In this document: positions 1-56,334 of the stretch, in pieces
Layout: each line of letters starts with the position of its first letter
How positions within the stretch are numbered: position 1 is the first letter of the stretch
Origin: an uncultured virus (IMG/VR IMGVR_UViG_3300042558_003703)
Taxonomy: Duplodnaviria; Heunggongvirae; Uroviricota; Caudoviricetes
IMG/VR virus record: IMGVR_UViG_3300042558_003703
Length of the DNA stretch: 56,334 nt
Strand: one strand, 5' to 3'
The notes under the pieces: model-generated
What the model was told of the DNA's origin: nothing
The model's database searches: none
Seen by the model: only the letters and a program-made list of their open reading frames with translations
Program-made: the position numbers and the translations under genes

Positions 1-856
1 CACTGAAGCGGCACTTGTCAAAAGTAATTTGATTACAGATCAAGGTCGGAGTACTGGCAAATCTCACACAAGATATTTCTGGCGGCGACGGCGTATTGCT
101 ACTAATCGCTTCTTGGGTCAACGGACCAATAAAATTCACACTGTCAAAATAGCACTGTGCCGCATCTTCAACTAGGAAAATATCTGTTTCTTCCTGTGAC
201 TGAAAAGTTATGGAACTGATTTCAATGTTTCTGGGAGCTGTGGCACCGTTGCTGGTAATGTTGGCACCAACTTGCTGTTTGCTGTCACCAAATCTGGCCA
301 CATACGCACTCAAGCTGCTGATGTCAGAACTGGTGTCCAAGAATATAATACTACAGTCAGCACCTTCGCCCACTAGTTTTGCAAAAGTGGGAATAATAAT
401 ACTTTCAGTGACGCGATAAGTTCCAGCTGGAAAGTACAAGCTACGTCTAACAGCAGTGTTGCTGGCCACACAATACAGCTGAAACAGTGCGCGGTTAATG
501 GCTTCAGTATCGTCTACTAATCCGTCGCCGACAGCACCAAAATCCCGAACGCTGGCAAAATCATCCAGCTTGGCTTGTACTGTGCGTACAACTGGGTCAC
601 TAGCAGTAGGTCCAGTTTGTGCAGCATAACCAACTGCTATGTCAGAATAAGTGTAGTTGCTGAGTGCAGTAATATCAGAAAATTCAGTTAGAATTTCTGT
701 GTTGCCAATTACCGGCGCACCTTCTTGTAAGGTGCCGTTTCCAATAAAAAGTCTGCGACTGTCTACCGCCCATCCCAGTTCTGCACCAGCCAACTGTGGC
801 AAGTTTTCTGTGAGACCTTTACGGTTGGTAATTCTGGAGATTTGAACAATGGCCAT
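1..856 (-). CDS. Tailspike/tail fibre with Mtd-like N-terminus and pectate-lyase-like beta-helix (runs off the window start)
   Basis: Absent from the ORF track. Hand translation from ATG 856 gives MAIVQISRITNRKGLTENLPQLAGAELGWAVDSRRLFIGNG...SVRDFGAVGDGLVDDTEAINRAL...LYFPAGTYRV...LVGEG, the typical Pectate_lyase_3 start. Confidence 0.8.
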   Translation of the reverse strand, partial: MAIVQISRITNRKGLTENLPQLAGAELGWAVDSRRLFIGNGTLQEGAPVIGNTEILTEFSDITALSNYTYSDIAVGYAAQTGPTASDPVVRTVQAKLDDFASVRDFGAVGDGLVDDTEAINRALFQLYCVASNTAVRRSLYFPAGTYRVTESIIIPTFAKLVGEGADCSIIFLDTSSDISSLSAYVARFGDSKQQVGANITSNGATAPRNIEISSITFQSQEETDIFLVEDAAQCYFDSVNFIGPLTQEAISSNTPSPPEISCVRFASTPTLICNQITFDKCRFS

Positions 857-863
857 TAGCGTA

Positions 864-885
864 TACCTATTTGATTAGGTATTTA
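864..885 (-). promoter_or_regulatory. Late-promoter-like TAAATA overlapping a hairpin that covers the tailspike RBS
   Basis: Minus strand ATAAATACCTAATCAAATAGGTA; arms TACCTA/TAGGTA at 864-881. Confidence 0.5.
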
Positions 886-1593
886 TGCTGATAGGTAGTA
901 GAGCTCTACACGTTTAATCCATTCGTTTTTCCAGTGTGCAAACTCGTCTCCTGCAACTACAAATTCTAAATATTGGGGAGTTGTGTAGGTTTGATCTTCT
1001 AATAACTTAGGCTGTACAGCCATTAAAATAACGCCTTGGTTAATTTCAGTACCGGTCATTTCGTCGTGTGCCAATGCATAAGCTGCCAACTGTAGGAAGT
1101 AGTCCTCAATCCATTCACGCTTTTTAACCTTGTTGCTTTGCTTAAAGTCCATAATAGCAGGCTTGCCGTTCCATAGCCCCACACAGTCTGTAGTACCTGC
1201 ATACAAGCCGCTATAATAAACAGGAACTTCTACACCCCAGAACTCATCAACTTGATTAAGTCCGTTAAGAATAATTTGTGCAGCCATAAACCAACTTGGA
1301 TGTGCAAATGGGTTACTAGGCAATGGTTTTAAATCATCCATCATCACGTATGTTTCTAAGTAGCTGTGCATACGTGTACCACGATTAGCAGCTTCTGTGG
1401 TAATTTGCTGTGCTTGATGTTCGCCTACACGCTTTTTCCAGTTAGCTAAAGCTTCGCGACTTTCTTGGCTTTTAGTTTTGTCCAGGATTGTTGTAACACT
1501 GGGAACTTTCTTACCGTTTGGTAAACAGTAATGTCTTTTGCCGTCAATGGTTTCTCGTGCCAGGGGAGTATAATCGTATCGTTGTGTTATCAT
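883..1593 (-). CDS. PD-(D/E)XK exonuclease (phage Cas4-like/MGME1-like)
   Basis: PSVTTIL, RGTRMH, YAGTTD, IMDFKQS, YFLQLAAYALA motifs. Confidence 0.85.
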   Translation of the reverse strand: MITQRYDYTPLARETIDGKRHYCLPNGKKVPSVTTILDKTKSQESREALANWKKRVGEHQAQQITTEAANRGTRMHSYLETYVMMDDLKPLPSNPFAHPSWFMAAQIILNGLNQVDEFWGVEVPVYYSGLYAGTTDCVGLWNGKPAIMDFKQSNKVKKREWIEDYFLQLAAYALAHDEMTGTEINQGVILMAVQPKLLEDQTYTTPQYLEFVVAGDEFAHWKNEWIKRVELYYLSA

Positions 1594-2585
1594 AAGTGGT
1601 CTTGTATATTTTTTAATATATTTTTCTCTAGCTGCTTAGACTGTAGAATTTGTTGGTTATGTCGTAATTGCTCTTTGTTGGATTGCCAGATGTCTTCTAT
1701 GTTGTAATACAATTTATCCAATAAATCTATGGTTAATCGTGTCCTTTCTCTCCACTTAACAACAGAATCAATAGCAGACAAATCCATACCTGTATAACTA
1801 ATATCTAATTCCATGTTTGCCATTGAAGAAATAAAATTAACACACGATACAGGAAAAATTAAGGTGCCTGTTGCAATACACTTAAATGTTTTTTCGGTAG
1901 GACAAAAACGTTCGTAGCTACTTTCTGTACAGATATTACTATAGCAGTCAGTATATGCCGGAGTGTTGGCACTATGACAGATTGTCCATTGATAGTTTGA
2001 CTCTTGTGTTATTGGAAAATTTCTTATCTCACTTGCAAAAAAATTAGCAACTCTTGATCCTAATTTTGATTCAATTTGAGACATAGTTACTTCGACTGGG
2101 TTTGAAGTTAATCTATCGCCGGATTTTAATCCATAAAAGCTTAAAAAGATATCGCTGTACCAGGGCAATTGTTTTAGTAAGTAGTAAGTGTAGGCCCTGT
2201 GTAGCTTGGGAATTCGGTTGAGACAGGATACTCGAGTAGAACGAGTATTAGAAAAGAAATCTCTATCGGCATATTCCTGTATCTGCTGGCTGTATCTATA
2301 TCCCCAAATTGGAAAAAATCTAAAATTCAAGGCTTGATTTTCGTCGGCAAATTTTTTGTCATTGATTAGTATAGCCGACACTACTCCGTAAGGTTTGCAA
2401 GCAATGGCAATATCTTTGATCCACTCAAGTCCCCAGGGGTCATTTGCAGCATTTATAATAATAGACTTTTTACCTGTGTATCCTGGCAGTTTGTCCGGCG
2501 ATTTATAAATGGTCAATAAATGTGCAAATTCTCCAGCATTTACATAATAGTATTTCTTAAATAACTCATTGTCTTGAAAATACAT
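1590..2585 (-). CDS. Glycosyltransferase-like protein (GT10-like C-terminus)
   Basis: CLNRIPKLHR and NICTES...PTEKTFKCI; AT-rich. Start moved to ATG 2585, just after the iscA stop. Paralog of 21292-22425. Confidence 0.45.
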   Translation of the reverse strand: MYFQDNELFKKYYYVNAGEFAHLLTIYKSPDKLPGYTGKKSIIINAANDPWGLEWIKDIAIACKPYGVVSAILINDKKFADENQALNFRFFPIWGYRYSQQIQEYADRDFFSNTRSTRVSCLNRIPKLHRAYTYYLLKQLPWYSDIFLSFYGLKSGDRLTSNPVEVTMSQIESKLGSRVANFFASEIRNFPITQESNYQWTICHSANTPAYTDCYSNICTESSYERFCPTEKTFKCIATGTLIFPVSCVNFISSMANMELDISYTGMDLSAIDSVVKWRERTRLTIDLLDKLYYNIEDIWQSNKEQLRHNQQILQSKQLEKNILKNIQDHL

Positions 2586-2586
2586 T

Positions 2587-2913
2587 TTATATAGTAAAGC
2601 TCTCTCCACATCCGCAACGTGCAGCTTCTTGCGGGTTTCGAAAGTCAAATCCTTCGTTGAGACCCTGACGTGTATAATCGATAGTGAGACCGTTTAAGTA
2701 TACCAAGTCTTTTCCTGTTACCCAGACTCGCGCTCCATCCTTTTCGTACTCTGTCCAATCCCAAGTACACGGTGCTTGATCCAAGTACTCCAATACATAA
2801 GCTAATCCGCTACAGCCAGTGGTCTTGACTCCAACACGAATGCCTACTCCTGAGCCACGTTTGGCAATATTGCTGACAATTTTACGTGCGGCAGTTTCAG
2901 TTATTGTTATCAT
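2587..2913 (-). CDS. iscA: Iron-sulfur cluster assembly A-type carrier IscA
   Basis: MITITETAA..., TTGCSGLAY, EGFDFRNP, CGCGESF; probable start ATG 2913. Confidence 0.95.
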   Translation of the reverse strand: MITITETAARKIVSNIAKRGSGVGIRVGVKTTGCSGLAYVLEYLDQAPCTWDWTEYEKDGARVWVTGKDLVYLNGLTIDYTRQGLNEGFDFRNPQEAARCGCGESFTI

Positions 2914-3283
2914 GCTTTTCTCTGTAGTTTGCAATGGCTGCTTTAATGGCGTCTTCGGCTAAAATACTACAGTGAATTTTTACCGGTGGTAAAGCCAGTT
3001 CTTGAGCAATGTCAGTATTTCTAATTGTTGCTGCTTCGTCGAGAGTTTTTCCTTTGACCCATTCAGTAACCAGGCTTGACGACGCAATCGCTGAGCCGCA
3101 ACCATATGTTTTGAACTTTGCATCCGTAATAATGCCATCCAGAACCTTTATTTGTAATTTCATTACGTCACCGCAGGCCGGTGCTCCTACCATACCGGTT
3201 GCTACATCTGGATCACTTTTGTCAAACGATCCAACGTTGCGTGGGTTCTCGTAGTGATCTAATACTTTATCGCTGTATGCCAT
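2897..3283 (-). CDS. iscU: Fe-S cluster scaffold IscU
   Basis: YSDKVLDHYENPRNVG, GAPACGDVM, YGCGSAIASSS, LPPVKIHCS (HscA-binding LPPVK). Confidence 0.97.
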   Translation of the reverse strand: MAYSDKVLDHYENPRNVGSFDKSDPDVATGMVGAPACGDVMKLQIKVLDGIITDAKFKTYGCGSAIASSSLVTEWVKGKTLDEAATIRNTDIAQELALPPVKIHCSILAEDAIKAAIANYREKHDNNN

Positions 3284-3743
3284 TTATTCCACCTGTGTCG
3301 TATGTCTGTGCAAATATGTCTTTCTTTACTGCGCCATAATCACCAGTACCGTGTCGTACAATATAATCATTTCCTGCTGTGTAATTCAAATCTCCCCAAC
3401 TAGTGTGTAACACACCGTCGTGGTCTGCTAACTTAGCCAGCTTAATAATTTTCTTAGGAGTAGCTGTACCGTCGCCATTGTCATCATATAAAGTAGCAAA
3501 CTTCTCAGGAGCAATGGGATAGTTTTCTCCCTTGGGACCGGTCATAATATAATGTCCAGCTGCGTATTTTACAGGACCTTCTAATGTTTTTACTGTGCCG
3601 GGCTGTTGTGCAACTTGATACTTTACTGGTGCTGCTTTTTTAAAAGTTTTAAATGACCCTTGTTTAAACCAATTGTCATCAATGGCAACCTGCTCTGCCT
3701 CGGTAATAAGATCTGCATATTTTCTAAAAAATTCTGGATTCAT
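3267..3743 (-). CDS. PGDYG-family protein with putative capsid-targeting N-terminus
   Basis: Two internal repeats TLEG..GHY..GENYP..F..Y and TSWG..NDY..GTGDYG..IF..TY; N-terminus MNPEFFRKYADLITEA. Confidence 0.55.
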   Translation of the reverse strand: MNPEFFRKYADLITEAEQVAIDDNWFKQGSFKTFKKAAPVKYQVAQQPGTVKTLEGPVKYAAGHYIMTGPKGENYPIAPEKFATLYDDNGDGTATPKKIIKLAKLADHDGVLHTSWGDLNYTAGNDYIVRHGTGDYGAVKKDIFAQTYDTGGINGIQR

Positions 3744-4339
3744 GATAATGCCTTTTGTAAAATAGCTGCATGATCAAATGCCAATTGCATCTTTCCCAAC
3801 TTGTTTATAGGAATCCATGCTGTTGCACTTGCATCGTCACCTGCTGTTGTTTTTGTTTTGTCGGCTACGTGTACACTATATGCCCAACTCCAGGTATGTT
3901 CCATCCTTGGATCTCGCCCAGGTTCGCGAAACTCTCCTACAAAGGTTGCATGGTCAACATGTAATCCTGCTTCTTCTTGTAGCTCACGTATTGCTGCTTG
4001 CGCTGGAGTTTCGCCTGGATCAATGAAGCCGCCTGGTAATGCCCAATGCCCTGCATAAGGATTGTTCTTGCGCTTAATCATTAAAACTTCTGTGTCAGTA
4101 TGTACTACAATGTCTGCTACCATTAAGATAACTTTTGCAGCTACTCCGTCTGACAATTCAAATGCATAGTTGTATCCCGGCTTTAATGTGTCTTTGACGT
4201 TGGATCCTAATTGAACCGGAGCATGCCCGTCAAGATGCATCATTCCGTCCTTGATCATTATCAATTTAAAAGGACCAATTACTGCCGATGCAGCTTCGTT
4301 AATAATGTTGGCGTATTTACGCATTAAATCAGGATTCAT
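3740..4339 (-). CDS. NUDIX hydrolase (ADP-ribose pyrophosphatase-like)
   Basis: Nudix box GGFIDPGETPAQAAIRELQEEAG, plus PGRDPR, AGDDA, LAFDH. True start is likely ATG 4339 (MNPDLMRKY), 1 nt after the upstream stop. Confidence 0.9.
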   Translation of the reverse strand: MNPDLMRKYANIINEAASAVIGPFKLIMIKDGMMHLDGHAPVQLGSNVKDTLKPGYNYAFELSDGVAAKVILMVADIVVHTDTEVLMIKRKNNPYAGHWALPGGFIDPGETPAQAAIRELQEEAGLHVDHATFVGEFREPGRDPRMEHTWSWAYSVHVADKTKTTAGDDASATAWIPINKLGKMQLAFDHAAILQKALS

Positions 4340-4340
4340 A

Positions 4341-4679
4341 TTATCTATAACATTGACACATACTATCCCAGTACAACACTGGTGCTGGATTGGGATCCAC
4401 ATAGGTGTTGGGAGGTGCGTAGTATACCGGCGGTGGTATATAAACCGGCGGTGGAGGTGCATAGTATACCGGAGGAGGTGCGTAGTAAGGTCTTGCTCCG
4501 TATGTGAGTGCTCCACCAATAATGGCTCCGCCCAAAAAGGCTGCTCCGCCCCAAGCCCAGGCATTGTTATAGCCACGATTGTAATTGTAGTTGTTGTTGT
4601 AACCGCGACCGTAACCACCGGCTTGTGCAGTTCCGATCATAAAAATGGATAAAGTAATTGCAAGAATAATTCGTTTCAC
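4341..4679 (-). CDS. Secreted/membrane Pro-Tyr-rich protein
   Basis: Signal peptide ending AQA, Gly-rich hydrophobic segment, YYAPPPV repeats; GGAGG RBS before GTG. Confidence 0.7.
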   Translation of the reverse strand: MKRIILAITLSIFMIGTAQAGGYGRGYNNNYNYNRGYNNAWAWGGAAFLGGAIIGGALTYGARPYYAPPPVYYAPPPPVYIPPPVYYAPPNTYVDPNPAPVLYWDSMCQCYR

Positions 4680-4702
4680 AATAGTCCTCCTGGGATATAT
4701 TA

Positions 4703-5281
4703 CTATTTAATATTATACACGAACTCTTTGATGATATCAACTGTTTTTGGGCTCATTACTACTTCGTAATGGTTGATGTATAATTCTTCGAGCTGCATTT
4801 CGGATCTATGCCTCATGCTGTTTATGGTCACTACTCCATCATTGGGTTGTATAATCCAAGGACTATCACCGCGTGTGGTCACTATATTTAACCACGGATG
4901 TTGTATTCGAATTGTGCTGGCTGTTTTCATTGGTGCACTGCTGGGTCCGATGTCGCGTAACAATCGATTAAAAGGTAAAAAGTATTTGGCATAATCTGCC
5001 GATTCGGCTCCGCCGTAGGGTGTGCTCATTGTAACTGCACCCAATACTCGATCTGGAAAGGCTGCTGCTAAATGCAAGGCATATATGCCACCTAGACTGT
5101 GACAAACAAATACAACATGATTGATATTGACAATAATGTTTTTCATGTCATCCAAATTACAGTCAAATCCATTTTGACTGTTGTACTCAATGACAATTTC
5201 GCTGGGATGATTTAAATGCTGCCGAATGTAATTGAAACTATCTCCGGTGGCACTGGCACCGTGGATGTACACAAGATTCAT
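4703..5281 (-). CDS. Alpha/beta hydrolase
   Basis: IHGA oxyanion motif, CHSLGG nucleophile elbow, TPYGG, DGVV, C-terminal His. Confidence 0.85.
   Translation of the reverse strand: MNLVYIHGASATGDSFNYIRQHLNHPSEIVIEYNSQNGFDCNLDDMKNIIVNINHVVFVCHSLGGIYALHLAAAFPDRVLGAVTMSTPYGGAESADYAKYFLPFNRLLRDIGPSSAPMKTASTIRIQHPWLNIVTTRGDSPWIIQPNDGVVTINSMRHRSEMQLEELYINHYEVVMSPKTVDIIKEFVYNIK
4712..4740 (-). promoter_or_regulatory. Sigma70-type promoter
   Basis: TTGATA-17bp-TATAAT inside the 3' end of the hydrolase gene. Confidence 0.65.
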
Positions 5282-5284
5282 TGA

Positions 5285-5623
5285 TTATAGGCCAGATTTT
5301 CCTGCTGCTCGTTTGGCCATGGTGTTGACTGTGTCACGAGCCTGGTCCACGCTCATATTGGGAGCCACTTCTTCGGTGCCTTTGAACAAAATTTCACTGT
5401 CGGTGACGTTGGCAATCAGTCCACTCAAGGGAGGTTGTTGTGCTATGTTTCGCAATTGAGAATCAGTTAAACTGATTCCCATGTTGCCGGCCAACTTTAA
5501 AAAAGCATCTATTGATATTGTTTTAGACGAAGATTGATCATCGGCACGAGACAGCAGAAACTGGCTTAATGCAGCAAGTTCCTGTGTGTTGGCTGAATTT
5601 ACTTCAAATTCAATCAGTTTCAT
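5285..5623 (-). CDS. Hypothetical protein, probable virion/head component
   Basis: Coupled ORF in a late cluster; MKLIEF N-terminus. Confidence 0.55.
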   Translation of the reverse strand: MKLIEFEVNSANTQELAALSQFLLSRADDQSSSKTISIDAFLKLAGNMGISLTDSQLRNIAQQPPLSGLIANVTDSEILFKGTEEVAPNMSVDQARDTVNTMAKRAAGKSGL

Positions 5624-7005
5624 TATTTCTTTTTGGCAAAAGGATTTACGCCTTTCTTGGGACCTGCTTTCTTGTCAGCTGCAGCTGACTTCATTGACTC
5701 TTTCTTGTTGCCATCCTTGTTAAGATCCAGGAAGTCTGGCTTCTTGCCTTTCTTTTTGGCTGCTTCGCCAATATCACGGCGACTAGGACCAGACATATAA
5801 TTTCCACCAACAGGCACTGCTCTGCCTGTCATGTCTCTGGTTGCCGGACCAGCAATTGCTTTGATTTTGCCTTGTTGAGCTAAATCAGCAGCCAATTTTG
5901 CTAGCCTAGGAAATGTAATAGTATCAACTGTTAAGATACCAACATCATCACCACGCATTTCTACTTGAGCACCTGTCTCATTGGCAAGATATTCAATCAT
6001 ATCTTGACCGTTAATACGATATGTATTGGTACGTGTATGTGTGCCTTCCATCATACCGCCTGCGTTGCGACGCTCACGGCCTAATGCCTCAGGAGCACCT
6101 AGTGGTGTTGGTTCTTCTTCATCAGCCGGTGCAACGTCAGCGTCAACAGCTACTTCAGCATCAACAGCAGGTTCTGCATTGAGATCTGCACCCATGTCTG
6201 CAGCAGGTTCTTGACCTGGAACAACAGGTGCTTGGCCAGTTAGTGTGCCTTGGGCAGCTTCCATCTGTGTTTTGCCTTGTTGCAAACTTTGCAACAGTTG
6301 TGTCAATGCAGCAGCACTGGCACTTTGAAATTGTGTTGCTTGATCAATTCCCATGTCGTTCTTGATCGAGTCAGTTAGAGCTGGCAGGTCTTTGAATTGC
6401 ATTTCTGAAACTTCTTCCAGCATCTTTTGAATTCGGTCAATCATGTCCTGCGCTGCCAACACAACTTGTGCTGATTGCAGTTCGCTTTCTCTGAGTCTGC
6501 GACGTCCCAATTTTGACTCTTTTTGCATAGCCACAGCAGCAGCACCAGCAGCAGCCATCATCTCTTTTTCTTGAGGATTTAGCTGTTGTCCAGATTGTGA
6601 TTTTTTAGTGGCAGCAATCAGCTTGGGGTCTTTGAGATTAACTGGCGCAGCAGCAGGTTGTCCAGGCTTTGCTGCCACAGTACCTGTAGCAGGCACGGTT
6701 CCTGCAACAGGTGCTGCACCTGGAGCTGCAGCCGGCTGTCCTGGAACTACAGGAGCAACTTCTTTGAGTCGTCCTTTGAGACCGGATTCAATCATGAGCA
6801 ATTTGAGATAAGCAGGATTGCGCTCGCTTGAGTGAAAAGCAGTGCTTGAACGGTGTTCATTGAGCAGTCCTCGCACACGCATCAGCATATGACGTGATTC
6901 ATACAAGCTAAGGTTGTCGAAAGAGACTGAGTGACCCAGTCGATTTTCCAGCACTTGTTCTGCTTTATCTTGTTGTTTGAGAGTGTCTAGTTCTTGCAGT
7001 TTCAT
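5623..7005 (-). CDS. Probable prohead core/internal head protein
   Basis: MKLQEL start, Ala/Pro linkers, several x-x-E sites (LKEV, LRES, MMEG, IGEA), C-terminal KPDFLDLNKDGNKKE; TAAATA upstream. Confidence 0.55.
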   Translation of the reverse strand: MKLQELDTLKQQDKAEQVLENRLGHSVSFDNLSLYESRHMLMRVRGLLNEHRSSTAFHSSERNPAYLKLLMIESGLKGRLKEVAPVVPGQPAAAPGAAPVAGTVPATGTVAAKPGQPAAAPVNLKDPKLIAATKKSQSGQQLNPQEKEMMAAAGAAAVAMQKESKLGRRRLRESELQSAQVVLAAQDMIDRIQKMLEEVSEMQFKDLPALTDSIKNDMGIDQATQFQSASAAALTQLLQSLQQGKTQMEAAQGTLTGQAPVVPGQEPAADMGADLNAEPAVDAEVAVDADVAPADEEEPTPLGAPEALGRERRNAGGMMEGTHTRTNTYRINGQDMIEYLANETGAQVEMRGDDVGILTVDTITFPRLAKLAADLAQQGKIKAIAGPATRDMTGRAVPVGGNYMSGPSRRDIGEAAKKKGKKPDFLDLNKDGNKKESMKSAAADKKAGPKKGVNPFAKKK

Positions 7006-7465
7006 CGCAATTAAATCCTTTTATCTGCCAGTATTTAGCCAAATTTACACATTTGGTCAACTGATTTTCTATCTGTACAAGTCCGTGTTTTTTGTTAGCA
7101 ATCTTTAATTCGACTATTTCTTTTCTAACAGGGTCTTGTATTTTTTTAGCTAAAGTTTGTCTAACTTTAACATTGTTTAATATTGTGTATCGTTGTTGAT
7201 CTAAAGTTACAATGGTACTAGCAAGATCCAATTTGCCATACTTGTCGGCGATACACCAGCTCAACGCAAATCTTAGTGTACTAAATGTTCTTGGGTCTTG
7301 GTATTGTTTACAGGTCAAATATGTGTCATTGAGTTGTTTGTCGATTGTGTATTGAGTAAACACATGGTATTTGCCGTCGTCACAGTAGATTATGTTTTGC
7401 TTGAGCTGATCTAATTCGGGCTCCAGCAGTTTTTCCAGCTTGTCAAGATTATTGGATTTTTTCAT
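6965..7465 (-). CDS. Hypothetical protein
   Basis: Probable start ATG 7465 (TAATG overlap with the upstream stop). Confidence 0.6.
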   Translation of the reverse strand: MKKSNNLDKLEKLLEPELDQLKQNIIYCDDGKYHVFTQYTIDKQLNDTYLTCKQYQDPRTFSTLRFALSWCIADKYGKLDLASTIVTLDQQRYTILNNVKVRQTLAKKIQDPVRKEIVELKIANKKHGLVQIENQLTKCVNLAKYWQIKGFNCDETARTRHSQTTR

Positions 7466-7725
7466 TAAAACACGTATTGCACTAATAAAAACGCAACCGC
7501 CGAAGTCAATGCTGCAATGATTCCTACACCCCAACTCAACAGTTGATCTTGACGTTTTTTATGCATGTCTTGTACCATGTTGCGTATCTCAGTGACCATT
7601 GTGGTCACATGAGCAGTGTTGTTTTCTACTGTTTCTAATTTTTCTTCCAAGAAACGATAACGTTCGGCACATAACTCAACGTGTGCTTCTAAGCTCTTTT
7701 TTTCGATATCAGTAGTGTCGACCAT
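7465..7725 (-). CDS. Small coiled-coil protein with C-terminal transmembrane helix (XhlA/holin-like)
   Basis: LEAHVELCAERY coiled coil followed by WGVGIIAALTSAVAFLLV. Confidence 0.55.
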   Translation of the reverse strand: MVDTTDIEKKSLEAHVELCAERYRFLEEKLETVENNTAHVTTMVTEIRNMVQDMHKKRQDQLLSWGVGIIAALTSAVAFLLVQYVF

Positions 7726-7747
7726 TATGTATCCTTAGACAGATTAT

Positions 7748-8170
7748 TTATGCTAAGACCTCAAACCAGATGTTGGCATCTGGTCCGGAACTGATTAAAA
7801 ATGGTGTGATATTGGACGTTTCGTTCAAGCCCAGTATCATAGGAACATCTGCACAGTCATTCAACAGATAACCGACTGGGTTGCTATCATGCGTGATAGA
7901 TGCAGGATCTACCACTGCAAATTCAAATGTCCAAATACCAATATCAGCCTTGTGTACCGGTCGACTGATGTTTTCCGGCAAGGTTCTTAGCGAAATAACT
8001 TGATTGACAGTTTCCCAATTGCACTGTTGATTTCTAGCGCGGTTCCATTCAAGTTCGTTGGTTATCTCTCGACCAGTGGCGTCGCGAAATACTATTCGAG
8101 CTTTATGGGAACGATTTTTTACACCTGTTTCGGTGATATCAAACCGGGTGCTACATTTTACACGTATCAT
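7748..8170 (-). CDS. Hypothetical protein
   Basis: Intact coupled ORF, 140 aa. Confidence 0.6.
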   Translation of the reverse strand: MIRVKCSTRFDITETGVKNRSHKARIVFRDATGREITNELEWNRARNQQCNWETVNQVISLRTLPENISRPVHKADIGIWTFEFAVVDPASITHDSNPVGYLLNDCADVPMILGLNETSNITPFLISSGPDANIWFEVLA

Positions 8171-8829
8171 ATGGATAAGCCAACTGAACTCATGTCAGAT
8201 CTGGTAATTCTAGCATTTAATGCAATAACAATACGATCCTTGTTACCTCGATAAACAACAGCAGAATGTTGTAGCCAACTGGGGAAAACAATCATCATGC
8301 CAGGTTCAGCTCTGAAATCAATACTGGTGTTGCGATTTACCCAAGCCATTCCGGCATCTGCATAAGCACAGTGATTGGGATTATAAAATCTGTTGACTCC
8401 ATTTTTATCTTCAGCAGCACCCATGTCTCCGGTGTCTACATAATAGATAGCAGACCAAGAACTACCCGGATGAGCATGTGTGTCATGATAGCCACCGTCG
8501 CGGGTAATGTGGCACCAGGATTCGTGTATTTCAACTGTGACATTCATACCTGCGGGCCAGTATGGTTTATTGGCATTTGCAGCAGCACGGAACAAGCATT
8601 GCTTGGCCCAGTGACTAAATGCAAGAACAGCAGGCGAATCTGTGGTCACAAAGTCAAACCCGCTTTCGTATAGGCCTCGTTTGGCATCTGGCGCTACATT
8701 ACTGACATGTTTCTTTGCTTCGAGATCATAACATACCTGGGCAATTTCATCTCGATGTTGATTGTGTTCGGCCCACTGAAAGTCGTACATCAAAACAGGC
8801 CATAATGTAATTGGATTAAGTGGTTGCAT
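8167..8829 (-). CDS. 2OG-Fe(II) oxygenase (TIGR02466-like)
   Basis: SWCHI...HDTHAHPGSSWSAIYYV...MIVFPSWLQH...RIVIALN. Confidence 0.85.
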   Translation of the reverse strand: MQPLNPITLWPVLMYDFQWAEHNQHRDEIAQVCYDLEAKKHVSNVAPDAKRGLYESGFDFVTTDSPAVLAFSHWAKQCLFRAAANANKPYWPAGMNVTVEIHESWCHITRDGGYHDTHAHPGSSWSAIYYVDTGDMGAAEDKNGVNRFYNPNHCAYADAGMAWVNRNTSIDFRAEPGMMIVFPSWLQHSAVVYRGNKDRIVIALNARITRSDMSSVGLSI

Positions 8830-8849
8830 AGTATAGGTATTTAATGGTC

Positions 8850-8880
8850 AAAAGAAAGCCCCGAAATAAATCCAGGGCTT
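8850..8880 (-). terminator. Rho-independent terminator
   Basis: Minus strand AAGCCCTGGA-TTTAT-TTCGGGGCTT followed by TCTTTT. Confidence 0.75.
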
Positions 8881-8905
8881 GAGTCTATACTAAACTGACT
8901 CGAAA

Positions 8906-9373
8906 TTAACTTGCAGCTAGTTTGAAACCTACGTTTACAACGTCTGTACCTGTAACGTTAACACCAGTCACTGTACCATCGCTGGCTGTGATCTGAATGT
9001 TACCTAATGCACGTAGTTGAGCTTGCAGAGTTGCTGCTGTGTAAGCGCCACTTGGATAAACAGCGTAGCTGATCTGACCAGCTGAAGCAGCTTCAACTTG
9101 GTACATAGCAATAGTAGCTGTAGTTTGAATGCTTTGATTAAGTTGGACAACAACACCTGGTGTGAAAACACCTGATGTTACATTACCCAACTGGTTTTGC
9201 AAGTCAATGTTCTGCTGTGAACCGTTCTGAACCACAACGTTGAAAAAGTCCAGTTTTGGACCTGCCATCTGCACTAGTGCAGCAGCAGTGATAACGCCTT
9301 GTTGTGGGCCGTTGTTGATGTCTAATGCGTATACTGGTTGTGCATCACCATTTGCGGGTGGAAAATATGCCAT
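8906..9373 (-). CDS. Abundant structural protein (monocistronic late gene)
   Basis: Ala/Gly/Val/Thr-rich; has its own TATAAATA promoter, AAGGAG RBS and downstream terminator. Confidence 0.6.
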   Translation of the reverse strand: MAYFPPANGDAQPVYALDINNGPQQGVITAAALVQMAGPKLDFFNVVVQNGSQQNIDLQNQLGNVTSGVFTPGVVVQLNQSIQTTATIAMYQVEAASAGQISYAVYPSGAYTAATLQAQLRALGNIQITASDGTVTGVNVTGTDVVNVGFKLAAS

Positions 9374-9389
9374 TTTAAAGCTCCTTGGT

Positions 9390-9424
9390 TAAGTGGGAAT
9401 GTTTCGTCCCTGCACTTATTTATA
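9390..9424 (-). promoter_or_regulatory. T4-type late promoter TATAAATA with 5' leader hairpin
   Basis: Perfect TATAAATA at 9417-9424, then AAGTG.GGGA...TCCCACTT stem. Confidence 0.65.
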
Positions 9425-9449
9425 CCAAAAGTCAGAAATCGGTCAGTAC

Positions 9450-11351
9450 CTATCCCAATTCAGGATTGTTTTTAGCAAAGTTGGCAGCACTGAATCGCAT
9501 GCGATCAACAAATTTCATGCCCTGACCCACATATCCTTCGTGCCCGGGTTCGTTGTTGATGCTGGCCTGCACTGCCTGTGACTGTGAATCCAATTGACGC
9601 ACCAGTTGATTTTTAAGACTGGACACTTCAATGAATGCTTGGAATAGTGCTGCTACTGCCTGTTTGTTTTCGGTTGCCCATTCAAAAATTCTCGGAGCTT
9701 TGGCAGGTTCTTGTTGTTGTATCCACGACCCAAACCCGCTTACCAAGTTGTCATAGCTGCCGCCGCGCACACGACTGTTGATGTAAGTTTTAATCAAGGC
9801 AGGAAAATTGCTGATCTTTCTTGCACGTAATTCGGTAGGATCAAACAAGCGATCCATGGCAGCACCATACTGAGAAAGCAAACGGTTGGCATCTGCTACT
9901 GTTTTGGCATCTAATTTGATTGTTCGAGGATCTTTGAGACTGGGATCTAGTATAAGAAGCCCTGGACTATCTGCCAATGCTGCAGCACGAATGGGTTCAG
10001 CTGGTGCACCCGGTGCAGATAAACTGGTGTGTATGGCAACCGCGGCTGTGCTGTCGGCGATCTTTTTGCCCAGATCAGAATCCACAGGCACAGCATACTT
10101 GACAGTGTTGGGCTGGAATACCCATTGATTGCCAATACGCTGCGGAGTAGAAGAATAAAGTAAATCACCTTGTATGTAACCGCGAAAGTCTTGCGGAACT
10201 GCTCGGCGCAGCATAGGAAACAGGCGTTGATAAATGGCAACCAGTTCGCCACGTTCGCCGCCACGTTGTGCCATTATCTTGGCAATGTGTTCTGGGCTTG
10301 TGGCCAAGCCATCGTAGCCCTTGGCCAAAAATCCCGACTTGTCAGTCAGCACGAATTCACCTGAAGGTTTTCGCCCAAAGATGATGGCAGGTTTTCCATC
10401 CCATTTAACAGTGGTTTCTTGTGGACGCTGGGCTGCTGCTACAATGCCAGCAAGTGCTTGTTTAAGGCCGGCACTGGGACGTTGGTCAAAAATCATGTCC
10501 TCGGGGTGCTCAATGCGTACACCTTCTACAATGACCTGCATACCTTGGTTCACTATACGATCACGCAGACGTGCCATCATGCTGACTTCGTTGTATTCGG
10601 TGTATAATTCTGTGTTTTCTTTTACTAGCCCATCATCAAAAGGAATGCCTTCGCGTTCCATGTGTGCTTTGAAATCTGCAATTTTTTGTGGCTTTTTGGG
10701 ATCTGCTTCCAGTGCTCGCATGACTGCTTCTACGCTGGACAAATCTGCAAGAGTAGCATTTGGGCTCAATAGCATCTTTGCCACTTGTGCCGGATCGTCA
10801 GTTATTAATTCGTTGGTGGCACGATTCATTATGCCGTCGTTTTGATTCAACTTGTAACCCAGGCTCTTGGCCATGCTGTTCAGCATGATGTTACGCAAGG
10901 CACCTTTGTATCGGCTAGCAGGATCATTGCTTAATACAAACTGTGTCCAGCGTGGCTTGTTGCTGAACATGAAGTCTGTTTGCACAAACCCGTTCGCAGG
11001 GTTGCCGCCAATGGCTGCAAAGAAGTGTACCGCTGATCCAGTTTTTTTGATGTAGCGAGCAGGATCTACTTTTTGTTTCTGCGTCCAGACTGTTAGCACT
11101 TGTGTCAATTGATCTTTTGACATTTCCCCTGCATCAACAGACAAATCCAAGTCACCAGAGTCTGCTTTTCGTCCAGTGGATCCTAACCATTTAACAGGAC
11201 TGCCGTCGGCAGCTTTTTCGCTGGTTAAATCCAGTCCAGTAATGCCTTCCAGCCATTGCACAGTGGGCATGACGTCAGCTTGTTTAATTCTTTGCGTGAG
11301 TGGTGTCCCGGTGGAGTCTTTAAATACATTACCGCCTTCGTTTATATTCAT
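9450..11351 (-). CDS. Fusion of a Pol-beta-type nucleotidyltransferase and an RNA-ligase-like domain
   Basis: N-domain LGSTG..SGDLDL..VQTDF; C-domain VKWDG, IQGDLLY, HEGYV, MKFVDR (ligase motifs I, III, IV, V). Confidence 0.65.
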   Translation of the reverse strand: MNINEGGNVFKDSTGTPLTQRIKQADVMPTVQWLEGITGLDLTSEKAADGSPVKWLGSTGRKADSGDLDLSVDAGEMSKDQLTQVLTVWTQKQKVDPARYIKKTGSAVHFFAAIGGNPANGFVQTDFMFSNKPRWTQFVLSNDPASRYKGALRNIMLNSMAKSLGYKLNQNDGIMNRATNELITDDPAQVAKMLLSPNATLADLSSVEAVMRALEADPKKPQKIADFKAHMEREGIPFDDGLVKENTELYTEYNEVSMMARLRDRIVNQGMQVIVEGVRIEHPEDMIFDQRPSAGLKQALAGIVAAAQRPQETTVKWDGKPAIIFGRKPSGEFVLTDKSGFLAKGYDGLATSPEHIAKIMAQRGGERGELVAIYQRLFPMLRRAVPQDFRGYIQGDLLYSSTPQRIGNQWVFQPNTVKYAVPVDSDLGKKIADSTAAVAIHTSLSAPGAPAEPIRAAALADSPGLLILDPSLKDPRTIKLDAKTVADANRLLSQYGAAMDRLFDPTELRARKISNFPALIKTYINSRVRGGSYDNLVSGFGSWIQQQEPAKAPRIFEWATENKQAVAALFQAFIEVSSLKNQLVRQLDSQSQAVQASINNEPGHEGYVGQGMKFVDRMRFSAANFAKNNPELG

Positions 11352-13051
11352 ATTTTTCTCTGACTTCTAAGACTTTCATTGGTGCCAGTTGCTAATCTGT
11401 CTCGATCATCAATTATTTCAAAATCTTTTATCAATTGTGCTCGTTGCGCAGGTGTCATCATTTCGTACGATTTCAACAACTGCGAATTATTCATTGCAGG
11501 ACCAGGCTCTGCAGCCGGAAGTGGTTTTGCTGCTGTAGCTGATGTAGCAGCAGCAGGAGTACTCGAAATAGCAGCCCCTGAGGTAGCTGGGGTAGCTGGG
11601 GTAGCTGGGGTAGCTGGGGTAGCTGGGGTAGTTGCGCCAGCCGCAGGAGTGTTGACTTCAATATTCATAGCACCAAAGATATCTTGTATTACATCATCAG
11701 ATATATTATTACTACGTAGTATGGTGGCAATAATGCCACTGTCAGTGGGACGTCCAGCATATTCCCAATGTTTAAGTAGTGCTGCCGGATTTATTTGTTT
11801 GTTGGTAATTTTTTGTGCAAGTTTGCCACCTACGGATTTGATTTTATCCCATGTAGGACCTTCGGTAAGTTGACCACCCGCAATGGCAAATATTTCACGT
11901 ATTTCTTTGTTGGTTAGTCTGGTATAACCTTCCTTAACCTGAGGAGCAGGAGCAGGAGTTTTAGCTGCTGGTGCAGGTGCTGCAGATGCCCCGGCTATGC
12001 CTCCTTGTACAGCCGCAGTAAGTGTTGAAGAAATTTTAGCAGCTACTTCCTTAAAATTAGCGGCATTAGCTACTGCTTGATCATATAATTTTTGATTATT
12101 ACCAGCTATCTCTTTCACTGCTTGTCGCACTTCTGGATTATCAACTATAGCTGTAACTTCCTTCCAGTATCTATCAGCTCCAGCCCAATTGCCAGCATCA
12201 ATATACTTTTCAGTTTGATCTATAAGTAATTCTAATTTAGGAGCTAATTGGCTAGGAATTATTATTCCACGAAGATCACCAAAAAAGAATCCAGGATTGT
12301 TACCACCAATCCTGATGGACGTCCGTCTAAAACCGAGTTGGGTAAGCTGTGTATATCCTGGTATCTGTCTAGCAACAACCTCGATGTTTCCAAAATAATC
12401 ACCTAGTGCAGTTATGCCGGCGCCTAAGGCCCCGCCAATAGCAGCCGACTTGGCGCCTTTGCCCACAGCAGTTGATAACTTCTCGCCTTTCAGCAACTCT
12501 GTTGCACCACGTAATATTTGACCAGCAATGGCACCACCTGCTGGACCTGTGGTGAAGGCTGCTACTGCTGTTAGTGCACCTATCACAAAGGCTGTCTTGC
12601 CGGGGTTGGCCTTGGCATATTGACCCAGTTGATCAATCACAGCCATTGTTTTGCTGTCTGTGCCTAATTTGGCAGAAATCTTTTGTTTTAGATCTTCAAA
12701 CTTCTGATCAAAATATTGAACAGGCGCAGTGGTCTGCAAGTATCGACCTAGTCCGTCAATGGCTTTGTTTACAGCACCAGCAGCAGTGCCCACAGCACTG
12801 CCCACTGCCTTGGTTGTATCTACAGCCTTACCAATTGCAGTACGACCAACACCGCCCTGAGCTGTTTGCTTTTGCTGGGCCTGTTGGAAAATTTGTTGTA
12901 TTTGATCTGCAGTAAGAGTGGTTTCAAACAAGGGGCGCAGGTCTCGCACCATGCCTTCCACTATGTGACGTTGTTCACGTGTGAGATCGCGGCATACACT
13001 TTCAACAAGTGTGTTTGATTTTCTAGCGTGGTTAAGTTCAAATATCTGCAT
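11348..13051 (-). CDS. Large Ala/Gly-rich probable virion/ejected protein
   Basis: MQIFEL start, LVES/LFET/VKEG/LTEG/TNES sites, Gly-Ala hydrophobic helices, TPA repeats. Confidence 0.55.
   Translation of the reverse strand: MQIFELNHARKSNTLVESVCRDLTREQRHIVEGMVRDLRPLFETTLTADQIQQIFQQAQQKQTAQGGVGRTAIGKAVDTTKAVGSAVGTAAGAVNKAIDGLGRYLQTTAPVQYFDQKFEDLKQKISAKLGTDSKTMAVIDQLGQYAKANPGKTAFVIGALTAVAAFTTGPAGGAIAGQILRGATELLKGEKLSTAVGKGAKSAAIGGALGAGITALGDYFGNIEVVARQIPGYTQLTQLGFRRTSIRIGGNNPGFFFGDLRGIIIPSQLAPKLELLIDQTEKYIDAGNWAGADRYWKEVTAIVDNPEVRQAVKEIAGNNQKLYDQAVANAANFKEVAAKISSTLTAAVQGGIAGASAAPAPAAKTPAPAPQVKEGYTRLTNKEIREIFAIAGGQLTEGPTWDKIKSVGGKLAQKITNKQINPAALLKHWEYAGRPTDSGIIATILRSNNISDDVIQDIFGAMNIEVNTPAAGATTPATPATPATPATPATSGAAISSTPAAATSATAAKPLPAAEPGPAMNNSQLLKSYEMMTPAQRAQLIKDFEIIDDRDRLATGTNESLRSQRKI
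11583..11630. repeat. 9-bp tandem repeat (GTAGCTGGG x5) encoding a (TPA)n linker
   Basis: Directly visible in the sequence. Confidence 0.9.
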
Positions 13052-13298
13052 CTGTGCGCCTTACTGTTCGTGTAAATTTCTTAGCATCTTTGTCGCGAAT
13101 TGCATTCAGCAATTTTCTTATCAAGTTGTCTGCTTGCTCAGGACTATAACTTGATTCGATCTGTTCTATTAGACGTATGGCACTGGCAATGACATTGTCA
13201 GCGCGAGTCTCAATAATATAGCGTCGATCACGGTCCGCATTTTTTTCTGTGTATAATGCATCTAGTTCTTCCAAGATGCTGCGAGTGCGTTTTTGCAT
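13038..13298 (-). CDS. Hypothetical protein
   Basis: MQKRTRSILEEL; probable ATG 13298; TAAATA upstream. Confidence 0.6.
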   Translation of the reverse strand: MQKRTRSILEELDALYTEKNADRDRRYIIETRADNVIASAIRLIEQIESSYSPEQADNLIRKLLNAIRDKDAKKFTRTVRRTDADI

Positions 13299-13341
13299 GT
13301 TTACCAAGACCCTTTCAATTATTTAGCAGTAATACAGCGCA

Positions 13342-14733
13342 TTAAGCCTGTTTGATCTGGCCCAGCAGTTGCCTGAGTTTGGTGCCTTGTACGTCTGCTG
13401 TGACTTTAGCTGTGTCCATATCTTCGTCGGGTTTGGCAACTTGGCTACGAGTCTTGATAGAGTCCATGATGCTGCTACGCGGACCTTGCTGATTAGTATC
13501 CTCTCCGTTGTCAGTAATGCGCATGGTTTCGATATCGTAGTCCAGATCAACCTTGTTGCCAACGCCCTGACTGCTACGACTTTTCATGCACTGCATTTGA
13601 TACTTGCCTCGCTCTCGCATGGCTCTAGATGTAAAAATACCAAACACAAAGTCAGCTGTATTGATCTTGGATATGCCACCGGCAATGTGGCTATGATCAA
13701 ACTCAATTTCTTCTACTGCACTACGGTTCAACTGACTTGCTGTGACCATTAACACCTTGAGTTCAATGGCCAAGTTACGCAGCTCTTCTGCTGAATACTT
13801 GTCCTTGATAAACTGATCATTGGGATTGACTTTTACAGTGACCGGCATGATCAGGTCCAGATAATCCACCATGATAAAGTCGATCTTGATGCCGGTCTGT
13901 ATCTGTACTTCTTTGATGTAGGCACGCATGTCGTTTACATTGCTTTGTGCTGGCAAGGCCTTGATGCGATAGTCGCCAAACTTCTTGCCCATCATTTTTA
14001 CTTTGAGCTCTGTTTGTCCAATATCTCTACGAATGTCTTTGGTACTGGTACTGGTCAACATGGCGTCTGTACGCAGAGCAACCAGTTCTTCATTCAATTC
14101 CAATGTGATGTAAACACCACTCAATCCTTGGCTCAACCAGTTTAAAGCTATATTCATCATGACCAGGCTCTTGCCCGAGCCAGAACCTCCAGCAAAAATG
14201 TTCAGTTCGCCTCTGCTGAATCCGCCATACAAGATACGATCCATCTGTGGCCATCCGGTTGAGACCTGACCGCCTGAGTTGAAATATCGGTTGAGTCGAT
14301 CACTAGGGCTGTCAAAATAGTTTGTGCCCATGTCCTTAGTCAGGCTGATCTGTACTGCGTCTTTGATCAGCTTTTCGATACCGCCGGAATCATAATCAGG
14401 TTGCTCCAACAAGTCAGCTGCTTTGAGAATAGCTCGCTCCAGTGCTTGCTTGCGAGTAAACGATTCAAACTCATCTAGAAACCAGTCAAAGTGACCTTCA
14501 TTGAGATCGGGAATTTCCTGCAACACAATACCAGTGGCAGCACGAATCTGCGCACGATCTGGCATGGTCTTGAATTCGGCGCTGTGTTGTTTAATGAATT
14601 CAGCGGCTGGTCTCAACGTTCGATCAAAGTTTTCTGGATCATAAATGTTTTGCACACGTACATAGCTGGTGGCATCGCACAACATCATTTCCAAGAATAA
14701 TCGTTGTACGTCAGTGTTGTAATCTTTTAACAA
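13342..14733 (-). CDS. DnaB-like replicative helicase (T4 gp41-like)
   Basis: GGSGSGKS Walker A, IMVDYLD, TASQLNR, MKSRSS; TTG start. Confidence 0.93.
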   Translation of the reverse strand: MLKDYNTDVQRLFLEMMLCDATSYVRVQNIYDPENFDRTLRPAAEFIKQHSAEFKTMPDRAQIRAATGIVLQEIPDLNEGHFDWFLDEFESFTRKQALERAILKAADLLEQPDYDSGGIEKLIKDAVQISLTKDMGTNYFDSPSDRLNRYFNSGGQVSTGWPQMDRILYGGFSRGELNIFAGGSGSGKSLVMMNIALNWLSQGLSGVYITLELNEELVALRTDAMLTSTSTKDIRRDIGQTELKVKMMGKKFGDYRIKALPAQSNVNDMRAYIKEVQIQTGIKIDFIMVDYLDLIMPVTVKVNPNDQFIKDKYSAEELRNLAIELKVLMVTASQLNRSAVEEIEFDHSHIAGGISKINTADFVFGIFTSRAMRERGKYQMQCMKSRSSQGVGNKVDLDYDIETMRITDNGEDTNQQGPRSSIMDSIKTRSQVAKPDEDMDTAKVTADVQGTKLRQLLGQIKQA

Positions 14734-14759
14734 GCTAATTGTTCCTGAAGTTTTTTAAT

Positions 14760-14788
14760 ATTATACACGATACATTCTTTCTAGTCTA
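14760..14788 (-). promoter_or_regulatory. Sigma70-type promoter for the helicase
   Basis: TAGACT-17bp-TATAAT; the -10 contains the upstream gene's TAA stop. Confidence 0.65.
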
Positions 14789-15522
14789 GTGACATCGGCC
14801 CAACTGCAAAAATTAATTGCATCGTTGATTGACCATAATCTTTTTTCCTCCGGCAGCTCGTGTAAGTACTCAAAGACATATATAAGCCAAGCTACCATCC
14901 ATGGACTAAAATTATCTTCTATACCCCAAAATTTAATCAAATCGGGCATTGACATTTTATCCGACGGCATGTTCAAGTTATAGTTTAATTGAGTAGCCCA
15001 ATAATTGTTAAAAAATAACTTCTGGCTATCAGTTAACTCCTTTGAAATAATATCTTTTAAGAAATTTACGTCAGTTAAATTCCAATAATTGTAGCATGTT
15101 TGAGACGGAGTAAATGATTGAATTTTTTTATGCCAATTTGCAATGTCAATAAAATGATTATCAACTAGATTAGATAATTTTAATGTTAACTTTTTATAAG
15201 AGATATTATATAACACATTGCCAATGTGCGTATAGGGATATAGTTGTATAATTTTAGCATTTGGAAATGTTGTGTTAATTAATTCTGTATCAAAATTGTG
15301 TGTAACTACTACTGTATGATTTTTTATACGTGCTTGTATTTCTTTGTGCCAATGATAACGACCATTTAATGATAAAACTAAATCATTGGGACCGGTATCA
15401 ACGCGAAATATATTTGTGTTTTTCGGAACAACGTCGGCTATTAAGAATCCCAGAAAGTTGCCGGAGCAGCCTTCGAGATGACTTATCACATATTGAACAT
15501 TTTCTTTATTATTTTCGACCAT
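14761..15522 (-). CDS. Hypothetical AT-rich protein (possibly sulfotransferase-like)
   Basis: SHLEGCSGNFL and VVVTHN only loosely resemble PAPS-binding motifs. Confidence 0.4.
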   Translation of the reverse strand: MVENNKENVQYVISHLEGCSGNFLGFLIADVVPKNTNIFRVDTGPNDLVLSLNGRYHWHKEIQARIKNHTVVVTHNFDTELINTTFPNAKIIQLYPYTHIGNVLYNISYKKLTLKLSNLVDNHFIDIANWHKKIQSFTPSQTCYNYWNLTDVNFLKDIISKELTDSQKLFFNNYWATQLNYNLNMPSDKMSMPDLIKFWGIEDNFSPWMVAWLIYVFEYLHELPEEKRLWSINDAINFCSWADVTRLERMYRV

Positions 15523-16031
15523 TGTAAATGTGTGTTGGGCCCTGGATGTGTATCATCTTCTGCACGATCAATAAAAGAAGACCAAGTAAGGGTCGGAATG
15601 TGCGAATGTTTGATTTCGTCAATAACAAAATAAAATCCATGATTCGGTAGTAAAAAATTTTCTTTGTTATATTTAAATTCTCGTAACTGAATAATAGTTA
15701 TACCCGACTTGACAGAAACTTTTTTATAGTGGTCAATAATATCATTATTTGAAACTAAAAATCCAGCGGTTGTGTAAGTGTTTACTTGTAAATCACCCAA
15801 CAGTTGGTGCCAGCATTGATTGTAGGCAAGACCTACACCAAAGCTAAAACTACTGCCAAAGACCGAAATGTCTGGATGTGCATGATGTTCGGGGCCGCGG
15901 TATCCCAGACTGTTAAAGGTATAATCAATGGGTTTACCTGAATCATGTCTTGCAAAATACTTGTATGACTGATTAGAAAATTTTCCAACCCAATTATTGA
16001 TTCCATCTGCATATCCTGAATTATAATTCAC
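15486..16031 (-). CDS. SGNH/GDSL-like hydrolase
   Basis: NSLGYRG, FGSSFSFGVG (block I), DDTHPG (block V). Confidence 0.65.
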   Translation of the reverse strand: MNYNSGYADGINNWVGKFSNQSYKYFARHDSGKPIDYTFNSLGYRGPEHHAHPDISVFGSSFSFGVGLAYNQCWHQLLGDLQVNTYTTAGFLVSNNDIIDHYKKVSVKSGITIIQLREFKYNKENFLLPNHGFYFVIDEIKHSHIPTLTWSSFIDRAEDDTHPGPNTHLQWSKIIKKMFNM

Positions 16032-16034
16032 TTT

Positions 16035-17030
16035 TCAATCCAATGGGTTACTTTGCAGCAGATTTGACAAATAAGGTACATAATCGTTGACTGAAATACC
16101 TTTAATTTTATCTTGTGTAGTAATTGCTTCGACAAATTTAGGCCATAACGCATGACCGGGCTGTACAGTATGATTAAAATAAGCAGGATATTGCACATAA
16201 TTTTCAATGTACAACAATCCTTGTTGATTGAACCAATTGACAGTATTTTGCTTGTCGTGAATGTTGAGGTTGCTAATGGTATAACTTACTACTACTTCTC
16301 GAAAAATCTGTCTGTACTGATCAATATTTGTTAAGGTTCGATCCCAGCTTAATGGATATCTTACATATTCAAATAGCTTGTCAGTTCCGTCTATGCTAAC
16401 ACAGCAACTGATATTGCTGAATTTAGCAAATGTATCGATATGCTTTTTGGTCAATGTAACACTGCCGTTGGTAACAAAGCTAACCAAACAATCAGTGTTG
16501 CCGTTTAACAGCAACATATCTAGTATAGCAAACGATTTTTCAATCAACAATGGCTCACCGCCTAATAGATTGATACGTTTGATTGTTTTCCAGTTAATTG
16601 TGGATTGATAGTGGTCAAAGTTGCGATCTATTCTACTATTCTCAGATGAGATTTTGATTTGTTTTTTTAGCAAGCCTTGCCAAGCAGAACTGGCATTGGC
16701 ACCACAAGTAATACAAGTTGAATTGCACAATGATCCCAAATTAAATTGATACAACATTGGCTCGGCATCATGTATATTGTCGGCTATCACTTCGATATTT
16801 TTATCTAGCGCAAAGTCTAAAAATCTATTCTCCATTTGTCGACGACTTTCAATTCCAGAATCTTCAAGATGCCAGCATTTTTGGCAAGCCTCGGACTGTT
16901 TATTATCAATAAAATCTTGTTGCAGACGGGATCGAGAAATGGATTTTTGTAACCAACAACATATAGAATCTTGTTGGGTTTTTAAATTTATCTCTCTGCT
17001 GTACCAAGGCATTACACAAAAATGTTTCAT
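16035..17030 (-). CDS. Radical SAM protein with N-terminal SPASM/twitch-like Cys cluster
   Basis: FCVMPW..CC..CQKC, then CNSTCITC, GGEP, TNG, SIDG. Confidence 0.9.
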   Translation of the reverse strand: MKHFCVMPWYSREINLKTQQDSICCWLQKSISRSRLQQDFIDNKQSEACQKCWHLEDSGIESRRQMENRFLDFALDKNIEVIADNIHDAEPMLYQFNLGSLCNSTCITCGANASSAWQGLLKKQIKISSENSRIDRNFDHYQSTINWKTIKRINLLGGEPLLIEKSFAILDMLLLNGNTDCLVSFVTNGSVTLTKKHIDTFAKFSNISCCVSIDGTDKLFEYVRYPLSWDRTLTNIDQYRQIFREVVVSYTISNLNIHDKQNTVNWFNQQGLLYIENYVQYPAYFNHTVQPGHALWPKFVEAITTQDKIKGISVNDYVPYLSNLLQSNPLD

Positions 17031-17995
17031 AGTCTGAAGGTCTTAACAAGTTGTTTTTTGCGCATTTCTATTTTGATTCTGCTGGTCTCTCGTGCCTGCA
17101 TGATAGTTAGCAAGGTTGCTAAACGACCATATTTCTTTACAGCATCATTGACATCTTTGCAACCATCCCACTTGGGCATGCTCACCGACCATCCCAACTC
17201 AATGGCACGATTCACTAGCTCCATGCCAGGCCGGTCTTGATCGGGTACTACAATAATTTCCTTTCCCAAACTACGTATGAGTCTGGCTTGTGCATCACTG
17301 ACTTCGTTGTGCATCAAAGCCAAGCCACTGATGCTGAGTGCATCAAATATGCCTTCTGTCACCACAACTGATTGCCAATTGGCATGTTGCAAGTCTGTGC
17401 CGAACACATACCCAGGTTGAAAATCGTTTAACCATACGGGTTTTCGATCATCCAAAAATCTAGTGGTATTGCCAACCAAGGTGTTGTTATAGGTGAACGG
17501 GATAATGACTCCCGGTCTTGCGCCTGCAGTTGCACTGACCATAAATGGATAATCTACAGGTGCACATCTGCTGCGCAAGTAATTCCATATGTCTGTATGT
17601 GCTGGTGTTACAAATTCAACCCCGCCTATGTCACGTTCTTCGAAGTGTATGCCTTGTATAGCTGCTGCAGTTTGCTGACGGTCGTCTAGTAATCCTGTTA
17701 TACTACGATGCCGTAGGCTTTCTAGATTGACACGTTCTATTTCTTCTTGTGGTACATTCAACCAGGTCAACAGCTTGCGAGCTTTAAAACTGAGATTACG
17801 TCCCAAGATAAAACTAGCAGTATAACCGCAGTTGAAACAATGATAACTCCAACCTTCGGCGCTGCTTTTGAGTCCGCCACGCTGCCGTCGATCCTGACTT
17901 TCGCCATTGTGGACACAGCAGGGGCCGTTGAAACTGATCCAGCCCGAGCTGGATGTCTTGCGTTTTCCTGGGAGGTATTGGACAATATCTAGCAT
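17027..17995 (-). CDS. DNA primase (Zn-binding + TOPRIM)
   Basis: PCC..YHCFNC zinc ribbon, TEGIFDA, PDQD, KDVND; lies near the helicase. Confidence 0.88.
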   Translation of the reverse strand: MLDIVQYLPGKRKTSSSGWISFNGPCCVHNGESQDRRQRGGLKSSAEGWSYHCFNCGYTASFILGRNLSFKARKLLTWLNVPQEEIERVNLESLRHRSITGLLDDRQQTAAAIQGIHFEERDIGGVEFVTPAHTDIWNYLRSRCAPVDYPFMVSATAGARPGVIIPFTYNNTLVGNTTRFLDDRKPVWLNDFQPGYVFGTDLQHANWQSVVVTEGIFDALSISGLALMHNEVSDAQARLIRSLGKEIIVVPDQDRPGMELVNRAIELGWSVSMPKWDGCKDVNDAVKKYGRLATLLTIMQARETSRIKIEMRKKQLVKTFRL

Positions 17996-18001
17996 TCAGC
18001 T

Positions 18002-18010
18002 AGTATAACA
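18002..18010 (-). promoter_or_regulatory. Extended -10 promoter; leaderless primase mRNA
   Basis: TGT-TATACT ends 6 nt before the ATG; no SD present. Confidence 0.5.
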
Positions 18011-18023
18011 TACTTTATGACAA

Positions 18024-18809
18024 TTAGCGATATGCAATTACACCAAAGTCGCCGGATGTGAGATCAAAAGATAATCTCAAGTAAGGATGGTATCCAGAAA
18101 CGTTGAAACCAATGCGTTCTTGACTATTAGTCAAGGTCAGCTGTTCGACGGTTTGACCTGTTCTGAGATCTTGAAAAGGCACATTGTACCATTCGACAGT
18201 GTTGGCTGTGGCTGCAGTTGCGCCTTGTACAGCAACTACGCCAGTTAATTGCTGAGGGTCGAACTGAAAGGTCGTCAATGCTCTACCATCAGTTTCTAGT
18301 GTACTGGAATAATAAACATCATTCACTGGTGCCTGGCTGGGAACTGTCAAAATCTGACTGCCTACAAACATGGGAAATATGGAATTTACCAAGTCGATGT
18401 CGCCGCGAGCACCCGAATAATCATCGGTATATACTGCTTGATCCAACACACCCGACGATACTTCCAAACTCCAACTGGCTGGCTGTGCTTGAAAATGCAG
18501 GGTGTCGGCAGCAGGAATAGTAACTTTGGCACGCCCTAGGCTGGCGCTTAAGGCCACTAGTTCTCGAGCATACAGAAGATTTTCTCCATTTTGACTGATA
18601 ATACGAAAGGTAAACGTAGATCCTGTGATGTTCACTGGCTTTTGATCTTGATTTAGGAACTGAAACAAAATGACATTGTCCACGCCTAAATTACATTTTA
18701 AATTTTTTGCATACACCGGATTCCACCTCGCATTGAAATAAGCGCCGCTGATGTCTATCAACAAAACTTGTTGAATTTGTTGGTAAAGATAGGCGGTTGT
18801 TGAGTACAT
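18024..18809 (-). CDS. Probable baseplate/structural protein (BppU-like N-terminus)
   Basis: FQFLNQDQKPVNITGSTFTFRI..GRAKVTI; beta-rich; ATAAATA 5 nt before the ATG. Confidence 0.5.
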   Translation of the reverse strand: MYSTTAYLYQQIQQVLLIDISGAYFNARWNPVYAKNLKCNLGVDNVILFQFLNQDQKPVNITGSTFTFRIISQNGENLLYARELVALSASLGRAKVTIPAADTLHFQAQPASWSLEVSSGVLDQAVYTDDYSGARGDIDLVNSIFPMFVGSQILTVPSQAPVNDVYYSSTLETDGRALTTFQFDPQQLTGVVAVQGATAATANTVEWYNVPFQDLRTGQTVEQLTLTNSQERIGFNVSGYHPYLRLSFDLTSGDFGVIAYR

Positions 18810-18887
18810 GATTCTATTTATCTTATAATATTTGTGCCAAACAGCTAATAGTTATTTACACCAAAAACCTAGCACATAAATACCCGC

Positions 18888-19265
18888 ATGGGCAACAACA
18901 TAATAGAACAGCTTACTGCCAAATATCCTTTCATGTCTCTATGCATTTATGCCAACATGGAATATGTTGGCATCGTACAAAATCGCGACGAAACCATTAC
19001 CACCATTTACGACTTTGGCAACATACAAGATACTCAACTCAAATTGTTGTTTATTGAGTTGGCAGCGGTATGGTGGTGGGAAAGCAATAGAAGCATACCT
19101 ATTAATATTTTTTTGAAGTCAGAATGGGAACCATTCCGGCAGTATCGTCGTACTTTTGTCAACAAAGATCTAACAATTTTATGCGGACCTGTTTGTAGCC
19201 TAAGCGACCTGAGTCGTAAAAAATCAAAAAGAAAAAGTGTTACTCTGGTCAAACGGGTTGAATAG
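18888..19265 (+). CDS. Hypothetical protein
   Basis: Plus-strand gene with ATAAATA 5 nt before the ATG; WWWESNRSIPINIFL motif. Confidence 0.7.
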   Translation: MGNNIIEQLTAKYPFMSLCIYANMEYVGIVQNRDETITTIYDFGNIQDTQLKLLFIELAAVWWWESNRSIPINIFLKSEWEPFRQYRRTFVNKDLTILCGPVCSLSDLSRKKSKRKSVTLVKRVE

Positions 19266-19839
19266 AGTTGCGTTCTGCATCTTCTAGTAAATTCATATGC
19301 AGTGCAACCAATCGTGCATAACCCAAGCTGTGGCTTTTCTTAAAGGTGTAGCCTCGACTGTCGTCGCCGTCCCACACTGACGCAAATACTTGATCCCAGG
19401 CACATTTCTGCAAATGAGCTTTTCCAGGTCTAATGACGCTGATAAATGCTGCCATACGAGGAATAGAATCTGGTTTCATTGTCTGCAGCAGATCCGCATA
19501 GTTTCCCACATGAACCAGTTGTGTTGCCCAGGTTGGATCAGTCCACAATCGTGCCCAGTTGACATCAGCTGCCAGCACAGATTCGTAATGCTCAGGGTCG
19601 CGTACCAGCTGATAAACCGACATGTTTAAGAAATCGATTTTAAAATATCCGCGAGATTCTGCTTCGTTATAATCGATCGCAGCACAGCCATTTACAGGAT
19701 CCTGAGGAATAGCAGTTACATATACTCCGCTGTTGTGTCGACGCACCTGTCCTTGATGCAGTTGTCGTGCAGTAGTATGCCGGATCAAGTTCAACAGTTG
19801 AGTACGATCTGCCAGGTCTATATCAATATCTGCTGACAT
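19249..19839 (-). CDS. Miniature family-C (DnaE-like) polymerase catalytic domain
   Basis: ADIDID, HNSGV, YFKIDFL, IRPG, YTFKKSHSLGY match DnaE motifs in order; 196 aa from ATG 19839. Confidence 0.8.
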   Translation of the reverse strand: MSADIDIDLADRTQLLNLIRHTTARQLHQGQVRRHNSGVYVTAIPQDPVNGCAAIDYNEAESRGYFKIDFLNMSVYQLVRDPEHYESVLAADVNWARLWTDPTWATQLVHVGNYADLLQTMKPDSIPRMAAFISVIRPGKAHLQKCAWDQVFASVWDGDDSRGYTFKKSHSLGYARLVALHMNLLEDAERNSIQPV

Positions 19840-20513
19840 CACCATCCTGCCTGTTTTAAAATGTCACGAGCTGCTGCTGTGTCTTCTGGGTAGTCTCGAA
19901 ACCGTTTTTGCCAAAAGTCAGCATCCACATACGGCCAAATCAGATTGATTTGATTACTGTTCAATCGAGATAAAAATTCTACTCCGGAGGTGGAGTTATA
20001 CAGTGCCCAAGCTGAGACTCGGCCTGACGAAACAGCATGACATATAACATTGTCGTTGCCGAATCTTATGTAATCATGTGCTGGATTGCCAGTTTTTTCT
20101 GCCCAGTCGATACTGGTTTCAATTGCTCGATATATGGCATCCATGACATTTTCCACTCGCAGATATTCTGCCAAGAATTCTTCGTAAACACTGTCCTTAC
20201 ACCAGTAATCAATTTTCTTGTTGTTCTTTAGTAGCCATTCAACAAAACGCGGAACGTTGACAGCACGTACACTGACACAGTATTGTCCAAAACGAGCAAA
20301 TGCACGATAGTAGGGACTGGCAGCAAAGTCATCAAATGATTTTGACCGCCCTGTGCCTTGACTCATGTCATAGAATTTTTGATAAGCACGTAATCCTATC
20401 TGTATACCAGTTTCATTTTGACTTTGGTAGCGTTTCTTCTGCTCACAAACATGTACTATAAGTGTGGTTTCTTTGGCAAAAGATTTTTTACAGTATTGAC
20501 ATTCAAATTTCAT
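19839..20513 (-). CDS. Zinc-finger protein
   Basis: N-terminal CQYC...HVC; TGATG overlap with the mini-DnaE gene. Confidence 0.7.
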   Translation of the reverse strand: MKFECQYCKKSFAKETTLIVHVCEQKKRYQSQNETGIQIGLRAYQKFYDMSQGTGRSKSFDDFAASPYYRAFARFGQYCVSVRAVNVPRFVEWLLKNNKKIDYWCKDSVYEEFLAEYLRVENVMDAIYRAIETSIDWAEKTGNPAHDYIRFGNDNVICHAVSSGRVSAWALYNSTSGVEFLSRLNSNQINLIWPYVDADFWQKRFRDYPEDTAAARDILKQAGW

Positions 20514-20536
20514 TCTTCTTCACAGATAAAATGGTT

Positions 20537-20565
20537 AGTATAACACTGAAGATCTTGTTGGACAA
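20537..20565 (-). promoter_or_regulatory. Sigma70-type promoter
   Basis: TTGTCC-17bp-TATACT. Confidence 0.65.
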
Positions 20566-20566
20566 G

Positions 20567-21016
20567 TTATTTCTTTACTTCGTTACCGTGAGCTTTAACA
20601 TATTCATCCAATTCTTGTTTGGTTGTTATCTTGGCCAAAAGATCTAACTCGTCGTCTTTCATGCTGGGGTGCAACTCTGCTAATTTTTTTCTAACAGCAC
20701 TGTTACTACCTTCTTTCTTTTTGGGTGCAATCCACTGGTGTCGATGTGCGCCCATGCCTGGACTGACAGCAGTGGCACAAAGCCATTGTAGTTCGGGATG
20801 CTTGTTTATAGAAAAGAAATGTTTGTTAAAGTAATGATTGCAACTTTGCACATAGTATTCCTGCAACTCTCGAGGACCTTGAACACTGCTGCCCCAGCGA
20901 ATCATAAGAAAGTTAGAAAACTTTTTACGTTCCTCTGGTGTCAGCTCATTATAAAATTGTCGGTTTTTGAGGTCCAACTGCTGCATTTCGTTGGCAATGT
21001 TTAGTTTATCACTCAT
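20567..21016 (-). CDS. Clamp loader small subunit-like protein (T4 gp62-like)
   Basis: KKFSNFLMIRWGS..N..QW..W..KKK pattern, size and replication context. Confidence 0.5.
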   Translation of the reverse strand: MSDKLNIANEMQQLDLKNRQFYNELTPEERKKFSNFLMIRWGSSVQGPRELQEYYVQSCNHYFNKHFFSINKHPELQWLCATAVSPGMGAHRHQWIAPKKKEGSNSAVRKKLAELHPSMKDDELDLLAKITTKQELDEYVKAHGNEVKK

Positions 21017-21311
21017 CGTTGTTTATTGTTCCGTTGCTGCGACGTTCGCGGGTGGTATCCATGTCCTGTAACCAACGCTTTTCCTGCATAGTAGGTTCTT
21101 TGAAAAACTTGCGTGGATTTCCGCACATGGCACAGCGGCTATCGCCACAGGTTACACCTGTTGTCTTGTGATAACGATGCGGGCTGTCTACCTTGCTGGT
21201 ATTGATCGCAGGAAACTTGTGTGCCTGACGAATTCGTACTTGCCGTGCAATGTGTCGATTCTTTTGTTGAATACGCTGACTGCGTGTCGATTTATCTGTT
21301 GTCTGACTCAT
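21009..21311 (-). CDS. Small basic Cys-motif protein
   Basis: CGDSRCAMCGNPRK. Confidence 0.6.
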   Translation of the reverse strand: MSQTTDKSTRSQRIQQKNRHIARQVRIRQAHKFPAINTSKVDSPHRYHKTTGVTCGDSRCAMCGNPRKFFKEPTMQEKRWLQDMDTTRERRSNGTINNDE

Positions 21312-22425
21312 ATACTGTTCCTTTACTAGCGCATCCGTTCTGTATTAAAAATTTTTCAGCATATTCATCAACTGGTGAAAGACGTAAATTACTAAGTACT
21401 GCAAAGTTATGTATTACTATTGGTGCAATCTGCGATAATATCTTCTCCTGGGGCTGCTGGCAAAGCCATTTAGTTTGTTCAATAGCTTTTGCCCAGCGTG
21501 TTGTGCTTTCTTGGATGCTATCATATGACTCGTCAATTATGCCGTCAAACGTTTTAAATCCCAACTGTCGTAAATTGCGAAGAAAGTGCTGCCCAGATAT
21601 TACTACAAACAGACGGCGACCCAAAATGGGTTTGGCAATCTTTTCTGTGAAGAAACTGTAACGATTGTCTGCCCAAGTTTCCATAACAATGCTGTATGCT
21701 GTCTTGTTATAAATCTTAAGTGGCAGAACTTGACTTATATGCATTTCTTTACCGCGGTATCGACAGCGATAAGTCTGCTCGATATTGATTTCCATATTAT
21801 CTTCCCACAGATCAGTCTGATCAAAATTAAAACCGGCCCAATTTTTACTATCTGCCCCTGGTTTAACAAAGACCGGTGACTCATAATACCATGTCGGGTC
21901 TGCGATAGTCTGAAGTTTTTTCTTAACAAACATTCTGTGAGATTTTGGAACACCGTACAGCACATCAAACATAAAAGGTTTTTTGTCAAAAGGATGCAGA
22001 TTTTTTTCTAAAACATGACCCCAATCTTTTATATATGGATCTGTAGTGGATTTAATCCAATACAGGTCTTGATCAACTGTTGCGTGTTGCAACTCAAAAT
22101 TTAAATAACCGTTAAGTATGAATACAAAATTGGGAAGATCGTACTTGAGGACAAGTTCTGGAACGCCTGCTTTAAACTCTACACCTTTAACTATAACTTG
22201 TGTACAACCAATGAGTCGATCAAGTCGTGTCTTGGTAGAATTGAGATCATCAGTTATATGCACCAAAGCCAACTTGATCGAAGTTGTATCAAGTAAAAAT
22301 TTTTCTAACTCATCAGTCGAGTTAGAAAGCGGATTTTCGTTGTAGACTTTAATTAAACTTACATCAATAGTCTCATGCGGTAATAGATTATAGGATAAGC
22401 AATTGTACATGGCTACTTGTGGCAT
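21292..22425 (-). CDS. Glycosyltransferase-like protein (GT10-like C-terminus)
   Basis: YSIVMET..FFTEKIAKPIL..LRQLGFKTF..IDESYD; paralog of 1590-2585. Confidence 0.5.
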   Translation of the reverse strand: MPQVAMYNCLSYNLLPHETIDVSLIKVYNENPLSNSTDELEKFLLDTTSIKLALVHITDDLNSTKTRLDRLIGCTQVIVKGVEFKAGVPELVLKYDLPNFVFILNGYLNFELQHATVDQDLYWIKSTTDPYIKDWGHVLEKNLHPFDKKPFMFDVLYGVPKSHRMFVKKKLQTIADPTWYYESPVFVKPGADSKNWAGFNFDQTDLWEDNMEINIEQTYRCRYRGKEMHISQVLPLKIYNKTAYSIVMETWADNRYSFFTEKIAKPILGRRLFVVISGQHFLRNLRQLGFKTFDGIIDESYDSIQESTTRWAKAIEQTKWLCQQPQEKILSQIAPIVIHNFAVLSNLRLSPVDEYAEKFLIQNGCASKGTVYESDNR

Positions 22426-22427
22426 GA

Positions 22428-22628
22428 CTATTTGATCCTTGCTGAAACTTCGTTGATAGCTACACGCAAGCGTACTATATCTCTGTGCATTCTGTCAATG
22501 ACTTTTTGTTGCTCTTCCACCTGGTCGATTAATTTTCTAATTCGACGATCAAGCTTTTTTTCGCTGGCAGAATCTGCAGCTTGAATTTTGGCAACCGGTG
22601 GTTTTTCTTTGGAGGAATATTGTGTCAT
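22428..22628 (-). CDS. Small coiled-coil protein
   Basis: 66-aa coupled ORF. Confidence 0.55.
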   Translation of the reverse strand: MTQYSSKEKPPVAKIQAADSASEKKLDRRIRKLIDQVEEQQKVIDRMHRDIVRLRVAINEVSARIK

Positions 22629-22629
22629 G

Positions 22630-23130
22630 TTACCAGGCCTTGTTGTAGTCTAGAATTTCGCAGTTTCTGCTGATGTCCTTGACAAAATACACACAGTCAG
22701 GTTTGTGTGTATCATCCAACGGCACACTCAGCATTTGTCCATTTTTCAGCTTGGGTGCATACCAAGCCACGTCGTGATATACATCTACAATTTCAATGTC
22801 GGGAAAACTGGGACGAAAACTGGTTAGCGGATTGAACTGAAATGCCTTGAACCCGCGATCATTGATACTGGTCAATGACAACACTTCTAGGTCACCGCCG
22901 TCGGGTTCGCCAATAAGGATACGCCAATCCATGGGCATTTTGATTGTGTGGTCTCCGATTTGCAACACCAATGCCGGAGCATTAAAACTTTCCAAAAAGA
23001 TAAGAGGAATATAGTGATAGTCGGGGTTTTGCGGATCGCTATTGTCTAAAATAGCAAATCGCATGTCATCCACTTCTTCCGGAAGTGTATCTAAATCATA
23101 AGCCAAGTTGTCAAGTGTAAGTATTCTCAT
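22630..23130 (-). CDS. Hypothetical protein
   Basis: Intact 166-aa ORF with its own promoter. Confidence 0.7.
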   Translation of the reverse strand: MRILTLDNLAYDLDTLPEEVDDMRFAILDNSDPQNPDYHYIPLIFLESFNAPALVLQIGDHTIKMPMDWRILIGEPDGGDLEVLSLTSINDRGFKAFQFNPLTSFRPSFPDIEIVDVYHDVAWYAPKLKNGQMLSVPLDDTHKPDCVYFVKDISRNCEILDYNKAW

Positions 23131-23136
23131 GCTTTA

Positions 23137-23166
23137 ATTATACAATAAATGAATTACTAAAGTCAA
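23137..23166 (-). promoter_or_regulatory. Sigma70-type promoter, leaderless
   Basis: TTGACT-18bp-TATAAT-6nt-ATG; the -35 contains the upstream TGA stop. Confidence 0.7.
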
Positions 23167-23747
23167 CCACGAATCATTATGATACCGAATTCACGTTCTT
23201 CGTCTCTGACAATTTCAAATCCCAATGCCAATAGATAAACAACAGCAGGACCACATTTACCAATCCAGCAATCATTATAACGGTATGTATCGTCAAACAT
23301 AACAATACACTGACTAGCAAGCCAAGGCGTTAATGCAATAATCTGTTTCATGTGTTCGATTTGACAAGTTTGATTATTCATTGTTACACCATAGTTATTA
23401 AGGTATTCAATTTTTTGATCTTGTATCATTTTATTAACTTGATTAATATCCCAGTCATAATCAAAATTGTCCAAGTACAGTAAACCTATACGTTTTCCTA
23501 TATTAGCCGAATACTGCTGACACCAAGTTGACCCAGATCCGACATGCCACTTAATAGACGGATTGTTAATCCTGTCACTGGCACTAGAATTGATATCCAC
23601 AGAATGCAATACAGTATTGCGTTCTGCTGCCAAGTTGGCCAAAAATTCTGTACTGCCTTCCCATCGATCGCTGCCGATTTCTACAAACACCGAAAACGGT
23701 TGTATATTCTTTGTAAAATTTACTGCGTGTTTAAATACTTGTCCCAT
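23163..23747 (-). CDS. Class I SAM-dependent methyltransferase
   Basis: FVEIGS, SVDIN, LLYLD, FDDT..GK; probable start ATG 23747. Confidence 0.65.
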   Translation of the reverse strand: MGQVFKHAVNFTKNIQPFSVFVEIGSDRWEGSTEFLANLAAERNTVLHSVDINSSASDRINNPSIKWHVGSGSTWCQQYSANIGKRIGLLYLDNFDYDWDINQVNKMIQDQKIEYLNNYGVTMNNQTCQIEHMKQIIALTPWLASQCIVMFDDTYRYNDCWIGKCGPAVVYLLALGFEIVRDEEREFGIIMIRG

Positions 23748-25237
23748 TACTTTTGCCACTCCAATTTTTCTGCACTAAAAGGATAGTTTGCTTCTTTGTA
23801 GAATGCCTTGCGTCGTGTCAAGTGTCGACGAGCAAACTTGCAGGTACTTGTAATGTCCCAAATCTCCACGTGGTCCTTGTCTTCAGCTTTTCTAATTCCA
23901 CGACCGATACTTTGAATAACTCTGGTAAAGCTCTTGCCCGATTCAATCATGACCAAGTTAAAAATACGCGGTATATTGATGCCCACTGCTGCCACACCGT
24001 AAGTGGCAATGATGATCTTGTTGGTACTAGTGGCAATTTCATCGTATTCATCTTTTCTATCAGCAGCTTTGGTTGCACCTGACACAAATACCACATCGGG
24101 TCGGTCTGACAGCAGGCTAAACAGTGTGCTAAGATGTGCTTGCAGTATCTTGCCAGTTTCAATTCGATCAACTAAGATAAGTGTATTGCCCGAATCTTTG
24201 ATGCGATCAACTAGTCGAGCAATGGCATCAATTCTCTCCGGCGTAGTAACCAAGTACTTTAATTCGCTTTGATAGTCCTTGTATTCAACATGATCAACCA
24301 GTTGCACAATATTTACATGGCATTGTGCAAGTACGCCCTGTGCTTGTAATTCGCTGGCCCGCAGTCTCCCCACTACCGGACCAAGGCTCACATGCAGTGA
24401 CTGAAACTCAAAATCTTCCTTGGGCACAGTACCGGTCAGCCCCCAACGTATGGGAATATGAGCCATTACTCCGGTCAGTAAAGTTTTAAGTGCATCAGCC
24501 TTGGCCATGTGTACTTCGTCTACAATAACACAAACCACATCCTCAATAAAGTCTTGTATAGTGCAATCAGCTTCGCCGGACTTGGTGTTCTTCAACAACA
24601 CGTTTAGACTTTGCCAAGTGCAGATGGTGTGTTGACGGCCCCATTCTTTGCGATCACCAAAGTAAACACCAACATCTAATCCCAAGTTACGATAGTCTAT
24701 TTCAGTTTGTGTTACTAGACTCTTGTTGGGCACAATCACAATAGTGCGTCCGTAGTGACCAGCTTGCCAGCTCAGTGCTGCTGTGATAAGTGTTTTTCCG
24801 GCACCTGTTGCCACTTCTTGTAGGCTTTGAGGATTTGCAAGAAACTCGTTGATGATTTCCACTTGATAATCACGTAGTACTACGGGTTGCCCTTCTCGTT
24901 CATGTCCCTTGGGCCACGCACGATCACTAAACGTGTTTTCTGACATTGCAGCAAACTCAAACTTAGTGCTGTAAGTTCTACGATCATCTAGTTCTATATC
25001 GTACCCAGCGTCTTCTAAGATAGGTACAATTTCTGGCAGCAAGTTTACATAAGTGCTGCCGCCCAATTGAAAGTAAGCTACTTTTCCATCCCATCGTCCC
25101 AGTCTTACAGCAGGTAGATAACGTGCAGCAGGGTTCAGATACTTGAATCGATTGACCAGCTTGCGACGAGTATCAAGATCTAGGCCTTCAATCTTGATAT
25201 TGACTTCGTCGTGTATGATTATGGTTGCTGTTGTCAT
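23747..25237 (-). CDS. uvsW: SF2 DNA helicase UvsW-like
   Basis: LRDYQ, ATGAGKT, DEVH, GLTGT, QSIGRGIR. Confidence 0.9.
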   Translation of the reverse strand: MTTATIIIHDEVNIKIEGLDLDTRRKLVNRFKYLNPAARYLPAVRLGRWDGKVAYFQLGGSTYVNLLPEIVPILEDAGYDIELDDRRTYSTKFEFAAMSENTFSDRAWPKGHEREGQPVVLRDYQVEIINEFLANPQSLQEVATGAGKTLITAALSWQAGHYGRTIVIVPNKSLVTQTEIDYRNLGLDVGVYFGDRKEWGRQHTICTWQSLNVLLKNTKSGEADCTIQDFIEDVVCVIVDEVHMAKADALKTLLTGVMAHIPIRWGLTGTVPKEDFEFQSLHVSLGPVVGRLRASELQAQGVLAQCHVNIVQLVDHVEYKDYQSELKYLVTTPERIDAIARLVDRIKDSGNTLILVDRIETGKILQAHLSTLFSLLSDRPDVVFVSGATKAADRKDEYDEIATSTNKIIIATYGVAAVGINIPRIFNLVMIESGKSFTRVIQSIGRGIRKAEDKDHVEIWDITSTCKFARRHLTRRKAFYKEANYPFSAEKLEWQK

Positions 25238-26010
25238 TTTATTTTTTCAGTTATGCGCTTATACAAAAAATCAGTAAACAAGTCCTGGCTTAATATTCCA
25301 GGATGTAGATCATCATTACTAACTGAATCTATCTTCATCTTTAACAATGATTGATATAGATTCAACCACAAATTTTCTTGTATGCCGCCGTATTCGTTAT
25401 AATGTTGATGTATCATGTTGTACAATGCAAATATCTCTTCGTCATCGCGCATGTCTGCATCTAATAAATTGTAGGTGTATCTGTCAAGATCTGACGGAAG
25501 TTGAATTTGTTTTTTAACAAAATATTGATCAGACCAACTTCCAATACCGTTCACAAAAAATATTTTACCACCGGAAGATTTTTGTAATCCAACTAACACA
25601 TTAACATACTTTACTAACTCCAATAAATCCCAATGGTCGTTATGTAATTTTCTTAGACGATCTCCTGTTTCCAATAACCATTTTTTTGAAATAGTTTGGC
25701 CTCCAACAATATTTACATCGTGTGAATCTGTTAATAATGTTCCAACTGGATAGCGTTCTAATCCTACATGGAAATTAAATCTACCAATGACTGACCACGA
25801 GACTAGTATTAGATCATAGTGATTTTTAATCATTGCTGATATTGTTTCTAAAAATATTTTTTGATTATTGGCACCAGACTTGGCAACATTTGTTATAGAA
25901 TCAACATTGAGTCGTTGGGCTAATTGATTGGGCCAAATTTTAGGATTATCTTTTTCTCCTGGTAAGCCACATCCGTTAGTATATGAACATCCTGCAATTA
26001 ATAATTTCAT
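25234..26010 (-). CDS. SGNH/GDSL-like hydrolase
   Basis: LIAGCSYTNG, NVAKSGANN, DDLHPG. Confidence 0.75.
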   Translation of the reverse strand: MKLLIAGCSYTNGCGLPGEKDNPKIWPNQLAQRLNVDSITNVAKSGANNQKIFLETISAMIKNHYDLILVSWSVIGRFNFHVGLERYPVGTLLTDSHDVNIVGGQTISKKWLLETGDRLRKLHNDHWDLLELVKYVNVLVGLQKSSGGKIFFVNGIGSWSDQYFVKKQIQLPSDLDRYTYNLLDADMRDDEEIFALYNMIHQHYNEYGGIQENLWLNLYQSLLKMKIDSVSNDDLHPGILSQDLFTDFLYKRITEKIK

Positions 26011-27128
26011 AGGTATTTGTTTAGTTCCGGAAATACTTTAGCAAAACTTGTGCCACGATATTGGTCATGTTGTAGTAGATATTTTTTAAAGGTTTCAAAT
26101 AATGCACTATCATCAGAATTAGCAATCATCTCTTTCCAAGCATGTACATCCGAATATTGACTTTGTGACAATTTATCTATAATGGCTTGGCGGGCAGTAT
26201 CATGCCAAACACTTGGTCTCATATGTGCAGGAGTATGTACTCTCCCTATCCAAGGACGCGGCAATCCCATAGTATAGCACCATTCAAAAAATTCGTCAAG
26301 ATAATATATATTATAGGCACTTACACTATGACTTATACTTAACTGGATGTTATCTTTTTGTCGCTGCATGTATTGTTCCACATTGTGGAGTGTTGTTTTC
26401 CAATTGGCTGGATATCTTACATATTCGTATCGATCACCGATGGCATCTATACTTAATTGTATGTCTACATTTTGAAAACAACTCCAAATCTCCCACCATT
26501 CCGGATCTGGAAATATAGTGGCATTAGTTGTATAGTGCAATGACATATTTTGAGACTTCCCAGATTGAATATAATAACCAAGCAATTCTTTTTGTTCTGG
26601 CACTCCACTGAGCAATGGTTCTCCTCCGGGTATGTCAAGATGTATCAGATTTGGCGCAGCTTCGACAAGATCTTTTACAAAATTATTTTTATAAAACTTA
26701 TTATGAGCAATATCAATTCCGTAGATGGTTTTGTACTCTTTTTGCCATTTACTAGATGCATACGGACTGCATATTATGCATTTTAGATTGCAAGTATTAC
26801 CAAATGCAATACTTGCTGTTATAAATTCTTTACTGTCTAAATTGTATCGGTTGTAATGGTCTTTCCAGCGTGTGTTATCTAGGTTTCGTTTGCTTTCAAT
26901 ATTATTTTGTTCTTCAATTTTACAACGTTCACAGCCAGCAGGCCAATTTCCCTGCATAAATTCGCTGCGAATTTGTTGAAGAAAATCGCTTTTTGAATAT
27001 TGTTTTATAGTATGAGTTTGAATGTTAAATTTTTCTGTATTTTTATCAAACTGAAACTTACAGCACGGAGCTATATTACCCTTAGGGTCGATGTCAATAT
27101 TGGTCCATGGCGAATAGCAAAAGGTCAT
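26007..27128 (-). CDS. Radical SAM protein with N-terminal SPASM/twitch domain
   Basis: FCYSPW..PCC..CERC, CNLKCIIC, GGEP, YTTN, LSID. Confidence 0.92.
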   Translation of the reverse strand: MTFCYSPWTNIDIDPKGNIAPCCKFQFDKNTEKFNIQTHTIKQYSKSDFLQQIRSEFMQGNWPAGCERCKIEEQNNIESKRNLDNTRWKDHYNRYNLDSKEFITASIAFGNTCNLKCIICSPYASSKWQKEYKTIYGIDIAHNKFYKNNFVKDLVEAAPNLIHLDIPGGEPLLSGVPEQKELLGYYIQSGKSQNMSLHYTTNATIFPDPEWWEIWSCFQNVDIQLSIDAIGDRYEYVRYPANWKTTLHNVEQYMQRQKDNIQLSISHSVSAYNIYYLDEFFEWCYTMGLPRPWIGRVHTPAHMRPSVWHDTARQAIIDKLSQSQYSDVHAWKEMIANSDDSALFETFKKYLLQHDQYRGTSFAKVFPELNKYL

Positions 27129-27135
27129 AATGTAT

Positions 27136-27164
27136 ATAGTACACTATTTGCAGACAGAAGTCAA
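27136..27164 (-). promoter_or_regulatory. Sigma70-type promoter, leaderless, overlapping the terminator U-tract
   Basis: TTGACT-17bp-TACTAT-7nt-ATG. Confidence 0.65.
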
Positions 27165-27196
27165 AAAAAAGAGGCACCGTATTGCTACGATGCCCC
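27163..27196 (-). terminator. Rho-independent terminator
   Basis: GGGGCATCGTA-GCAA-TACGGTGCCTC followed by T8. Confidence 0.9.
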
Positions 27197-27240
27197 AAAC
27201 AGATTGTCTAAACAGGAGCGTTTACTACAGACAATCCGGG
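27163..27240 (-). ncRNA. Candidate 3'-end regulatory RNA with anti-SD loop
   Basis: Hairpin GATTGTC..TAAAC-GCTCCT-GTTTA.GACAATC before the terminator; its GCTCCTGTTT is complementary to AAACAGGAGC of three upstream leaders. Confidence 0.35.
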
Positions 27241-27278
27241 TAAAATCTATCTGCCAATTCTCGAATTCGTTCGTTCAT
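27225..27278 (-). CDS. 17-codon mini-ORF/remnant of the MNERIRELA family
   Basis: MNERIRELADRFYPDCL*; first 21 nt identical to the start of 27275-27511; ATGA overlap. Confidence 0.5.
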   Translation of the reverse strand: MNERIRELADRFYPDCL

Positions 27279-27511
27279 TCCATCATCTCAAAATGTTGTA
27301 ATAACCCAATTGCACAATCACTGACAGCATCATTATATGTTAGTTCGTTTGTGTCAGCAGTTTCTTTATCAAGTACCTGACTTCGGCAACTTTCATAACA
27401 TTCCTTGATCAATAATTCGGCAAACTTTTGAATTATTGTTGGACCGATCTCTCGTGTGATATACTTTGGTAATCCAGCCTGTTCAGCAAGTTCTCGAATT
27501 CGTTCATTCAT
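27275..27511 (-). CDS. MNERIRELAEQAG-family small protein
   Basis: Paralog of 27508-27714 (shared start, KFxEL..EC, HF end). Confidence 0.8.
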   Translation of the reverse strand: MNERIRELAEQAGLPKYITREIGPTIIQKFAELLIKECYESCRSQVLDKETADTNELTYNDAVSDCAIGLLQHFEMME

Positions 27512-27714
27512 GCTTCAACTCCGAAATGTTTGAGTATGGCCTCTTGAGGTGAGTTGCTGTGTGTCAGAGCCCAATGTTCAAAAGCAATGTTGCCACATTC
27601 CCGAACAATCAACTCAACGAACTTTTGACACTCGGGCATATTCCAATGCCCTACACCAAACAAGTCTGCTTCATATCCGGCCTGTTCAGCAAGTTCGCGA
27701 ATTGATTGGTTCAT
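27508..27714 (-). CDS. MNERIRELAEQAG-family small protein
   Basis: MNQSIRELAEQAG..KFVELIVREC..HFGVE; GGAG RBS. Confidence 0.8.
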   Translation of the reverse strand: MNQSIRELAEQAGYEADLFGVGHWNMPECQKFVELIVRECGNIAFEHWALTHSNSPQEAILKHFGVEA

Positions 27715-27725
27715 TGTTTAACTCC

Positions 27726-28745
27726 TTAGGCTGCTTTCATACAAGTGACTTCGGTCATGGCCTTCCATTTGAGCGGAAAGCTCTTACGCAAGTCAGCAAT
27801 CTTGATTGCCATACGCAAGCTCATCTCACGGAAGCGAGTAGCGTTGTGCGTCATGAAGTCAATGATCTCCTCTTGCGTTTCTGCGTCAAACTCGTATTCT
27901 TCAAACAACTGACCGTCGTTGGCAATCTGTTTGATACGCAAGATCTTGTCACGCATGGTGTCCAAGGTCAAGTCCAAGTAGTGGCAGCGTGATTGCAGTG
28001 CATCCAAGTGATCACGCAGTTTCTGGCTTTTCATCTTGTCAAACTTCAAATTAGTAATAAAAATCACTGTACCGTTGAAGTTGAAGCTGTCTGGCACACC
28101 TTCACGGCGTAGCACTGAGCTGTCCGACAACCACGAAATCTTACGCTTCTTGCCTGAGTCCAGGGCACCTTTCAACAAGTTCAAGGCCACGTCATCCAAC
28201 AGGATGCTGTCGCAGTCATCAAACACCAGCACACAGTTTTTGTCGCTGTACTTGTATAGTGTTTGGTACAGACCCAATGCTGTGGCTGAACCTTTGACCA
28301 CTTCAGCACGTAGTCGCTTGCCAGAGATCTTGTCAAACAAACAGGCAGCTTCGATAATTTTCTCCACGCCGTAGCTCTTGCCCACGCCCGGAGGACCCGA
28401 CACAATCATGGCACGGACATCACCGGCCACAGCGGCCTTGGTCATTTCGTCTAGGATTTCAAAACGCTCACGGATACGAGCCATGACTTCTTCGTCACTA
28501 GCCTCTGGAACAGGTGCTGCTTTCACAGCAGACGCTGTGGTGGCTGTAGCACCTTGGATTTCAATGTCTTCCATGCTGTCTACCTTGACACGAGCAATAC
28601 CAAACTCGGGTCCAAAAAATCCTTTGCTGTCGATGGTGACAAAACCACCCTTAGCACCGGCTGTATAGTCTTTGACCAATTCAAACACTTCGTTGTGTAC
28701 GGGTTTATTGCGATAAACGCCGTTGCGGATTAGGACTTGGGTCAT
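27726..28745 (-). CDS. AAA+ ATPase (early gene)
   Basis: SGPPGVGKS Walker A, LVFDDCD Walker B, IFITN sensor, ALQSRC Arg finger. Confidence 0.85.
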   Translation of the reverse strand: MTQVLIRNGVYRNKPVHNEVFELVKDYTAGAKGGFVTIDSKGFFGPEFGIARVKVDSMEDIEIQGATATTASAVKAAPVPEASDEEVMARIRERFEILDEMTKAAVAGDVRAMIVSGPPGVGKSYGVEKIIEAACLFDKISGKRLRAEVVKGSATALGLYQTLYKYSDKNCVLVFDDCDSILLDDVALNLLKGALDSGKKRKISWLSDSSVLRREGVPDSFNFNGTVIFITNLKFDKMKSQKLRDHLDALQSRCHYLDLTLDTMRDKILRIKQIANDGQLFEEYEFDAETQEEIIDFMTHNATRFREMSLRMAIKIADLRKSFPLKWKAMTEVTCMKAA

Positions 28746-28833
28746 TTACTGCTCCTGTTTTGTTAGTGTAAGTACATTATAGCCGATATTGTATTACCGG
28801 TCTACCACTTTTTATGTGTTGTTTTTATGCAAC
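28746..28833 (-). promoter_or_regulatory. Early promoter cassette 1
   Basis: GTTGCATAAAAACAAC-13bp-TAGACC-17bp-TATAAT...TAACAAAACAGGAG. Confidence 0.85.
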
Positions 28834-29160
28834 TTTTGGGATTTTGTACAGCAAGCCCTGCTCGCTACGAGCTTTTACATAGCCGCGTTCTGCACAAAGC
28901 TCATCGAGCTCGCGTACAATTTTGCGGTCTCGCACTTGAGGCTTAGTGAGCTTAATGCTAATAATAGTTTTGCGGAAGTTAATAAACACTTCGTTTGCAC
29001 TGTATGCCAACGTCAGCAGATCTCTAAATGTTTCTGCATAGGCACGTTGACTAGGGGTAAACGTCATGCGGCATTCATCGCTATAACGATTAGCGTCTCT
29101 TGCGGCAGCAAACGAGAAGCGACCTGCGGACTTGTTATTGAGATCTTTATCATTTAACAT
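28825..29160 (-). CDS. Hypothetical early protein
   Basis: 111 aa; its stop lies inside the cassette 1 box. Confidence 0.7.
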   Translation of the reverse strand: MLNDKDLNNKSAGRFSFAAARDANRYSDECRMTFTPSQRAYAETFRDLLTLAYSANEVFINFRKTIISIKLTKPQVRDRKIVRELDELCAERGYVKARSEQGLLYKIPKVA

Positions 29161-29247
29161 GTTTTACCCCGTTTTGTTAGCGTATATACATTATAGCAAT
29201 TTGGGTATTTCCGGTCTACCACTTTTTATGTGTTGTTTTTATGCGAC
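29161..29247 (-). promoter_or_regulatory. Early promoter cassette 2
   Basis: GTCGCATAAAAACAAC-13bp-TAGACC-17bp-TATAAT...TAACAAAACGGGG. Confidence 0.85.
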
Positions 29248-29411
29248 GTTTTTGCTGGACCAGCAAACATTACATCACTCATAATACCTAGGAATTTGGC
29301 TATGCTTTCTTCACGTTCTGCTTCTGTAGCATCCGGAAGGGCTTCTCTGGCAGATTCCCTAAGTGTCTCTAGGATCTCACGTCCAATGTCTTTTCTAAGA
29401 ATTGCGCTCAT
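29226..29411 (-). CDS. Hypothetical early protein
   Basis: 61 aa, AGGAG RBS; C-terminal SHKNNT is encoded by the repeat. Confidence 0.7.
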   Translation of the reverse strand: MSAILRKDIGREILETLRESAREALPDATEAEREESIAKFLGIMSDVMFAGPAKTSHKNNT

Positions 29412-29499
29412 TTTGAGCTCCTGTTTTGTTACTGTATAAACATTATAGCTGGTAGTGAATTACTGGTCTACCACTTGTTAACTGTTGTTTTTATGCGAC
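29412..29499 (-). promoter_or_regulatory. Early promoter cassette 3
   Basis: GTCGCATAAAAACAAC-13bp-TAGACC-17bp-TATAAT...TAACAAAACAGGAGCTCAAAATG. Confidence 0.85.
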
Positions 29500-29669
29500 A
29501 ATTTTTTGCTTTCTTTTTTAGCTTCGCTGTTAGCCACACCACGCATAATGTAGTAGCGAAACAACAGGTCGGAATCTACAGTGATAACGCCGTCTTCTGT
29601 GTCAGGACCGCTGGTATCCGCTGTGTTGAGGATTTCCATTGCTAACTCGCCTAATTCTTGCTTGGTCAT
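29478..29669 (-). CDS. Hypothetical early protein
   Basis: True start ATG 29669 after AGGAG (MTKQELGEL); C-terminal SHKNNS is encoded by the repeat. Confidence 0.7.
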   Translation of the reverse strand: MTKQELGELAMEILNTADTSGPDTEDGVITVDSDLLFRYYIMRGVANSEAKKESKKLSHKNNS

Positions 29670-29798
29670 TTTGAGCTCCTGTTTTGTTACTGTAAAACTA
29701 GTATAGCATTTGGGCGGTTTCTGGTCTACCAAAATGTACTGTTTTAGCCACAAAAAAGCCCCAAAACCGGGGCTGAATTTTGTTGTATTTTTACAACA
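29670..29798 (-). promoter_or_regulatory. Early promoter cassette 4 with upstream palindrome
   Basis: TAGACC-17bp-TATACT...TAACAAAACAGGAGCTCAAAATG; TGTTGTAAAAATACAACA at 29781-29798. Confidence 0.8.
29752..29774 (-). terminator. Rho-independent terminator insulating the early cassettes
   Basis: AGCCCC-GGTTTT-GGGGCT followed by TTTTT. Confidence 0.8.
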
Positions 29799-29812
29799 TG
29801 TTAGACAGTTAC

Positions 29813-30625
29813 TTAGTTGCTTGTTAATTTCCAAAGTTGGCTGATCAAGGGATCCGCTACTTCGTGTGGCTTGGGATGTCCGTGAAAAACTACAATTTTA
29901 GTGTCTGGTGCTAAACTTGTACCCGACCCTGGCGAACGATACTGACGAGATTTCATATCCATGCCGCCATCCTTGCATTGCCAGCGCCAGCTTTTTGCCA
30001 CACCGTCGGGAATAAATCTCAAGTGTTTGTCGGTCAGCACTGCATCTAAATAGTTTTGATCACCGTGATATTTTTTAGATAACAGCACAATATCCTGTTT
30101 GCAAAACGCTCGCCATATCCAATCAAATTTGGTAGTATTCCAAGTCATTACACTACTGTTGAGTCCGTGCCAACCTGGGCGCCACAGATATTTAAAGTCT
30201 CGGATGGCCCAAAAATAGTCATCGCTCAACTCCCATATCCAATCAATATTGCCCACCACAACTGTATCCAGGTCTAGATAAAAGACACGTCCAGGAATAT
30301 AGTTTGAATCAAACATCTGCATCTTGTACCACCAGGACTTCTTGGGTCCGCTTATTCCCGGCCACTCTTCCAGCACATGTTTGGTCATGTAAGACGGTAC
30401 TACTCGGTCTGGTTCAGTAAAAACGTGCATGCGAATTTTTCTACTGCTGTTGGCGATCAGCATGCTATACAAGCGTTCTACATAGTCCCATGTATACACA
30501 GAGCCGTGAATTACACACGCACAGTCGACGGCAGGCAATTCAGACGTGTTATATTTCATCTCCCTGTGACGTTGTCGATCTAATTGGTGTTGTTGTTTTG
30601 GTGATACAGGTACATTGTGCTTCAT
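29813..30625 (-). CDS. GT-A glycosyltransferase (GT8-like)
   Basis: WWYKMQMF, YLDLDTVV, NSSVM, GDQ, VVFHGHPKPH. Confidence 0.8.
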   Translation of the reverse strand: MKHNVPVSPKQQHQLDRQRHREMKYNTSELPAVDCACVIHGSVYTWDYVERLYSMLIANSSRKIRMHVFTEPDRVVPSYMTKHVLEEWPGISGPKKSWWYKMQMFDSNYIPGRVFYLDLDTVVVGNIDWIWELSDDYFWAIRDFKYLWRPGWHGLNSSVMTWNTTKFDWIWRAFCKQDIVLLSKKYHGDQNYLDAVLTDKHLRFIPDGVAKSWRWQCKDGGMDMKSRQYRSPGSGTSLAPDTKIVVFHGHPKPHEVADPLISQLWKLTSN

Positions 30626-30659
30626 TTGTTTATAAAGGTATCCTTTAACTTAGTGGGCT

Positions 30660-31361
30660 TTATCTGTTGTACCAATCGTTGGGCAGCAATAACCAATCAT
30701 GCTTGTGTTGCCAAACTGTTTGATAACCTAAGCTTTCTATCAAGCCCACAGTTTTTTTGTGATCAGCCGACAGATCATGATCCAGTAGTTTCCCTTCATA
30801 ACTGATTTCTATAACAACAGCAGGTCGGCAACGCTGTATAGTTTTGAGAGCACCTTGTATCACTTGGTATTCGTGTCCTTCTACATCAATTTTAATAAAA
30901 TCAACCGTACTAAAATTAAAACTATCTAATCTACGAGTCGGAACACGGGTAACTCCCCAATGTTTACGTAATTTACTTTCATCAGTAATTATTTGATTTT
31001 GATCAGGTTTAGCATCGCTTATGGCAAAACAAAGATTCCCATTGATATTGCTTAACCCAAAATTATGTAAACGTATGTGTGATCTTGTACAATTCAATTG
31101 CAAGCATTCATAAGTGTTTGGGGTAGGTTCAAAACTGGTCACTCGCGGCCAACGTTTGCCTAGCCAGGAAGTAACATAGCCTATATTAGCACCGATGTCT
31201 AAAGCATGTTTTCGATCACGTCCCTCAAACACCAACAAGATTTGTTCAAACATAACGGTGTTGAGAATCGGTTCTCCCCATTCACAGTCAGCCCAGGTAC
31301 TAGGACCTATGTCTCCTGCTGGAAAATTCCAACCGTTGATCTGTTTTATTGTGTCTGACAT
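30660..31361 (-). CDS. FkbM-family methyltransferase
   Basis: LDIGANIG, SFEP, FIKIDVEGHE..GA. Confidence 0.9.
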   Translation of the reverse strand: MSDTIKQINGWNFPAGDIGPSTWADCEWGEPILNTVMFEQILLVFEGRDRKHALDIGANIGYVTSWLGKRWPRVTSFEPTPNTYECLQLNCTRSHIRLHNFGLSNINGNLCFAISDAKPDQNQIITDESKLRKHWGVTRVPTRRLDSFNFSTVDFIKIDVEGHEYQVIQGALKTIQRCRPAVVIEISYEGKLLDHDLSADHKKTVGLIESLGYQTVWQHKHDWLLLPNDWYNR

Positions 31362-32137
31362 GACGGTATGTTCCAATATTGAGGATACTGCTCAAGTATT
31401 TTGTTTACTTCGTTAGGGTAAGTGTATTCAACTGTGGTTGAGGTACACTTGTGATTTATAGCTGCTGCTGTGTCTAACTGTTTGAAAGAGTTCAACACCT
31501 GTTCTGGGTCTCGATGTTGGCTTTCAATACAGCTTGCAACCTTGCTGCGTATTCGTTGGTCTGATCCTATCCAGGTCCAGTGCCAGCCTGCAGTGTCTGG
31601 ATATGCTACACAATGACTACGATCTTTTTTCTTTATGTTGATGCCTTTATATAACTGTTGAGGATTATCAAACATGTGTTTTCGGGCCACTACAGTTCCG
31701 CTCCATCGACGATCAGTTTGTTGATCAAATCTATATATAAACATTTCTAGAGAACAATTTACAGGACGATCATGCAGATCCATCAAATCAACTATACTGC
31801 TAAATTTTGTCGGGTCTAATATTTCATCCAGATCCCCGTGCAAAACAATATCTTCGTCATCTAGACAATCGATTCCTTGCTGCAAACTGGCTCTACTGTA
31901 ATTTTCACACTGCCAATTCACATAACCGTCGGGTATGTCTAGACTGATTAGTTGTATTCTATCACCGTATTTTGCATATTTGTCCAGGCAGTTTAAAAGA
32001 TAGTAAGGTTTTGATATTCCACTCCAGGTTCGGTTGCCTTCCAATATAATCCAACGATCCACGTACGAATCTGTGATTGCCAGATGTATATCTAACATGT
32101 CAAACTCGTCATTGAACATGAATGTGTCAACTATCAT
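31346..32137 (-). CDS. GT17-like N-acetylglucosaminyltransferase
   Basis: IVDTFMFNDEFDML, ILEGNRTWSG..KP, DLDEI, GWHWTW. Confidence 0.8.
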   Translation of the reverse strand: MIVDTFMFNDEFDMLDIHLAITDSYVDRWIILEGNRTWSGISKPYYLLNCLDKYAKYGDRIQLISLDIPDGYVNWQCENYSRASLQQGIDCLDDEDIVLHGDLDEILDPTKFSSIVDLMDLHDRPVNCSLEMFIYRFDQQTDRRWSGTVVARKHMFDNPQQLYKGINIKKKDRSHCVAYPDTAGWHWTWIGSDQRIRSKVASCIESQHRDPEQVLNSFKQLDTAAAINHKCTSTTVEYTYPNEVNKILEQYPQYWNIPSCQTQ

Positions 32138-32769
32138 AATTGATATATTATTTGATAAGCATCATATAACGGCTGTATTCCTTTGGATTCTAAATATTCC
32201 ACTATCCGTCGTCCTTTGCCAGTGCGACCATTATTGTTTAAAAACCTAGCATTGTCGTCAATGGCTACTACTGTGCCTGGCTGAATTCTGGATTCAATTG
32301 TTTGGAATTCGCGTAAATGATGTTCGGCACTGGCAGAGTCGTTGTTCCATTTTACATCGTAGCTGTCGAGATAAAAAAGATCAACCTGGTCCAGATCTGT
32401 CTGTTGTTCTAGCCATTGCACACTGTCGCTGCAGGTCACTTGAAAAAGACCACTGGTGATGTGTTTACGTGCTGCTGCACAGGCATCTGGATCTATGTCT
32501 ACACTACGCAGTGATCCTCCTGTGTGCTGAACAAAATCTGTGAATATCACTGCACTCTGCCCATCTTTCCAATTTCCTGGATTTCGACAGGTACCTGTTT
32601 CGATAATGTGATACTGACTTTGAGTTTTGGCCAGCAACAACTCGAACATCAATTGAAAGCCACGGGCTCGTTGTCCTAGTCCTTCGACAAGTCCACGTTT
32701 GGCTCCACTGAGATTGGAATCAAGACGAGGGTAGTAATTATGTTTATATGTGTCTAACCAATTTGGCAT
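32134..32769 (-). CDS. Class I SAM methyltransferase
   Basis: IIETGT, SVDID, DSV, LFYLDS, IDD..GKG. Confidence 0.75.
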   Translation of the reverse strand: MPNWLDTYKHNYYPRLDSNLSGAKRGLVEGLGQRARGFQLMFELLLAKTQSQYHIIETGTCRNPGNWKDGQSAVIFTDFVQHTGGSLRSVDIDPDACAAARKHITSGLFQVTCSDSVQWLEQQTDLDQVDLFYLDSYDVKWNNDSASAEHHLREFQTIESRIQPGTVVAIDDNARFLNNNGRTGKGRRIVEYLESKGIQPLYDAYQIIYQL

Positions 32770-32770
32770 T

Positions 32771-33337
32771 TTATTCAGGCTTTTTAACTATCCAACAACG
32801 TCCACATCGATCGTATCTTACACCGAGTTCACCAAAAAACTGCTGTACTGCTTGCTGGACGCCAGGCCAACCTTTGGTATAGTCGTCGCCAGCAAACCAC
32901 GAGCCGGGGCGTATTTTAGGCCACCAAGCTGTTAAATCTTGCATGACTGCTTCGTATGTGTGCAATGCATCAACGTAACAAAAATCCACGCTGCTATCAG
33001 CAAATTGGTCAGCGGCTGCCCAGCTTAGACTCTCAATGGGCGTAATATAATCAGCCACCGGTGCAATATTATCAAGAAATACCTGTTTGAGTTTTCCTTC
33101 TAATACATATTGATGATTTTCAAGAGTATCGCCTCCTTGCCAGGTATCTATGCAGTAGAATTTTCCCATTTTATTGCAATTTAATAGTTCAACTGCACAA
33201 TATGCTGTGCTGCGTCCCATCCAGGATCCTATCTCAACCCAGGTTCCTGCTTGAGGGAAATCTTTTATAACCAAGTCAAACATCATAATGTTTCTTGGTC
33301 CCATAAATCCTTCTACTGTTTGATAAAAATGTTCCAT
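32771..33337 (-). CDS. Class I SAM methyltransferase (Methyltransf_24-like)
   Basis: VEIGSWMGRS, IDTW, YVDALHTYE, GDDY; start ATG 33337. Confidence 0.85.
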   Translation of the reverse strand: MEHFYQTVEGFMGPRNIMMFDLVIKDFPQAGTWVEIGSWMGRSTAYCAVELLNCNKMGKFYCIDTWQGGDTLENHQYVLEGKLKQVFLDNIAPVADYITPIESLSWAAADQFADSSVDFCYVDALHTYEAVMQDLTAWWPKIRPGSWFAGDDYTKGWPGVQQAVQQFFGELGVRYDRCGRCWIVKKPE

Positions 33338-33374
33338 AATGTATTTACCATTATGTATACATATAAATATTGTT
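33338..33374. promoter_or_regulatory. Back-to-back late promoters of the glycosylation island
   Basis: GTAAATA-4nt-ATG on the minus strand and TATAAATA-5nt-ATG on the plus strand within 37 bp. Confidence 0.65.
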
Positions 33375-34142
33375 ATGAAAACTATTGTACTTGTCACTGG
33401 CGGATTTGATCCTGTACACTCCGGCCATATCTCCTACTTGCAGGCTGCCGGCAAATTGGGAGATCTTTTAATTGTGGGCATCAACTCAGATTCGTGGCTA
33501 GAAAGAAAAAAAGGTCGAGCATTTATGCCGTTAAAAGAACGTGTCGCCGTAGTACGAAATATGCAAAATGTCAACTTTGTAATTGATTTTGACGACAGTG
33601 ATGGTTCTGCACGAAATGCATTATGGATGGTAAGACAGAGCTATCCCAATGACCGTATTATTTTTGCCAACGGTGGTGATCGCACAACTGAAAATATACT
33701 AGAACAAGATATCAAAGATGACAACGTCGAGTTTGTATTTGGCGTAGGTGGTCAAGATAAAAGAAACAGTAGTTCGTGGATACTGCAAGAATGGAAGGCT
33801 CCTCAAACACGCCGACCCTGGGGATATTATCGTGTACTGCACGAAGCACCGGGAGTTAAAGTCAAAGAACTCACAGTGGATCCGGGTGCGGCACTCAGTA
33901 TGCAAAGACACAAAGGAAGATCAGAATTCTGGTTGGTCAGTGCCGGAGTTGCAACAGTAATGACTTTGAACATGGCCAGCGATGCTGAATTTCAAGGACA
34001 TTATCATCGCCACGAATATTTACATATAGAGTCAGAAAAATGGCATCAACTCGTTAACGAACAAAGCGATCCATTAAAAATTGTAGAAATACAATACGGA
34101 GACCGATGCGAGGAAGATGATATTGAGAGAAAATTCTCATGA
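33375..34142 (+). CDS. Cytidylyltransferase-like domain fused to a mannose-6-phosphate isomerase cupin
   Basis: TGGFDPVHSGH (HxGH), FANGGDR, RPWGYY, LSMQRH..RSEFW, EIQYG..EDDIER. Confidence 0.88.
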   Translation: MKTIVLVTGGFDPVHSGHISYLQAAGKLGDLLIVGINSDSWLERKKGRAFMPLKERVAVVRNMQNVNFVIDFDDSDGSARNALWMVRQSYPNDRIIFANGGDRTTENILEQDIKDDNVEFVFGVGGQDKRNSSSWILQEWKAPQTRRPWGYYRVLHEAPGVKVKELTVDPGAALSMQRHKGRSEFWLVSAGVATVMTLNMASDAEFQGHYHRHEYLHIESEKWHQLVNEQSDPLKIVEIQYGDRCEEDDIERKFS

Positions 34143-34828
34143 GTAAACTGATACCTATTTTTATTGGTTATGATCCTCGTGAAGCTGTTGCTTATCATGT
34201 GTGTGCCAATAGCATTATTAGACATGCCAGTAGACCTGTCAGCATCATACCGCTGGCACTAAACTTGTTCACCGACTATACCGAAACTCACACAGATGGT
34301 AGCAATCAGTTTATCTACAGCAGATTCTTAGTGCCGCACTTGATGGATTACACCGGTCATGCTATTTTTATTGATGGTGATATGATTGTGCGTAGTGACA
34401 TTGCAGAGCTTTGGGACTGGCGGCAGAATCATTATGATGTACAGGTAGTTAAACACAACTACGAAACATGCATGAAAGAAAAGTATCTGGGTTCAAAGAA
34501 CGAAAACTACCCTCGCAAAAACTGGTCAAGTGTTATTATCTGGAATTGTGAGAGCTCAGCTAATCAATGCCTAACACCGGAGTTTGTTCAACGATCCACG
34601 GGTGCAGAACTACATCGTTTTACCTGGATCAAAGATGAAAAAATTGGTGATTTACCTGCAGAATGGAATTGGTTGCCAGACGAGTATGGTCCTAACTGCA
34701 ATGCAGACTTGTTGCATTATACCTTAGGCGCTCCTTGCTTCCACGATTTTGCTACTACTCCAATGGCAGATGAGTGGCATCGTGAACGAATGCTTGCAGA
34801 GTATTGCTTACAGAGAGATATTAAATGA
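34139..34828 (+). CDS. GT-A glycosyltransferase
   Basis: IFIGYDPRE, SRFLVP, FIDGDM, YPRKNWSS, WNWL, HYTLG. Confidence 0.8.
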   Translation: MSKLIPIFIGYDPREAVAYHVCANSIIRHASRPVSIIPLALNLFTDYTETHTDGSNQFIYSRFLVPHLMDYTGHAIFIDGDMIVRSDIAELWDWRQNHYDVQVVKHNYETCMKEKYLGSKNENYPRKNWSSVIIWNCESSANQCLTPEFVQRSTGAELHRFTWIKDEKIGDLPAEWNWLPDEYGPNCNADLLHYTLGAPCFHDFATTPMADEWHRERMLAEYCLQRDIK

Positions 34829-35637
34829 ACGAAGATTGGGTATTCCTAAGTAAAAATAATCAAGACGAATATATCAACATGCTGGCTCGTAGTGCTGGCA
34901 CAGAACCAACTGACGGTGATTACTTTGATTTTCATTATGATGTCGAAGTAGATCATAGAAAAGTTGTACTGCGGGGAATACTCAAATATAAAGTTATGCA
35001 CAAGTGTTTGGCTGGTAAGCACGACTTTTGGTATGTTGATTCAGGGTATGTGGGCAACAGTGTCAGTAGTAAGAATAGTCACGGTTCAAAACTTTATCAT
35101 AGAATAGTAAAAAATGATTTGCAGCATAATGAAATAAAACAACGTCCAGCAGATAGATGGCAAGCATTGGGTATTACTGCACATCCTCGTCGAACAGGAT
35201 CAAAAATTATTGTGGCAGCACCAGACGAAAAACCTTGTAGGTTCTACGGCATTGATCAGGCTGCATGGGTAGATGAAACTGTTGCTCAACTTAAAACATT
35301 AACGGATCGGCCAATCGAAGTAAGGCAACGAGCACCAAAAAGAATTGACAGAATTGTAACCACTCCACTGAATCGATTACTAACACAAGATGTACATGCC
35401 GTAGTGACATTCAACAGTGTTGCTGCAGTAGAAGCTATACTTGCAGGAGTGCCGGCATTTGTACTAGCACCAAGTCATGTGGCCCGGCCTGTTGCAAATA
35501 CCAAGCTTGACACAATAGACAATCCGTTTTGGCCCGATCAAGACCTATTAGATGCCTGGTGTCACAGTATGGCATATGGTCAATATCATGTGAAAGAGCT
35601 TCAGAATGGCACAGCATTTAGGATGATGCAAGAATGA
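34825..35637 (+). CDS. Capsule-synthesis (KpsC/KpsS-like) GT-B protein
   Basis: VVTFNSVAAVEAILAGVPAF; first of three paralogs. Confidence 0.55.
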   Translation: MNEDWVFLSKNNQDEYINMLARSAGTEPTDGDYFDFHYDVEVDHRKVVLRGILKYKVMHKCLAGKHDFWYVDSGYVGNSVSSKNSHGSKLYHRIVKNDLQHNEIKQRPADRWQALGITAHPRRTGSKIIVAAPDEKPCRFYGIDQAAWVDETVAQLKTLTDRPIEVRQRAPKRIDRIVTTPLNRLLTQDVHAVVTFNSVAAVEAILAGVPAFVLAPSHVARPVANTKLDTIDNPFWPDQDLLDAWCHSMAYGQYHVKELQNGTAFRMMQE

Positions 35638-36599
35638 AAGTCGTAAGTTATACAGCCACATTGCCCAAAAAAGAAATATATACTCCTGAATCTTTGCAAA
35701 AAGCACAAGATAAAAGCAATACACTTAGATACTTTGTTCAAGGTGTATCCAGATGCGGTGACGAAGGCATTGTAGAAGATTCGTCAGTATATCAGCCAAG
35801 TCCAGTGGCTGTAATCTTAGGATGGGTACACGAACAAGGAAAAACTGCATCGCATTTGCAATTGCGACAAGACATTCTCGACGGACAACAACAATCAAAC
35901 AATCGTACTATCATAGCAGATTCAAATCTGTTTCTGTATAAAAATACAAACAATCCTGGATATTGGTTACGCTACAGCTACGACGGAATATTTCCCAACA
36001 CAGGAGAATATTGCAACCAAAATCCTGATCCGGTCAGATGGGTAGAAATACAAAAACAGTTGGGAGTCAAGTTGGCCAACTGGAGAACCCGAGGTGATCA
36101 TATTTTACTATGCTTACAGAGAGATGGTGGTTGGAGTATGGCAGGGTGGGACGTATTAGACTGGGCTATTAAAACTATTACGGAGATAAGAAAGTATTCG
36201 GACAGACCTATTAGGATTAGACCACACCCGGGCGATAGAAGAGCTGTAAAATACTGCGAAAGATTATTGAAACTTTGTGTCGGAAGAAGGCTGTTAAATG
36301 TACACCTAAGTGAGTCAGGTACTAGTCTTGCTCGCGATTTTAAACAGTGCTGGGCTGTAGTTAGTCATAACTCTAGCCCAGGTGTAGCAGCAGCAATAGA
36401 AGGTGTTCCGGTATTTGTAACTGATCCAGAACGAAGCCAAGCAAAAGAAGTTGCTTGCAGTGATATTTTTAGAATTGAAAATCCACTCATGCCTGATCGG
36501 CAACAATGGATAGAAAAAATTTCGCAGGTTCATTGGAGTCACGACGAGTTAAAATCGGGCGAGTGCTGGGCGCATATGAAAGGATGGGCAATTAAATGA
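35634..36599 (+). CDS. Capsule-synthesis (KpsC/KpsS-like) GT-B protein
   Basis: IRPHPG, VVSHNSSPGVAAAIEGVPVF. Confidence 0.55.
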   Translation: MKVVSYTATLPKKEIYTPESLQKAQDKSNTLRYFVQGVSRCGDEGIVEDSSVYQPSPVAVILGWVHEQGKTASHLQLRQDILDGQQQSNNRTIIADSNLFLYKNTNNPGYWLRYSYDGIFPNTGEYCNQNPDPVRWVEIQKQLGVKLANWRTRGDHILLCLQRDGGWSMAGWDVLDWAIKTITEIRKYSDRPIRIRPHPGDRRAVKYCERLLKLCVGRRLLNVHLSESGTSLARDFKQCWAVVSHNSSPGVAAAIEGVPVFVTDPERSQAKEVACSDIFRIENPLMPDRQQWIEKISQVHWSHDELKSGECWAHMKGWAIK

Positions 36600-37366
36600 T
36601 ACAGGTTATTACAAGTTTTAATCAACGATATTACGATCTCATTGGCAAGGATAGTATGGCAAGTTTTCTCAAGCACTGGCCCAAAGAGCTGACTCTTACC
36701 TGCTATGTAGAGGAATTTAAATTATCTACTCGCAGTAAAAGAATTAAGCAGATTGATTTTTCTGAGTTGGATCCAGATTACGCTCGATATCAGGCGGATA
36801 CAACACTAAGACAGTCAGACAAAAAGTTTGCCAAAAAAGCATACAGTTTTATGCATGCCATGAATCACAGAACTGCTGATTGGATAGTATGGCTGGATGC
36901 TGATGTGATTACTGCTAAGAAACTACCGTTGTCAGTGTTGACTGATTTGTTATTGCCTGAATATTTAAGCATGTACATGGGTGTAACCTACGACACAAGC
37001 AAAGATGGCAAACCTGGAAAATGGTTGTGTCCTGAAACAGGAATATTTGCAGTTAATACTCAGCACGAAAAATTTAATCAGTTCAGAGCCGAATACTGCA
37101 GAAGATATCACGAAAGAGATTATCAAGATCTACGTAGATTTTACGACAACGATGTACTTGGGGCTGCATTAAATGTGGTACAACCACTTATGGTGAACGA
37201 TTTATGTACAGGATTCCAGAAAGGATATAAAACACCCTTGCGGCATACAGTGCTTGGCGAGTATCTTATTCATCACAAAGCCAAGCACTCAAAGGCCGAA
37301 TATAGTAAATCCAATGTAGATGATATGTGTTTTGACCCTGATTGCGTCCAGGCAGACCATCTTTAA
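36596..37366 (+). CDS. GT-A glycosyltransferase
   Basis: VITSFN, FAKKAY, WLDADV, ETG; paralog of 37363-38181. Confidence 0.7.
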   Translation: MIQVITSFNQRYYDLIGKDSMASFLKHWPKELTLTCYVEEFKLSTRSKRIKQIDFSELDPDYARYQADTTLRQSDKKFAKKAYSFMHAMNHRTADWIVWLDADVITAKKLPLSVLTDLLLPEYLSMYMGVTYDTSKDGKPGKWLCPETGIFAVNTQHEKFNQFRAEYCRRYHERDYQDLRRFYDNDVLGAALNVVQPLMVNDLCTGFQKGYKTPLRHTVLGEYLIHHKAKHSKAEYSKSNVDDMCFDPDCVQADHL

Positions 37367-38181
37367 TTTACTGTCCAATAACTTTCGTTTCGAGGCTGAA
37401 TAAGATCTTTAGCTGGACTACGGCCAGTTTCTTTGCGTTTGCCTTTGAGATGGTCAAGGTATGCACCCCAAGCAGTGTTGATCAAAGGATGCCCTTCTCC
37501 TTTGATCAACCCGTGACTCCAGTTTAGCTGACGCCACTTAGGGTGGGCCGCTTGTACTTCGTTTCGAGTTTCATCAAATACCCAGCAGTCATTCCACTCA
37601 GCCATGGTCATAAGACGTCCTGAATCATACGCTAACTGAAACTCTTTAAGCCAGTTCAATGTAATGTTATCACGTAGGTTCATACCGTACAGACCGCATT
37701 CGCTAAACTTTCGTTCGCGTCCTAGATAGGCCAAGCCAATCTTGGGCGGCATTTGACTGTCAATAAATTCTGTAGTGATAGGTGTGTGACACACCATGTC
37801 TGCGTCCATCCAAAACAACACATCAGCATTGCAATTGGCCGCGCTGTGAAATACTGAATATGCTTTGTGACTGAATCTAATAGCGTCCCAACGAAAACCT
37901 ATACCCGGTGCTTTACCTTTGCGATCTTCTGGCCCAGTAGCAATCAGGCCACGTGCTCTAGGATCATTACCCCAGCATTGCTTGAAGGCTACAATTTCAG
38001 GACTTACAGCATGTAAATCTCTAACATGAAGATTGGGTGCGCTTTGATGTATTGCACAATCTTCAGTGTAGACGTATAGATCAATTTCTCTAGGCCAGTT
38101 TTGCAAGAAGGTGTCAATCATGCGGCTGGCATAGCGTTCGTAACCGCTGTGATTAAATGTAGTGACTACTGAGTATTTCAT
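37363..38181 (-). CDS. GT-A glycosyltransferase
   Basis: VVTTFN, RFSHKAY, WMDADM, SECG, EWNDCWVFD, HLKG. Confidence 0.75.
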   Translation of the reverse strand: MKYSVVTTFNHSGYERYASRMIDTFLQNWPREIDLYVYTEDCAIHQSAPNLHVRDLHAVSPEIVAFKQCWGNDPRARGLIATGPEDRKGKAPGIGFRWDAIRFSHKAYSVFHSAANCNADVLFWMDADMVCHTPITTEFIDSQMPPKIGLAYLGRERKFSECGLYGMNLRDNITLNWLKEFQLAYDSGRLMTMAEWNDCWVFDETRNEVQAAHPKWRQLNWSHGLIKGEGHPLINTAWGAYLDHLKGKRKETGRSPAKDLIQPRNESYWTVN

Positions 38182-38204
38182 TGAGGTGTCCGTAGAAAAT
38201 TAAT

Positions 38205-38948
38205 TTATGTCTTAAAAATAACGTCTTGATAATCTTTCCAGAAGGCGTGTTCTGCTATCATTTTTCTCAATTCAGTTTCGTTGTAAATTACCGGATCAAA
38301 CTGATTGTCTTGAATTTGCGTTATAACTGGTACATCCGGCAACGAAACCCTAGCAGGATCGTAGTAAAATGCGTTGTGATAGCTGATGCTGTTTAGAGTA
38401 AAAAATTTCAGTCCATGTGTTTCCCATAAATGCGTATACTTGCTCAGACTAGAGCCGCAAAAATGTCGGCGTGTATAAGTTTTTTTCTTAACATTAGGTA
38501 TGTACGGGAAACTGGCTTTTGTAGTTGACCCAAAATTTGGATTAATTTCTACACATACAACAGCTGGTTTAAATCCAGATTCTAATAATAATTTTGCAAC
38601 TTCGTAATCAAAACTATCTATGTCGAGACTAAAAAAATCACATTGCCAATCTGCTACTGGTTTTAGTAAATCAACAACATCATCAACTGTAATCATTTGT
38701 TGTATTTTAGTTATAGAATTACCCCAACGATTAGGTGTATCTAGATCCCAATCTCTGCCATCGACGCCAACTCCAGTATATCCGCGATCTAATAGATCCA
38801 TGGTCATATTCTGATTGCCAGTACCGAATCCAATTTCAACAAAAGTTTTATGAGGATCTTTAAGTCCAGTCAATATTAGTTCTATTATTCCAGTTTCTCC
38901 AAATTGACTGTGGCCTTGATATTCGTAAGGGAGAGAGAAATTATACAT
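38205..38948 (-). CDS. FkbM-like methyltransferase
   Basis: SQFGETGII, FVEIGFG, FSLDIDSFDY, VCVEIN. Confidence 0.7.
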   Translation of the reverse strand: MYNFSLPYEYQGHSQFGETGIIELILTGLKDPHKTFVEIGFGTGNQNMTMDLLDRGYTGVGVDGRDWDLDTPNRWGNSITKIQQMITVDDVVDLLKPVADWQCDFFSLDIDSFDYEVAKLLLESGFKPAVVCVEINPNFGSTTKASFPYIPNVKKKTYTRRHFCGSSLSKYTHLWETHGLKFFTLNSISYHNAFYYDPARVSLPDVPVITQIQDNQFDPVIYNETELRKMIAEHAFWKDYQDVIFKT

Positions 38949-38967
38949 ATATAACTATTTAACTCAA

Positions 38968-41125
<2,158 letters not shown>

Positions 41126-41129
<4 letters not shown>

Positions 41130-41362
41130 AATATTCCTTTGATTTTTGCCACAAGATATTCATCTGACTTGACCCATCGATACACCACTACTGGTTCGCC
41201 TGGTCCAAACCACATGGCACTTCCCTTATAGGACAATTCCAACCAGATCCACCGGTTTGATATATAGCATCGAACAGGACGCCAGGCAAATTTCATTCTC
41301 CATACAGCACGATCTCGGAACGTATCACTATTGTACATTTGTTTATCTAAGGGCATTAACAT
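41126..41362 (-). CDS. Hypothetical small protein
   Basis: FAWRPVRC..WIWL; probable start ATG 41362. Confidence 0.5.
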
Positions 41363-41364
41363 AG

Positions 41365-41817
41365 TTATACCTGTATATCTTCCATGCCTGCTGTTCGTAG
41401 CTTTACAACATGGCCCGACATCCATTGCTTACTCTCAAGACCTTTCATGATGCCTAACCATCGATTACGTAACAATGCCACTTCATTGATCAGCGTTTCA
41501 AAATCAATTACTTCGTCCTCACCGTCAACATATTTTTCTGCATCCCTACTGGTCAAAGCTCGTGCATAACCTTCTAAATATTTTTGAAAATGTCTACGTC
41601 GTATTTTTCTCAATTGAATATTTAAAAAGTTAAGCACTGCTTCGATTTCCTGCAACTGACCATAACGATGCTCAGTAATGCCGGGCAATTCTTTGATATT
41701 GATTTCAACATAGCCACCAAGGCGACAATCTTTCTTGGCATCTATCAGCTGACTTTCGTAGTAGGACACAAAGTCTGGGATAGTACCGAGATCAGTGACT
41801 ATGCGATTATACCACAT
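41365..41817 (-). CDS. uvsY: Recombination mediator UvsY-like
   Basis: Helical protein with KYVDGEDEV..IMKGLESKQW; close to uvsX. Confidence 0.75.
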   Translation of the reverse strand: MWYNRIVTDLGTIPDFVSYYESQLIDAKKDCRLGGYVEINIKELPGITEHRYGQLQEIEAVLNFLNIQLRKIRRRHFQKYLEGYARALTSRDAEKYVDGEDEVIDFETLINEVALLRNRWLGIMKGLESKQWMSGHVVKLRTAGMEDIQV

Positions 41818-41819
41818 GG

Positions 41820-42077
41820 TTAATAGTCTTCTTCGTCGTCATCGTAGTCAGCATCTTCATCATCTGATTCTTCTTCGTCATCCGAGCGATCACTGACGTA
41901 AGCATTGAGTGCTTTTTTAATTTCAGGATCACCTTTAAATGCGTCACGAATTTCGTCAGAATCAAAGTTGCTGTCTATCAACAGGTTGACCATAGCATCG
42001 GCCGCTTCGGTCCTGTCTAACGTGCCGATATAACGTTTGAGTTCTTCCCATACTGCTGCTGCTAAATCTACTGACAT
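41820..42077 (-). CDS. Small protein with acidic tail
   Basis: Coupled between uvsX and uvsY; D/E-rich C-terminus. Confidence 0.65.
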   Translation of the reverse strand: MSVDLAAAVWEELKRYIGTLDRTEAADAMVNLLIDSNFDSDEIRDAFKGDPEIKKALNAYVSDRSDDEEESDDEDADYDDDEEDY

Positions 42078-43142
42078 TTATACATCTCCTTCTGTGTCAA
42101 CGTCAGGTGTACTTACCTCAGCCACTGGCTTGGAAAAATCTTGCATGACCTTGTCCAGGCAACCATCTTCGTTGCTTTCCCAGGCCTTGCGGAACTGTTT
42201 GATAACTTCGCCATCAGTTGTGGTAAAGGCCAATCTATTACCGTCTTTCTTTAGTAAGCCACGCTTTTCTGCCAAGTCTACTAGACCGCTGTAAGGATTC
42301 ATACCAGTTTCATACGGAATCTTGACCTGGACGCCTTCAAAAGGTTTAGCATAGCGTGTCTTCATGACCTTGCAAGCGGCTCGAATACCCATGACATCAG
42401 AGATCTTGTTACCATCCTCGTCCTCTTTCAACTTGAGCTTTTTCATAGCAATAACAATGCTACTTGCGTAGATAAAGCCTTGTCCACCTGAGATTTTGTC
42501 ATCAGGGTCAAACATGTCTTGACTAGCGTATGTGTGATTGGTACAGACCATACCCACGTTGTAATTACCAAACATGTTGACGCAGTTGCGAACCAGGGCT
42601 GTCAAGGCCTTGGGCTTACGACCCAAGTCACCTTTCATTTCGCCTGCTTCAAACTGGTTAACATCTGTAGGAGTTAACAACATACCCAGGCTGTCAATAA
42701 CAAACAAGACTTTAGGACGTTCTCCGTCGGGCAGAGATTTGTATTCGCTCATGAATGTGGCAATGGTTTTTGCTACATCATCGATCATGGACATGGACAG
42801 TTTGAGAAGTTTTTCTGGGCTGGTGTCTACACCCAGGGCCTTCATCCATGATTCATCCAGGGCGTTTTCACTATCAACTAACACAACAAAGATGCCTTGT
42901 TCTTGTGCATTCTTGATAATGTTGCCGCTGCAGAAATAACTCTTGCCTGCACCGGACTCGCCTGCAAACACAGTGACCTTGCCCAAGGGTACACCCTTGT
43001 TGAAATCGCCAGAGATCAAGTAGTTGAGTGCGTAATTGCCTGTTGAGATCCAGTCTGTGGGATCGTTGAATCCGATACTGAGTCCATCAATACTTTTTGT
43101 AATTTCCTTGCGGAATTTGCTTACGTCAAATGGTTTTGCCAT
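42078..43142 (-). CDS. uvsX: RecA-like recombinase UvsX
   Basis: GESGAGKS, DSENA, VIDSLG, NHTY, SGGQG..YASS. Confidence 0.93.
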   Translation of the reverse strand: MAKPFDVSKFRKEITKSIDGLSIGFNDPTDWISTGNYALNYLISGDFNKGVPLGKVTVFAGESGAGKSYFCSGNIIKNAQEQGIFVVLVDSENALDESWMKALGVDTSPEKLLKLSMSMIDDVAKTIATFMSEYKSLPDGERPKVLFVIDSLGMLLTPTDVNQFEAGEMKGDLGRKPKALTALVRNCVNMFGNYNVGMVCTNHTYASQDMFDPDDKISGGQGFIYASSIVIAMKKLKLKEDEDGNKISDVMGIRAACKVMKTRYAKPFEGVQVKIPYETGMNPYSGLVDLAEKRGLLKKDGNRLAFTTTDGEVIKQFRKAWESNEDGCLDKVMQDFSKPVAEVSTPDVDTEGDV

Positions 43143-43144
43143 GT

Positions 43145-44044
43145 TTATTCCTTGTGTAATATAATTGAGAATCTATTATTCGCTTGTATATTTTTATACA
43201 AGATTTGCCTGTACTTTGTCAAGTTATCATTTAAATTAATAAGATTACCAATATTTAAAAAATTGCCAATTGGTTCGCGATTGTTCCGACGACACGACTC
43301 CACATACTCTACGCTCATTGAAATTGTCTCGGGAGGTTTGATCCTAATGGCTACGTAATTTAATAATTCGTTGTAGGAGTTTTCGTCGTCGTACATCAAA
43401 TCAGTATCAAAGTTTTGAAACTTGTCATACAGTGTACGTCCTAAATGATTAAAGTCTATTGATAAATTAGCAGTACTGTTACTGAGACAACTCTTAGGAA
43501 AAGGATTTGACATTTCAATCCAATTCTCAATCTCGGACTTAGCACGAACATATTTAAATATTGATTCCAGCTGATGTACATAAAGATTTATGTCATCGAA
43601 CTCTTTTTTGACATGTAATTTGTCTAAAATATCGCCTACCCGAACAACCGGCAACTCGTCTGGATAAATGTTATGTATTTGTTCCACTATTTCAGAATTG
43701 TTATATCTTTTACGTTGATCCACAATCACGTATTGCTGTTTTTGAAAACTTACCCAATCTGCATGTAATTTATTAAGATAAGACTGATCTAAATAAGTTA
43801 GATGGTTTGGTCTGTGAATATCGGTATTGATGATATGCTGTATTGGCATATCATTAAACTTTTGTATAATTGAGTCTAATCCATTTATATTTTGCTGGAT
43901 CGTCTCGGCTGTGGGATTAAAAATCTTAAAATAATTAATTTTAAGTTGATTTAAACAATCAACATAATACTCAAGAATTTCTGAGTTAACAGATTCAAAC
44001 GGTAGTACATCCCCTGAGTTCTCAAATGCCAAACAAAAATACAT
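43145..44044 (-). CDS. Hypothetical AT-rich protein inserted between ssb and uvsX
   Basis: Intact 299-aa ORF, visibly AT-richer than its neighbours. Confidence 0.65.
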   Translation of the reverse strand: MYFCLAFENSGDVLPFESVNSEILEYYVDCLNQLKINYFKIFNPTAETIQQNINGLDSIIQKFNDMPIQHIINTDIHRPNHLTYLDQSYLNKLHADWVSFQKQQYVIVDQRKRYNNSEIVEQIHNIYPDELPVVRVGDILDKLHVKKEFDDINLYVHQLESIFKYVRAKSEIENWIEMSNPFPKSCLSNSTANLSIDFNHLGRTLYDKFQNFDTDLMYDDENSYNELLNYVAIRIKPPETISMSVEYVESCRRNNREPIGNFLNIGNLINLNDNLTKYRQILYKNIQANNRFSIILHKE

Positions 44045-44053
44045 AATATAGAT

Positions 44054-44076
44054 GCAGAGGATTATTAATCCTCTGC
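44054..44076. terminator. Stem-loop downstream of the ssb gene
   Basis: GCAGAGGATT-N3-AATCCTCTGC, perfect 10-bp stem with a weak U-tract. Confidence 0.55.
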
Positions 44077-44086
44077 TGAGTTAAGT

Positions 44087-45079
44087 TTACTTCTGATTAC
44101 GAGCCCGGATCATAGCCAAGATGTCCTGTGCATTTTGCCCGCCGGCTGGTTTGGCTTCAACCGGCGACGCCGCTGCTGCAGGTGCAGGAGCATCTGGCTC
44201 AAATGGAACGTCATCGTCGACTGGTGCAGAAGATTTAGCTACTGCTGCAACTGCTGGTGTCGCTGACTCTGTTGACGATCCTGCTGGTGCCTGAACTCCG
44301 GCCGGCCGGTAGTACTGTCCCCACCGCTCTGTGTCATACGGTTGACCATCCACCGAAGCTTCAAACATTTCTTTCATGACCTTTAGTTCAACATCAGTTG
44401 GTTTCTTGGGCATGAATGAAGAAAGATCAAATAATCCATATTGCTCAACTGCTGCTTGTTCAGCTTCGGTCAAGGCTGATTCTTTGCGTGACCACTTGCT
44501 TGTGTTGTAGTCGGCATATCCGCCCTTGCTGGTTTTAGCAATACGGAAGTCCAGACCACGCAACATGTCTGTTGGCAATTCCTCAAGTTCAGGATCCATA
44601 AGAGCCGACTTAATGGTTGCAAAGATTTGCGGACCGATAATGAAACGACGAATTGGATTTTCTGGTGTGCGGTCTTCGGTAATGGGATTCTCACGCACAA
44701 AGCCCTGGAACACGTAGCTACGCTTCTTCCAGTACTTGCGACCCATTTCTTCAAGACTCTTGTCTTTGAACCAGCCGCGTACTTCGGCTAGAATTGGGCA
44801 TGCCTCGCCCCACATTTCTACGCATGGTACTTGTACTTGTACCTGTTTAGAATCCATCTCTCCTTTGATGCCATTGAACGGCAAACGAATCATTGCTCGT
44901 TCGACCCAGAAAAATGTGTTTTTGGAGTTTGCGTCTGGAAGAAAACGCAGGAGTGCGGAACTACCTTCTTCCATATTCCAGTGCGGATAAATTGCATTAT
45001 CGCCACCACCGGATGATTGTCCACCTTTGTTTGATTCTGCTGCTTGGAGTCTTGCTCTGATTTCTGCTAAGCTGGCCAT
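44087..45079 (-). CDS. Single-stranded DNA-binding protein (T4 gp32-like)
   Basis: LRFLPD, PC..CPI, YWKKRSY, GLDFRIAKTSKGGYADYNTSKW, DILAMIR C-terminus. Confidence 0.9.
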   Translation of the reverse strand: MASLAEIRARLQAAESNKGGQSSGGGDNAIYPHWNMEEGSSALLRFLPDANSKNTFFWVERAMIRLPFNGIKGEMDSKQVQVQVPCVEMWGEACPILAEVRGWFKDKSLEEMGRKYWKKRSYVFQGFVRENPITEDRTPENPIRRFIIGPQIFATIKSALMDPELEELPTDMLRGLDFRIAKTSKGGYADYNTSKWSRKESALTEAEQAAVEQYGLFDLSSFMPKKPTDVELKVMKEMFEASVDGQPYDTERWGQYYRPAGVQAPAGSSTESATPAVAAVAKSSAPVDDDVPFEPDAPAPAAAASPVEAKPAGGQNAQDILAMIRARNQK

Positions 45080-45183
45080 TTTGTATTTTCTCTCTAAGTT
45101 GATTTAATATGATTTAAGTTAAGTTGTCTTAAATGTTGCCTTACTACAATGCTATTATACACGACATTGTTTCGTGTTTGCTA
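45080..45183 (-). promoter_or_regulatory. ssb promoter and G-poor CAACTTA-repeat leader (putative autoregulatory operator)
   Basis: TAGCAA-18bp-TATAAT in the 3' end of the endonuclease gene; leader has repeated CAACTTA/TTAAA. Confidence 0.55.
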
Positions 45184-45883
45184 CTAATCTGGCTAAATTC
45201 GTTTCGCATCTCTTTTCGTGCTGGTTGATTTGTACAGAGGAGTAATCTTTGCCACAATACTTACAGTCTACCCTACGGTAGTGCGTGCCTTTGCGAGCCT
45301 TGTTCATTTCTATAAACTGTTTGCTTCTTGCTTCTAACGCACCAGGCTTTTGGTATATCCAGTTATTTTTACCAGATATTTTCTCTGCTACATCTGCTTT
45401 TTTCATATGATGATTATCACCACTTTTGCTTGCTACATTACGAGATATAAATTCTGGATCACTCCAAGGATGCTGACCAACAAAATTAGCCCACTTTTGC
45501 GTTTGTGCCTTTGAGGCTCCTGTATTTGGTTTACCGTAGGAATGATGAGCTTCACCTTTTTTACCGTAGTGCGGATGGTCTACTCCATATAGCGGAGCAA
45601 TAGACTTGTTATCCGTTCTGTTCAACCATTTATCACTACTAACTGCCCTTGCCCGTTTCAATACACGATGCTCCCAGTTTTGAGCAACAGAAACGTCCGT
45701 AAATGTTTTACGCACCTGGATAACGTCAGGCTCGCCGTATCGAGCAATAAATTCTGCTACGTATTTGGATGAGGTTTTGTATGGATTCCAAAGATCACCT
45801 GGGTCGCAATCTTGAGCGTATCTAACGCCGTAGTAACTAATGTTTAGCTGGGTCCATCTGATGAGATATGTATATGGTATCAT
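45155..45883 (-). mobile_element. Free-standing GIY-YIG (Seg-like) homing endonuclease gene
   Basis: PYTYLI..YYGVR..W.PYKTSS..E..L..WLN; NUMOD-like HPHYGK repeats; C-terminal CKYC..H...C. Confidence 0.75.
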
Positions 45884-45888
45884 TTTAA

Positions 45889-45946
45889 TAAGTTGCCTGT
45901 TTAAGTTGCCTGTTTAAGTTGTTTTTAAATCTTAATACTATTTATA
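45889..45946 (-). repeat. 13-bp tandem repeat leader downstream of a perfect TATAAATA
   Basis: TAAGTTGCCTGTT x2.5 at 45889-45921; TATAAATA at 45939-45946. Confidence 0.75.
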
Positions 45947-45967
45947 TCTATGTAAAAATTTATAAAT

Positions 45968-47347
45968 TTATTTGAGCAGTTGTGCCAATCGCAAAATACG
46001 CTCTACACTCTCACTGCTCATATTACTGGGCTTGGTCATCATAACACCATCCACATCCAAATTCTCAGCTTGCACTGATTCTTGATCTTGGGGTGGTGTT
46101 GCAGCAGCAGTCGGGTCAGTGGGAGGGATCTCTATATTGATCCCTAGTTCGGCCAATCTGGCTTGCACCAAAGGTCTAGCGTCGGCGTTGGCATCTTCAG
46201 CAGCCAAGTCAGCCAGCTGATCGAACAATTCGTCGTCGCCAAACACATCATACAGTTGTTCTGTGGCATTGGTTGCATCTGGCCCCACTGGCATCTCTTG
46301 TGCCATGAGTTCTTTCAATTTTGATTCACTAGCAGGCGAGTCGGGAGTTGCCCAAGTACCTTCAGTTACTGAATCAGCCCAGGATTCAAATTGATCTGCT
46401 TCTTTCATGTCGTTGTATCTTCCCATTTCGGATAGTTTTGTCAACAACGGAATAGCTTCTTCAATTCTGCTGTCCAGTGACTGCTCAATAAACATGTTTC
46501 TAATTGAATCAGTTAGATCCTGTGCATTGGTTGCTGCTGCAGGATCGTAGCTTTCTAATTCGCGATGATACCCGCGTTGACTTATAATTCGTTTGGCTTT
46601 GTCTTTGAGGTCTTGATAATGACGAATAGCAGTTTCGCACATAGCAGCAGCGTCGCCACTGAACTGCTTGCTTCTAGCAGCTCGTACAAATTTAGACAGT
46701 GTACTCATTTCGCTGACAATTTCGTTAATGTGCTGACCAAAAGCATCGTAAGGATTTCCGCCTTCGCTGATATGTCGCGACAGCATTCTTCCGTGAGCAA
46801 GATTTTTGCTAGGAACTTTGAATCGTTCACCATCCTGTGTTTCCACAAACAAGCTTTCAATATTTCTGTAACGCTTGTCACCTTCGCCCAAGGGACGATT
46901 GTGTTTGATTACCAGTTTGACCTGCTTGGGTTGATCACTGTAGCTGAACTTCTTGTTACCGTAATAGCCTTCAAACAGGCCTTCTTTGATGGCTGCAATG
47001 CCTTGCATGGTGTACTTGAGACGGTTGAGATTTTCGATATCAAATCCCATTAAGTTGTTACGAACACTGAATTCCTTTATTTGATTTAAGAATTCGTACC
47101 ATTCGCTTTTGTCGGCACCTTCCATGCTGCGACCAAGATTATCACCGAAAAATATTTTTAAGTTGTTGTCTTCACCGAATAAAATTACCACAGTTCCGTA
47201 ATTTTTGTTTTCAGTTTTCCAATCAAAACTAAACATTGTAGCTTCGTCTGGGTTGTCTACGGCTACGCCCTTGGCATCCAAAATCTCAGGCTCAAAGTCC
47301 CGGGTGATTAAGATATTGTATAGTTGAGTTTGTGGTGAATTCTGCAT
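45968..47347 (-). CDS. Hypothetical late protein (probable head-associated)
   Basis: Follows the terminase; ATAAATA 5 nt before the ATG; x-x-E sites; acidic C-terminus. Confidence 0.6.
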   Translation of the reverse strand: MQNSPQTQLYNILITRDFEPEILDAKGVAVDNPDEATMFSFDWKTENKNYGTVVILFGEDNNLKIFFGDNLGRSMEGADKSEWYEFLNQIKEFSVRNNLMGFDIENLNRLKYTMQGIAAIKEGLFEGYYGNKKFSYSDQPKQVKLVIKHNRPLGEGDKRYRNIESLFVETQDGERFKVPSKNLAHGRMLSRHISEGGNPYDAFGQHINEIVSEMSTLSKFVRAARSKQFSGDAAAMCETAIRHYQDLKDKAKRIISQRGYHRELESYDPAAATNAQDLTDSIRNMFIEQSLDSRIEEAIPLLTKLSEMGRYNDMKEADQFESWADSVTEGTWATPDSPASESKLKELMAQEMPVGPDATNATEQLYDVFGDDELFDQLADLAAEDANADARPLVQARLAELGINIEIPPTDPTAAATPPQDQESVQAENLDVDGVMMTKPSNMSSESVERILRLAQLLK

Positions 47348-47358
47348 AATTGTATTTA

Positions 47359-48909
47359 TTACATTGACATAATGAACGGCAAAGGTTCAATGATGCTGTC
47401 TTGGTGATCTCGCATTTGAGTGTCTAGTTCACTGTGATAGCTTTGCAGTACCTGCAGCATGCGTGTTACCAACAAAGTTGCCATGATCAAATCGTCAGTT
47501 TCGCCTGGTTTAGCTGCATAGCCGACACCGTGTGCTACAAAATTCTTCAATTCGGTTACAAGACTGGGACTGGAAATTGTCATTCGATTGCTTTCTATCA
47601 GATGCTTGAATTTTGCACAAGCTGCCAATTTGGGCTTGTTTGATGTGTTGAATCCTTTGCGATTTTTTCCAGGCTCACTTAAGAAATAGCCCTGTATGTT
47701 TTCTTCGCCGTATTCAGCAATGCTGATTAGAGCAGCTTCGCCGATTGAATTGTTTTCCACACTGTAATAGATACTTTTAGGATCACGCACTACATCGTTG
47801 ATGTGTCGAATAATGTCGGCTAAGATGCGAATTTGTGATGGAATATCAGTGCGGTTGTGTCGCCATTCGGCTACCTGCTCAGTTGAGTTTGCTTCGAATA
47901 CCTGTATTGCAGCAGGATCTCCCCCAGTACCCAGACTGGGATCAAGTCCTACTACATAGATGCGATCTGCAGAGGGTTTTTTATACCATCGCACTTCGCC
48001 GGTCTTATACAAAGGATTACATCCTTCTAAGTCAATTAGTGTAGTAGGAGCAATCAGTGTTTCGTCTGCAATAATGAATTCGCAATCCATTTCTCTACGG
48101 AAACGATCAACTCCTAAAGCAGCACGTTGTTGTTGAGCCCAGGTTTCGTCTCTGTCGGGGTGCTCATTCCAAAAGCTTCGATAGGCTCGGAATCCGTTCT
48201 GTCCCACTTCAGTTGGATTGCCATACTCGTCTTCACACTTATTGGCACCTTTCCATAGTAAGGCAAACTGGTCTTCGTCTGAGTTTGGCGTCGATGTAAT
48301 AATGGCCTTACCACCTGTTGCCAAGGTAGGTGATATCGAAGTCCAGAATTCTGTGGCAATAGTGGGACGCACAAATGCAAATTCGTCAGCATACAAGAGC
48401 GAAATACTCATACCTCGACCGGTGTTTTCAGTTGTGGTAGCTGACACAATACGACTTCCGTTGTCAAATTCTATCGAGCCTTTGTTGTAGTTTGTGGCCC
48501 CGGCACGTATATGATCTGGAACACTTTCATAAGCATAGCGGACACGCTGCATGATTTCTTGAGAGCCTGTGTACTTGTGTGCTGCTACCAGTATGGTAGA
48601 ATCTGGCACAAACATAGCATACCATAAGAGATATCCAGCAGCACTAGTTGACTTGCCTGTTTGCCTTGGCATCATCGATATGCTGTAACGATAGTTATGA
48701 TATACTTCAATCAGTCGAGTTTGATACGGAAATGGGTGATACAACATGCGCCCGCGGGTAGGATGCTGTATAAAAAAGAAATTGTCCATAAAATACAAAG
48801 GACCCATTACTGGGTCAGCACAAGCCATGAATTCTTGTATTTGTTGGTCGGTATACAGATTTCTCTGATGTGGGGACTTGACCAGTGCCGATTCTGTGTT
48901 GTTACCCAT
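47359..48909 (-). CDS. Terminase large subunit (T4 gp17-like)
   Basis: PRQTGKST, YADEFAF, ITSTPN, GLDPSLG, VENN, DDLIMA. Confidence 0.95.
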   Translation of the reverse strand: MGNNTESALVKSPHQRNLYTDQQIQEFMACADPVMGPLYFMDNFFFIQHPTRGRMLYHPFPYQTRLIEVYHNYRYSISMMPRQTGKSTSAAGYLLWYAMFVPDSTILVAAHKYTGSQEIMQRVRYAYESVPDHIRAGATNYNKGSIEFDNGSRIVSATTTENTGRGMSISLLYADEFAFVRPTIATEFWTSISPTLATGGKAIITSTPNSDEDQFALLWKGANKCEDEYGNPTEVGQNGFRAYRSFWNEHPDRDETWAQQQRAALGVDRFRREMDCEFIIADETLIAPTTLIDLEGCNPLYKTGEVRWYKKPSADRIYVVGLDPSLGTGGDPAAIQVFEANSTEQVAEWRHNRTDIPSQIRILADIIRHINDVVRDPKSIYYSVENNSIGEAALISIAEYGEENIQGYFLSEPGKNRKGFNTSNKPKLAACAKFKHLIESNRMTISSPSLVTELKNFVAHGVGYAAKPGETDDLIMATLLVTRMLQVLQSYHSELDTQMRDHQDSIIEPLPFIMSM

Positions 48910-49702
48910 AGTGTGCTTTATTGAAAGATTGAAATTTTGAATACATTATGTTTGCCACGTATTCCTGATATGAAACTCCTGGATGCATTAAATCTCTGGC
49001 AAAATCAGTGTTTCTAGTGTCATTATGAATATACTCGGAAAGTGCATCATGAGAGCAATATGTAAATAGCGGAATGTTAGCTTTTGCACATAATTGTTCT
49101 ATAGCAAGTAAGGTTTTCTTTGTGTTATAAATTCCGTTAAACGGTTGAGATAACCATTCCTTGGCAAAACTTTTATGATTCCTAATATTGGATGGGTGTA
49201 TTACAGGAAATTCATTTTCGATGTCGCAATACTCAAGTCTATTTACAGGAGGTATCAACAGAAAAATATATTTTGTATTCAACCGATCAATGTAGTGTTC
49301 CAATATTCTAAATACTGTATCAATTGTGCCGCCGCCGCTTCCTAAATTCCGCACTGTAAAATCTAGCATTGAAGATAAACGGCGAGACCAAGTTTGATAC
49401 AGATGTAAACCTGTTCCTTCAGTAAAACTACATCCCAATGCTAGCGCACACGGCTTATCATCAAATTCTAAACATCTGAATCCATGACTGTTGTACGAAT
49501 ATTCTATGGTCGAATTTATCCATCCGTGTTTCTGCAATAAGATATAAGCGGAACTTGTTTGCATGTTTTTTTCATAAAGTTCTAACTGGTCTGACCCATT
49601 CCAATGTATAGTCGATCCTTTGTAAAAATAATTGTGTTGAAATGGTGGTTGATCACTAAGTGATGGTGCGATGTTTATGGTATATCCTGTATCTTTAGTC
49701 AT
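48902..49702 (-). CDS. SGNH/GDSL-like hydrolase
   Basis: NSHGFRC, LGCSFTEGTG, NLGSGG, RDLMHPG. Confidence 0.75.
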   Translation of the reverse strand: MTKDTGYTINIAPSLSDQPPFQHNYFYKGSTIHWNGSDQLELYEKNMQTSSAYILLQKHGWINSTIEYSYNSHGFRCLEFDDKPCALALGCSFTEGTGLHLYQTWSRRLSSMLDFTVRNLGSGGGTIDTVFRILEHYIDRLNTKYIFLLIPPVNRLEYCDIENEFPVIHPSNIRNHKSFAKEWLSQPFNGIYNTKKTLLAIEQLCAKANIPLFTYCSHDALSEYIHNDTRNTDFARDLMHPGVSYQEYVANIMYSKFQSFNKAHYG

Positions 49703-49705
49703 AAT

Positions 49706-50854
49706 TTATTGAGTGTCTATTAAAAATTTCAGTTCAGGCCATAGTTCAACAAATTCGCCGGCCTTGTCTGGGTGATATCGAGTTTCGTTAACAACAATGT
49801 GTTGTCGGAACTTGGCAGCGATAGTAGATGTTGATCCAATTTTGCCTTGATAGGTTCTTAAAGCTTGATCAAAAAAATTGCGATCCATGTCACGAGTAAT
49901 TCCTAGATTATAGAAACGCTCGATCTCGGCTGCAGCTAACTCAGCCAATTGTCCGTTGTGTAAAAACGGATCCAGATATTCAGGCTGGAATAAGTTTTGC
50001 CATAACACACTAACACCTTGTTCTTCGGCAAACTCTCTCAATTCACACACACGAGTAGCATTGTAAATATTATAAACTGCATGTATACCGCCCCACTGCC
50101 CTTGTGTGGTCATGAGATCTTTGACTGTAGCTAAATTTTGCTTTAACAGATTCCAATTGCTGCCGTGTCGAACATACTCAAATCGATCTCCGACGTTATC
50201 AAAACTCATGCTCCAGCCTACCTTATTCCTGGTTGTCAACTTCTTGAAAATTTTGTTATTTTCTAAATTGACATTGAGGTTGGTAATCAGCGTAACAATT
50301 GCATCGGCAGGTATAACATCCAGCAGGCGTTCATTTTCTGGCAACAACAAGGGTTCGCCGCCGACTAATGCCACTTCGTGAATGTGTTCTTGATGTTGCT
50401 CAATAAAGTCGCACACTTGATCGTAGTAGGGACGGGCACCTGACTTGAATGGTATGTTTTTTATAGCAGACCATTTTGAACTGCAAAACTCTCCGCAGTA
50501 GTTGCAACTGAGATTACAAGTGGTATTCCACCGCACATCCACAATCACTGGATAGTGATATTCAGTGCCGGCAGCGGCATAATCAAAATCAGGATTGACA
50601 TTGTTGTGCCACTTGCGTTCTGAATCAGCACCAAATCTTTCAGCACGTACACAATTACTGCAGTACTCGTGCGGGATTCCCTGCGATAAACTGGATCTAA
50701 TTTCTTTCATTTGTGTACTATTGAGTATTTCCACAATTGAATTTTGATTGAGATTGCCCAACATGTTGGGGTTACCTGCACAGCAGGTTTTTACATCGCC
50801 CCTGGGATTGATATGTAGGCCGCGCCAGGGTGCGGCACAATAGAAATTCGTCAT
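49706..50854 (-). CDS. Radical SAM protein with N-terminal SPASM/twitch domain
   Basis: YCAAPW..GDVKTCC..LGNL..CSNC, CNLSCNYC, GGEP, ITN, SFD. Confidence 0.92.
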   Translation of the reverse strand: MTNFYCAAPWRGLHINPRGDVKTCCAGNPNMLGNLNQNSIVEILNSTQMKEIRSSLSQGIPHEYCSNCVRAERFGADSERKWHNNVNPDFDYAAAGTEYHYPVIVDVRWNTTCNLSCNYCGEFCSSKWSAIKNIPFKSGARPYYDQVCDFIEQHQEHIHEVALVGGEPLLLPENERLLDVIPADAIVTLITNLNVNLENNKIFKKLTTRNKVGWSMSFDNVGDRFEYVRHGSNWNLLKQNLATVKDLMTTQGQWGGIHAVYNIYNATRVCELREFAEEQGVSVLWQNLFQPEYLDPFLHNGQLAELAAAEIERFYNLGITRDMDRNFFDQALRTYQGKIGSTSTIAAKFRQHIVVNETRYHPDKAGEFVELWPELKFLIDTQ

Positions 50855-50872
50855 CCCGTATTTACGGGCGAG

Positions 50873-51310
50873 TTAGTTGCACCAAGATGTTTTGGCTTCA
50901 CCGTAGTATTCACGTGCAAATCCGTTGGCAATCAGTTGCTGGCGTAGGCTAACACCGTTTAACAGCACATCGCCCAACACACGCCCGCCGTATTTGTCCC
51001 AGTCCATGAGCACAATTTGACGCTTTTGTGAGTTGGCAATCATTTGTTTGGTAAACGCTGTGGCTGCTTCGCCACGCTGTGCTTCACTGGGGCACTGAGC
51101 ACGAAAGCCCTTTTCAGGAGTGTCAACTCCGAACACACGGATACTGAGTTCCTGTTTGAGTGGTGCTGGTAACCAAGTGGCTTGTATGCCCACTGTGTCG
51201 CCGTCTATGACTCTGGTGATCACAGCGTCATAGGTCACTCCAGGTCGTTGTTTGGGTTGTGCTAGTGCCAAGCAAGGCACTACGAGTAAGAATAGGATGA
51301 GTTTTTTCAT
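50873..51310 (-). CDS. Secreted thermonuclease (SNase-like)
   Basis: Signal peptide, VIDGDT, IRVFGVDTPE, DKYGGRVLG. Confidence 0.9.
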   Translation of the reverse strand: MKKLILFLLVVPCLALAQPKQRPGVTYDAVITRVIDGDTVGIQATWLPAPLKQELSIRVFGVDTPEKGFRAQCPSEAQRGEAATAFTKQMIANSQKRQIVLMDWDKYGGRVLGDVLLNGVSLRQQLIANGFAREYYGEAKTSWCN

Positions 51311-51317
51311 ATGGTAT

Positions 51318-51926
51318 TTAAGCTACTTGATATGTGCCAGAAAGATCAAAGTGTGCGCCTGATTGCCAGGCGCCTGTGGCTGGAGTGTTGAATTTCCAAA
51401 CTAGATCAGAGACACTACCAGAATAATACAGTTTCATGACTGTGGTGCTGTCAATGACGTCTGTGATTCCAGCAATATGGTACAAGGCAGGAGAACCAGC
51501 ACCGGCTGTTTGATGCAGGCTGCCGCCGGCCAGTCTAAATGTGTTTATTGCGGGTGTGGGCAGTGTAATCTGATATCCTGTGCTGCCAAAGTTGGTAACC
51601 CCTGTAAAATCCACATACACATGTATATACATCAGCGGACCCATACGCACATAGGATGCTGTGGTAGTACCGCCAGCAAATGTGCCTGATCCGTCAGTGA
51701 ACTGCGGGTTGAATGTTGTGGTGCTGGTAACACCAGATCCGTATGCGACCAAATTTAGATTTCCATTGACGTTGCCTACATAGATATCTTGTGTGAGTTG
51801 GTTGACTACTAATTCGCTGGGTCTAGCAACGCCATTGTATGCGCCAATGGTTTCTTGTGCGTTGTCTTTCATTACAGCACGAGAGATGCCAGTAATATTG
51901 TCGTATGGTGGCGGGTTATTGGCCAT
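51318..51926 (-). CDS. Short tail-fibre/receptor-binding-like structural protein
   Basis: Y.R.G.L.YIHV..ITLP..LSGTY beta-sandwich pattern. Confidence 0.55.
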   Translation of the reverse strand: MANNPPPYDNITGISRAVMKDNAQETIGAYNGVARPSELVVNQLTQDIYVGNVNGNLNLVAYGSGVTSTTTFNPQFTDGSGTFAGGTTTASYVRMGPLMYIHVYVDFTGVTNFGSTGYQITLPTPAINTFRLAGGSLHQTAGAGSPALYHIAGITDVIDSTTVMKLYYSGSVSDLVWKFNTPATGAWQSGAHFDLSGTYQVA

Positions 51927-52330
51927 TATCTCGGGTATCCTTTAAAGGCCCGAACAGGACTTTTGTTTGCTACAAAAGCAGGCTCGTCACTGTCAGCACT
52001 GCTGACTAATCGCTTGCCGCCGGGTGTTCCAGTCATTGCCAAAGCACGGTCAATCAATTGTGCAATGTGCGGGCTAGATCCCACAACAACAGCATGTTCA
52101 CCAAACGCAGTTTCAGCAGACCATTCAGGCTTGTAGGGATCAATTCCTTCGTTTTCACTGCTGAGTTCGTTGGCATAATCGCTTCTGGCACGTGCCATTG
52201 CCACACCCATACGATAGTTTCCATAAGGGTCGGAAGCACTCAACCCTGGGATCACATAAGTGTAACGCATGGGTCCTTTGCTTTCAGGGGGTAAATCTCG
52301 TTGTTCGCGAATAAATTCTCTGGCTCTCAT
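51926..52330 (-). CDS. MRAREF...FKGYPR paralog A (probable internal head protein)
   Basis: Shares both termini with 52327-52710. Confidence 0.65.
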   Translation of the reverse strand: MRAREFIREQRDLPPESKGPMRYTYVIPGLSASDPYGNYRMGVAMARARSDYANELSSENEGIDPYKPEWSAETAFGEHAVVVGSSPHIAQLIDRALAMTGTPGGKRLVSSADSDEPAFVANKSPVRAFKGYPR

Positions 52331-52710
52331 CTGGGATAACCTTTAAATCCCTGCACTGGGCTAACTCGATTGACTTCTGACATTTCTTCACTGTTCATGT
52401 TGCCGCCGTTGAGATCCGTATAGTCAGCACCAATGGCCCGGTACGCCATTTTCAGCATGGCTTGTTCTTCTGGAGTGTATGGATGAGTACTTTTGTTTTT
52501 ACCTATCCACGATTTCATATCAATATCAGGTACAAACGTACCATCTGTTGAGGCCACTGCTTGGCCCAAACGACTCAATACATAATCACCGTTCCAGCGT
52601 TCAGCATCACTATAGACATTTAGGCCGCGAGTGGCCGCTTGCAGCCTGCGGGAAATCTTGGCATCTGCTGTTTCGGTTATTCTAGCAGAAACAAATTCTC
52701 TGGCTCGCAT
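52327..52710 (-). CDS. MRAREF...FKGYPR paralog B (probable internal head protein)
   Basis: Shares both termini with 51926-52330. Confidence 0.65.
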   Translation of the reverse strand: MRAREFVSARITETADAKISRRLQAATRGLNVYSDAERWNGDYVLSRLGQAVASTDGTFVPDIDMKSWIGKNKSTHPYTPEEQAMLKMAYRAIGADYTDLNGGNMNSEEMSEVNRVSPVQGFKGYPR

Positions 52711-52718
52711 GTGCGACC

Positions 52719-52997
52719 TTATACCTGTCGTACTGAGTAACTGCCTGAACTGGTTGTTCCAATTTCTTGTGCTGTAAAGTTAGCACCGGCTACAGTAAGT
52801 TTATTACCTACACCCACAAATACTGTTTGTGTGTAGTTTGCAGGAATAGAAACTGAATTACCGTACAAATTGCCAGTGGCAGTTGGATAGACGAGATCTA
52901 CGTTAAAAGTCACAGCCGTATTTCCTGTGGCAATTTTACATTTGTCTGTTAACCAGGCTTGTGCTGATACTGATGTATATACGTTTGCTTGTGGCAT
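52719..52997 (-). CDS. Small beta-rich structural protein
   Basis: Thr/Val/Gly-rich; AAGGA RBS. Confidence 0.55.
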   Translation of the reverse strand: MPQANVYTSVSAQAWLTDKCKIATGNTAVTFNVDLVYPTATGNLYGNSVSIPANYTQTVFVGVGNKLTVAGANFTAQEIGTTSSGSYSVRQV

Positions 52998-53016
52998 TTA
53001 TGATTCCTTTTTTTTA

Positions 53017-53778
53017 TTACCAAGCTCTACAAGACCAATAACGAGCCGATGTGCGAGGACCCGGATTGGCACAGTTATGTCTGGCCCTGAAGTTTTTCCT
53101 ACGTGCCGGATTTGACTTTTTGATACGCATGTTAGGATCGCCAAAGTTGACCTTGACTATGTTGCCTTTAGGATTTTTTACATAAACGCTACGTTTCTTT
53201 GGACCGCCTGGTGTTAAAAAAGGCTTGCCTAACTTGACTTCACGACCTTGGTATTCAGCTTCGTCTACAGCACCGGCAACACTTGATGTGGCTTGGCCAT
53301 GCAGATCTTCTGCATCTTGTCCTTGTGCGTTTACTGGATCAACTCCATCTTCATCAAGTTCTGATCCAATGGCACCCACTGGTGCAAGGTTTGCTGCCTT
53401 GGCTGCCAAGGGATCGTTATGGTCAGCATCAGTTTCGGGCTGATCGGGTGCTGTTTCGGCCAGTCCGGCACGGCTGCGGATCAAGCGTAACTCTCGGTCG
53501 CTGTTGTCGCTACCAGCATCGTTGACATCTGATTCGGCTGTGGTAAATCCCATTCCTGCACTGGAACCCACAGCACCGTATCGACGAACAGTTTCCAGCT
53601 GAAAGCCGTATTCTTCCAACAGGGCCAACAAGCGTTCGTCGCCTTCGATCACAATGCCATCTTCAACCACATCAACCACATGCGATTCAATCAGGCATTC
53701 TTCTCGAATATTGATAGCAAATCGATCCCCAGCGACTGGGGATTCGGATTCAGCGATATAATCTGCTAGTTTCTTCAT
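53017..53778 (-). CDS. Head-associated protein with a basic C-terminal FG...RHNC...YWSC module
   Basis: Start ATG 53778 (ATGA overlap); acidic linker, then VDE-AEYQG...VNFGDPNM..FRARHNC..RYWSCRAW. Confidence 0.65.
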   Translation of the reverse strand: MKKLADYIAESESPVAGDRFAINIREECLIESHVVDVVEDGIVIEGDERLLALLEEYGFQLETVRRYGAVGSSAGMGFTTAESDVNDAGSDNSDRELRLIRSRAGLAETAPDQPETDADHNDPLAAKAANLAPVGAIGSELDEDGVDPVNAQGQDAEDLHGQATSSVAGAVDEAEYQGREVKLGKPFLTPGGPKKRSVYVKNPKGNIVKVNFGDPNMRIKKSNPARRKNFRARHNCANPGPRTSARYWSCRAW

Positions 53779-56334
53779 TTTTTCTCGTATTGCTTGTAAA
53801 GATTCCACAAGCGTGATTCTGATTGCTCAACAACTCGTTCAGCTTCAGCCATTACACCTTGACGACTATCTTGACGATTCACAACAGGCCCTGTTGTTTG
53901 ACCTGTTGTCTTGGGACCATTTAATCCACCCGATAGTGTTTGTGTCATGTAGTCTTTGTCAGCATACACTTCGTCAGGGCTGTTGGCCAATTCTTCAGCA
54001 ACTTGCTCTGCTTGACAAGCACCTGCTTCGTGTATGCCGTGGCAACTTTCGCATGTTCTGCTGTAGCCTTCGCTAGAGAACAAACCTGCCATCTTCAGCA
54101 TGTTGCCCAAGGAATCAGCATCAGCATCTGTGGCATTGACCGTGATACTCTTTTTGCCTGTATCGTCTGTGCTGACATTGACACTCATGCCTTCGGTGAG
54201 TATTCCGCCCAGCTTCTTGTCAAAACTTTCTGCAATAGCGCCTTCGTAGACACCTTGACCAAACTGCATTCCGCCTTTGCTTTTCTTAGGAGCATCGCCA
54301 CCTGTAGCTACTGAACCCGACACTGTGGTTTCGTCGACTTTCTTTTCTTTGTCTTTCTTGTCGTCATACTCGATATCTTTGGTGACTTTCTTACCGGCCT
54401 TTTCTGCCTTGGCATCGTCTTTGCCCTTGTGCTTCATGTCGTACTCAAGATCTTTGGTGACTTTCTTGCCGGCCTTTTCTGCATGCTGGTCTTGAGTATC
54501 AGTAGACTCTTCTTCTACTTGACTTCTGCGCTTGAGTTCAGCCTTGAGTTCAGCTGTGGTCATGTCTGCTAAACCTTGGCGTGCGGCATGACGAGCAACA
54601 TGCTTGATCTTGTTGCCGAATTGGTCTTTGTCATCGCCTTTTTTACGATATGGTCCGTCAAACGGTACATCTTTTTTGTTAGTAGATTCTTCTTCGACAT
54701 CTTGTTCGGGCAATACAGGAGCTACATGTTTACCCAATCGACTGCGAATGTGATCTTTCTTGTCTTGAGTGGGAATAAGTTGTTGAACAGCACGTTTTCT
54801 ATCACCTGGTTTGAAATCTTGAGGAGGATTGATTTTGTATGGTCGTCCTTTTTGTAATCCAAAAGTTTCGATGTCGCTTTTTGGTAGTTTAGATCCAATT
54901 CCGGTGTCGGGTCCTTCTTCAACGCCTTCCTTGGCACGCAGTTTGTTTAACACTGCGCCGGCAACACGTTCACCAGCAGCCTTGCTGCCGTAACGTTCAG
55001 CAGCACCTTTGGCAATCTTACTAAAGTTCTTGCCTGGCTTACCAATATCTTTACCAGCACGAGCTGCTTTAGCGGAATAACCAGCTTCCTCAACTTCGTC
55101 GTTGCTGTTCATTGCACCTGCAACTGCTCTTCCAGCTAGGCTCCCAATTGCTTGTCCTGTTGATCCTGCACCAGCTGCTCCAGCCAATGCACGACCGGCA
55201 AGAGCGCCAACAATAGGAGCAATTTCAGGTAATTCTTCACGATCCATTTCTTCTTCAGCACCTAGATAATCTCTAGCTGTGTCAATGTAGTCCAAAGCTT
55301 TAGTGATCTTGGCCTGTACCCATTCCGGCAGATTATCATCCGCACCCAAGATAGCATGTAATTCGCGGGCAGCGTCAGCAATTTGATGTACTTGACTTAG
55401 AGCCATGTCACCTTCGCGATCGTATTCACCACGATCAACTATGTCGATATCGCCTTCCTTGAGTCCGCCTTTGCCTTTCAACAACTTGCTGTCGACTCCG
55501 GGACCTTTGGCTCCAAGGCGACGTTTTGAACCCTTGGGTCGTCCTGCTGCACGTGATGTATCATCGTCTGTTTCAGGTTCGTCTTGGTAGCGGCGTGAGT
55601 ACACTGTACCAGTGGAGATTTTTTTCTTGTCAAATGCACTGGAAGCATCGTCTTTGCCAAACCGCAATTCGTATTCGGGTGTGCCTGGAAACATTTCACG
55701 CACAGTTTCCATATCACCGTCGCCGTCTAAGTCGGCCTTCTTGATTCCGGCTGCCTTGGCCTTCAACACATTGTGAGCAAATTTGTTGCCTTCATCCATT
55801 TCAGCTTCGTCCATCTTGTCATGTCTGGCACGAATTTTGGCCATTTTTTCTTTACCGGCACCATCGCGTCCGGCCTGCTGCAGAGCTTTCATGCCCTCAG
55901 GACCGTATTTTTTCTTGCCTAAGTAGGCCTGCAATGCACTTTCATCTAAGTCTTTATCTGATTTAGACTTGACACTGAGTCCTTTTGTGAGGTCATTGGC
56001 GCTGCCACCCATTTGTTTCTGGAAAGAGCCTTTGGCATCGTTCTTGTCTTTGACAGCTTTCTTCATTGGCTCTTTCTTGTCGCCATCTTTGTCCATGTCC
56101 AGAAAGTCTGGTTTGCTTTTCTTGGATTCAGCAACACTATCTTTTAGTACTCCATGTTTTCTTGCAATACTATTCAGATCAACACCTTGCTGCTTTGCAA
56201 AGTGATAAAATTCAGCATCAAGGGTAGTTCCCCATTGATTACTGAGAGTTTCAAATCCCTGTGTTATTCCTTGTTGGAATGCTCTATAAACTTTGATTAG
56301 ATCCTGCCTGTCAGCTGGATCAGATTTCTTAGAG
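53775..56334 (-). CDS. Large charged polyprotein-like head protein (5' end beyond the window)
   Basis: Frame stays open from 56096 to the window edge; many (L/V/I/M)-x-E sites separate short modules. Confidence 0.7.
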   Translation of the reverse strand, partial: SKKSDPADRQDLIKVYRAFQQGITQGFETLSNQWGTTLDAEFYHFAKQQGVDLNSIARKHGVLKDSVAESKKSKPDFLDMDKDGDKKEPMKKAVKDKNDAKGSFQKQMGGSANDLTKGLSVKSKSDKDLDESALQAYLGKKKYGPEGMKALQQAGRDGAGKEKMAKIRARHDKMDEAEMDEGNKFAHNVLKAKAAGIKKADLDGDGDMETVREMFPGTPEYELRFGKDDASSAFDKKKISTGTVYSRRYQDEPETDDDTSRAAGRPKGSKRRLGAKGPGVDSKLLKGKGGLKEGDIDIVDRGEYDREGDMALSQVHQIADAARELHAILGADDNLPEWVQAKITKALDYIDTARDYLGAEEEMDREELPEIAPIVGALAGRALAGAAGAGSTGQAIGSLAGRAVAGAMNSNDEVEEAGYSAKAARAGKDIGKPGKNFSKIAKGAAERYGSKAAGERVAGAVLNKLRAKEGVEEGPDTGIGSKLPKSDIETFGLQKGRPYKINPPQDFKPGDRKRAVQQLIPTQDKKDHIRSRLGKHVAPVLPEQDVEEESTNKKDVPFDGPYRKKGDDKDQFGNKIKHVARHAARQGLADMTTAELKAELKRRSQVEEESTDTQDQHAEKAGKKVTKDLEYDMKHKGKDDAKAEKAGKKVTKDIEYDDKKDKEKKVDETTVSGSVATGGDAPKKSKGGMQFGQGVYEGAIAESFDKKLGGILTEGMSVNVSTDDTGKKSITVNATDADADSLGNMLKMAGLFSSEGYSRTCESCHGIHEAGACQAEQVAEELANSPDEVYADKDYMTQTLSGGLNGPKTTGQTTGPVVNRQDSRQGVMAEAERVVEQSESRLWNLYKQYEKK

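Follow-up and report, generated by a model that had tools for sequence, protein, structure and literature searches.

How can the 3′ end of an operon govern the translation of a gene at its start? In the passages that describe them, CarZ and OppZ of Vibrio cholerae are autoregulatory small RNAs (sRNAs) derived from 3′ UTRs (Hoyos et al. 2020, PMC7398697), and CarZ base-pairs to the 5′ UTR belonging to the first gene of its operon (PMC7398697; review PMC9438474). CarZ is reported there to lie at the operon's 3′ end with an intrinsic terminator, to exert a negative feedback that sets in only after full transcription, and, by experiment, to be processed by RNase E, bound by Hfq, and repressive. 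In Staphylococcus aureus, the 5′ and 3′ UTRs of the icaR mRNA are described as pairing with one another (Ruiz de los Mozos et al. 2013, PMC3868564); an anti-Shine-Dalgarno (anti-SD) motif located in a long 3′ UTR binds the transcript's own SD and prevents initiation, the complementary region spans 40 nt, RNase III cleaves the duplex, and Hfq is given as not needed. The same article relates how the hok mRNA of plasmid R1, which is short, encodes a toxin, and has an antisense RNA of separate origin, is silenced in its full-length form when its 3′ end folds onto the region of initiation.

The phage locus analyzed here resembles CarZ, as described in those passages, in that its tail lies at the 3′ end of an operon with an intrinsic terminator and is complementary to the translation start region of a gene of that operon; a negative feedback acting only after full transcription is proposed for it as well. 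It differs in that the gene is a phage gene and the SD-centered seed is displayed in a hairpin loop, and in that the processing, Hfq binding, and repression of CarZ were reported from experiments, whereas for the phage tail they are putative; no sequence relation is claimed. With icaR, as reported, it shares an anti-SD motif in the 3′ UTR that is complementary to the SD of its own mRNA. The long 3′ UTR and the complementary region of about 40 nt are not seen here; the duplex is 10 bp in this phage and 7–11 bp in the family (mean about 8 bp), and tails of 20–80 nt are separated from the leader by up to 3.5 kb of operon. Neither a short toxin mRNA nor a separate antisense RNA of the kind described for hok was seen at the phage locus. 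A phage description of such 3′-end control was not found in the openly accessible main-text literature searched.

Results

The stretch of DNA analyzed (the window; 56,334 nucleotides of an uncultured virus) is part of a large T4-like phage genome with terminase, DnaB-like helicase, gp32-like SSB, and radical-SAM genes. The record G007 is the same phage where the two overlap (identical over 20 kb, 99.3% over 16 kb), and, at about 46% completeness, it served as a stand-in for the whole genome. A consensus scan of the minus strand places four sigma-70-type promoters in the interval bounded by the terminators at 29774 and 27196, each with a short-leader cassette behind it; the first three cassettes encode ORFs of 63, 61, and 111 aa, and the fourth a 339-aa AAA+ ATPase (Table 1). 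The ATPase is 33% identical to T4 nrdC.10 (E 3e-43), which PMC1524935 gives as no more than a weak AAA match. A PDB sequence search with the ATPase returned no match; its alignment-based model matches AAA+ proteins generally (TM 0.27–0.45), and its single-sequence model is poor.

Several features of the neighborhood deserve mention. Pfam and PHROG searches returned no match for the two small paralogous ORFs that follow the ATPase. The truncated third paralogue (27278-27225) overlaps the preceding stop codon (ATGA), and, were it translated, the carrier stem would be opened at its 5′ arm; in close relatives, the last gene of the operon stops just 5′ of that stem. The 63-aa and 61-aa ORFs (29669-29478 and 29411-29226, minus strand) end in the same SHKNN motif, and the DNA encoding it coincides with the region ahead of the next promoter, which suggests a duplicated shared cassette border. 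Host assignment from genome bins was tried and set aside, since its 13 hits carried mixed labels and were taken as mis-binned, and no tRNA genes were detected in the window or in six of eight G007 pieces scanned.

Table 1. Features of the ATPase operon and its 3′ end in the window, in order of minus-strand transcription.
Feature	Position	Strand	Basis or remark
Terminator, upstream border of the four-cassette operon	29757..29774	-	Terminator scan
Third leader with AAACAGGAGC	29675..29684	-	63-aa ORF 29669-29478; promoter 29728-29700; possible co-target
Second leader with AAACAGGAGC	29417..29426	-	61-aa ORF 29411-29226; promoter 29470-29442; possible co-target
Non-matching leader, reads AAACGGGG	29167..29174	-	111-aa ORF 29160-28825; promoter 29218-29190
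ATPase early promoter, sigma-70-type, TAGACC-17-TATAAT	28776..28804	-	Consensus scan
ATPase RBS AAACAGGAGC, predicted main target	28751..28760	-	Leader about 23 nt
AAA+ ATPase, 339 aa, PHROG 1250, T4 nrdC.10 homologue	27726..28745	-	Family and sequence match
Pair of small paralogues (ORFs of 68 and 78 aa) separating ATPase and tail	27275..27714	-	
Truncated third paralogue, 17 codons, MNERIRELA-type	27225..27278	-	Stop inside the bulge of the hairpin
Carrier hairpin	27200..27238	-	Fold; weak 3-bp inner helix; stem covariation in relatives
Anti-RBS seed GCUCCUGUUU: loop GCUCCU (27219-27214) plus 3′ arm of the weak helix	27210..27219	-	Exact complement
U-rich linker before the terminator, putatively Hfq-module-like	27197..27199	-	
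Intrinsic terminator: GCAA-loop stem (27196-27171) plus U8 tract	27163..27196	-	Scan and fold
Promoter-like site over the U tract, ahead of an apparently leaderless radical-SAM gene at 27128	27136..27164	-	

In the fold of the RNA of positions 27163-27245, an outer stem of 11 bp is joined across a bulge of 5 nt to an inner helix of 3 bp that closes the 6-nt loop GCUCCU; UUU, an 11-bp GCAA-loop terminator, and U8 follow on the 3′ side. The fold is unusually stable (z = -5.4), and none of 200 shuffled sequences was equally stable. The preliminary description had seen this minus-strand hairpin with its GCUCCU loop ahead of the GCAA-loop terminator, and both are present as described; the loop is identical, and the 5-bp inner stem that it had drawn is slightly out of register with the 3-bp inner helix of our fold. 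Opening the seed is calculated to cost 0.5 kcal/mol for 6 nt and 3.2 for all 10 nt, and the duplex is worth about -17; the loop is thus predicted to be accessible for pairing. The Rfam family BjrC68 (RF02353; 27162-27247, E 0.028, 21.3 bits, below the gathering score of 39) was rejected as an identity; it shares the layout of a hairpin and a GCAA-loop terminator, and the phage loop is not aligned. The Rfam scan gave only sub-threshold matches in the window and no hits in seven related loci.

The 10-mer GCTCCTGTTT at 27219-27210 on the minus strand is the exact complement of AAACAGGAGC, which occurs at 28751, 29417, and 29675 and has no other mismatch-free copy in the window. The match to three leaders reported in the preliminary description is therefore exact. 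Its cassettes are numbered by ascending coordinate, with the ATPase thus as cassette 1, and its remark that cassette 2 differs also holds, since the fourth leader has AAACGGGG. As a rough estimate, the chance of a 10-nt complement to one leader arising at most 60 nt from the terminator is 7e-4.

Is the complementarity maintained in related phages? Relatives were collected by relatedness of the ATPase and by exact identity to a 16-nt stretch of the hairpin, giving 310 sequences, with the ATPase in 302. A leader and a called terminator were available in 233, of which 150 were distinct and 148 had a tail of at least 15 nt. Terminators were called independently of the leader; the caller missed or mis-called some loci, and the mis-calls were kept in the statistics. 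The longest Watson-Crick run between a leader and its own tail was 8.36, 8.26, 7.98, and 8.00 bp at n = 148, 78, 52, and 33 (four redundancy levels), compared with 6.0–6.3 bp for foreign leader-tail pairs, and the own-pair value was reached in none of 20,000 permutations at each redundancy level, in a test that ignores the relatedness of the sequences. At n = 52, runs of at least 8 bp were found in 31 of 52 tails and in 1 of 51 and 2 of 52 control stretches.

For the analysis of single columns, 80 of 93 representatives could be anchored on the SD core and the tail core, and the other 13 were left out. Two bases past GGAG, the column forms Watson-Crick pairs in 65 of the 80 (T:A 38, C:G 20, A:U 6; shuffle maximum 43); columns +7 and +8 covary too, and columns -2 to -5 do not. 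In a tree test of the T:A trait, about six of nine independent pairs are concordant and none is opposite (median p 0.03); six of seven tree-corrected column tests are not significant, though they point in the same direction as the T:A trait. The carrier stem likewise shows two-sided changes in 8 of 9 pairs among 14 hand-picked, alignable related sequences. Among the 80, the core lies in a loop in 56, in an exterior region in 16, and in a paired region in 8, and it is unpaired with a probability above 0.5 in 70. By eye, there is one copy of the element per genome, only at the ATPase operon, among 36, 32, and 24 called terminators. These comparisons indicate a real, conserved RNA element. Conservation of the loop, which the preliminary description had named as a check, is borne out: in related jumbo-phage contigs the element closes the operon of a T4 nrdC.10-type AAA+ ATPase and covaries with the ATPase RBS.

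Early cassettes are frequently duplicated in these genomes, and one could imagine that the match is accidental or a relic at the DNA level, either an inverted piece of a promoter cassette or the RBS of a gene on the opposite strand. The preference for own over foreign partners and the column covariation already contradict this, compensatory changes are found in several lineages together with a covarying carrier stem, and the plus-strand copy in the window has no start codon behind it; we find such an origin barely credible.

The element was not recognizable in 7 of the 93 representatives, was absent by eye from 13 of 30 additional loci in which no terminator had been called (and present in the other 17), and was not found at the ATPase homologues of T4, KARL-1, and VAP7; it is therefore dispensable. 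By eye, 6 of the 13 representatives dropped from the column analysis carry it.

Variants were also seen. Four relatives (L050, L162, L201, and L210) have tails of 20–23 nt after the ATPase stop that lack the carrier hairpin and complement the upstream side of their own leader, and the tails of L299, L033, and L049 contain a tandem pair of anti-SD motifs. The cultured Pseudomonas jumbo phage PA5oct (L081, NC_071039) has an 8-nt complement (10 with G-U) of its ATPase SD-spacer, about 23 nt past the ATPase stop (3810), within a local hairpin and without a terminator; that this is a homologue is doubtful.

Which leader is the partner of the tail? Set against the other promoter-led leaders at its locus, the leader of the ATPase is the better match to the tail in 52 of 68 comparisons, an equal one in 9, and a worse one in 7; against the best rival leader of each locus, it is better in 33, tied in 5, and worse in 5 of 43. 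In the whole record G004, the ATPase leader ranks first of 25 early leaders and of 523 ORF leaders; in G002, it is first of 19 early leaders, and one of 508 ORF leaders fits better. In G003, it reaches only 6 bp, with better fits in 2 of 24 early and 44 of 492 ORF leaders. With its own rather than a foreign tail, the ATPase leader pairs over 8.33 instead of 6.61 bp, and neighboring leaders over 6.31 instead of 5.91 bp (p 0.009). The partner across the family thus appears to be the ATPase leader and not the early leaders as a class. The G003 leader (131777) has drifted from its tail (130605), as have those of L031 and L048, and the close relative L287 keeps a perfect match; recent loss or retargeting is possible in these three.

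The preliminary description had proposed a feedback RNA, made at the end of the early operon, that shuts down SD-led early genes or host genes while leaderless mRNAs escape. The feedback element at the operon's end is retained here as a conserved anti-SD complementary to an RBS of its own operon, with the amendment that it is tuned to the ATPase leader and not to the early cassettes generally. A general shut-off of SD-led early and host genes could draw on the leaders of the window phage that carry the 10-mer, two of them about 140 kb from the tail, on the slightly better match of neighboring leaders to their own tail, and on the early leaders of G003 that match the tail better than the ATPase leader does. 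Against this, the family-wide tuning points to the ATPase, the shared 10-mer is accounted for by cassette duplication, and, in a crude call, an SD core precedes the first ATG in only 12 of 68 long ORFs of the window. The canonical host SD is AGGAGG, and general anti-SD sRNAs of the cuckoo type carry CCUCC seeds. Host shut-off is unsupported because none of the 80 tails contains the canonical CCUCC anti-SD; GCUCC is found in 73 of 80. The seed thus appears to follow the phage's own GGAGC rather than the general consensus AGGAGG. We consider a general anti-SD function improbable.

The lineage of the window has its own register. Most relatives pair the gene-specific spacer between the SD and the start codon, whereas the window lineage is mismatched in this spacer and pairs the four bases upstream of the SD instead. 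The exact 16-mer matches number 24, of which 20 are the element and 4 are unrelated, and each of the 14 lineage contigs long enough to include the ATPase leader keeps the 10-mer (several are identical copies). The neighboring cassettes vary among these contigs, with no match in L138, L143, and L149. In G007, the 10-mer is found in 5 of 12 promoter-led leaders, three at the operon and two at the remote cassettes C1 6050-6111 (152 aa) and 11029-11088 (42 aa). The remote leader at G007:6111 is identical to the ATPase leader over 28 nt, so the sharing of the 10-mer reflects duplication of cassettes. No second antisense copy of the seed was found in G007. Because so many promoter-led leaders carry the 10-mer, silencing of several cassettes is possible in the window phage.

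Discussion

The pairing of leader and tail is supported by covariation, and from it we infer repression, its timing, and its mode. We think it likely that the early ATPase operon ends in an antisense module for autoregulation, one that represses translation of the ATPase. We propose that host-type sigma-70 promoters would fire early in infection and that the ATPase would be translated from its short SD leader. As transcripts reach the terminator, the exposed GCUCCU loop would nucleate on the SD. The weak inner helix would then open, and a 10-bp duplex would cover AAACAGGAGC and presumably block loading of the 30S subunit. The predicted outcome is negative feedback that sets in with a delay and limits how much ATPase is made. 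The tail may work after its release, as a 3′ piece of about 80 nt that probably has the help of host Hfq, or while it is still part of the mRNA; if it acts in trans, it would also repress, in the window lineage, the other early leaders with the 10-mer. Two RNA sequencing runs contain matching material (word shares 0.07 and 0.05) as contigs of distant strains, mostly 85–95% alike, from which start, end, strand, and level are unreadable.

Covariation reveals pairing and not its outcome, and the icaR duplex is described as doubling as an RNase III substrate (PMC3868564). The pairing could therefore be real and serve mRNA stabilization, directed decay, or a loop-bound protein. A duplex centered on the SD in 80 of the 93 representatives (the anchor having been picked on the SD core) is hard to square with continued initiation, and we rate a purpose other than repression as more improbable still than the general anti-SD function.

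Would a repressive tail act in trans or in cis? A released, 3′-derived, Hfq-dependent sRNA that represses new ATPase transcripts in the manner of CarZ comes close to an even chance in our estimation. The element shares its 3′ UTR with the intrinsic terminator of the operon, and a U-rich linker (TTT at most 8 nt before the stem) precedes 75 of 80 element terminators and 10 of 93 other terminators, a contrast inflated by the many comparison terminators that are bidirectional with A runs and by the U tract that doubles as a -35 box. U tracts are longer at element terminators (7.0 versus 6.0 U), and the combination of linker, terminator, and long U tract fits the Hfq-binding module in the definition given in PMC4509938. 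The match is not shorter where the tail is distant (8.75 bp, n = 52, versus 8.32 bp, n = 28; distances 34–3515 nt), and CarZ, as far as reported, likewise pairs only with its own first gene (PMC7398697). On the other side, phage-encoded Hfq was found in 0 of 5 records. The RNase E consensus is RNWUU, and a motif of this kind lies 5′ of the stem in just 20 of 62 cases, against an unmatched coding background of 14%. An early-type promoter upstream of the element was found in 0 of 80, as in 0 of 80 controls, a comparison of low power. We note also that in 51 of the 80 relatives the U tract leads, at most 16 nt from its start, into TTGAC, the -35 box of the gene that follows, which is apparently leaderless.

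Alternatively, the tail may bend back to pair with the leader of its own full-length transcript, a closure of the icaR or hok type to which we give a tentative but substantial place. For the ATPase transcript (1,606 nt), the minimum free energy (MFE) structure includes precisely the 10-bp helix between leader and tail, although the fold is one of naked RNA, with the start site assumed, and the mRNA is a translated one. In naked-RNA MFE folds, 21 of 26 short-tail relatives close likewise, compared with 6 of 26 when cut at the stop codon, and the tail stays linked and tuned to the nearest promoter-led gene. However, leader-tail complementarity would serve trans action equally, and the icaR authors, in the account of that mRNA, themselves left cis versus trans unsettled (PMC3868564). 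Between a released CarZ-like sRNA and an attached icaR-like tail, we lean only slightly toward release.

With either mode, the element very probably extends to phages the 3′-end autoregulation reported in Vibrio and Staphylococcus. In the window lineage, we can further imagine that the brake on a single gene has been retuned to a trans-acting regulon switch that silences all AAACAGGAGC-led early cassettes, the remote two included; the complement would have left the spacer, which is specific to the ATPase, for the upstream side of the SD, which the cassettes share. We regard this step as unlikely. If it is true, a phage-encoded, Hfq-borrowing sRNA, and no protein regulator, would set when the early phase ends.

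Finally, few post-transcriptional circuits are, to our knowledge, known in lytic jumbo phages. The locus offers a conserved RNA element with natural compensatory mutations more than 1 kb apart in a widespread uncultured phage family, and its natural variants (20-nt tails, loop-displayed tails, and upstream or downstream register) constitute a ready panel for the cis-versus-trans question. The element would also mark the nrdC.10-like ATPase as a gene whose dose these phages limit.
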